64,000 bases of DNA from Pecten maximus (GCF_902652985.1 NC_047030.1:10540001-10604000); one strand, 5' to 3'. Shown: positions 1 to 64,000, numbered from the stretch's first letter. Notes: generated by a model not told the origin, from the sequence alone. A program made the numbers and translations.

Positions 1-1859
1 AAAGGTTTGTTGTTTCATAAATAATGCGTTAAAATGCATTTGTAAACACGTATTACGAGTTTATAATAAATTAAATGAATAACTCGTGCTCCTCATACTC
101 TCTCCCTATACATCAGGGGTCGCTGTCGTGTTAGATCGTGGTATTGTTTTATCAAGTCATTGTTTCCTCTACAAGCGTGTATAAGGTACGATTGTTCTTA
201 GGTTCGTAGAGATTAAATACATCCATTGTAAACTAGTTTTTTTATGATGTTCCATTCAGTGGATATTTTCCTGATTACACGGGGTTTCGACAGTCAATCA
301 AATAAGTCCATGGAACATGTCACGTGCGAAATGATGCTTGCAATTACCATATCTTATTATGTCTTGGTCCCGTCGGCGTTTGGTGATCATTCGCCGACAT
401 AGCAAGATGTGAGCAAGGTCAAAGTAATCAATAAAATGAAATCTAATATGGATGACTCAGTGATTTAAAAAAAAAAAACATCCTTTTAAAAAATAACAAT
501 TACACGGCTTCCGCTCCTATAATGGTGCGCCATTAGCTGAAAGTGTGTGCAATTTAGAATTAGCAAAAACTTAACGATAACTTTAATTACACCAAAGTCA
601 CTTTCTACTTCCAATCTCAAACTTTTACATCCGAAACAGTTCTTTAGCAAATTCTTAGAAAATGCAAATTTCTTTTAAGTGAAAATAAAAAAGGTTGGTT
701 TTTGACCGTTAACTTGCCAGTGACGCTGTTTTGTTTCAATTAAGTTCATAATAAATTCAGACAATGGTGCTGATATCAATAATATTAAAACATGAACTTC
801 TCGAAGTATACACCTCGTGTACACTAGTGATTGAGTTTCTCGGCGACATTTTCTTTAAACTTTTGGCCACAAGATCTTTCAATAAACTACTGCCAAATCT
901 ATTGGAACTAATGTGGCCTGCTCTTGACCTACGTGTCTTTTTTTTCATGAAAGACTGAATTTACCTAAGAGCTCTAAAACTGATAATTAATCTAACATTA
1001 GCTAGACTGACAATAACTGATAACATAAACTTCATATTTCAATAAGTCCGTAAAGCTCATATGGTATAACCGCTTACCAATCACGAATCGCAACGCTGCT
1101 TTTTTTTTTTATATTTTGTTATTTTTCTTAATACCATCTATTTTTTTCTTGGTGGTCTTTGAAAGACATTTTCAACATTAAAAACGTATTTTATAATTAT
1201 TCAGCTTCAAGATACAACTGTTGAGATAATACATGTTCACTTGGATAAAGAAAAAAAAGCAAATTAAAATGTCGACTGCCATTGTCGACAAGAGGCATAC
1301 ATGGATGGGTAATGTACAATTCCTTTTTAATGTAAATTTTTCTTCTTTTTTTTTATTCGGTACTTATTGACTCCATAATCCGTTCACAACAAACAGCGCG
1401 TAAATGGACCATGGTAATCTATTATGGTACTGTGGGAATCATCTGTATTTTAAGCACAGTCTATTGTTGAACGTGGCTTAGGTCAGGATAAGCGGGAAAA
1501 GACATACTTCTTTCGGATTTAACGATTGATTTCCAATTGCCCAGTGGGATTCGTTATCAACATGTTTTATTACATTGATGACGTGTTTTAGATAGCAGGT
1601 AAAACACTTTGACAATGTAGATCATATAAATCAAACACTTACCGTCTTATATGTAAAGGCCTAACTCATGGACAAACGTCCTTTTGTAAGATACCCCTCT
1701 TTTTGCAGCGACCAGACCCAGACTTCCGAAATCAAGATAGCGTCTCTTACCATTCAGCAAACTTGCCTCATACGTTAATGTTCACCCAACTCAGGTTTCT
1801 CTACATTTACCGATATACATATCAGCGACGTACATAAGCTATCTTTTGACAGACGTTCA

Positions 1860-2382
1860 TCCCTATGCATTTCATCCCTATGCAGTTCCGCTACATTTAG
1901 GCTATCATGCGACATGCTTCCCTCCTACTCTAGTTCCACTTTATATGTTAACTACATTGACACAACCTTTCCACATACCCTAGTTCCGCTAAACATTTTA
2001 ACTACCTTGTCACAATTTACCATTACTCCATTCCAGCTATACATTTTAACTACATTGTCACAATTTACCATTACTCCATTCCAGCTATACATTGTAACTA
2101 CCTTGTCACAACCATTCCCCTGCTCTAGGTCCTCTATACATTTTAACTACCTTGCCACACAATATCCCCCTACTCTATTCCAGCTATACATCTCAGCTAA
2201 CTTGCCACATGCTTCCCTCCTACTCTATTTTCCGCTATACATTTTAATTACCTTGCCACATAATTTCCCCTACTCAATTTTCCGCTCTACATTTTAATTA
2301 CCTTGCCACATAATTTTCCCTACTCGATTTTCCGCTATACATTTTAATTACCTTGCCAAATATTTGTATCCCTACTCTAGTT
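1860..2382. repeat. 48-50-bp minisatellite
   Basis: Recurring TTCCGCTATACATTTTAACTACCTTGCCACA core, about 10 copies. Confidence 0.9.
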
Positions 2383-5300
2383 CTTGTGTTCTTGGTATCA
2401 TAGACGGCAATACAAAATATAAAGTTTACAGAAGGCACAACATTAAAACCAAATTGATCCCTGAAAATGTTCTGTCAAACTTCATTATGCTTTACTTGGA
2501 GATTATGAACAGGTAATTATGTTACTAAAGTACAAACAAGCGATATATCTTTTTTCATTAACTGTAGTAAAGTGTTAAGTATTCCCTTGGCTCCTCCAAA
2601 ACACAATGAGCGGAGTCAAACTGCTGATAAATAGCTTACTACACACGGTCACTGCACTCATTTCAAAGGATTCTTTATTGAATTAATATAACACGCAGGG
2701 AATTTGAGATATATTATTAGTACGAAATGCGAACGCTGATGCTATCGGATATGAAATTGTGGATATTCTCGCATATCTTTCTTCATATATATTTTTCTTC
2801 AGTTAAGTAAAGTAAATATGATGAAAGTAATATGACACAACCAATGTGATATTTGAAAATATCATAGTTGTTGTTTGTATAACTTCTATCATACTCAAAT
2901 ATCTTGAAAACTATATATGAATTGTATGACCAATGAACTAAGTTTTTCTAGTGCTTTGAAAATATGATATTTATTTCGATTACATTTTTGCAATCTGTTA
3001 AACGTATTCTGAAGCTTTAAATATGCGATAACCATTTTCATTTAGATGCAGGTTTGCTTCACGAGACGTATAATTATAAGCAGTATATCAATTCAAATAT
3101 TTATTACTATACACATGATCATTTCGAAGAATAAACACAAATAAGCTTACCTGACGATCTTATTAGCTCAAGCTCAGTGCAGAACTGAAACAGTTAAGTT
3201 CAAAGAAAATAACATACAATGATTGGAGTTAGTATTAAATAGTGTGTATAGCGTCCGGTCATCAACTCCTGTCTAGCTCAATAAGACTTGATCATTGCCT
3301 GCCACAATAGACTTGGGGCCATCGAAAACAGATATACTCCGTATTGGTTTATCTACCCTTGGATCTTCACAAGCAGACTCTGGACCCATTAAAATGTCCA
3401 ACCTCAACTTTCCGATAAGACCAAGGTCATTTCATTTTACGCGATACGTGGCGAAACTATTGATTTTAAACAGAACTTATTTTCTCTACAATTTCCTCGC
3501 CCAAATGATGTCTAATCAACTTAGATGCCTCATCGCACATGTTCCAGTGTAAACAGGAGGGGTTTCTGAAACACTGATCACAATAACGACTTTTTTATTT
3601 ACTTGTCCATTCAGCGGTTACTGATCAGGATTCTAAACAAGATCATGACCACGACTTGTCCTTGAGTAAAAAAGGACACAGACTAGTGCAGAAAAGTGAT
3701 ACTAAGATATATTAGTATATTCTTTGAAGGTGCGACAGGTCGATCTCACCAGGAAACGTTCCTGGTATTTGGAAGCTTAAGACTGTTATACTGATTGTTA
3801 AGATCCTCCTGTCTGATTTAGGAAGGGGTGATTGATTCTATTCCCCCCCCCCCCCCCCCCTCAAGACAATATTTAGGTGTCGTGATTGACATTTCGACAT
3901 GCCGTCATTGTATTAATGTCATGACGTCATTGAATGGTTGCCTTGACGTCATAAAATTGTTGCAACGAGCACGTATAGCTTGTATCTAAGGTAGGTGATG
4001 ATAAAAAAGCTCACGACGCTACAATTTTGGATATCGCTATCCAGGGTAAAATTAAATCTAATTCTGGTTTAAGTTCTCCCTCGAAACCAGTAAGATGGCT
4101 CTGGGATGTATCAGGATTCATCCATTCCCCTTTGTGGAGTATTGTTATTTTGATGATGCTAGTAGCCAAAAGTGTCAAAATCTCTTTGTGGAATTACACC
4201 TAGGAAAACCAGAAGGATATGACAACATGTTAAAGGGGTCACGAAAAGTCTTGTTAACCTTTTTCTTGACCCCCAAGTCATTGTTGTCGGTTGGGTTTTT
4301 GACAGAAAAACTGTATTAATGCTATTTATTCATTTATACAAACACAATTCGTATGCAATTTGGTGTTACGTTTCAATATTTAAGGTTCGCATGTAAACCT
4401 CGTCAAGAATTGTTTTGATTTCTGATAGGAAACAGTATATTGTTAATTTAATAGCTTGTTATATTGATATCCACTACATCGAAATGCAAACATAACTGCA
4501 TCGAATAGTTCCTATGCGTCAACAGGCGAACCTGTTTTGTAAGAATGTTGCAATAGTGGCTACAGTTACAATGGATTCTTTGTGTGTTACGTCATTGTTA
4601 CTTTCAATTAATATAATTCTTTAACATGAAGTGTCTGTCTAACGGTTGCAGCGACGTCGAAGCCGAATACAGAGGAAGTCATATGCCATTTAGTGTTGAG
4701 ATGTTGAAAACCATCGAACTATTCCCACACCTACGGGATTGTTTCATTAAGTGTGACCTTTTTGAAACATAGTGTGTACTCTTAGCAACGTGGGTGCTGA
4801 ACTTTACGTAGGCGATTCATTGAAATGGTAATTCTGAAATAGGAAAGAGTTTAAAAGCGGACGACGATTGCAAAGCACAATGAATGTTTCCAAAATTGGA
4901 CACCAATTATCATCTAAGTAACTGACGAGTTGAAAGTCGCAATGCGATTAATAGCTACTAAAATAATGCTCAAATGCCTAGGATCGAAAACATTGTCTCT
5001 TTATCTAGGCCACTTGAGCACAGTTCCAACAATGATGCGGTATATTCGATACTGACTTGACATCCAGGATCGAAGAAAACAGCAAGGACATCTGCTTCTA
5101 CATCTAGACCAGCCACACTTTTCCGGCATTGATGGGTGTATTCGACAGAAACCGAAACACATGCACTTCATGGAGCAATGTGTATAAACATCTATTCAGA
5201 TGACCTACCGACTAGCACCACATGCCACGGGATTTTAGCACGTACAGAGATCTGGACTGGCCTAGAACCAAGCTAGCGCAGAGGCAGCGTTGACCAGCAG

Positions 5301-6592
5301 CAACAATTAAATAAGGACATATGTCTATTTCACAAGTATAGGGAGATATGATGACCATCACACCAATCGAAATCAGCATCACAACGCGATGACAGCTATG
5401 CAGATGTGATGTGCCTATTGATCTTTCTCGACAATGACACTTATAAAGAACGCGCGTGTTATTCAGAGCAGGTAATGAAAAGTCATCAGCCCATGCGAGG
5501 ATTTCCCAATGACAAAACGACCTTGATGGAGAGTGTGAGCCCTGAAAACAATCCCTGGAGGCTTCAGAGGCGCAAACATCGTATTGCTAAAGAGCTATGC
5601 CAGTCGAATTCTAGACATGATTAACTTGTATGGATCTGCATATGGTGCGAATGTTGTACATAATTGACTTTTTGAACCTGATGAAGATTGTCAAAACTGA
5701 CACTACGACCGACAATCAGACACGGAAAGACGAAAATGCCATTTATTACTCAAACTACTTTCTGAGTATCGCTTTCACAATGCTTCAACCTATATGTTAG
5801 TAATAACAATATCAGAAATTAACTTTTAATTTGAACTAAAATAGAAAGAAAATTATAAAATATGAAAATAATATGTTGACCATCGTTAAAGCGAGGGGCT
5901 CCGGAATGTTCTTAGAGACATCATGATCATAAGAGGGTATTATAATACTTGCTGAATTCCCACGTGCTGTACTCAATGAGTTTTCCTGTAATCTGACTTT
6001 GTATTCCATATTGGTCTTGATTATATAGGTGCTATTTTGCAAACTGAACATAATCCGTTTAAAATATTTATAATTTCCCTGGCTTGCTAAGCGCATCTCA
6101 CACTAGACACGCAGTAGGCAACGGCTTTTTATCGTACGCAAGACAATCGCAGACAACCAACAAAATAGCTCATATTCCTCACCAACCTACACCTCCTTAA
6201 GTAGTTGACATTTATTACGAACAAGTATATGATTATACATTCTTCTCATTATTGGAATATTGAGCAACCCTTTATTTTGACAAAATATTTCTCCGTTAGT
6301 TCTTCTGAATAAATGTCTCAAATAATCACCTTTCGTTAGTCAAAATACGCTTGGTGCTCTGGTAGGAATACAATTCAATTATCAGTACACGATTAATATT
6401 CTTCATAAAATATTGAGTATAGCAATTTTTACAACAAAGCTATATATTTTAAACGTCTCGTGTTTTACATGTTACTTTTACGTAACCATTGTTGTGTCTT
6501 GAATACTATCAAAAACGAAATGTCACATTTGCACACGGTACCGATACGCTACATTGTACTGAAAACAAAAGAGAACCTCCTCTTTTCCGCAG

Positions 6593-6860
6593 GATCCAGA
6601 AAGAGGGATGCCGATTTTCTAGACATTGGTTAGTACTGATGTCTCATTAACATTCAGCTGGAAGAACTTGGCTAAGACATTGCAAATATCGATAATATTT
6701 TTTTACATTTCAAAACAACACAGTATGTCAGAAAACATACAGAGGCTGTGGTTGGAATACTGAATTTACGCAAATAAGCTGATTGAATATCTTCATGAAA
6801 ACAACCATTTTTAGGCCAAAAAGGAAATCTAAACTATTCTCCTTAATGTACAAAGTTGAG
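6593..6860 (+). pseudogene. Possible decayed death-domain exon
   Basis: Good acceptor (CTCTTTTCCGCAG), then with stops and frameshifts SWKNLAKTLQIS..., SMSENIQRLWLEY, ANKLIEYLHENNHF, which resembles death-domain helices. Confidence 0.35.
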
Positions 6861-9190
6861 TGTGTTTCTTAAATCCGACATGACATCAATGTGATGTAAT
6901 TCAGCTGCATAGATATTGTAAGCTTCAATGGAGACTTAATAGCTGCTATGTAGATGACTGTAATACATATTTGGAATACCTGGATAGAAGGGATCTACAT
7001 CGGATTACTTTAAAACGACGTACGTCAGATTTTATCACGACAGACTATTATGGCCAAGACGGCAGTTATAAGATAGGAAGATTTACTGCGCCGCCGTGGT
7101 GGAAATTAATAGGAAAACGTTTTATTCTGGACAGTCTATCCATCATGCTTCGACGCTCTGTTTATAAGCATTTTTTAAATAATGCTTTAAATAAAAATCA
7201 ATACAGCATTTATTATACCGATAACGCACTTGTCAGAAGCCTGGAAGATGCATGTCATCTCCATCATAACCACGCATGTGTAATGAAAGGGGGATCTTGT
7301 CACATACGAGATACATTGTACAAACAAAAACACGCAATTATAACAAAATGTTTTAAAAGTTGAGCTGATGGATTCATGCAATAAATGTTCAGGCTTCTCC
7401 GTTTTGAATCGGACTGTCTTCACACCGAAGACTCATGATCATGAAGTTCTCCAATCCAGATACTACCCTATCATGTAAAATCCATCTCCTTACATCGCCT
7501 GACCACAACCATAGCAGTGAATGGAGTTGTTAAAGATTTTACAGCACTAACAGCATACATAAACATACTGTTCGTCACAACAAATGCATTAATGATAACA
7601 CCCACATTATAGAAATGTAGCTAATTAACACCAACAAATGAAAGCAACATAATCATGATCACTTATTCAAGCAATAGTTTATAAAGACCAAAGTCACGGA
7701 CATAATATTTAGGCGAAGCTCTTGTTTCCAGCATCCTATTTTTATTTTCATCATTATTTATCAGGAATATACACGAAATGTAACACCTTTAAAGCAGTAG
7801 CCAACTAAGCAACCAAAATTCCATCATATGCTCTAACCATATATGGCTTTGTAAACAGGACGTAATTAGATCAAACCAAACCATATAGAAGTACTATATA
7901 AAGCGTTAACTTAAGAAAATCAACTACTGTACTTACTCCAATGGATGACCTTGATATAACATTATCTGTTACTGAAAGGAAAACAAACGCCAATCAATGA
8001 GGAATCAAATGCGAGATTAGGATTAAGGTATTTTTAAATACCAAGTGGCAAATGGCAAAAGGCAACAGGATTTCTACGTAGACCTCACACAGCAATGACT
8101 TGGGAGAAAGCGTTACTAAATGCAACCAATATCCCGCCAACGTCATTGCAGATAGTCCATCAACGTCATTACAGATATCCCAACGTCATGGCAGAAGGTA
8201 CATCAAAATAAGTAGCAAACCTAATGACATTTGCGAGGAATACTCGATGCAAAAGAGAAAGTCTTTTAAAATACTACTAATGCGATATAAATGTACTAAT
8301 CTAGACGGTATAAAAATCACGAGAGTTGGAAATTGCAGCCAGAAGTCATTGTTATATCCAATTACAGTATTTTGATAAGGTTAATACAATTATTCAGTTA
8401 TATCATTTTTTTTGGTCGATATAACCAAGTATCAACCAATATCAAAATGCTACAATTGCTTTATTATTTTTCTTGATTCTTTTCTTTTTTTAACTTTTTT
8501 TTTTAAATCTTCATTGAAAATTATAAAAAAGAAAATCCAAACAATAATAAAATTAACTTTCTTGTCACTGTTATGTAAACATGTAAAATCGAGACATTTC
8601 TGTTAAGAATAATTTAACAACTATCATATCAGAGGTGTAAGCATATCACTGTTCACGCATGGAGCTTTATTGAATTTCTTTAGAAAATTTTCCGGCGTCA
8701 TATATTCCCTTAGTATTTCCATTGCTGTCATTGTGACTCTGTTAGCAAAGGCGGAATCCGAGCTATCTAATGTGGATTAAATTCACTCTCCATTGCGCGA
8801 GGGGAATCGCGATGTTTTCAGCTGTTTGTTGACATCTGCTTCCACTATTTTGCCAAAAGATCGTCGCTTCATAACTTTGTCTTCAGAGCGCTTGACTCTC
8901 ATGAATTTGATGAACCACTTCAGCTTCAAAGTGATATATGGCGGGGATACCCCTTGGGATCTATTTATAACCGAGCAATATACTTTTTATAACCATTTTT
9001 GCCTCTTTCTTACTTTTTACAGACGTCATCGTGACACAGTTCTGACCAATCAGTGAGCACGAAAAACACGCCAACATGAACTAATAAGGCACCAAAACAA
9101 AGGCAAGACTTTTTCATTCATAAAACCGGAAGTGATAACGATGGGTACATCTGACCAGCTACATCGTAAATAGTAGGAATGACCAACCGT

Positions 9191-9886
9191 TGTAGTAGGA
9201 ATGACCTCTCAGTCTTTACAGACTTTTACCCAGGTTCTAGTCTGGGGTTCCATGTGTAACAGTAATAATTAACAACAAAGATATTAAGTTTCAACAGTTT
9301 TATTTAACATGTAGAACATTAAACATACAGCCAGGCCCTTACCAGGCCGTCGCTGGGGATAACACGGACAGATATATACAAACGGGTTCAGCTACCTGGC
9401 TCGGCCCGAATGACGACACAAATGTACGAGACAAGAACGAAACATATTTAAGACATTTACATAGCCATCCACCTGCAAACACGTACACCTTACTGCTAAC
9501 AGTGACGCCGAGACGGACTCAGCAACAGCTAACTGTCCGTCTGACGAAAACCCGTGCGCTACCGTATTATAGTAAATAAGGTAGCCAATCTCCGATACCC
9601 TACTGGTCAACCAATCAACGAGCCGCTCTCATACATACGAATTATAAACAACATGGACGACACGAGTGACAGACGACAAGTCCCAGCGACGGCAATACAC
9701 ACATATTATAAACACAGAGCTAGAACAAGGTATATTAATAATAATCATCATCCATACACAGATACATCCCTTCCATTCATGATTACATTCGGTCATTCAC
9801 ACACAGACTCGATCATCGGTAGCTCGTACAACTGACACAACATTCCATAGGCCATATACACACATGTAAAATACCCAACTTCCACA
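9191..9886 (-). mobile_element. Probable solo LTR
   Basis: TGTGG...CTACA termini on the minus strand, AATAAA about 110 bp before the end, LTR-like composition; no clean TSD. Confidence 0.5.
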
Positions 9887-9990
9887 ATATCACACTGCCT
9901 GAAGCCGGTTCAATTATTGAAATAGTTTATCTGGATATCACTTAATTACAAAGGCTTTTTGTGTCATCTGTTTTGAACAAAACACATATA

Positions 9991-11530
9991 TACTGAAACG
10001 AAAAAGAAACGCAACTTCAAATTGTAGGTTTAATAAAATAATACTTGTGAGCATTATGTTTAAATTTCATATGTAATAGTTAATATTGAATATTGATGTA
10101 ACATCCTTTAAATGTTTAGAGATTTTTAAGAACAGGTCACTTTGCTAGAAGGTCATGATTGGTAGTACCCTACGTGAATCCAAGTTGAAATGGCAGCAAT
10201 TTTGAAACCGTGCCCTAATATCGTGTGTGTCCTCCTCGAACAGTTATCACATCTCTAATTCTTTGTTGCATTGAGTTCATCAGGGCATTGACTTTCCGTA
10301 TTGGAATGTTATTCCATTCTTGGACGAGTGCATTTGCTAACTGAGGGGGGGTATTTGGGGGGTTACGGCGATTTCGAATTCTTCTGTCTAATTCATCCCA
10401 CAAATGCTCGATTGGGGACAGGTCGGGGCTATATGGAGGCCAATCTATAGGAACAATGTTCTGTGTCGCAAGAAAGTCTCTACAGACTCTTGCAACGTGT
10501 GGTCTCGCGTTATCTTGCTGAAAGGTTAGATGATGCTGCCTAACAAACGGCACAACATGGGGCCTAAGGATCTCATCCCGATAGCGTACGGCCGTTAAAT
10601 TCCCATTGACTATCACCAAAGGCGTCTTCAAACCATGGGAGATTCCCGCCCAAACCATAACTGATCCACCCCCAAATCGGTCGTGTTCCAAAACACAGGC
10701 GTCAGCAAAACGTTCGCCTCGACGCCGGTACACACGTTGACGGCCATCTGCTCGAAATAACGTGAATCGAGATTCATCGGTGAAGAGCATAGACCTCCAA
10801 CGTCTCATAGGAAAACGTCTGGGCATATGTGCCGTTGCCCATTGCATACGACGTGCTCGACGTTGCGGTGTTAGTGGTAAACCAACGTACTGTCGCCTTG
10901 CACGCAAATTAGCCTCACGCAGTCTGTTGATCACTGTTTGGGGATGAATTCGACGGTTATGATTACCAATCGTATTCCTTGCCGTTTCAGCGGCCGTTAA
11001 TCTCCTGTTACGCAGGTGTGCCAACCTAAGAACCCGGTCTTGACGTCGCGACGTTACGCGTGGACGTCCTGATCTCGGCTGGTCATCGACTCTTCCTGTT
11101 GCGTTAAGACGTGAAACTAATCGACTAATAGTCGATTTGTGAACTCTGAATTGTCGAGCGACGTGAAGTTGCGTGTTCCCTGCCAGAAGCATCGCTATAG
11201 CACGTCCTCTATCAACCTTTGATAACCGTGGCATAATTGTAAAAGGAATTATTGTTTGCAAAAGTATTGGCGATGATGTGGCTCAATGTTAGTGATGAAT
11301 TGATACTGGTTTGAATGAAAAAAGAACGCATATGTTTGTACAGGCACGGTTTTTGATGTTTTTACCGCGCCGGAAGTGCATAGGTCTCTAGTCACACTTG
11401 GGTGATTTTGAAGATTGGTATGGGTGTTAGGCAGGGTGCATGTTTATTTCCGCGATTTTTATACAGATATGTATATTTAATACAAAATTAATCACAATTT
11501 TCCATGTTGCGTTTCTTTTTCGTTTCAGTA
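9991..11530 (-). mobile_element. Tc1/mariner (Tc1, DD34E) DNA transposon, full length
   Basis: Perfect 25-bp TIRs TACTGAAACGAAAAAGAAACGCAAC (9991-10015 and 11506-11530), TA on both flanks (9989-90, 11531-32), single transposase ORF inside. Confidence 0.97.
10215..11234 (-). CDS. Tc1-family transposase (339 aa from ATG MPRLS)
   Basis: N-terminal HTH region with SGRPR motif; catalytic FTDESRF, QQDNARPH and SPDLSPIEHLW; 34 residues between the second D and E; no stops. Confidence 0.96.
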   Translation of the reverse strand: MPRLSKVDRGRAIAMLLAGNTQLHVARQFRVHKSTISRLVSRLNATGRVDDQPRSGRPRVTSRRQDRVLRLAHLRNRRLTAAETARNTIGNHNRRIHPQTVINRLREANLRARRQYVGLPLTPQRRARRMQWATAHMPRRFPMRRWRSMLFTDESRFTLFRADGRQRVYRRRGERFADACVLEHDRFGGGSVMVWAGISHGLKTPLVIVNGNLTAVRYRDEILRPHVVPFVRQHHLTFQQDNARPHVARVCRDFLATQNIVPIDWPPYSPDLSPIEHLWDELDRRIRNRRNPPNTPPQLANALVQEWNNIPIRKVNALMNSMQQRIRDVITVRGGHTRY

Positions 11531-12259
11531 TATTATTCTTACAAATGAGTCAAACTATTGTTTACCCAAGATAAAGATACAGGTTGTGTGAAGAAGGATA
11601 ATAATGTACAACCGAAAAAGATATTACCCAAGGTTTTGTTGTACTGTATTGTATGGTTTTGTATCATCAATCACACTCTCAAATTATTTCGGGAATTGGA
11701 GAACAAACCAAATGCAGGCAATACATTTTAAAATGATATGAATAGACTGACAATAACCTGACGCAAGTAGCATGCCGAAGGACAAAACAAAGAAATTAAA
11801 CAAACGATTACCGAAGTATATCCCCCAAAATAAAATTCATTGGAAAATGCACTTTCTTAACATGAATATCAAATGTTAGTCAATTCAAATTTGATTGATC
11901 ATATAGACTATTTGGAACCGAAGGTTTATGTGTTGTAAACACCAATAGAAACACGCGGTTGCGTTTGACAGGCATGAAAATAGATCTATATCATCGAGCA
12001 TATGTTCTAAAGATGGCACTGCGGCATAGACAGATGATTGGCTGTCGATATCTGTCTCTATGAAATATTTAAAAGTACAATAGTTAATTATAGTATAGTG
12101 CAGCTATATGTTAGAATCTATTGATCGTCTTTGTGGGTAGTGAAGAAAACATCATGGGTGACGCTGTTCTGGAAAGCAGCTTCTGGAGGGAACTAATTAA
12201 TCCTGTAATTAATACTCAATTATTCATCGGTTATGTATATCTCAAACACAGAATATTTC

Positions 12260-13932
12260 AGACACAAGGACATTTTTGACACACAAGGGCAATGTTTGAC
12301 AGAAAAAACAAAAAGTGACACACCAGGACACTATGTGACACATAAGGACAGTATGTGAGACACACAAGGACAAAGTGTGACACACAATAATAGTGTGTGA
12401 CACACAAGGACAGTATGTGACACAAAAGGACAGTTTGTGATACACAAGGATAGTGTGTGACGCCAAAGGATAGTGTGTGACACACAAGGACAGTATGTGA
12501 CAATCAAGGACAGTATCTGACACTCAAGGACAGTATGTGACAATCAAGGACAGTATCTGACACTCAAGGACAGTATGTGTCAATCAAGGATAGTATGTGA
12601 CACACAAGGATAATACGTTATACACAAGGAAAATATGTTACACACAAGGATAGTGTGTGACACACAGGGACAGTATGTGACACGCAAGGACGGCATGTGA
12701 CACACAAGGAAAATATGTGATACACAAGGATATTGTGTGGCACCAAAAGATAGTGTGTGACACACAGGGACAGTTTGTAACACACAAGGATAGTGTGTGA
12801 CACACAGGGACAGTATGTGACACACAAGGACGGCATGTGACACACAAGGACGGCATGTGACACACAGAGACAGTATGTGACACGCAAGGGCAGTGTATGA
12901 CACACGATGACAGTATGTGACACACAAGGACTGTATGTGACACACAAGGATAGCGTGTGACACACAGGGACAGTATGTGACACACAAGGACTGTATGTGA
13001 CACACAAGGATAGCGTGTGACACACAGGGACAGTATGTGACACACAAGGGCTGTACGTGACACACAAGGATAGTGTGTGACAGACTGGGAGAGTATGTGA
13101 CACGCAAGGACAGTATGTGACACGCAAGGACAGTATGTGACACACAAGGACTGTATGTGACACACAAGGACAGTATGTGACACACAAGGGCAGTATGTGA
13201 CAAACAAGGATAGTGTGTGACACACAGGGATAGTGTGTGACACACAGGGACAGTATGTGACACGCAATGACGGCATGTGACACACAAGGACGGCATGTGA
13301 CATTTAAGGACAGTATGGACACACAAGGGCAGTGTATGACACACGATGACAGTATGTGACACACACAAGGACAATGTGTGACACACAAGGACGGCATGTG
13401 ACACACGATGACAGTATGAGACACACAAGGACTGTATGTGACACACAAGGACAGTGTATGACACACGATGACAGTATGTGACACACACAAGGACAATGTG
13501 TGACACACACAAGGACGGCATGTGACACACAAGGACAGTATGTGACACACAGGGACAGTATGTGACACACAAGGACAGTATGTGACAACCAAGGACAGTA
13601 TGTGACAACCAAGGACAGCATGTGACACACAAGGACTGTATGTGACACGCAAGGATAGTATGTGACAACCAAGGACAGTATGTGACACACAAGGACAGTA
13701 TGTGTCACACAGGGACAGTATGTGTCACACAAGGACAGTATGTGTCACACAGGGACAGTATGTGACACACAAGGACAACATGTGACACACAAGGACAATA
13801 TGTGATACACAAGGACAGTATGTGATACACAAGGGAATTGTTTCACACACAAGGGCAGTATATGACACACAAGGACAGAATGTGACACACAATGACAGAA
13901 TGTGATACGCACACAATGACAAAATGTGATAC
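12260..13932. repeat. 20-bp minisatellite, about 80 copies
   Basis: Unit GTGACACACAAGGACAGTAT; source of the Cys/His/Val-rich ORFs. Confidence 0.98.
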
Positions 13933-13964
13933 ATCTGAAGCAGACACCTACATGCTCCGTGTTA

Positions 13965-14530
13965 ATTTCGAAACACACTCGCACCCTGTCGTGCACCTGT
14001 CTTACAATGTTGTCGACACACTCATCCTCTATCAAATATTGTCGACACACACTCACTCCTGTCACACAATGTCGACCCACATTCATTTCCTGTCATACAC
14101 TATCGGCGGTACGCACGATCACTCCCTGTCTCATATTGTCGTCGACACACATTCGCTCCCTGTCACACATTGTCGTCGACACACTCTCGCTTCCTGTCCC
14201 ATAATGTCGTCGACACACGCACAGACATGTCACACATTGCCATTGACACACACTTCTCAAAATATTGTCGACACACACTCACTTCCTGGCAAATATTGTC
14301 GTCGACACACACTCTCCCCGGGTCTTAAATTGTCATCGAATAACACTCACCCGGTCTCACATTGTCGGTGCCAGACACTCATCCTTGTCACACATTGTCG
14401 TCGAATGTCACTCGCCTCCTTTCGAAGAGATGTTAAAACTCACTTAACCATGTCAAAACCTGTCATCGACACACACATTCACTCCTTGTCTCATAATGTC
14501 TTATAATGTCGTCGACTGTCAGTCCCTGTT
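13965..14530. repeat. Degenerate ~34-bp minisatellite
   Basis: Recurring TGTCGTCGACACACACTCACTCCCTGTCACACAT-like unit. Confidence 0.8.
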
Positions 14531-26753: not shown

Positions 26754-29700
26754 GGTGGAGAAAAGTGTGCTGAGCATGGGCAATACCATACTCAAGAAAT
26801 CTTGAGAACGTGCTCAAATCTTGAGCACGATTTGAGCACAGATTTTTTCATGAATACGACTTGAGCATGAGAATAAAATCCGTGAGTACAAAACTTTATT
26901 TTGAGCACAAAACCTTGAGTTTGAGCATGAGTACAGTTTCATGAATACGGGCCCTGGTCTTTTGTCTTTTTACTTCAGTCGTTCTTTTTTTTGTTCTATT
27001 TTGGTTCTTTCCTTCAGTTGAATATTGATTCATTTATTAGACGGTATTCTCCTGTTGCCTTCCCATATCTCAACAATTTTAGTTCATCTTGATCTTCCTG
27101 GTTGCATACTGGACTTCGGTCCATAAGATCAAAGATGAGTCCTAGAAGGATCTGAAACGACTGAAAGTCTCTGGTGTCTTTATAAATAATTTATAGACCA
27201 CCGTGTTCTAGAATTAAACAAAAGTACCGTTCTACCCGTGGACTTAACAGGTAGTTTCATTATCACTGTCACTCTCAATGCCAAAGAATATTGACAAACT
27301 TGTCTATTTCTATATTCGGATTTTTAACGTTACCATGTCTTATTTAAGCCTTGCATTTTACCGGAGTCTCTATACAAATCTATATTTTGTTTATATTTGG
27401 CCCTCGTTTAAATTGCCTTGAACTTGAACTTGGGCCTCGTTATGATGTCGGTATTTTTGCTGTTTTTATTACGTTTGTTTTTGATTTTCCCCTAGCTCTT
27501 TTTCTAATTGATAATTTATTTCTTTCCGGTCCTACTTTTGATATGAGACAACCCTGATTATACAGAAATACACAATGTTTGAAGTCTAGTCAACAGAATA
27601 GGTCATCAACGTTGGTAATATTCTATCATTGCCAGCCAAAATAATGACACGTTCGAAAATGCAAATGCGTCTACTATATCCTAGAAGTTAATGTTTGTAT
27701 GCACATCGTCCTATTCACAGTCGGAAATCAATGATTGTAGTAGCCCATACGATGTGACGAATAAGCCGCACAATCTACATAATGTTATTTGATCGCCAAT
27801 TTGTATCTAGCAATATGACAGAGAAGATAGTGAAGGGAACTTGTGATGGTGACGCATGCTCGGACGAAAGCATTGACATGTTTTCTATATGGAAGTAATA
27901 AAATAATGCGAATCTTTGGTCTCTAGCTATTTGTTAAGGACATGATCGGAAGACAGTGCTAAGACGGAGAGGATGGGTACTTTTGCAAATTCACCTGTTA
28001 GTTTTCTTTCTTTTGGTATAAAAAAACAGAAGGGAAAAAACTTTGTTTTGATTTGATTTGGTTTAACGTCTTACCAAGAGTTATGCTCATTTGTGCTGAA
28101 TGCGTGCATTTTCTGAAGGCTGCGAATAGGTGCGTATTAATGTCCTTGCGATAGTGTGGAACGGTTGCTGACTTTATAGTGTTACTGAATCTTGTTGACG
28201 AAGTTATATCACTCAAAAATTTGAATAGGTCATAGCACTCAAACGACTAAGTGATATCGCTTTTAATGGGAATAAAAAAGTAAAACGGCGCTCCTGAGTG
28301 CTAGCATCTGTTTTTAGTTCTCAATACTTTTTTTAAGTTTTAAGTGCTATTACTTAATTGACGTATCACTAACTTGGTGTAAAAGTTAAAATAGCGTCCC
28401 ATACAACACAATCAATATAGATACGATTTTAGTGACAGATATATATAGTCATGTCGCCTGTAATATTTATCTCTAACCCAAATTGTATCAGTATCGATAC
28501 AAATAAAATGGTTTCAAAGCAATTTTGTCACAATAGGTTGGTGTTATTCAACTCCTAAGGCACGGAATAATCATTACAACTGTTGAATAACATTCAGTTT
28601 ATACCACACGTGGCATAAACTCTAAATGCGTTTTGATTGGTTGACACGATAACCTTTGACCGGGGCTATCTTTTATTCACATGGTTCAATGCAATTTGAT
28701 TGGCTAACACATGAAGGCCGCTTCACGATTTTCTTGGAAATGATAACGCATAAGAAGAAGATCGCAGTTGTTTCCTGCTAAAAGTGCGCCGATTAGTAAG
28801 TTTTAGTTGTATATTCTTACCACTCGATATCTACTTATCTAGGATTAGCGGAATATGTTTTCTTCATACCAGGTCTGCAAGTCTCAACACATCTCCGAAA
28901 ATAATTGTATTTACACTGACGTCAAATAGGTATTAATTTTTTTATATAAGATCCGATTATTGATTTCTTTCTAAATAGCTAACATCAGGGAGAGTGTCGT
29001 AACGTCTTGTAACCAGTGTCTTTTAATCGAATGGTATAAGGGATATAACTCCTGTTAATGCTGATTGAACAAATCAAACTCCTCATTGACTCACATGCCC
29101 GACACCTTTGCAAGAATAAATTTCGATACCAAAGTAAACAATATCATTAAAATGTTCTTTAAGAGAAAGGCACTTTCTGCAAGCTTTAAAAGAAACATTT
29201 TAGAATTAATGTTGTTGTTTTTTTCAAACGTTCAGGTTTTACTCTTATCATGTAAAATAAGCATATACATAAGCCGAATTAGGCGAAGTCCAGTTTTACC
29301 TAATGCTACATGTGCTCACATTTTCGAAATGAAGGTATTCCATTCTCAATCTCATGGATCTGATCATCCTATCAATTAGAAGCTACACTGTATGAAACAG
29401 CCAACAATAAATCACCGATTTGTCTCATCCCAAGGACAGATGGACGGTGATGTATATGATATTTTTTTCTCTTCTCGTTGTCACTTTTCAGTCAATTATA
29501 TGACTTTCTTTCTTCCGCACAATTAAATACACGTCCATTGAAAGAAAATACCATATGACATATCTGAGAGCATTTTCGTAGCAGTCACCTGTCTGAGAAG
29601 AAGCAAGTATAAATATACAAATTTTATGACGTTCTATTGGTGAAAAATAAAAAAAGGTATTAATGACAATAAAAATATACATCTGTAGTGAACAAACAAA

Positions 29701-30652
29701 CTAGAAGTCAATTTGAAGATAACAACTTCATTTAAAGTTTGTATAAAAAAACTTTTGACAAACGTTGTTGCATCATCATAAGTAAACATCTCATAAACGT
29801 TTATTCCCTTAGACCCTGGTCAGTATTCTCAAAATAAAACCAAATACATCAATAAATGCAATAGATAATGTTTATTGTAACCTAGCGATGGGTATACACA
29901 ACAGTACAGCTCATGATCCTCGTTATACACATCACCTCTCACTCTATTACACATTACTACACAATAGAGCTTTCTCATAACTAAAATACCCTCCAACTAA
30001 CAGCACTTAACCTGAAAAGCAGACGGATTAGTTTACTATTTCGCTACTTTTAGTCACAAACATAACATGTTTATATAAAACTAAACACCTATGAAAATTT
30101 CATAGATAAAACGTTCTCACGCGTTACATTTTAGTCCAGGACGTTGTGGCCTGAATACACAGCTTCCCGGGTGTTAATTCAACGACGTAATGATCTGAAT
30201 ACAAAGCTTTCTGAGCGTTAAGCCCACGACATAGTGACGTGAATATAAAGCTTTCCAGGCGTTAAGTTCTGGAGGTTGTGGCCGGAATGCATAGCTTTCC
30301 AGGCGTTTGGAATCACTTTGGTAACTAATGGATGACAGTACTTAACGAGTGTATATCAATGTAGAATGCTGGAATTGGGCGCGTTAATATGGGAGATTTA
30401 ATTGTCAGAAAATACCTATACCCTATGGACTCCATATGTTCATTTCATCGAAGCCGAACCACTTGAAAGTATGTGAAAAATAGATGAACAAGGACTGCCG
30501 TTGACACATTCATCAAATACTGTCAAGTAATCGGTATATTAACGCCTATAAGATACACAAATAGAACATTAAGATGTGCTTTATTTCTCACTTTAACAGT
30601 AATATAGGTATATATGTTTGACAGTTCGCCGATTAATTAGGTTAAGGCGCGG

Positions 30653-30790
30653 GTTTGTTCGCTGGGTTTAACGTCCCGTAAACAGTCACGGACATTGTGA
30701 GGTTGTACAATATATGGGAGGCCCGTCGCATGCTATTCAGAGCAATTAGGGTAAAGTGTCTTAAAGAGACAACGACAACAAGCAGAGTGG
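30653..30790 (-). mobile_element. Degenerate SINE fragment
   Basis: GTTTGTT..GGGTTTAACGTCCC tail and GAGCAATTAGGGTAAAGTGTCTT, resembling CORE-type SINEs. Confidence 0.4.
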
Positions 30791-30865
30791 TTTATGTTTA
30801 TTGGGGAACTGAGAAACAACTTGGTCAGCGATGTCTAGGCTGAGAAAGGGGATTCTCAAAATAAT

Positions 30866-31422
30866 GTATAGGACGAAGACGTGTGATGTCAAACACGACA
30901 AACATAATGTATAAAACGAAGGTGAGTGACGTCAAACACGGTATCATTATGTATGGAACGAAGACATGAGACGACAAACACGGTATGATAAAGTATGGAA
31001 CGAAGGTGTGTCACGTCAAACACGACAAAATAAAGTATAGAACGAAGATGTGTGACGTCAAACACGACAAAATAAAGTATAGAACGAAGATGTGTGACGT
31101 CAACCACGACAAAATAAAGTATAGAACGAAGGTGTGTGACGTCAAACACGACAAAATAAAGTATAGAACGAAGGTATGTGACGTCAAACACGACGAAATA
31201 AAATATAGAACGAAGGTGTGTGACGTCAAACACGACAAAACAATGTATAGAACGAAGGTGTGTGTCGTCAAATACGACAAAATAAAGTATAGAACGAAGG
31301 TGTGTGACGTCAAACACGACAAAATAAGGTATAGAACGAAGGTGTGTGACGTTAAACACGACAAAACAATGTATAGAGCGAAGGCGTTTAAAGTCAAATA
31401 CGGCAAAAGTATGTATAGGACC
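30866..31422. repeat. 42-bp minisatellite
   Basis: GTATAGAACGAAGGTGTGTGACGTCAAACACGACAAAATAAA, about 13 copies. Confidence 0.96.
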
Positions 31423-31747
31423 AGGGCTTGTGAAAAGACATTGCAAGATAATATGTAATTATATGATGGAAAACAGATTTCGGCTTTTTAGGTGAAAATA
31501 TGATAATGTACGAAGTAGATTGATTGAAAACATTTTTTTATCTTAAGATTTTTTCTCGATTATACATACCTAACATATTGTTGCAGTTTTGTCAGCGACG
31601 TAGAATTAGGCTAATGAATTCCTGCTGTTATAGATTATCGCCGTCGCGGGATTCATACATGATACAACACATCAAAACACATCTGCATTATTAAATTGTT
31701 TAAAGCTTCTTGAAATATAAATTACCAACGCTACAATGGGGTTTAGA

Positions 31748-32028
31748 CATTGTCGGTAACCGATAGTCCTGACGCCCACGAACAGATACCTTGGGACGAT
31801 TTGTACTATTTTCATCGTTTCAAGAAAAACGAGGATTTCACCAGTCAGGAGACCGCTTTTCGGTTGGCCTCTACTAATTGTCTTTTGCTAGTGAAGGAAC
31901 TGTTTTAAGTTCAAAATTTCAAAGACTTATACATCGACGCTATTAAAAACCCCGATATTTTCTGTACAAACCGTCCAAAAACAACTGTCTGTGTCCGTGA
32001 GCGTCAGGACGGTTGGTTACCGACGATG
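31748..32028. mobile_element. MITE with ~35-bp imperfect TIRs
   Basis: CATTGTCGGTAACCGATAGTCCTGACGCCCACG versus the reverse complement of CGTGAGCGTCAGGACGGTTGGTTACCGACGATG; TSD not evident. Confidence 0.7.
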
Positions 32029-32449
32029 TGACTTTAATATATTGATTACAAATAACAGCAGAAGCCTGAAAATTAACTAAAACAATACGAGTCGAGGAGG
32101 TTAAAACCATTGGCGTTTCTCTTCATACTACTCAGTACCAGGAAAAACATCATCTTGCATTTATTTTATCCGTGGTTTCGGATTGCTTGTTCCGTGTCGC
32201 TGATTCCAGTTCGCTTGCGACCTCTTAGCATGTCAACACCCAATTTATCGTCCCCCCACTGAATCTTCTCTGCGTTTCTCTCGATTAAGCCGTAAAAACA
32301 TTGACTTGAAACCTTCGATTCGACATGAGTATTCATATTATCAATTGTCAGTTAAGTTTTTGAAGCTCTTCCTCGTCAATTAGAAATTAGAAACGATATA
32401 TACAAAGATGGCTGTGCCCATGTGGTGGTATGACGTTTTTTGTAACGCA

Positions 32450-33060
32450 AATAACTCCTGTGTAATGATATACATAAAAAAATGAAAAAGTAAATTTACA
32501 CTTTAATAGGTATATTCATTATGAAGTAGTACATACATATACTTCACATTTGTTAAAACTAAAATAAGTCAATAGGTTTCGCATTTTAAATTTCCGGATT
32601 TTCCGAAAATGTGATTACATAGGAAATTTAGTTTTGCCTGCAGCGAAAAATGGAAGCTTACATGTATATTCAAGGTAAGAACGCGGGAAAACTTAATGCA
32701 GAACATGTGTCAAAACAAGATTAATTCTGTCTTTGGGATAGAGATATTTAATTTCAAATAGGTTTCAGAAAAAAATTACGTAGAGAATTGTGTTATTTTG
32801 GGTCAAATATTATAATGTTTTGCAATTTTTAAGCAATTTTAAAGTTGTTAGCATGGTATTCACAGCTCTAAAAAACACAGAAAAAAATAAGTTTACTTAT
32901 CCTTCAGAGCTGTATTGAAAATGCAAATGTTGTACTGATTACAAATATATATACTTTATTAGAGGTAATATGTAGGGTTAACTGGCAATGTTTACATATC
33001 TAAAACATGTGCCATATTTTTCAGAATTGGGCATTTTTACTGTACAGTGCTACTTTGAAA
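32450..33060 (+). repeat. Interspersed repeat (probable non-autonomous DNA transposon); second copy at ~63720-64000
   Basis: Shared AGATTAATTCTGTCTTTGGGATAGAGATA.TTAATTTC...TTCAGAAAAAAA.TACGTAG block at 32719 and 63856. Confidence 0.7.
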
Positions 33061-35263
33061 AACAAACCAACGAACATAATGTATAAAACTATTTTTGCTT
33101 GGTCAGATTTTCCGTGACAATTTCCTATGGAACCAATCAGTGCCAGAGCCCCCACTGGATCGATTTGAGTAAAATGTTTATCGTTTAGACAAGCATACAC
33201 GTTAATGTACTGCTCTAAGAATTGACATGGTTCACCCGGGAGCTATTAGTGGTCCACTTGAGACAAGACTGTGATTTTATTTGTTGTATATATATATAAA
33301 TACATGCATATCCAAACATTAACCTGGTTAAATGTAATATCTATGGTCGATCTCATGTTTTACAGACACTCATCATTTTGCGATCAAACGCAGCATTTTA
33401 TGGTTTTTTTCTGCACAACTCTGGCATTTAGATCGCCCAAACATACCATATCAAGGAAACTTAATACTTATCTAAGGATATTTATTTATTTGTTTTTGTG
33501 GTGTTTGTGTATCAAAACTATTGATCTCGATTTTCATTTTTCCCATTGCCATTACAAACTGTGATGCAAATCCCTGGATTCGAATTCGGAACACTATTGG
33601 TCGAGTTCCGAGTATAGTGTTACCCAGTTTTGTGGCAGAAACCATTGTGATCATAAGTCTAATAATGGAATAAGCGATGCACTTAGTGACATATGGCTGG
33701 TTGTTTATCACACCTTTTTCTCAACTTTTACAATTGATCACCTCATGCTGACGGCCTAGGAGCTAATTATTATTAATAACGAGGTCTTAGTAGCCGATGC
33801 ATATTTCACATCCAATCATCGTTTTGATAAGGTCGCAATGATAAAACCAGCTTCTCATCAACTAAATCGAATGATGTGTTTATGTTTCACTTCATTACAT
33901 ATTTATGTAGTCTGTTTACGCCTTCGGGACCAAATGTATATTAAGGTAATTGATATTCCTGTTACAGTAAATAAACTACAAGCATTGTTTCCTATGTGTC
34001 CTTACACGTCTTGTTGTGCAGTCATTTTACTGCTGTTTGATCACCTGGTCCAAAGATCGGCGAGAATATTCCAGTTAGGACATGGTAGTCCATACCGTTT
34101 CACCATGCATGTATGCAGTACAGGATGATACAATGTTGTTTATTAAGTCTCCCAATCGAAGTTGTTGGGCTGGTTATGTTTACTCCATTTCTTCTTCTTC
34201 CCTAATTGGCTGACAATTTTGAAAATTAACTTCTCTCTATCCCTTTTACTATATAATGAAATTCCAATAAAAATTAACGGGAAGGATGGTTACAAAATGT
34301 AATTTAATGCAGTAAACAAATGTCGCAATAGAGATAACTTCTGTTTGGTCGGAAGTAGATAAAAATGTTCATGTAAGTAGAGTATGGCGCTACAAATACA
34401 ATGGCGGCGTTTATTTTCGGGCAAAAAAAGCAAAACTACCCACTATTTCCTGGCCTCTGACTGGTCGAAATTTCAATATTATCTGATTTTGATGAACTTT
34501 ACTGTCTATATACAACAGGAAACACCGGTCACTTTCGTAGCCCTAGTTTCACATATAAATAAAATGGTGACCATTCCCCGGCTTTTGATTGGTTGAAATT
34601 TTGATTTGTTCGACTTAGATGAAAATTGGTGTATAGAGGCATTAGGTGAATTCAAATACAAGTGCATGTGTTTCATGAAAATTGATATATATGGGGCCCT
34701 TTGGAGTATTTCTGTAATGACTTCCCATTACAATTAGTACTTGTTACAATAACGATATTTCATATCCTCACTCCAGTCTAACTTTCCTTTGTTGTTCTAG
34801 CCTTATTAGTAAGATCTCTTCGTGGTTTAAATGATTTAATATACTTTTACAAACATATCTAGTGCATAAAAATATAGTGCCATTTACGCTCTTATATTGA
34901 TAGATATTGTACACATTGTCCTTCATCCTTCCACCTACTTTTACACCTAAGGGTGTACAGATCTCCTAATTTTTTACTGTAATTTCCAACGGAAAACATG
35001 TTGTTTACTTGTTACTTTTACATTGATGTATGTGAATTAATTATACCCCATAATTGGATGCACTACCAGGATAAGTTACACCCGGATCATGTTCACAATG
35101 AGAAGACAATTCACTAATATATTTAAATGTGTTTTAATATTTCACGCCATTCATAGACCCTTAAAAGTCTTCAAATTTTCCGGATTGAACTGTTTATACT
35201 GTACATTATTTGTTGGTATTCCCTCCAGGGGGCGGTGTTTCACCTTCATGGTAGGAATATATT

Positions 35264-38200
35264 TCATATCACATCATTAACGGAAAGTTCACACATTCTC
35301 CAGTCATCATTGTTGGTACTCTGCATTAAAACATGAACATCCGAACATTGCGTGTCACATTCACATTTTACGTCACACCGAGTTTTCGCATTAATAGTAT
35401 TGTTCAACACAAGCCTGCAAAATGATATATCTGAGTCGTTGCTGCATTGAGCATTGCTAGCAGAACCTGAGGTTCCAACCTAAAACAAAATGGAATATAA
35501 ATTATTAATGAGTATCCAATAAACATGTACACATATTTCAAAACACCTACACGTTTGATTTGTAGACAAAAATAGAAGCGTACCTTAGACTTCAATTATC
35601 TGAGTGCTATTAATCATAGTTCGAAAAGCAATTAAGATGTTATAAATATTATATTGTCGTACAGCGATCTCTTGCGACATGCCTCTTGATCATTGATATC
35701 GATTTCCTTAATTAATCACTTATTTACACATCATTGCCTTGATTTTTTTTCAATATAAAAATGTTATGAGTTATTTTTTCTCCGATTTTTAACATGCAAA
35801 GTTGATATATTGATGTTGCCTTGTCACGTATGATCTCATTGATATGCGACGGACCCTGCTGTTTTCTTTGTATGTCATTGCAATTGGACGAGGAAGAATA
35901 CATGTTTTATGCAGAATACTTCAGACTTTAAATTGACATCATTATACAATGTATAGAGGATATCTAACAGTGTTTTCAGTAATACCAAATATATTTCACG
36001 AGTAGGGCTAATATTTTGATATTTTTCACGAGTGCACAGCACGAGTGAAAAATATCAAAATATTAGCCACACGAGTGAAATATATTTGGTATTACTGAAG
36101 ACACTGTTAGATATTCTGTTTATTACATTTTTTTATCAACGAAAAACCTACCCCGTATGCTAACTAGGCCTACAGCGAAAGTTTGCATACTAAAAAATGT
36201 AGTTCCCCCTGTCCAGGTGCTGACATATATGTCGAGCTTTCTGATTGGTCAATTATTGTGGTATTTTCTAATCATTAATTTGATTGGTCAAATCAGCAAA
36301 AGTGATATTTTTCACTAGTGAAAAATATCACTTTTATAGAATGAATAATGTTTGATATTTCACTGGTAAAAATGTAATAAATTACACTCTGTTGATGTTT
36401 TAATGAAAGATTTCTGTTTATTACATTTTACCAGTAAAATATCGAAATTATTCAGTTATATCATATTATGGAAAATATCGCTTTTTCTGATTTGACTAAT
36501 CAAAACAATACTTACAATGGGGAAACTAAAACCTGACTCGATATATTTTGCTATAGAAAATCCAAAAGTATCTTCAGTAATACCAAATATAGTTTGTGTG
36601 ACTAATAATTTGATATTTTTTACTCATGCTGTGAACTCGTGCAACATAACAAACTAATAGCCCTACTCGTGATATATAGTTGGTATTAAAGCAAACACTG
36701 TTAGACATCCTCAATTTATTGACTAATTCGATGATAATGTTCCCTTGTCTGAATCATTTTTATTCTATAATGGTTTTGTAATATGTTATTACATTTCAAT
36801 TTGTATATACATAATGCATTTATCAAATAGATAAAACCAAACAAATTTATAACAACGACATTTTTCAACAGTTGTAAATACATGAATTCTTAAGATCAGT
36901 TTATAAGCATTATGCTAACTTACCAGGAGACTTTTCTGTCCAACACGGGCGCACTCGATACCTTCCCCTGTGATGCTGACAACAAATATCTGTGACGTCA
37001 CACCGAAGAGACTTAGTCTCGTAATTCGCAACCAAATCATGGAAGGGGATTCCCCGGGTAAAGGCAAATCAAAGCATGTGTTCAAATCCTGGTCCAAGGC
37101 GTAAGGCAACTTCTTCAACAAAACGTTGCTGTCATCTTTTACAAAAGTCACGTAATCTGTTACTGAAACAGGAAGTTGTACATTTGGTATATGTTTGTTG
37201 TAACTCTACTGACTATTTGGTTTTGTTTCATTAACATATACCATCAACATCCAATGGATTTTAAGACACTTGTGTTATCCTTATTTTCTTATCCGGCTTT
37301 GTGCAATAACATTTTTAAATTTTCGATTTAATCAGAAAACTATACAGGGATTTTAATGATAGTTTTAGAAATAGTATTTTGACCAATGATAAACTAATTT
37401 TTCTAAACCATCAATCAAACACCACAGAGGCCGAACGGCAGGACCCAAATTTTAAGTTTATTTCAAAAATCTTCTCTTAACCAAGCAATTGGAAATGGTT
37501 CATATGACATATAGTCTATATTATTATGTCATTTTAGATATGTGATGATAGTTTGATGGTACAAGTCTGTACATTTTAATTTCCGTCTGGTCACAGGGGC
37601 TGAGGATCGGGTCAAAAATCGTCAAATGATAAACATCGTTTTTTGACCAAGATATACTGAATTCTGATGCACTTTTGTACATGAACATAATATGTTATTC
37701 ACAGATGGACTGATCGTGACGTCCTTCAAAACTGTGAAACTGGCTTCACATTTTTCCAAAGTGCATCATAGTTCATTCAGAAAAGTGACACTTTTTCTTG
37801 TATATTGTGTTTTTTAATCCGTCGATAAAAATTTCCAAATGGTATCGACCAAATTTGCTATAAGAGATATTTGTAAACTCTTTTTGGATACAGAATAACA
37901 GTAATGTTTGATTATAACTTTGGGGAAGGGAAAATGAACGATACATACAGTACGTGTCTGTTACTTTTCATATATACATTTACTTACGCGGCAGCCATTC
38001 CGTTGTTACGTTACAAATCACAGTACAAGTATTCGTGGTGAAATAAAAGTAGGCGATGACTTTCGGGAACTCAAATACGTAGTCATTACTTTCACCTTGC
38101 CACTGAAGTCAAGGAAGAGGCATAACATTAATATATGAAATCATCGCTTTATTTGTACTTATATTGATGTATTTATTCTACCAAGTAATTGTTACATTAT

Positions 38201-41200
38201 CATTACGACTTAATAGTTTTTGTTTTATTTTGTTTTAAACTAGTTTGGCCAGAGTATAACAGGCAATACGACTTCCATTAATAAAGCTGCCCAGTTGTAA
38301 GTAGAAAATTCAATACATCTTATTGCTAAGAAATTATGGGAAAATAGTTGAGTTATGAAACTAAAGTAAATGCCATAATTTGAAGTAATGTTTTCCAAAT
38401 ATCTACATAAATGAATTCACAAATCCAAACAATGAAAACACATACCGCGAAATTATGTTTTGTAAGATATCCTTGAATGAATGATAAAGAATGATAGCAA
38501 AGAAAGCATCGACATTTACAAACATTCCACCACTACTGTAACATTATCAGCTTAGTTTCCGTTGTCGGTTTTCCCGAATAGCGATCCAACTTTACATGAA
38601 TTATTGGTTAATGTTAAGAACAAATGCTCTAATTAAACGACCATATATGCCAAACCCTATATAATTGTATTACAGCAATCAGAACTAAAGGAAAAACAAC
38701 TCACCACTATTTTCTCCTTGTGATAGTAGGTGCCATTTCGACTGTAGTGATACCACAGGTTTTGTGGATTGACTTCAGCAACTTTTACAATTGCAGTCAG
38801 GACTATGAAATTTGGATAGTACTCCTGAAGAAATATAATATTCAGCGTCACTTCTTGTTCACGATCAATACTGTGTCTTTGGGAAATTGTTGTTATCCAC
38901 TATCAATATATTATTGTAAATATTTATTTTACAAAATCATGGTTTCGGACACTATTGAACACCATAGATGCTTATGTGACAAAGCGGTTCACAATAACCA
39001 CTTAAGAGGGTATAAGGAGACAGAATGAATCATTTACTATACCATTAATACCTATCTACGTATACCTAACTAATGTAAACCTTGTGAAATATTGCTGATT
39101 TAGAAAGCACTTGTCATACATCCTACTGCAAAAATCTAACTTAACAACGGTTTGTACAAGTTAAGAAGTAGCTGGTCATTTGTTATTTGTTAAATAGCGA
39201 TATTTAAAGTTACATGAAAAAATAGTAACATAGCCCTTCTTGTTTGTACTTTTTTGTGTATTATAGTGTATATTTAGTGTTTACTGCAGCCACGCCTTGT
39301 TAACATACAGTCTTTAACATTTATTTACATTTGTGTGAATATTAAATATTCATTCTCGGTAAATTACTTCCCACGCTATTAATAATGACAGCGAATATAG
39401 TAAAACTAAATCCCCAGCGAGGATCACCATCTGTACAGTGTGTCGTTTTTAAGTATGTGAGTATATTGGTATCAGTACGTTATAAAAGATAAATTTAAAA
39501 CCACGAATTTATAAATTACTTAATTCAAATTACACATATAAGTAAGCAGACAATCTGTGAACTCTTTGAACTCACAATAGATTATTTCATTGAATTGTAT
39601 GTTTATCTAAGAAATGGGATTATTACTTCCAGAAGCTGAGGTAAACATGCTCTACGAAGCAGGAAATAATATCTAAAGAGAATGACTGTGATTACCATAC
39701 CATATACCGTACTTACATTGTAGATTCAATAATATTTGTTGATTTGCATATATCAAATACATTCAATTATCCAATATAAAAAACATTAATTGATTGGCAT
39801 AATCATATAATTAATAGACCAATTATAGCCAATATCAGTACCGATCATAAGATATCTAGTCATCGAAATGATAACGCACGATTGATACATATATAGTCAT
39901 GGACATGATAATGTATGATATAACACAAAATCAGAAATATTTAGTCTTATAAATGATAATGCATGATATAACTCAAAATAACAGAAATCTAGTCATGGAC
40001 ATGATAATTAGGGGATAGTACGTTATTTTGAGTGGCTATACTGGCGATTAGAACATTTGAATTTGGTTTGAACTCGAGACCGATAGGTGGAGAGAGTTTA
40101 AACCAAATTTCATAAGTTAGCATACTATCACCATTCTAATATGTTTATTATTAGAAATATTTATAAACTTTGTAATATATCGCTACAAGTACACTGTGAA
40201 GTACGCTGTGATCCCCGCTAGTGACGTTGTGATCCCCGCTAGTGACGTGTCATACTGTAGCTTACTGACCATTCAGAAAGAAGCTTTCAAAGTCGGTCAT
40301 TTGGCCACGCCCATACTGACGAGATTACGATCTGTATGTTGACACGATTAATAACGGTTCTATCACAGATTAGAACATGGTCCGTATCCAATCAAATCAC
40401 GCGTTGCAAACGAATCGTGTTTGAATGCACGACATAACACAAAATACAAAATATACAGCAATGAACATGATAACGCCCGATATAACAGAAAATAATAGAT
40501 ATATCACACGTACTTTTTAACTTAATTTGTGAGTAAATGGAAACATTAAAACCATCACCACGAACTGCTAACAGGAACGTATGTTGCTACTTTAATCGAC
40601 GGACAGGTAAAACGATCCAGTTGACAAAGTAAATACTTACAATCGATGGCTTTGGCACTGGCAATTCTCCTGTCCAGATAGTTTTGTTGTTACTGATTAC
40701 TCTAGCTATAAACGGTAGCGCTGATTCGTTGATTTGTATGTTTTGGTCGATGTACGTCACAAGCATTTTCATCGTGACGTAGTTAACAGTTAAACGGTCA
40801 AAACTTGCAAAATATATATTTGTCAAAGGCGTCATGTCTACAAATGCCTTTTCGATCATTTCCTCGCGACCTCTGTGTTAGAAGAAAACATAATCTCATT
40901 ATTGATATTTCTACGATATCAAGTGTTATTTCAGCGCAATATGAAATCTTGTAGTACGGAAACCCATATCACAGTACATGAAATAAAACATGCATAACAA
41001 CTATTTGTATCTACACATTAAAACATTTATCACTCAACCATGCAATACATCCCTCACTTATTTACTCATCAATTAATTTGCTTACTTTATAGTGGTTGTG
41101 TTGAATCTTCCGACAATGTTGCGTCCTGTAAAAGCTAGTTCAAAGTCACACAATTTGAATGACTGTCCCATGGCACTAGTGGGCATTGGTAACTCGGCAA

Positions 41201-41427
41201 TCAGGCGGCCGTATTGACGACCAAAATTGGTATGTAGGATAAACTCCACGTCACTGCTGTGTGTTATGGATCGACATTGTTCGTTAAGGTAGATATTTAG
41301 TGGCAGGTTACCGTTTCTGTCCGGTGCCTTAATTTAAGTGACATAAGTTATAACAGTAAGACAGAAACAGAATATGATGATGATGATGACGACGATGATG
41401 CTGCCGCTTCTGCCGCTATTGATCTAT

Positions 41428-41466
<39 letters not shown>

Positions 41467-44400
41467 CATCATATTGCCAAATATTTTATCTTCATTGTAT
41501 ACACATTTGAAAACAATCTGTTTCGTAAACGTCAATTGATATTAAAAATTATTAAGCAGCGTACATATATCATCAAGGTTAGCAAGACCCGGATCGCAAA
41601 TTTTCAACATCTTCCATTTATATTGAAATTCTTTATCAGAGGCGTATAACACTTTGCAAATCGTGTATGATGGCAACGATATTATCATAAGCTTGACATA
41701 TTTTCTGTCCTATTAACAACTACACAAGAAATAGATATTCACAGATTGGTCTTAAATACTTACCGTGAAGATTTCCTGGTCGGAAACGTTAAAATAGAAT
41801 TTAAAGGACTGTGGTGATCCTTCGCCTTGATAGATTATTGTCGCAGTAAGCTCATGTGAGGACCCTGCTTCCGCTATGTCAGGAAGAACGACGACATTGA
41901 CTGCAAAGCCGAATTTGTTTGCATTATACCCACTGTTGTATCCTACGTTGGCTACATACATAACACCATTGCTGGATTTCCAATGCCTAGATGGAGGGAC
42001 ACATGGCAGGTTAGAACCCACGGCACCGACTTGCACACCTCCTACGAATAGCCCATCCCCACCTGCTCCAGAGTACCGCTTCGTAGATGTTTTGATTTGG
42101 TAACCTCCGGATGAAAGTGGAGGAACATACCAAATAAGCGATACTCTACCTGTTCCACCTTTGGGTAGCAATGCATTTCTCTGACTGGAAGTTACGTTTA
42201 AGCGTTCTCTCTGGAATGGAATGTATATGAGGTCAATGCATTTTTCATGTTACATTCATACAAGTGATGAAACTAGTTCCGTCAGGTTAACATGATATTC
42301 ATTATATAATTAGCGGGTCTCATTTTTTTCTTTTTCTCTGATGTTCGTTGTATCGATTCGAACAAATCAAGTTTAGAGAAACCATATTAAAACCCTGAAT
42401 AATACAAAGGATTTTTCTGACACAAACGATACAAATGAAGGAGAAAATAAAAAATAAAGCTTGGATATTGCTAAAGCAATACATTTCCCTACCAGCCCCG
42501 CTAAAAAAATGGCAACAGTGATCTTAACGTTGACCTAAAAACCCTTACATAGATATGTAGCTACTCATACTGAAGTAGTAACATACTAATTTTCACTAAT
42601 GTAACTTGAAACATGACTGAAAACATGGCGGAAAACTGAGTGGACTGACTGATAGCCGGACGGACAGACGGACGAACAGACAGATGGAGGGACGGACGGG
42701 AGGAAACATAGAGTCCTCTCTGTTTTACCTTTAGGGGACCAATGAAAATAAACGCAAATCAAACAAACATAGAAATTACAACGAGAGGAATATATCATTC
42801 CTTTCACCTTAACATTAATATTTTTTTTGTATATGAGCAGTGGCTGCATTTATATTATATAACTTAAAACATTTACAATGAGGTCGGCTTTGCGACGTTA
42901 ATCACATAGCAGTTACAAACGACCCACGTACATACCTGGAGATTCATTCCCACTGTGATGGCAGATAAATATCTCTCGACCTACGTGAACTTAGTAATAA
43001 AGTTCCATCTCTTATATTTTCAAAAATAGAACATATCCCTAGTTTTGATTTTTATATTCATACTACAAGTTGTTTACAAAATTAACACGTGTAAAAAATC
43101 TACACGGAACAGAATCAATTGTCAATACACAACCAGACAATTTCAACTCTCACATATGATTGTACGTTGTGAAGATTATCAATAAGTAAGAGCAAAAACA
43201 TATCAAAGCACTGAATGGACAGTTCCTCTTACTTATCGCCTCCGGCAGATCAGGTTAAAATTTCCCTTTGTCAACCTATGTTATGGTGCTTGATACTTAT
43301 TATAAACCCCCCAGCCTTCGGATTTCATTACGATGAATCCTTCTAATCCATCATATCCGAGATATTCGGATGAGAAGGGGTTTTCCATGGCACTGTATAT
43401 GACACTTTTAAATGAACTAATGATTTCCAGATTGATAAATGACATGGTGAATTCCTTAATCAATCGTGATGCAAGGGCACTACCAACCAACAGATTATAT
43501 CATTTCTGTATCAACATGCTTTCAACTCTTTACTTACAGGTAATCCATTGGTCACATTGAAATGCTTTGTAGAGTTCATTACTACCATGAAGTCGACTTC
43601 CATATTGATATTAAGGGTATATAGATCCCCAGCTGCCGCTTCGCCTTTCAATGACAATACGATCTCAAATACTACGAGATCTGCATGTGCTGAAGCTTTG
43701 CAATCATAATACCCTATACAATTGAAGAAAAAACTATTCAGTACATAGTTTTTCAAATACAATAGTTCAATAATGATATTAATTGATAAAAAATGCATTT
43801 TACATTTACACGTACATGTGCATTATATTACAGTTTACGATATACATCTAAATATGTCGGATGTGGTACAGTAGTTACAAGTAGTTAAAATTCAGACATT
43901 TATGATTGACAACAATAGATCTGAGGCATTGTGTTTATCGTTGACCTGTTAATCTCGGTGGAACACAAAGCCAAATTAAAATAATTTTGACTGGTACCCG
44001 GAATTCGGTTTATCTAACAAAAAGTTATCTTAAACTGATGCATATAGTCACATACCCTTGTTTGGCAGAAAACCGAAGTCTAAAACGCTTGCATCCAAGC
44101 CTCCAGAACACAGAGGTTGCGTATCGCTGCTAAGTTCTGTCATGATGTCTTCGAAGTGATCACCAATAAATAACGTACGTACAGAAACAATCTTTAAGAT
44201 GGGATCAGAGTTGCTTAACTCTAATTTGTATGCAGATAAAGGACTGCGAAGTATCATTCTTATTTCGAATCTAGTAAAACCACCAATAGTAAATTCCACT
44301 TGGTCAGGAATATCCGTAGTGAAATTGGACGTCATCGAGGTATTCTGTAATTTGTTACCAGAACATTAGTTTTAGTTATTATTATATTCAGCTATATATA

Positions 44401-47400
44401 CAATCAGCTGATATTTGTATAATCTGATAAATATTTGATGAAGAGAAGGCTTTTAAAAGTTACGTTGTATGCATGAGGCAGTTTATAAATTATCACTGTT
44501 TTGCATGCAAGATACAGTAGCTAGTGCCGCCGCAGGCATAACGTTCTATTCCATATTGTTACATGTATGCAAACTGGTGACTTTTATTTTGATAATTATA
44601 CTTCCTACATGTCTTTATCCTACTCTTCATCATTAGATATGTCACGCTTTCAAAGAGCTTTCACTAATACATTGTGTATTAATCCTCACATGCGATTGTA
44701 CGTTGTGAAAGTTATGAACTTCAGTAACTACAAAAACATATCAAAACAATGGGCGGATTGTTCATTTTACTACTCGTATCGCCCTTTGGCAGATCAGTCC
44801 ATGCATGCAGACAAAAGTCTCAAGTTCTTAATAACACGTAAACCTACTTAAGCAAACTTTTACTTCCACAGTATGTACTATTTTGTGTTGTTTCGTACAT
44901 GATGTTTGCCTTAGTTTTATCGTTGGTCTTTTTGATGGTTTCTTTTTTTCATTATAAAAATGTTTACTAATGTTTTATGCAATGAACAATCAGCAGGAAT
45001 TAAGAAAATGTCTAATATCACCTCTATTCAGCATAAGATAAATATGAAAAGTTCAGTACTTACTCTACCAAGGTATGTTGAGATTAACAAAATAGTGACG
45101 ATTACTCAAAAGTCACGATTCAGTAATTGTGAAAAGAACTTATCTTCATCTCTTCTATATGGAAAAGCTTTTGACCCCACAAATTTGCAGCTTTTCTTGA
45201 GAAAGAAACCTATATTTATTAAAGTGCTCTCTGACCTTTGCAGTATCTTATTATACCATTTAAATTGGGATTATCGAATGATAAACTTATACCATGTGAA
45301 GGTATACTTACATGTATTGGTCGCAACACAAGCGTTGTAGAGACTTCCATTGTTACGTTTTCCGAAACTATTGTTGTAGTTACTACTCGTGTGGAGTTGT
45401 CTGACACGTCTGTTATGTCTGCCATTAGATATGCCACAGCTAGTTTAACTAAACAGTAGGTACAAGGGTCTTTAGCAGCTATATTAGCAGTAGTTGTAAT
45501 ATCAGAGGAACTGCTTGGGTCCGTGGTATTAATGGAATATGTAGGATTGATGGAGTCTTTCGAAATCGTTGGTTCAGTGGACACCGTTTCAGGAGTGTTT
45601 GGCATTGTATTTATGGATTGGTTCGAAACAGCTTGTTCGGAGGTCAATTTATAAACATTGTTTATCGTTGTCGAATTTGCCGAATACATGGAATTGGTAG
45701 AAATCGATGGTATAGTGTTTGTAGCAATGGTTGGATTCAACGAATCGGTAGAATTGGTTGGCAGAGAGCTTGTCCTTGTAGCAATTGTTGGATTCAATGA
45801 ATTGGTTGGTATTGTATTTGGCATTGCAGAATTTGTTGTATCCATAGAATCAATCAAACTGTTAGAGTAGGAAACAGGTGTAGGGGCCGATGTTGAATGG
45901 ATATTTACGAGTTCAAGGGTGCCATTGCAGTCAAGGTCTCCAAAATAGTAGGTACCTTGACTGCTGTAATTCTGCAACTAAAAATGAAGGGAAAGTACAT
46001 CTGGTAAATGTGGTATATCAAAAATTTCATTTATTCTGCCTAAGTGAAAGAAACAGTCACTTGAAATAAAAAATATCCTTCCACATGCGCTTTGAGATAA
46101 TGTTAACATATTCCTTCAATAATTATAATGAAATAAACCATAATTTCTAATAACATATGGAGTAAGTCACATCACACACCCCTCTTGTTATCAGCCGAAA
46201 TACAGAAGGTCCGAAGGCAGATTGTTTGATAGCAGATAAGAAACGGACTTATTTAATTATTCTAATGTATCGCTTATTATTATTACTCATGATGATATTT
46301 AAAGCAACACTGTCGCTGTCTTAATTACTTCGGTATTTAAATATCTTTGTTGACTATAGCCAATATCATATGTTCATTCCTACGCATCCTCATTTTAATT
46401 TGGTGTGTAATAGAATCTTCGCAAACCATGAGGATGCGATATAGAAGTGAGATATTATTGCTTTTCCAACTCGATGGACGATTATCTTAGTTGTCCAACC
46501 CGAGGGATGATGATATTCTCGGTTTTCCAACCCGAGAGATGATACACAAAATTGTGTGAATGACGGGGGAAGAGTTTTATACTGTGCATGGTAGAAATCA
46601 AAGTTTTTTTGCCATTTCATAGTTCAATTATCACTTACCATCTCTGAATTTTCAGTCATTATTGGTACATAAGTTCCATTTGTCAGTGTTAAGTAATTGT
46701 CTTGATAAGTCAGTTGTACATCCGATATTATAACAGACAAGTCGGATGGTGTAGCGAGAAGAGCAGACGCATCCTGTGTCAGTCCTCGTGGGATATAGAT
46801 ATCGTAGACCAGTGTTTTTATCCTCCCAGGAAAAACATTGATATCTACGTCTTCGGTACAAATTATGTATTGTGAACATTTCACTGTTCCTTCCGTAAAA
46901 CAGTTTTCTGAGTTAAACGCAAAATTCCCTGCGACGAAACAAAACATAATGAGAAAATAATATAGTTTACATCAAAATAGTTGACATATATTTCATGGTC
47001 AATTCACATGTTTTTAACCCCCATTTATGTTTTATATTTACATTTGCGCTATCGTACACTATATGTAATATTCACGGATACAATCTTTATTTGATAATGG
47101 AAACAAAACACAATAATCTGATTCCGTCAATATGGCATTTTAGGTTAAACTTATCAGTTGAATGCAACAGAAAAAAAAAACTCTTTCGTGTCTGGAAACA
47201 GACGTATGGAGTCTGCGGTCTGAGTATGCTTTCTAAAGACCGAAGAAGCTCTTCCTACAAAAGATTCGCACAATACAGAGTAAGTTCACTCACATCAAAC
47301 ATAGAGTTTTTTTTACAATCAGGTGCCCGAGTTAATATAGTTGCATAATAAAACACAGCAATCAAAACAATAAACGTTGAGCTCACAGACAACGAATAAA

Positions 47401-48257
47401 CTCAACTAAAATAATCCCCGGATCACTTGTAAAGTGCAACGGTTTTACATAATGCTGTCAACCTTACAAATGCTTACACCGCCTGGTTAGTACCTATATT
47501 ATCCTTGCCAACCATGATCCGTTACATTACCATCTTCCTGACCGTCAAAAATGTCCGTGGATTAAACCCGGCATCCCTAGCATACATAGCTGTCTGTCTT
47601 GCTGTTATTCTGATAACCTCTCATGACTATACCACTCAATCACAGCAAGTGTCGAGGAACATAGGGGTGATGCTATCGAAGCGTCCTACAGGACGCCAGA
47701 CCGGTATGCTGATCGCCATATGTAACATGCACTGGGGTACCGTGGATCGGTCACTCACCAAAGTGCTGACCACGCTCGACGCGACTTAATTTGGTAGAAG
47801 CAGCACTCAGTCAGTCAGTCACAAAATCTAGCTATTTAAATATATCGCTGGAATGTCCACATCCATGAATGAAGGCCATACATTTACGTTATATCGTTTG
47901 TTTCAAAAGAAAATGGAATGAGTTATCCTAGGCTCTCAAGCAATGACCAGACCCTATCACTGAACAAAAAGGGGTTCTGATACCATTATCTTTCATTTCG
48001 GCATTCAACACACATACAAATAATGCTGGGATTTCCAAAAAAGAAACACAAGTCGTCACAAAAAATTACAGGCGCATATAATAAGAGAATCAGAATTGGA
48101 CGTTTTTTAAAATAAGTAGCTGTTCACATTATAAATGAATTTAGGGTTCTTATAGTTAACACACACTATTTATTTCTATATTTTGCACATAAAAAGACTT
48201 ACCTTTCATGGATAGTATATAGGCTATAATTAGCATCCGGATAGACTGCGAATACAT
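35264..48257 (-). CDS. Uncharacterised predicted secreted protein, 1026 aa, 12 coding exons: 48257-48203, 46928-46639, 45971-45312, 44344-44056, 43713-43538, 42210-41764, 41327-41086, 40872-40641, 38824-38705, 38102-37988, 37162-36924, 35479-35264
   Basis: All junctions are GT-AG with matching phases and sum to 3081 nt without internal stops. Signal-like N-terminus MYSQSIRMLIIAYILSMKG, a Thr/Ser/Asn-rich segment, recurring motif (VGAVGSNLPC, LFIGDHF, AFTGRNI), and a Cys-rich C-terminus ending WRMCELSVNDVI*. Extra exons cannot be excluded. Confidence 0.85.
35953..36715. mobile_element. Two tail-to-tail copies of a palindromic non-autonomous element (Crypton-like by resemblance)
   Basis: ~160-bp near-perfect palindrome 35958-36116; 36410-36713 is a diverged inverted copy of 35953-36382. 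Confidence 0.7.
41374..41466. repeat. (GAT)n microsatellite, intronic
   Basis: Two GAT runs. Confidence 0.9.
42455..42748 (-). mobile_element. Degenerate Helentron-type non-autonomous element in an intron
   Basis: ATTGCT..AGCAAT hairpin at the left; GGAC/AGAC microsatellite 42640-42700; GTCC..GGAC terminal inverted repeat. Confidence 0.55.
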
Positions 48258-49144
48258 GTTAACGTTGCTTCTGGAAACAATAATAATACCCATGGTTCAT
48301 CACGGATCTCATTTATGAAGATAGTTAGTCAAAAGTGATCAATTCTGTACCACACGCCATGGCGAAAACTTCTGATTAAAATAGCTTCACATCAAATACG
48401 TCATATGATCATATACAATCTACTCTAGTAGCTTCCACATCCGGATATGAATATTTCATAAATATCATTTTAATCACAATGGTTTCGATACGTACGAATA
48501 GGCATTTGATGGCTTACACAGTTATTAGATCTCACCGTTGTATATCAAATTATAATGAACTCGTATAAGCATTAACACCCATACTTACTGTTGTAGTTGC
48601 AGTATTCATGCTTCTTGATGTAAGTATGATTATTTCGCTTTTTCATCAAAATACGAGCAGACGATCGGATGGATTAAAGGACTAGTTGATGATTGAAGGT
48701 TGTACACGTAAAGCACGTTTTTTTTTACCAACATAGGAATAAATTGATTGATTCATTGATTAATTTGGATATTCAAAGTTAAGGAGATAGTTCCATTGGC
48801 ATCCCACCATTTCTTATCGATTGGATTTTAATAGTTTATGTGGGATTTGAATAACCCGTGGACATTACAAGTAGTAGACACGGCTTGTGAACCTTTTAGT
48901 CCCCGGGGTTGTTTTTATATATTTGTCACGTCTGAACAGTGGTAGGTTCAAAACATGTTCAATGTAATTAACCTTCACTGAAAATGTAATACTGGTAATT
49001 ATGAAATGTATTTAATTATGTTACTTTTATATTTCAAATCCAGTTCTTTTGACCAATCTCGAGTGTTTAGGTATCTTTCTATACCATTTAAGACAGTAAG
49101 TATCACTTTATTTTGTTTTGACACACGAATATGAATTATGCATG

Positions 49145-49402
49145 TGTCACCAGGTCGTTTATTATTATAAACACTGTGCGGCATAATGAATGTGCGTATA
49201 GAGTTCGTATCGTGTGTAGTGACCCGTGTCTATATATATTATGTTATGTACGTGTACAGTGTCCTGTCGAAGTCTTGTCGCAGTGTCCAGTCTTAGGTGT
49301 GACGTGTGTCCATGTAGGGGTGATGATTGGGTATGGTTGTATATTTGTCCATATTGGGAAAGAGTTGATGAGTTTCGTTGTCGTGCTGTAAGTTGTTAAT
49401 AC
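49145..49402 (+). repeat. Inverted, internally deleted copy of the same LTR 5' part
   Basis: 49145-49360 is the reverse complement of ~49878-50093 (about 8 mismatches by eye); 49364-49402 matches ~49589-49627. Confidence 0.92.
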
Positions 49403-49404
49403 AA

Positions 49405-50093
49405 TCTTTTCAATCACGACAATTAAGTCTTGAATATATTTCATTACACATTTATTTGTTCCTTCCTGTCGACAACCTATAACAATAATACAAATAATAA
49501 AAGACAATGACAAACTCTAAATACAGAAATACATACGACGACTAACACTAGGTATATCGCGGTACATGTACAAAATCACGCGGACAAAGTATTAACAACT
49601 TACAGCACGACAACGAAACTTATCAACCTTACATTTACACCAATTGAATTAAGATATACATAGCAGTCTACTTAGCTTATATTTTGAATATATTTGTAAA
49701 GACTATCACTTACCCGAGCACAACTGGATAATCTCATCTTGCGCGAGCATAAAGATGAGTTGACTTTATCTGTATTTATCAACGCCCGTACAGGTCAGTC
49801 CCAGGCTTCAAAGTGACAGGGAAAGGACAGGTAACATGCATGCACGCACACTTACATCAACAACCAATCAGAACTATTTCCCAATATGGACAAATATACA
49901 ACCATACCCAATCATCACCCCTACATGGACTTACGTCACACCTAAGACTGGACACTGCGACAAGACTGCGACAGGACACTGTACACGTACATAACATAAT
50001 ATATAGAGACACGGGTCACTACGCACGATACGAACCCTATACGCACATTCATTATGCCGCACAGTGTTTATAACAATAAACAACCTGGTGACA
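49405..50093 (-). mobile_element. Gypsy 3' LTR (distal end truncated) preceded by PPT at 50094-50105
   Basis: Minus strand AGAGGGGGAGGA|TGTCACCAGG; AATAAA on the minus strand near 49455. Confidence 0.85.
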
Positions 50094-50747
50094 TCCTCCC
50101 CCTCTTAGAGTAAATGCCTCCTGGCATCTAACCTGAAATTTAAAAATGTTCGGTAATCAAGCACAAACATGACTTAGTACCAAATTTGAACCTGTGAGTA
50201 AACAAGAATAAATGCTTATTAGATTAATATAATCAAACTTTACTGGCTCTGAAATGAAAATAAGAAACCGTCATTAACGCAATTACTAACAAACACACCA
50301 TGTAAATGAAAATGGGGAATTAGTTAGAATTGAAACTAAGTGTTGTCACATAACCAGGATGAACTTAAGTCACACCCAACTGAGTACACTAGATTCCTAG
50401 CACCTATGCTGAAAAGGAATTATCTATACCTCACTTAAACAATTAAGGAGTTTGCTGTGGAATTCATCATACCAATCCACTACATCATAACCATATCCAC
50501 TAGATATAAATGTATGCCTGCTTCCCTAGAAAAAAAAACAGCAAAATGATTAAAACTTCGCCTAAATAAAACAACAAGTACTCTTGTACCCCTGTACTAC
50601 AGAAAGCCTATTTACACAAATAGTTCCTCCTTGTCAGACAAGTTACTCTGACCAACAAGTTGTTGTACCAAACTTCCAAGTCTGTCTGGCTGACGAGTAT
50701 GCAGTACTGGTCTTACCCGTAAATTTCCAGTTTCCCTCGCAAGTGAA

Positions 50748-53101
50748 TTATACGACCACATCGGGAAGCATCACTTCCTTCCTGTCTATACGTCGAGAAA
50801 GCCCATCAGCATCAGCATTGTTCCTGCCTGGTCTATAAACGATTCTGAAATTGTAGTTGGACAAGGACGCTAGCCATCGATGTCCCGTAGCATCAAGCTT
50901 TGCTGAAGTCAAAACATATGTTAGCGGGTTGTTGTCAGTTCTTACCTCAAAAGTATTACCGTACAAATAGTCGTGAAATTTGTCGCACAAAGCCCACTTC
51001 AGACATAGGTACTCCAATTTGTAAGCGGGATAGTTCTTCTCACTATCTCTCAATCCTCGACTGGCATAAGCTATTACCCTTTCCTTTCCGTCCTGCAGTT
51101 GATAGAGAACTGCTCCCAAGCCATCAAGAGATGCGTCGGTGTGAACAATGAATGGCTTTGAGAAGTCCGCATATGAAAGTATAGGTGGAGAAGAAAGCAT
51201 CTCAATAATCTTCTCAAAAGCCTCTTGTTCAGGTCTCTCCCAGTTCCATATAACTTTCTTCTTCGACTGAACCGTCTTCTTGTCAGTAGGATGTCCAACT
51301 AGCAAATCATCCAAGGGCTTCATTATTCTGGCGTAGTCCTTCACAAAACGACGGTAATATCCCGTAAATCCAAGAAATGTACGTAAGGACTTCACAGATG
51401 TTGGCACAGGCCATGACTTCAATGCTTCTGTCTTCGCTGGATCTGTCTTTATTCCCTCTTCTGACACTATGTGTCCGAGATAGCACACCTCCGTGTGAAA
51501 GAACTTGCATTTCGAGGGTTTCAACTTCAGATTATATCGTTCAAGTTTTTCAAACACTGCCTCAAGTCTGTTCAAGTGCTCTTCAAATGTCTTCGAAAAT
51601 ATCAATATATCGTCTATGAAGATTAGACACTCCCTCAGGTTAAGTTCTCCCATGCATGTTTCCATAAGTCTCTGGAATGTAGCTGGGGCATTTGTAAGAC
51701 AAAAAGCCATTCTCTTGCACTCGTAAAATCCTAACGGTCCTACAGAGAATGCTGTCTTCGCTTTGTCCTCTTCTCTCATCTCAACCTGCCAATATCCCGA
51801 TCGTAGATCTAGTTTGCTAAAATATTTGGTACCAATAAGTGTGCCAATCGTATCATCGAACCTGGGCAAGGTATAAGCATCTTTCACCGTTCTGTTGTTC
51901 AGCTTCCTAAAATCTATACAGAAACGTAGTGTTCCATCTTTCTTCCTTACCAGCACCACGTTCGAGCAAAATGGACTCTTGGACTCACGAATTACTCCAG
52001 CGTCCAACATACCTTTCAGGTGTTGACGTACCTCCTCATACATAGATGGGGGAATTCTGCTATACGGATCCCTAAAAGGCGTGTTATCAGTTAGGTTTAT
52101 GGCGTGCTCCACAACAGTTGCTCGTCCAAGATCATTCGCCGACTTCGAGAATATGTGGTCCCACTTACCTATTATCTGGGTGGCTCGTTCCATCTGCTCC
52201 TCGGTAAGACTTTCCTTGTTGATGTGAACCCCTATTTCCGCAATGTCTTTGGTGCCCGCCGTACTCCTCTCAGATGAACCCTCTGGTTTCCAAGTGTCCA
52301 CCACCTTAACCTCACTAAGGGAGCATAATGGCGACCTATGTGGTATCCGAATGGTACGGGTAGTCATGTTACAAACCCGCACGGGTACCCTAACTGCCTT
52401 ACCTGACGACGCTCCTAAACGGACCGCTCTCGGACAAATCGTCAAGTCATTCTTCATCGTGAGACTGGGTTCAGTCACAGCGGTTTCCACACCCTCTACA
52501 CCTCGGGCCATGCCATAGATTGTCATCACTCTATTGGGAACCAATGTAATTGGAACATTGTTCGTAGTCCTCACTGCTACGGTAGGAATGTTTGTCATGG
52601 TATCAATAGCAATTCTCCACGCAGCTTCCATCTTTGTATCTTCATGTTGCACCCCAGGCTGGTTACATATTCTAAGTAGGTTGGTTCCCACACTAACAGG
52701 TACACCGGAGTTGAAATCCGTGGGTGGGGTAACTAGTACTGGTACACAAAATACACCATCTGAAATAAATGGAACAGCGATCTCTGCCTCAGCGTCGCCT
52801 AAGTATGGTATGCTTGAACCAGCAGCTCCATATATTTCCAAATCAAAACCGGAAATACTCCTGAGTCGCGGTTTAGAAGATAAACTTTCATAAAAATCCT
52901 TGGACATACATGTCACCATCGACTCACTGTCAATGAGGGCAACAGTTGTCCTCCCATATATATTAATTGTACCTACATTAACGCTACCAACCATACGATC
53001 ATGCAACGCCTTACCTTTTTGTTTGTTGTTACATTTAGGGCTCTTCAATTCCTCACTGAATTCCTCTGTTGCCCTTCTACAGAGGAAGTTACTCGTTTGG
53101 G
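50748..53101 (-). pseudogene. Ty3/Gypsy pol (protease-RT-RNase H), integrase deleted, gag absent
   Basis: ALIDSES (protease DSG motif altered), LRFCIDFRKLN, LDLRSGYWQV, FCLTNAPATFQR, IFIDDILIFS, RNase H HTDASLDGLGAV...RTDNNPL...NADADGLSR; the ORF stops just after RNase H and the PPT follows ~650 bp later. Confidence 0.93.
53061..53101 (-). promoter_or_regulatory. Putative -1 ribosomal frameshift signal at the gag/pol junction
   Basis: Slippery heptamer C CCA AAC (53101-53095), then GAG TAA in the gag frame, and a perfect 9-bp stem TTCCTCTGT/ACAGAGGAA 7 nt downstream; pol is in the -1 frame. Confidence 0.7.
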
Positions 53102-53149
53102 TGACGAGTATCCTGGTTACCCCACCCACGGATTTCAACTCCGGTGTAC

Positions 53150-53537
53150 GAGTTCTTTCCTGGAGGGGGAGTATGTAACCCTGGTAAATACTAGCCGCAA
53201 TAAACCGATCGAGCTAAAGAGAAGATCTCTCTAGCCGAGCGGTATCTTGCGGCTAGTATTTATCAGGGTTACATACTCCCCCTCCAGGAAAGAACTCGTC
53301 CTCGAGTTTCCAGGGGTAACAGCGATGCTTTCGCAAGCAGCGATGAGCATCATTCCCGAGTCCCTACATTGGCGCCAATGTAACAGAGTGCAGGATTAAT
53401 TAAATTCAAATCACTGCCTCCGCTAGGGATCGAACCTGGGACCTCTGGCTTACTAGTCTTACGCTCAACCGATCGAGCTAAAGAGAAGATCTCTCTAGCC
53501 GAACGGTATATTGCGGCTAGTATTTACCAGGGTTACA
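53150..53537 (-). mobile_element. TRIM (Helenus-like): 159-bp LTR 53537-53379, PBS, ~105-bp internal region with PPT, partial second LTR from 53273, fold-back 53150-53202
   Basis: LTR TGTAAC...GTTACA; TGGCGCCAATGTAGGG directly after it; GGAGGGGGAGTA before the second TGTAACC; tRNA-like core in the LTR. Confidence 0.88.
53415..53489 (-). ncRNA. tRNA-Thr(AGT)-derived sequence with Pol III A and B boxes inside the TRIM LTR (not a functional tRNA)
   Basis: TAGCTCGATCGGTTGAGCG (A box, D arm), CTAGTAA anticodon loop, GGTTCGATCC (B box); acceptor and anticodon stems are imperfect. Confidence 0.75.
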
Positions 53538-54074
53538 CATGTATCGAATAGATAAGGATGATATGCACTCCATTCGGGGAAGTGACTTTCAAATGTCTGT
53601 TAATTGCATGTGATGTCTATTGAGCACTGCATGTAAATTTGTATTTCGCTGGTCTTGTGATTATCTTAACTTTATACACGACACGACACATTTCAAAGGC
53701 ACAGACTAAAACGTAATCAATTCCTTAGATAACATGACCGGAGACTATATTTACCAGTGAGGACAATCAGACAACAAGTTCCTAAAAATAATTAAAAATG
53801 TACGAAAAGGTCATGTGTCCTGTAGCTGGATTAAAATTTTGGTGCCTGAGAGTGTTTCATTACGTCACAAGACCTTCATTTATATTACACTCTACTTGAT
53901 GCTTTCAGGTGTGTGAAAAGTGTAAATTGAACATAGGATCCGACTTCGAACGTTTTTGTGTTAACTGTTTTCGATTATCGCAGTGTACGGCTTAGAAACC
54001 AGTATGTGGAAAAAGCCACAGTAACATTTTGATTAGACTTTGTAATGTATATCATGATATAATACCATTGAACT

Positions 54075-55033
54075 AACCATGACTTTGCTTGGTTTCAGCG
54101 ATTAAGCCATGACTTTGCTTTGCTTTCAGTGATTTAGCCATGACTTTGCTTGAATACTACTGATTTAGCCATGACTTTGTTTGACTATCAGTGATTTAGC
54201 CATGATTTTGCTTTGCTTTCAGTGATTTAGCCATGACTTTGCTTGAATACTACTGATTTAGCCATGACTTTGTTTGACTATCAGTGATTTAGCCATGACT
54301 TTGCTTTGCTTTCAGTGATTTAGCCATGACTTTGCTTGAATACTACTGATTTAGCCATGACTTTGCGTGACTATCAGTGATTAAGCCATGACTTTGCTTG
54401 AATACTACTGATTTAGCCATGACCTTGCTTGACTATCAGTGATGAAGCCATGACTTTGCTTGAATACTACTAATTTAGCCATGACTTTGATGGACTATCA
54501 GTGATTAAGCCATGACTTTGCTTGAATACCAGTGATTTAACCATGACTTTGCTTGACTATCAGGTATTTACCATGACTTTGCTTGACTATCAGTGATTTG
54601 ACCATGACTTTGCTTGATATCAGTGATTTACCATGACTTTGCTTGACTATCAATGATTTGGCCATGACTTTGCTGGACTATCAGTGATTAAGCCATGACT
54701 TTGCTTTACTATCGGTGATTTAGCCATGACTTTGCTTGACTATCAGGTATTTACCATGACTTTGCTTGACTATCAGTGATTCAGCCATGACTTTGCTGGA
54801 CTATCAGTGATTAAGCCATGACTTTGCTTGACTATCAGGTATTTACCATGACTATGCTGGACTATCAGTGATTTAGGCATGAATTTGCTTGAATACCAGT
54901 GATTTAACCATGACTTTGCTTGACTATCGGTGATTTAGGCATGACTTTGTTTGACTATCAGTGATTCACCATGACTTTGTTTGACTATCAGTGATTTAGG
55001 CATGAATTTGCTTGACTATCAGTGATTAAGCAT
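54075..55033. repeat. 30-31-bp satellite, left part
   Basis: Unit GCCATGACTTTGCTTGACTATCAGTGATTTA, about 31 copies, with a local 93-bp trimer periodicity. Confidence 0.97.
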
Positions 55034-57433
55034 TGTCACGAAGCATATTAGCAAAGTAAGTATTTTAGTATGTAATATATAGTATATTTTGTTACAGAGT
55101 ATGGTATTTCGTTCCGATATGTATTGGACGAAGATTTCGGACATTATACTGACCAATGTACAGGTAAAAGTATTCACACACAGTCACTGACCGCCATACT
55201 GGTAAGACGTGTGTCATTTTTGAGGCCATAACCAAACATAGAGTCGCAAAGACCACCAATTAACGAGGTAAGTATCTTTTACTACCATCTTATTCACTCT
55301 ATGCAAACCTGTATTACTATATTTTTTCTATTTCCAACGGGTTTTTAGATCATTTACAGTGTGCATGTATTAAACAGGTAGGTTTAGGCTAGGTACGGGT
55401 GCGCGTCACTCAAGCGTAACTTTTTTACGTGTACATTGTGCGATTACAGTTGGCCACATCGATGTATAGTACACATTATAGTAATTGTAGAGCATAATAC
55501 TAAATTCTACCTGTATGTTATACTATATAAGATGTATATATCATCATCATCATTTATTCTGCTGCGCAGAACTTGTCATACATATACTGTATAATACATT
55601 GTAGTAACTGTTGGGTCAATTCTGATTCATTTATCTATGTTAGTTTGTCTATTATATAGATAATAATATAAATACATGTATATACATAGAGATATATGGA
55701 CATGCACACTAGGTCATTATAATATGTGTCGTTTAGTCATTTTGTTGTTTAGTTGTAGCTTGATGCATTTAGGAAATGTAATTATTATATCAATATGAAT
55801 GGTTTATGTATGGTGTGTAAAAGTTCTTATGGCGCGTTGGCATAATTTTATACGTCTGTACATTACAGATGTCTGGTTTTCACGTTGGGACATGGACCCA
55901 AACAAACACGGCCTGAGGTGGATGGATTTGTGGGGAAGACAACTGACGGTGGATTATGTCGGTTCCACATAGAGGAGCACTCGCAGAACCTACTATACGA
56001 TAGGTGCAGCAGTGGCACATAGAGGTCAGAGTGGCTTGCTGGATACAGGCTGCGGCTCCAGCAGTGTGTCATCATCAGATGATATATGGTTTGGGAACGT
56101 CCTTATTTGGTTAAGCGAAACCATGGACTGTTCAAACGACCACGTTTCGTCATTTTGTCATATCCTATGACAGCCATATGGAGGAGACAACATTTGTGTA
56201 GGCCAGGAGACAACATTTGTTTAGGCCAGGAGAATCGATGAACTTTTCGGAGACATTTATATATATGCAGTGTAAATACCATCTGAGTGAGTGAAAGAGT
56301 TGTGTGTTTAATGGGTAGAGTGTGTATTGTGTATATTTGTAGTAAATACATTGTAAATATTGTAATCATCTCCCTTGTTTATTTTGAGATTCACCGCCGC
56401 ACTCCTACACTACAATTTTGGTGGCAGCGATGGGATTGTTGTTGGTGTATTTCATTTCAACAGGTAGATTATCATTAGTATCTTCTGATAGCTATAGACC
56501 GTAGGTGTTAGGATCTTTGACCCGATTTCTCTTTGCTGGGCTGTACTTTATCTTCTTTACTGGAAGTATTGGACCGGATTGTATTCCGCTAGAGGTAAGA
56601 AGATCATTCCATTTCATGACCAAGGTAAGTAAGCATGTTTATTTGCTTGATCCTCTTGTAAGTTTTAGTTGTAAGCCAGGTGGTGTTTACTGGTAGTTTA
56701 CTATTACGAGACTCAACAGTGAAGATGGCTACTATACAGTAACTACTGGCACTTGGTAAAGAGATGAGGTATGAAGGGGAGGACTTGCAGAGATTTGTTA
56801 GTGAACAGCAGGCTTTACAGCGAGAGGACAGAGCTGATGCGAGAGCGGAGCAGCAGGCTAGAAGAGCAGAGCAACAGGTTCAGGCACAGAGGGAACATGA
56901 GGTGAAAATGCAGGAACTCAGACTTCAGGCGGAGTTAACCATTGCGAAGGAGAAGAGGGAGACAGCTACTAAACAGGAGGCTTTACTCAAGGAAATACTG
57001 GAATTGGAACAGCATGTCGCACAGAAGGAGCATTTGAGGAAGATGGAGCTCGCAGAAGCTGAGGAGAAGAAACCCCATATTGTGCACCAGACGGCAACAT
57101 CCTCTTCTATGAAGGGTCCGAAACTTCCACCATTTGAAGAAGGAAAGGATAGAATGGACGCCTACATCAGTAGATTTGAGCGTTATGCTACTGCACAGAT
57201 GTGGGAGAAGCAGAACTGGGGAGCAAACCTTAGTGCGTTGCTCAAGGGTAGAGCATAAGATGTTTTTTCTAGACTTCCGGTGGAAAGGGCGCTGGATTTC
57301 GATATTTTGAAGACAGCACTTTTGAAGAGGTTTGAGCTTACCGAAGAAGGATTCGGGAAGAAGTTTAGATCAGCTAGACCTGAAGTGGGAGAGACGTTCG
57401 CACAGTTTGCCGTCAGACTGGACAGCTATTTTT
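55034..57433 (+). mobile_element. 3'-truncated Gypsy element: 5' LTR 55034-56414, tRNA-Leu PBS 56419-56437, gag fragment
   Basis: TGTCACG...ACTACA followed by TGGTGGCAGCGATGGGATT; gag-like ORF; abrupt return to satellite at ~57435. Confidence 0.88.
56725..57433 (+). pseudogene. Gypsy gag pseudogene
   Basis: Coiled-coil N-terminus, PKLPPFEEGKDRMDAYISRFERYA, LSALLKGRA*DVFSRL...LLKRFELTEEGF; premature TAA at 56740 and 57256; truncated. Confidence 0.88.
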
Positions 57434-57435
57434 CT

Positions 57436-58836
57436 GTGATTTAGCCATGACTTTGCTTGAATACTACTGATTTAGCCATGACTTTGCTTGACTATCAGTG
57501 ATTAAGCCATGACTATGCTTGACTATCAGGTATATACCATGACTTTGCTTGACTATCAGTGATTTGGCCATGACTGTGCTTGAATACTACTGATTTAGCC
57601 ATGACTTTGATGGACTATCAGTGATTAAGCCATGACTTTGCTTGACTATCAGTGATAAAGCCATGACTTTGCTTGAATACCAGTGATTTAACCATGACTT
57701 TGCGTGACTATCAGTGATTTAGCCATGACTTTGCTTGACTATCAGTGATTTAGCCATGACTCTGCTTGACTATCAGTGATTTACCATGACTTTGCCTGAC
57801 TATCAATGATTTAGCCATGCCTTTGCTTGACTGTCAGTGATTTACCATAGCTTTGCTTGACTATCAGTGATTTACCATGACTTTGCATGACTATCAGTGA
57901 TTAAGCCATGATTTTGCTTGACTATCAGTGATTTAGCCATGACTTTGTTTGACTATCAGTGATTTAACCATGACTTTGATGGACTATCAGTGATTTACCA
58001 TGACTTTGCCTGACTATCAATGACTTAGCCATGACTTTGCTTGACTATCAGTGAATTACCATGACCTTGCATGACTATCAGTGATTTAACCATGACTTTG
58101 CTTGACTATCAGTGATTTAGCTATGACTTTGTTTGACTCTTAGTGATTTACCATGACTTTGCCTGACTATCGGTGATTTAGCCATGACTTTGCTTGACTA
58201 TCAATGACTTACCATGGCTTTGCTTGACTATCAGTGATTTACCATGACTTTGCATGACTATCAGTGATTAAGCCATGATTTTGCTTGACTATCAGTGATT
58301 TAGCCATGACTTTGTTTGACTATCAGTGATTTAACCATGACTTTGATGGACTATCAGTGATTTACCATGACTTTGCCTGACTATCAATGACTTAGCCATG
58401 ACTTTGCTTGACTATCAGTGAATTACCATGACCTCGCATGACTATCAGTGATTTAACCATGACTTTGCTTGACTATCAGTGATTTAGCCATGACTTTGTT
58501 TGACTCTTAGTGATTTACCATGACTTTGCTTGACTATCGGTGATTTAGCCATGACTTTGCTTGACTATCAGTGACTTACCATGACTTTGCCTGACTATCA
58601 GTGATTTACCATGACTTTGCGTGACTATCAGTGATTAAGCCATGACTTTGCTTGACTATCAGTGATTTACCATGGTTTTGCTTGACTATCAGTGATTAAG
58701 CCATGACTTTGTTTGACTATCAGTGATTTACCATGACTTTGCGTGACTATCAGTGATTAAGCCATGACTTTGTTTGACTATCAGTGATTTAGCCATGACT
58801 TTGCTTGACTATCAGTGATTTATCCATGACTTTGCT
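57436..58836. repeat. 30-31-bp satellite, right part
   Basis: Same unit, about 45 copies, with a duplicated multi-unit block (~57850-58190 vs ~58215-58555). Confidence 0.97.
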
Positions 58837-59354
58837 ATGTTTCTCAGGGTTTTACGTTTTGGTGAACTTAATGCATTGTTCTGACGTACATTTTTGAGTG
58901 AGTTTTTCATACTGACTGTGCTCAAAAGTAAAAAACGGATCATTACCTGTTTACAGCTTTTATAGCGAGACAGTTGTTTGAAGGCCAAGTTGGTCACACA
59001 AAAATCGGTACCACTTTTTTACCGCTTGGTCATACAAAACATTTTTTGAGATAATGAGGATACGTTAAGCTCTCTGCAATGGAGATAACATTGATGATGG
59101 CTTTTCAAATGTCACGTGCGCTGCTGGAGTGCGTGCAGTTAAGACAGGTATGTTGCTGATTCCATGAAAAAGCTAGAGGTACATTGTTGCAAAAGTAACA
59201 CAAAATTTAGAAATGTTGATATATATTAATGAATAGTAGTAATAATTATGTTATATGCTAGGGTTCCTCTAATTTCCCTTACTTTGTTATTCCTATACAC
59301 GGATGCCTAGTCGGCAAATACTATAGAAGACAGGAACTACTTGTCTGTCGACAC

Positions 59355-59597
59355 GGAGATGTAAGTGTGCAGGTGTGGAGATATAAGTGTGCAGGTGTGG
59401 AGATGTAAGTGTGCATGTGTGCAGATGTAAGTGTGCAGGTGTGGAGATGTAAGTGTGCATGTGTGCAGATGTAAGTGTGCAGGTGTGGAGATGTCAGTGT
59501 GTAGGTGTGCAGATGTAAGTGTGCAGGTGTGGAGATGTCAGTGTGCAGGTGTGGAGATGTAAGTGTGCATGTGTGCAGATGTAAGTGTGCAGGTGCT
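59355..59597. repeat. 22-bp minisatellite
   Basis: GTGGAGATGTAAGTGTGCAGGT, about 11 copies. Confidence 0.95.
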
Positions 59598-62500
59598 GTG
59601 ACATCACGATAGTCGATGAGTATCGGGTAAACAGGTGAGTGTCCCATTCCTAGCCGTATTGTCATGCTATTATTACCTATCATTAATTTATTAATGTATT
59701 ATTTTTTACTATTCATTTGTTTATAAATAATTTTTCCTAGTATTTCTGAAAAGACATATTGGAATGTTTTGTCGGTCTGGCCTAAAATAAAACCCAACTT
59801 TCTGAAATCTTATGCAATGGAGGCTGGAGCAACTTTTTATCTACGCACTACAGGAGTTGCTTGATAGAATAATTTAAGGTGTTGAATGCAAGTCTTATTT
59901 TGTCTCTTATATAACGTATTTCTTTATATTCTACAATTGATGTTTAATACACCTCGGTCTAGTCGGCAGATACCATTTACATGGTTAAGGGTAGATGAGA
60001 CCAATATTCAATATATCTTTTTAAAAATCAAATGAGGGATCATTTGGGTAATGTTATTGCAAAGAAAACTATTTAAGGAAAGGTTGTGTCTCTTTATGTG
60101 TTTAATTTTTGTGTTAAGATCGGTAATACGCTACCAGTCACTTTACTTTATTGTTGCCTTATTCCGATATATATTGAGTCAATACTAATTGTCTAATAAG
60201 TTTATTAGCTAAACAAATAGAATTCTTGTTTTTACAAAGTCTCTGTATTCGTAGAAAGAATAATGTAGACAGTAGATCGAATGTCATTAACAACATTTTA
60301 TAACAATCGAATCGCCTTCTTTGCAAGTAATATCTGGACAAAATTTTACGAACTGATTTGAGATAGAATTTGACTGGCTGCTTGCCGCAATACATGTGTA
60401 ACTAAATATCCTTTAAACAGTAGCATACAACATCACATTATTAAGTATATTAATAATATATTAGTATATTCACTTTGTTAAGGTTATTGCAAGATATTGT
60501 TAACTATAGCAGTGATATTCCTCAGCTGCATAAAATCTCTACGACATCTAGCAGTTAGATTTTCACATTAAACACCATGATCTTTTCCGCCAAATAATCC
60601 GGATTTTCTCCACCTGTGTCTTCCCGGCGATTTGTCTGGTTTTTTTGGTTTTTGTTTGTTTTATTATAGACCATCTTCTCTTGTGATTGGTCAAAAATTA
60701 GGTTTAGATGACACCAATTTTCTTTGTGACACTCACTGGAGTCAAAATACCCACTGAAGGTTTTTTTCTTTTTTAAATTTCTTCGGTAATGTTTAAGCAG
60801 AAGGAAATACACGAGGAATAGTCATCTCAGTAGTTTAAAACGGCACAGCGACGACAGTCTATACAATGCCTGTCACAACAAATGCATAAAAGTGTACCTA
60901 GTGTTATAAAAGCATCCAATTATTAACACAAAAAATATCACAGTGGTCTAATAATGATCGTTTTTTGAGACTTCCGATGATAATCCAATAAGAGTAGCCT
61001 GTCGTGTTAACCATTGATTGGCAGAGGAGTCGATACTCATGCAGGTAAAAATAGGTAGTTTGCATATTTATATAAAGAAGGAGTCAAAAAGGTGAAGTTG
61101 TTACCTAGGTGAGAGCTTTGGTTTTTTTTTCTTTTATAATCAAAGTAGTTATGTTTTGTTGGTATGGTGTAAATTATGAAAATTATTTAACAAGTACACT
61201 CAACCAAACTTCTACTCACTTATAACAGGGGACAGACAGGTTTACTTGATTTCAGTCACATGACTAGAGATTATCCAAAAAGTCATGTGACTGAAAAAAG
61301 GGCTGTTTTATGCGACTGCCAGGTTGTGTCCCGCTCTGTCCTTCTTTAGGCCAGGTCTAGAGGCACTAGACTTACACACTTTGTGTTCTGGAGACCGATA
61401 ACTGCGAGTTGGAGGTATTGGTATGTGTTGGTGGGTTTACAGTAAATAATGAATGTTAGGGAGTGCATTGTTTGTTTGTGAATAATTGTATTATTTGATT
61501 ATTTTATTTTTATTTTACTGTCGTCATCTTTGCTTCGCTGGCAACTTGAGTACTTTAGTATGGACACAGACAACGTTCTACGAGATACTTAAACGCCCCA
61601 GAATATTCGGTTTTTTAAATGTAAATCTTATTTTTTTTTGTATATCACTAACTTATTTATGTTACTTTATCGACACAAATGATGAACGTAAACGTTTGTT
61701 TACAATTTGAAGATTCATTTTTTTTTATCATTATTTTTTTCAATTCACCAATTTGTAGAGGCATATCGATTGTGTTAAACATAAGCCATCCTCAGAAAGC
61801 CCAAGATAATTTGAATTTCATCACAACACCTTATACACAAAAGGTCATTCCAGATAAAAAAAAAAAAAAAAAAAGGCCACCCCCAAAAATGCCCTCTCCA
61901 CCCAAAATCCTGGATCCGCTTATGCATACGTACTCGATGCACCGAAACAAAAGATCGACCATTCTGCGTAACCCAAGAAAAAGTTAATGCGACAGGTTGG
62001 TAGAGATGGGGCATGCTTTTGTCTCTTCGAGATACAATATTAATCATTTTCCACTTTTAATCTAAGATATACAATTCGAAGCTGAATTCTTTGGAGTTGG
62101 GGGGAGGGGGGTAACATCATGAAATACTTTTGCCATTGTCTAGACACATACAACAACAAATTATTGTTTAAAATTGATTATAAGCACTCTTTGTTGGCGC
62201 TGTTGTATATTCTATTGTGGTTTACTAATTATTGATGATTTTTCCGTTCGGTTAATTTGAATATGCTGTTAACTAACTGACGTTTTTTGTTCTTTATGTC
62301 TTTATTGATTGACTGATTAGACTATGTTATTGGTAAAGAGAGGTATATACACCCGTGTAAGTTAATCATATTTTAATATGTAATGTTGGGGTTTATAATT
62401 GAATTGCGTATCATCTGTAGCTATAAGATACCCCAAACCAATATGTTGTGTGATGCTATCTTCGAATGTGCTGTTTTAATCAGGATGTGGTACATAAACA

Positions 62501-62628
62501 GATGTCATTGTAATTAGTATTCATTTACATTCCCTGTCTGGTGTGAAGACGTCTAAGGAATCCGATCATTGTCTAATATTTCCCATTGTTTTCCATTACG
62601 CTCTTTGATGTCTAGAATCAACATAAAT

Positions 62629-62683
62629 ATGGATTCGAAGTTCATTTGGATGTTCCTTGTAGGATACACTGTAATCGTGAAAG
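62629..62683 (+). CDS. First coding (signal peptide) exon of a probable paralog, MDSKFIWMFLVGYTVIVK(G); the rest lies beyond the window
   Basis: AG acceptor at 62614-15, 13-nt UTR, 55 coding nt ending AAAG|GT; same geometry as exon 48270-48203. Confidence 0.72.
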
Positions 62684-62857
62684 GTAGGACTTTTTTTATT
62701 TTTACAACTAAACGAAAATAGAAGAATGACTAATCTTAATTGATTAAGTGTGTTAGAGGTTGATTGTTATCATGTAAGAATAGTGTTAAACGTAGGGGTC
62801 TTTGTGTTGGAGTGTATGATGTATAACCCTAAATTGTAATGTATTGATTAAATGGGC

Positions 62858-63585
62858 GGGACACCAGGTTTGATGTGTAGGACGCAAGGTTTAATTGTTT
62901 GACGCACGGTTAAATGTATTGGGACGCCATGCTTAATGTGTAGGACGCTAGTTTTAATGTGTGGAACGCCAAGTTAAATGTGTTTGACGCCATTTTAAAT
63001 GTGTTAGACGTCAGGTTTAATGTGTTGAGACGCTGGGTGTAATGGATTGAACGTCAAGTCTAATGGGGAGAACGTCACGTTTAATGTATTTGGACATTAG
63101 TTTTAATGGGTTGGACGCCAGGTTTAATGTGTGGAACGCCATGTTTTACGTGTTTTGACGCCAGGTTTTACGTGTTTTAACGCCAGGTTCAATGTGTTGG
63201 GACGCCAGGTTTTATGTGTTGAGACGTCAGGTTTGATGTGTTGGGACGTCAGGTTTGATGTGTTGGGACGTCAGGTTTGATGTGTTGGGACGTCAGGTTT
63301 GATGTGTTGGGACGTCAGGTTTGATGTGTTGGGACGTCAGGTTAAATGTGTTGAGACTTCAGGTTTGATGTGTTGGGACGTCAGGTTTGATGTGTTGGGA
63401 CGTCAGGTTTGATGTGTTGGGACGTCAGGTTTGATGTGTTGGGACGTCAGGTTTGATGTGTTGGGACGTCAGGTTTGATGTGTTAGACGCCATGTTTAAT
63501 ATGTGGGACGCCAAGTTATATGTGCTTGAAGCAAGGTTTAATGTGTGAGAAGCCTGGTTTAATGTGTTTGGACGCAAGATTTAGT
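62858..63585. repeat. 22-bp minisatellite with homogeneous core and degenerate edges
   Basis: GGGACGTCAGGTTTGATGTGTT, near-perfect at 63220-63485. Confidence 0.95.
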
Positions 63586-64000
63586 CATTGGATCAAATGA
63601 TGAATTTTGTGAGGACATTCGAATCTGGAAACTGATGTTTATATTATCATTACTATTTGTGTAGGTAACATACCACAGAAGGATAGCCTTTCCATGGGTG
63701 ATTTTTTTTTGTTAAGAGTATTACAACTTTGTCATGATATGCAGTAAAAATAAAAAAATAAATCATTGTATACTATAATTGGTATACTTCATTATGATGT
63801 AGCTAATGCAGGCTTCCCGTTCCGAAAATCGTAATGATGAACATATGTCAAATGCAGATTAATTCTGTCTTTGGGATAGAGATACTTAATTTCGAATTGG
63901 ATTCAGAAAAAAAATACGTAGGGAATCGTGTCGTTTTGGGTAAAAAAGATTAATGTGTTTTGAAGTGGTTACCATGGTTTTTACAGGTCTGAACAACAGA

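What the first reader, a model, noticed from the sequence alone, without database searches (positions are those of the whole stretch)
49141..53541. A tRNA-carrying TRIM and a Gypsy element fused into one insertion with a shared CATG target duplication: a possible record of the TRIM's helper element
Seen: on the minus strand the order is TRIM LTR, PBS, PPT, partial TRIM LTR, fold-back, 34-nt inverted pol snippet, Gypsy pol (starting at the gag/pol frameshift), integrase deletion, PPT, Gypsy LTR, inverted Gypsy LTR piece. The two outer ends come from unrelated LTRs, both are U3-type TG ends facing inward, and both are flanked by CATG. The repeated pieces of each family differ by a similar ~4% (about 8/216 and 3/70 by eye), compatible with one event. 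Established: TRIMs need trans-acting Gag/Pol, reverse transcriptases switch templates between co-packaged RNAs, and many animal Gypsy elements make 4-bp TSDs. Inference: a chimeric cDNA was made in one particle and integrated as a unit, which would identify this Gypsy family as the mobiliser of the tRNA-LTR TRIM. The PPTs are also alike (GGAGGGGGAGTA-TG versus AGAGGGGGAGGA-TG). Caveat: CATG is palindromic and may be a preferred target, so two insertions followed by deletion could mimic this.
Basis: partly seen in the sequence, partly recalled or inferred. Interest (0 to 1): 0.85.

Follow-up and report, generated by a model that had tools for sequence, protein, structure and literature searches.

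The report
Fused Helenus–Gypsy retroelement, probably one insertion
A 4.4-kb block joins a miniature tRNA-like LTR element (Helenus type) to an integrase-deleted Gypsy element through several strand switches, and it most likely entered the genome as one aberrant reverse-transcription product, which supports but does not prove that Gypsy enzymes copy the miniature element.

Summary
Window 49145-53537 (4393 nt) consists only of pieces of two LTR families. Each outer end is position 1 of an LTR reading inward, and both are flanked by CATG.

The small element is a Helenus-type TRIM, already described in scallops (Kojima 2024). Its tRNA-like part is not called as a tRNA.

The Gypsy part lacks 1566 nt (integrase) and the last ~18 nt of its LTR. 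Six internal junctions were mapped, and the three searched for (four searches) occur nowhere else in the genome. One fold-back starts at a natural hairpin in the TRIM LTR.

Both families make 4-bp target duplications. They share LTR ends (TGTAAC/TGTCAC), a GAGGGGGAG polypurine core and the PBS start TGGCGCC. CATG precedes only about 2-4% of TRIM copies, so a chance match of two separate insertions is unlikely.

The two Gypsy LTR pieces share a 2-bp deletion absent from 13 other copies. A second, unique Gypsy-LTR/TRIM hybrid joined inside the PBS lies elsewhere on the same contig. The scan had already reported such a hybrid on other DNA of this genome (s1-802598).

Not settled:
- The junction signatures also fit DNA repair.
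- The sampled Gypsy copies encode no capsid Gag.

Verdict: one insertion of a chimeric DNA about 0.7; made in one particle about 0.5.

The parts
49141..49144 (.). Left copy of the 4-bp direct repeat CATG (putative target-site duplication)
   Evidence: Read directly. The length equals the TSD length of both families.
49145..49366 (+). Gypsy LTR positions 1-224, inverted relative to the rest of the Gypsy part. The outer end is exactly LTR position 1 (TGTCACC).
   Evidence: It shares a private 2-bp deletion with the forward LTR copy.
49365..49402 (+). Gypsy LTR positions 483-520, inverted. It joins the previous piece at a 3-nt microhomology, with 258 nt skipped.
49403..50093 (-). Gypsy 3' LTR, positions 1 to about 698 of 716. 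The last ~18 nt of U5 are missing.
   Evidence: comparison with L061 and L040.
50094..50105 (-). Gypsy polypurine tract AGAGGGGGAGGA
   Evidence: The same tract precedes the 3' LTRs of other copies.
50106..50754 (-). Gypsy 3' non-coding internal region. At its upstream end lies the junction of a 1566-nt deletion that removes the integrase.
   Evidence: The junction is unique in the genome.
50748..53138 (-). Open reading frame of 796 aa: weak protease, reverse transcriptase, RNase H. There is no integrase, and its first codons lie in the inverted snippet.
   Evidence: It is 95.9% identical to the C3 copy.
53113..53154 (+). Inverted copy of pol 52695-52736 (34 nt exact). It is flanked by microhomologies: GT on the TRIM side and GGTAAC on the Gypsy side.
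53148..53211 (+). Fold-back arm: an inverted copy of the TRIM internal end, PPT and LTR positions 1-38.
   Evidence: The junction is unique in the genome.
53203..53273 (-). Second TRIM LTR, only positions 1-71. It ends in the natural LTR hairpin.
53274..53378 (-). TRIM internal region with PBS (TGGCGCCAATGT...) and PPT (GGAGGGGGAGTA).
53379..53537 (-). Complete TRIM (Helenus-type) 5' LTR with a tRNA-like segment (box-B-like GGTTCGATCCC at 53427-53437). The outer end is exactly LTR position 1 (TGTAACC).
   Evidence: No tRNA is called.
53538..53541 (.). Right copy of the 4-bp direct repeat CATG
   Evidence: Read directly.

Best explanation
The block 49145-53537 is a single, dead-on-arrival insertion of an aberrant chimeric DNA. 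It was made during reverse transcription of a Helenus-type TRIM and a Gypsy element together.

Inferred sequence of events:
1. A plus strand begun at the TRIM polypurine tract copied LTR, PBS, internal part, PPT and 71 nt of the next LTR.
2. That strand snapped back on the natural LTR hairpin and copied 64 nt of itself.
3. It switched onto Gypsy templates at short homologies. It copied Gypsy from the end of the short gag ORF to near the end of the 3' LTR, skipping 1.57 kb (the integrase) on the way.
4. It finally copied a second plus strand that had begun at the Gypsy polypurine tract, and ran off at that strand's 5' end.

Both termini are therefore PPT-defined LTR starts. Because LTR ends are short inverted repeats (TGTAAC...GTTACA, TGTCAC...GTGACA), both 3' ends look like normal integrase substrates. 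One integrase complex then inserted the molecule with a 4-bp stagger at CATG.

Shown: the parts, the junctions, the termini, the repeat, and the family rules.
Inferred: the order of switches, the particle as the place where they happened, and the integrase step.
For: - Exact LTR position 1 at both ends, each next to CATG.
- Both families make 4-bp TSDs. This agrees with the published rule for animal Helenus (PMC10886601).
- CATG precedes 11 TRIM 5' ends genome-wide, against 516 in the A/T-prefixed class. In the first 100 rows listed by the tool, 68 are dispersed sites, and 3 of these are CATG against 6 TATA. None of about 11 close Gypsy flanks is CATG.
- Every base of the block aligns to one of the two families, and no other fragment of either lies in the window.
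- The three junctions searched for are unique in the genome.
- The fold-back starts in a natural LTR hairpin: -11.6 kcal/mol, z -4.6.
- The switch from the inverted snippet to Gypsy lies in a 20/26 similarity.
- The two Gypsy LTR pieces share a 2-bp deletion absent from 13 other copies, and 8 of their 9 differences are private singletons.
- All pieces are 2-4% from the family majority, which fits one age.
- A second, unique hybrid (L040: Gypsy LTR, PBS, TRIM internal part, TRIM LTR) is joined inside the PBS. This is the junction expected from plus-strand transfer between co-packaged templates.
- Two of about 28 sampled Gypsy loci are fused to TRIM sequence, against roughly 0.2 expected by chance.
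Against: - No empty site was found. The flanks are single copy, and the empty-site 36-mer is absent from metagenome contigs.
- The insertion is old (about 4% between duplicated pieces), so a polymorphic empty allele may no longer exist.
- Hairpin snap-back, short templated inserts and 0-6 nt microhomologies are also made by polymerase-theta end joining and replication template switching.
- I found no published precedent for integration of a DNA with two U3-type ends.
- This TRIM subfamily's PBS matches the Gypsy PBS for only 7-9 nt, depending on the copy.
- The Gypsy copies seen encode Pol but only a 66-aa upstream ORF and no capsid.
Confidence: 0.52

Rival explanations
1. Separate insertions followed by chromosomal rearrangement. 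A plus-oriented Gypsy copy and a minus-oriented TRIM inserted independently, close together or into the same tetranucleotide. Replication- or repair-based template switching (inversion or inverted duplication plus deletions) then removed everything between their outer ends. On this reading the two CATG repeats match by target preference.
For: - CATG is enriched about tenfold over base composition among TRIM sites, and a diverged Gypsy copy also has CATG upstream (L062).
- The plus-oriented pieces (LTR 1-520, pol snippet) are collinear, as remnants of one plus-oriented Gypsy would be.
- Rearranged and truncated TRIM copies are common: 4 of 29 sampled have truncated second LTRs.
- The junction signatures fit DNA repair equally well.
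Against: - It needs at least two insertions, an inversion and two or three deletions that spare both outer termini exactly.
- It also needs a 2-4% coincidence of the tetranucleotide.
- No genomic DNA or leftover fragment remains.
- The two Gypsy LTR pieces share a private deletion.
- The TRIM and Gypsy parts have similar ages.
Confidence: 0.22
2. One insertion, but the chimeric DNA was assembled in the nucleus. Separately made, unintegrated TRIM and Gypsy cDNAs were joined by end joining with templated fill-ins, and the product was then integrated. In that case the block says nothing about co-packaging.
For: - The filler at the TRIM/Gypsy junction resembles polymerase-theta end-joining products (mechanism from general knowledge). 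It consists of a 64-nt snap-back copy plus a 34-nt inverted copy taken from 376 nt away.
- Three large pieces have resected-looking ends (LTR cut at 71 nt, U5 cut by 18 nt).
Against: - The 1.57-kb deletion and the 258-nt LTR deletion lie inside pieces, not at ends.
- The switch at a 20/26 similarity and the PBS-joined hybrid L040 point to copying errors during reverse transcription.
- Integrase complexes normally form on the cDNA made in one particle (general knowledge).
Confidence: 0.18
3. Assembly artefact. On this reading, repeats were wrongly joined, or palindromic long reads created the fold-backs.
For: No read-level check was possible.
Against: - The fold-back arms are short and 4-6% diverged rather than long and identical.
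- All junctions lie within 4.4 kb, which is shorter than typical long reads.
- The flanks are unique.
Confidence: 0.04

Closest known systems
Helenus (TRIMp3) non-autonomous LTR retrotransposons, Kojima 2024 (PMC10886601)
   Same: - The family has 159-nt LTRs with a tRNA-like segment, a PBS, a PPT and no ORF. It is about 423 nt long and makes 4-bp TSDs.
- It is reported from Pectinidae, and a Gypsy helper is suspected from PBS similarity.
   Different: - This copy is not a canonical element. Its second LTR stops at 71 nt and runs into a fold-back and a Gypsy body.
- The paper infers the helper only from PBS similarity and reports no physical chimera (no occurrence of 'chimer' in the text).
Complex LTR retrotransposon insertions made by template switching, Sabot and Schulman 2007 (PMC1950507)
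   Same: - A composite of two elements sits inside one TSD of family-typical length.
- It is explained by switching between co-packaged templates, followed by normal integration.
   Different: - Those complexes join related elements in direct order, with three similar LTRs and near-identical outer LTRs.
- Here the partners are unrelated in LTR sequence, the order includes strand inversions, and both ends are U3 starts.
LTR-mediated retroposition chimeras, Tan et al. 2016 (PMC5131818)
   Same: There are multiple microsimilarity-guided switches within one cDNA, and more than two switches are documented.
   Different: Those chimeras carry host mRNA pieces between normal LTRs. No strand-inverted segments or hetero-ends are described.
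Hetero-LTR Gypsy/Helenus hybrids in this same genome (scan finding s1-802598; locus L040 here)
   Same: The same two kinds of element are fused, which suggests joint reverse transcription.
   Different: - Those hybrids are simple: Gypsy LTR, shared PBS, TRIM internal part, TRIM LTR.
- The present block has six junctions, two fold-backs and a Gypsy coding body.
Hairpin self-priming of nascent retroviral DNA (literature on HIV-1 strong-stop DNA, e.g. PMC6088434, seen by title and abstract only)
   Same: A nascent strand folds on a hairpin and copies itself. Here this happens at a natural TRIM LTR hairpin.
   Different: It is known mainly from in vitro and virion studies of minus-strand strong-stop DNA, not as an integrated fossil in an LTR retrotransposon.

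Membership tests
Helenus / TRIMp3 | Two short LTRs flanking only a PBS and a PPT, with no ORF | tested here: met
   Family copies are 423 nt: 159 + 105 + 159. In the window copy the second LTR is truncated at 71 nt.
Helenus / TRIMp3 | tRNA-derived sequence with Pol III boxes in the LTR | tested here: inconclusive
   A box-B-like GGTTCGATCCC and D-arm-like sequence are visible. ARAGORN and Rfam call nothing in the window or in 16 other TRIM loci. The published description also says tRNA-like rather than functional.
Helenus / TRIMp3 | 4-bp TSD in animals | tested here: met
   Most of the 25 complete copies printed (about 14) show a perfect 4-bp duplication.
Ty3/Gypsy LTR retrotransposon | Pol domain order RT, RNase H, integrase | tested here: met
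   Reference copy L061 has RVT_1, RT_RNaseH, Integrase_H2C2 and rve in that order. The window copy has RT and RNase H only.
Ty3/Gypsy LTR retrotransposon | LTRs with TG...CA ends, a PBS after the 5' LTR and a PPT before the 3' LTR | tested here: met
   The LTR runs TGTCAC...GTGACA, the PBS is TGGCGCCCAAC and the PPT is AGAGGGGGAGGA.
Ty3/Gypsy LTR retrotransposon | A Gag (capsid/nucleocapsid) gene upstream of pol | tested here: not met
   Only about 390 nt lie between the LTR and pol in two subfamilies (L061, L063). The only ORF there is 66 aa, RG-rich and without a Pfam match.
Template-switch complex insertion (Sabot and Schulman type) | Flanking TSD of the family's length around the whole composite | tested here: met
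   CATG lies on both sides, and both families make 4-bp TSDs.
Template-switch complex insertion (Sabot and Schulman type) | Outer LTRs nearly identical, with a shared internal LTR | tested here: not met
   The outer ends come from unrelated LTRs (TRIM and Gypsy), both as U3 starts.
Single integrase-mediated insertion | An empty site with one copy of the tetranucleotide in another haplotype or species | not testable with these tools
   The flanks are single copy in the assembly. The metagenome scan was blank.

The most novel reading that the evidence does not exclude
The block is a physical fossil of one virus-like particle in which a Pol III-type Helenus TRIM and a Gypsy element were reverse-transcribed together. 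It would then be the first direct (non-similarity) evidence for the helper of Helenus elements. It would also show that an LTR-retrotransposon integrase can insert a DNA whose two ends are both PPT-defined U3 starts.
Probability: 0.45. Interest if true: 0.65.

Novelty: new variant of a known kind. Interest (0 to 1): 0.5.

Why it matters
So far, helpers of miniature LTR elements have been inferred only from shared PBS or LTR similarity. A chimera inside one target duplication is a record of the two RNAs or cDNAs meeting, so it turns the helper question for Helenus elements into something testable in bivalves.

It also documents, in a natural genome, how error-prone reverse transcription can be: hairpin self-priming, strand switches and internal deletions. 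Finally, it suggests that integrase needs only the short inverted terminal motif, not a true U5 end.

The value is limited because this is a single old copy without empty-site proof, and because simpler hybrids of the same two element kinds were already noted in this genome.

Tried and rejected
Checks that gave nothing:
Later genome searches gave tables only.
- Searches of the genome with 400 nt of each flank found only the locus itself, so there is no empty haplotig.
- The empty-site 36-mer is absent from metagenome contigs.
- The integrase-deletion junction, the TRIM/fold-back/pol junction and the fold-back junction have no second copy. The block was therefore not amplified or duplicated.

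Readings considered and rejected:
- The whole 949-nt left end as one LTR with long terminal inverted repeats. Other copies show a 716-nt LTR without the inverted part.
- Autointegration or a 2-LTR-circle junction at the left fold-back. The U5 end is truncated by ~18 nt, so that junction is not an integrase joint.
- One Gypsy or one TRIM insertion later rearranged in place. Neither can give the other family's exact U3 start next to the duplication.
- A DIRS-like element with inverted repeats. An integrase and direct LTRs are present in complete copies.

Not done:
Copies were compared one by one, and per-column majority states were only counted.
- A tail-to-tail TRIM pair on C13 could not be fetched.
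Full report
**Observation**

The region was read directly and analysed for repeats. It was then aligned to a complete copy of each family: TRIM copy L003 and Gypsy copy L061 at C3:33.28 Mb. The window is G000:C16:10540001-10604000 in a 918-Mb animal genome of 3983 contigs. From memory these figures fit the king scallop assembly; this was not tested.

The block 49145-53537 (4393 nt) is flanked by CATG at 49141-49144 and 53538-53541, and the repeat is exactly 4 bp. On the minus strand it reads:
- a complete TRIM LTR (53537->53379);
- PBS TGGCGCCAATGT..., a 105-nt internal part and PPT GGAGGGGGAGTA;
- 71 nt of a second LTR;
- a 64-nt arm that is the inverted copy of the preceding internal end, PPT and LTR start;
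- a 34-nt exact inverted copy of pol 52695-52736;
- Gypsy sequence from 43 nt before the stop of the short upstream ORF, through protease, RT and RNase H (a 796-aa ORF);
- a 1566-nt deletion that removes the integrase (junction 50755/50754);
- the 3' non-coding part and PPT AGAGGGGGAGGA;
- the 3' LTR, lacking its last ~18 nt;
- two inverted LTR pieces (positions 520->483 and 224->1).

No other fragment of either family lies in the 64-kb window.

**The two families**

The small element belongs to a family with more than 2000 candidate hits. Complete copies are about 423 nt (159 + 105 + 159) and make 4-bp TSDs. A lead from an earlier scan note (s1-802598) led to Kojima 2024 (PMC10886601). That paper describes such tRNA-like TRIMs as Helenus. 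It reports them from Pectinidae, states that animal Helenus makes 4-bp TSDs, and suspects Gypsy helpers from PBS similarity. ARAGORN and Rfam call no tRNA in the window or in 16 other TRIM loci, so 'tRNA-like' is the correct word.

The Gypsy family has about 50 hits. A complete copy has 716-nt LTRs (TGTCAC...GTGACA), PBS TGGCGCCCAAC and a 1334-aa Pol with RT, RNase H and integrase. Its TSDs are 4 bp: TTTA, TAAG, TTAT, TATA, TGTA. Only about 390 nt lie between its 5' LTR and pol, holding a 66-aa RG-rich ORF and no capsid domain. A copy only 78% identical has the same layout.

**Junctions**

Six junctions were mapped.
- J1: the second TRIM LTR switches strand at CGGT, inside a natural LTR palindrome. 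As single-stranded DNA that palindrome folds at -11.6 kcal/mol (z -4.6). The fold-back extends it to an ~80-bp hairpin.
- J2: from the inverted TRIM arm to inverted pol, sharing GT.
- J3: from inverted pol to forward Gypsy, sharing GGTAAC within a 20/26 similarity that also exists in the reference copy.
- J4: the integrase deletion, sharing TC within an 8/12 similarity.
- J5: from LTR position ~698 to inverted LTR position 520, with no clear homology.
- J6: a 258-nt skip, sharing AAC.

The integrase-deletion junction, the TRIM/fold-back/pol junction and the fold-back junction occur nowhere else in the genome. The block is therefore a single copy.

**One insertion or several?**

Both outer ends are exact LTR starts, and the 4-bp repeat has the length both families produce. 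I measured how common CATG is as a target.
- Exactly 11 TRIM 5' ends in the genome are preceded by CATG.
- 516 TRIM 5' ends fall in the class whose fifth upstream base is A or T. That class excludes PPT-preceded 3' LTRs.
- Of the first 100 rows listed, 68 are dispersed sites. I tallied these by hand, leaving out three tandem arrays. CATG occurs 3 times and TATA 6 times.

CATG therefore accounts for about 2-4% of sites. It is enriched over the roughly 0.3% expected from base composition, but it is far from dominant. None of about 11 flanks of close Gypsy copies is CATG.

If the two ends came from independent insertions, the match has a chance of a few percent. At least one inversion and two deletions would also have had to spare both termini exactly and leave no foreign DNA.

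Three further observations favour one origin.
- The forward and inverted Gypsy LTR pieces share a 2-bp deletion absent from 13 other copies.
- Eight of their nine differences are private singletons.
- The TRIM and Gypsy parts all lie 2-4% from their family majorities.

I put one-unit insertion at about 0.7.

**Mechanism (inferred)**

Each strand of the block begins, at its 5' end, with position 1 of a U3. That is the place where a PPT-primed plus strand starts.

A simple reading is this. A TRIM plus strand was extended through a hairpin self-priming event and several template switches onto Gypsy nucleic acids. Near the end of the Gypsy U5, its 3' end paired with a second, incomplete plus strand begun at the Gypsy PPT. 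The two strands copied each other to their ends.

LTR termini are short inverted repeats, and the two families differ in only one of six terminal bases. The resulting 3' ends (...GTTACA and ...GTGACA) therefore look like normal integrase substrates.

The product lacks integrase, gag and a usable second LTR, so it could not move again. This fits its being a single copy.

**Does it name the helper?**

Independently of the chimera, the families share TSD length, LTR termini, a 9-nt PPT core at the same distance from the LTR, and the PBS start TGGCGCC.

A sister TRIM subfamily carries the full Gypsy-type PBS TGGCGCCAAACGTGGGGC.

Locus L040 (C16:26.61 Mb) is a unique hybrid of Gypsy LTR, PBS, TRIM internal part, PPT and TRIM LTR, joined inside the PBS. 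That junction is what plus-strand transfer between co-packaged templates would give.

Two of about 28 sampled Gypsy loci are fused to TRIM sequence, where about 0.2 would be expected from TRIM density (my rough estimate).

An earlier follow-up in this scan reached the same conclusion from another hybrid (s1-802598). The phenomenon was therefore already found on other DNA of this genome.

Against a firm assignment:
- This TRIM subfamily's PBS departs from the Gypsy PBS after 7-9 nt, depending on the copy.
- The Gypsy copies seen lack a capsid gene, so at most they supply Pol.
- The junction signatures would also arise from polymerase-theta end joining of separate cDNAs in the nucleus, or from replication-type repair.

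**Comparison with what is known, and novelty**

Chimeric or complex LTR insertions from template switching are known (PMC1950507, PMC5131818; also noted for TRIMs in PMC13570524). Helenus is known as well.

What differs here:
- the partners are a Pol III-type TRIM and a Gypsy element;
- two strand inversions are present;
- both termini are U3 starts.

I class it as a new variant of a known kind, of moderate interest.

**Limits**

No reads, independent assemblies or related genomes could be consulted. The duplicated pieces differ by about 4%, so the insertion is old and a polymorphic empty allele may no longer exist. Copies were compared individually.

Noticed in passing
L040:1205-2129 (G000:C16:26611693-26612617, minus strand): A unique hybrid element: a Gypsy-family LTR (5'-truncated near position 54-64), the shared PBS, a TRIM internal part and PPT, a TRIM LTR, and then a further PBS-like 11-mer. 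The join lies inside the PBS. No second copy of the junction exists in the genome.
   Followed up: partly
L061:5853-6260 and L063 (G000:C3:33.28 Mb; C2151): Otherwise complete Gypsy copies with an open 1334-aa Pol have only about 390 nt between the 5' LTR and pol. That stretch holds a 66-aa RG-rich ORF and a 50-nt tandem duplication, but no capsid domain. Two subfamilies 78% identical share this layout, so the lineage may depend on Gag from elsewhere.
   Followed up: partly
G000:C3:37577527-37579799; also C2:4352638-4352930 and C4:10081062-10081723 (coordinates): There are tandem arrays in which the first ~23+ nt of the TRIM LTR recur every ~52-160 nt. They appear to be satellite-like arrays derived from the TRIM LTR start.
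   Followed up: no
L022:1370-1500 (G000:C7:10.529 Mb): A TRIM whose second LTR stops at position 106, inside the box-B-like T-arm. It continues with 12 nt identical to the complement of the Gypsy-type PBS (the 3' end of the presumed tRNA-Lys primer) and an inverted LTR end. This is possibly a switch between the tRNA-like LTR part and the tRNA primer.
   Followed up: no
G000:C13:31787766-31788427 (coordinates): A complete minus-strand TRIM lies 15 nt from a plus-strand partial TRIM (LTR plus 54 nt), so that here too two LTR starts face inward. The site could not be fetched.
   Followed up: no
window 54007-54984: A tandem repeat with a 31-nt period, about 30 copies at 60-94% identity, lies 470 nt to the right of the block.
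   Followed up: no
L006, L014, L025 (TRIM loci): The second LTR is truncated at 45, 73 and 40 nt, within or near the LTR hairpin (positions 31-71). This suggests the hairpin is a frequent stop or break point.
   Followed up: partly
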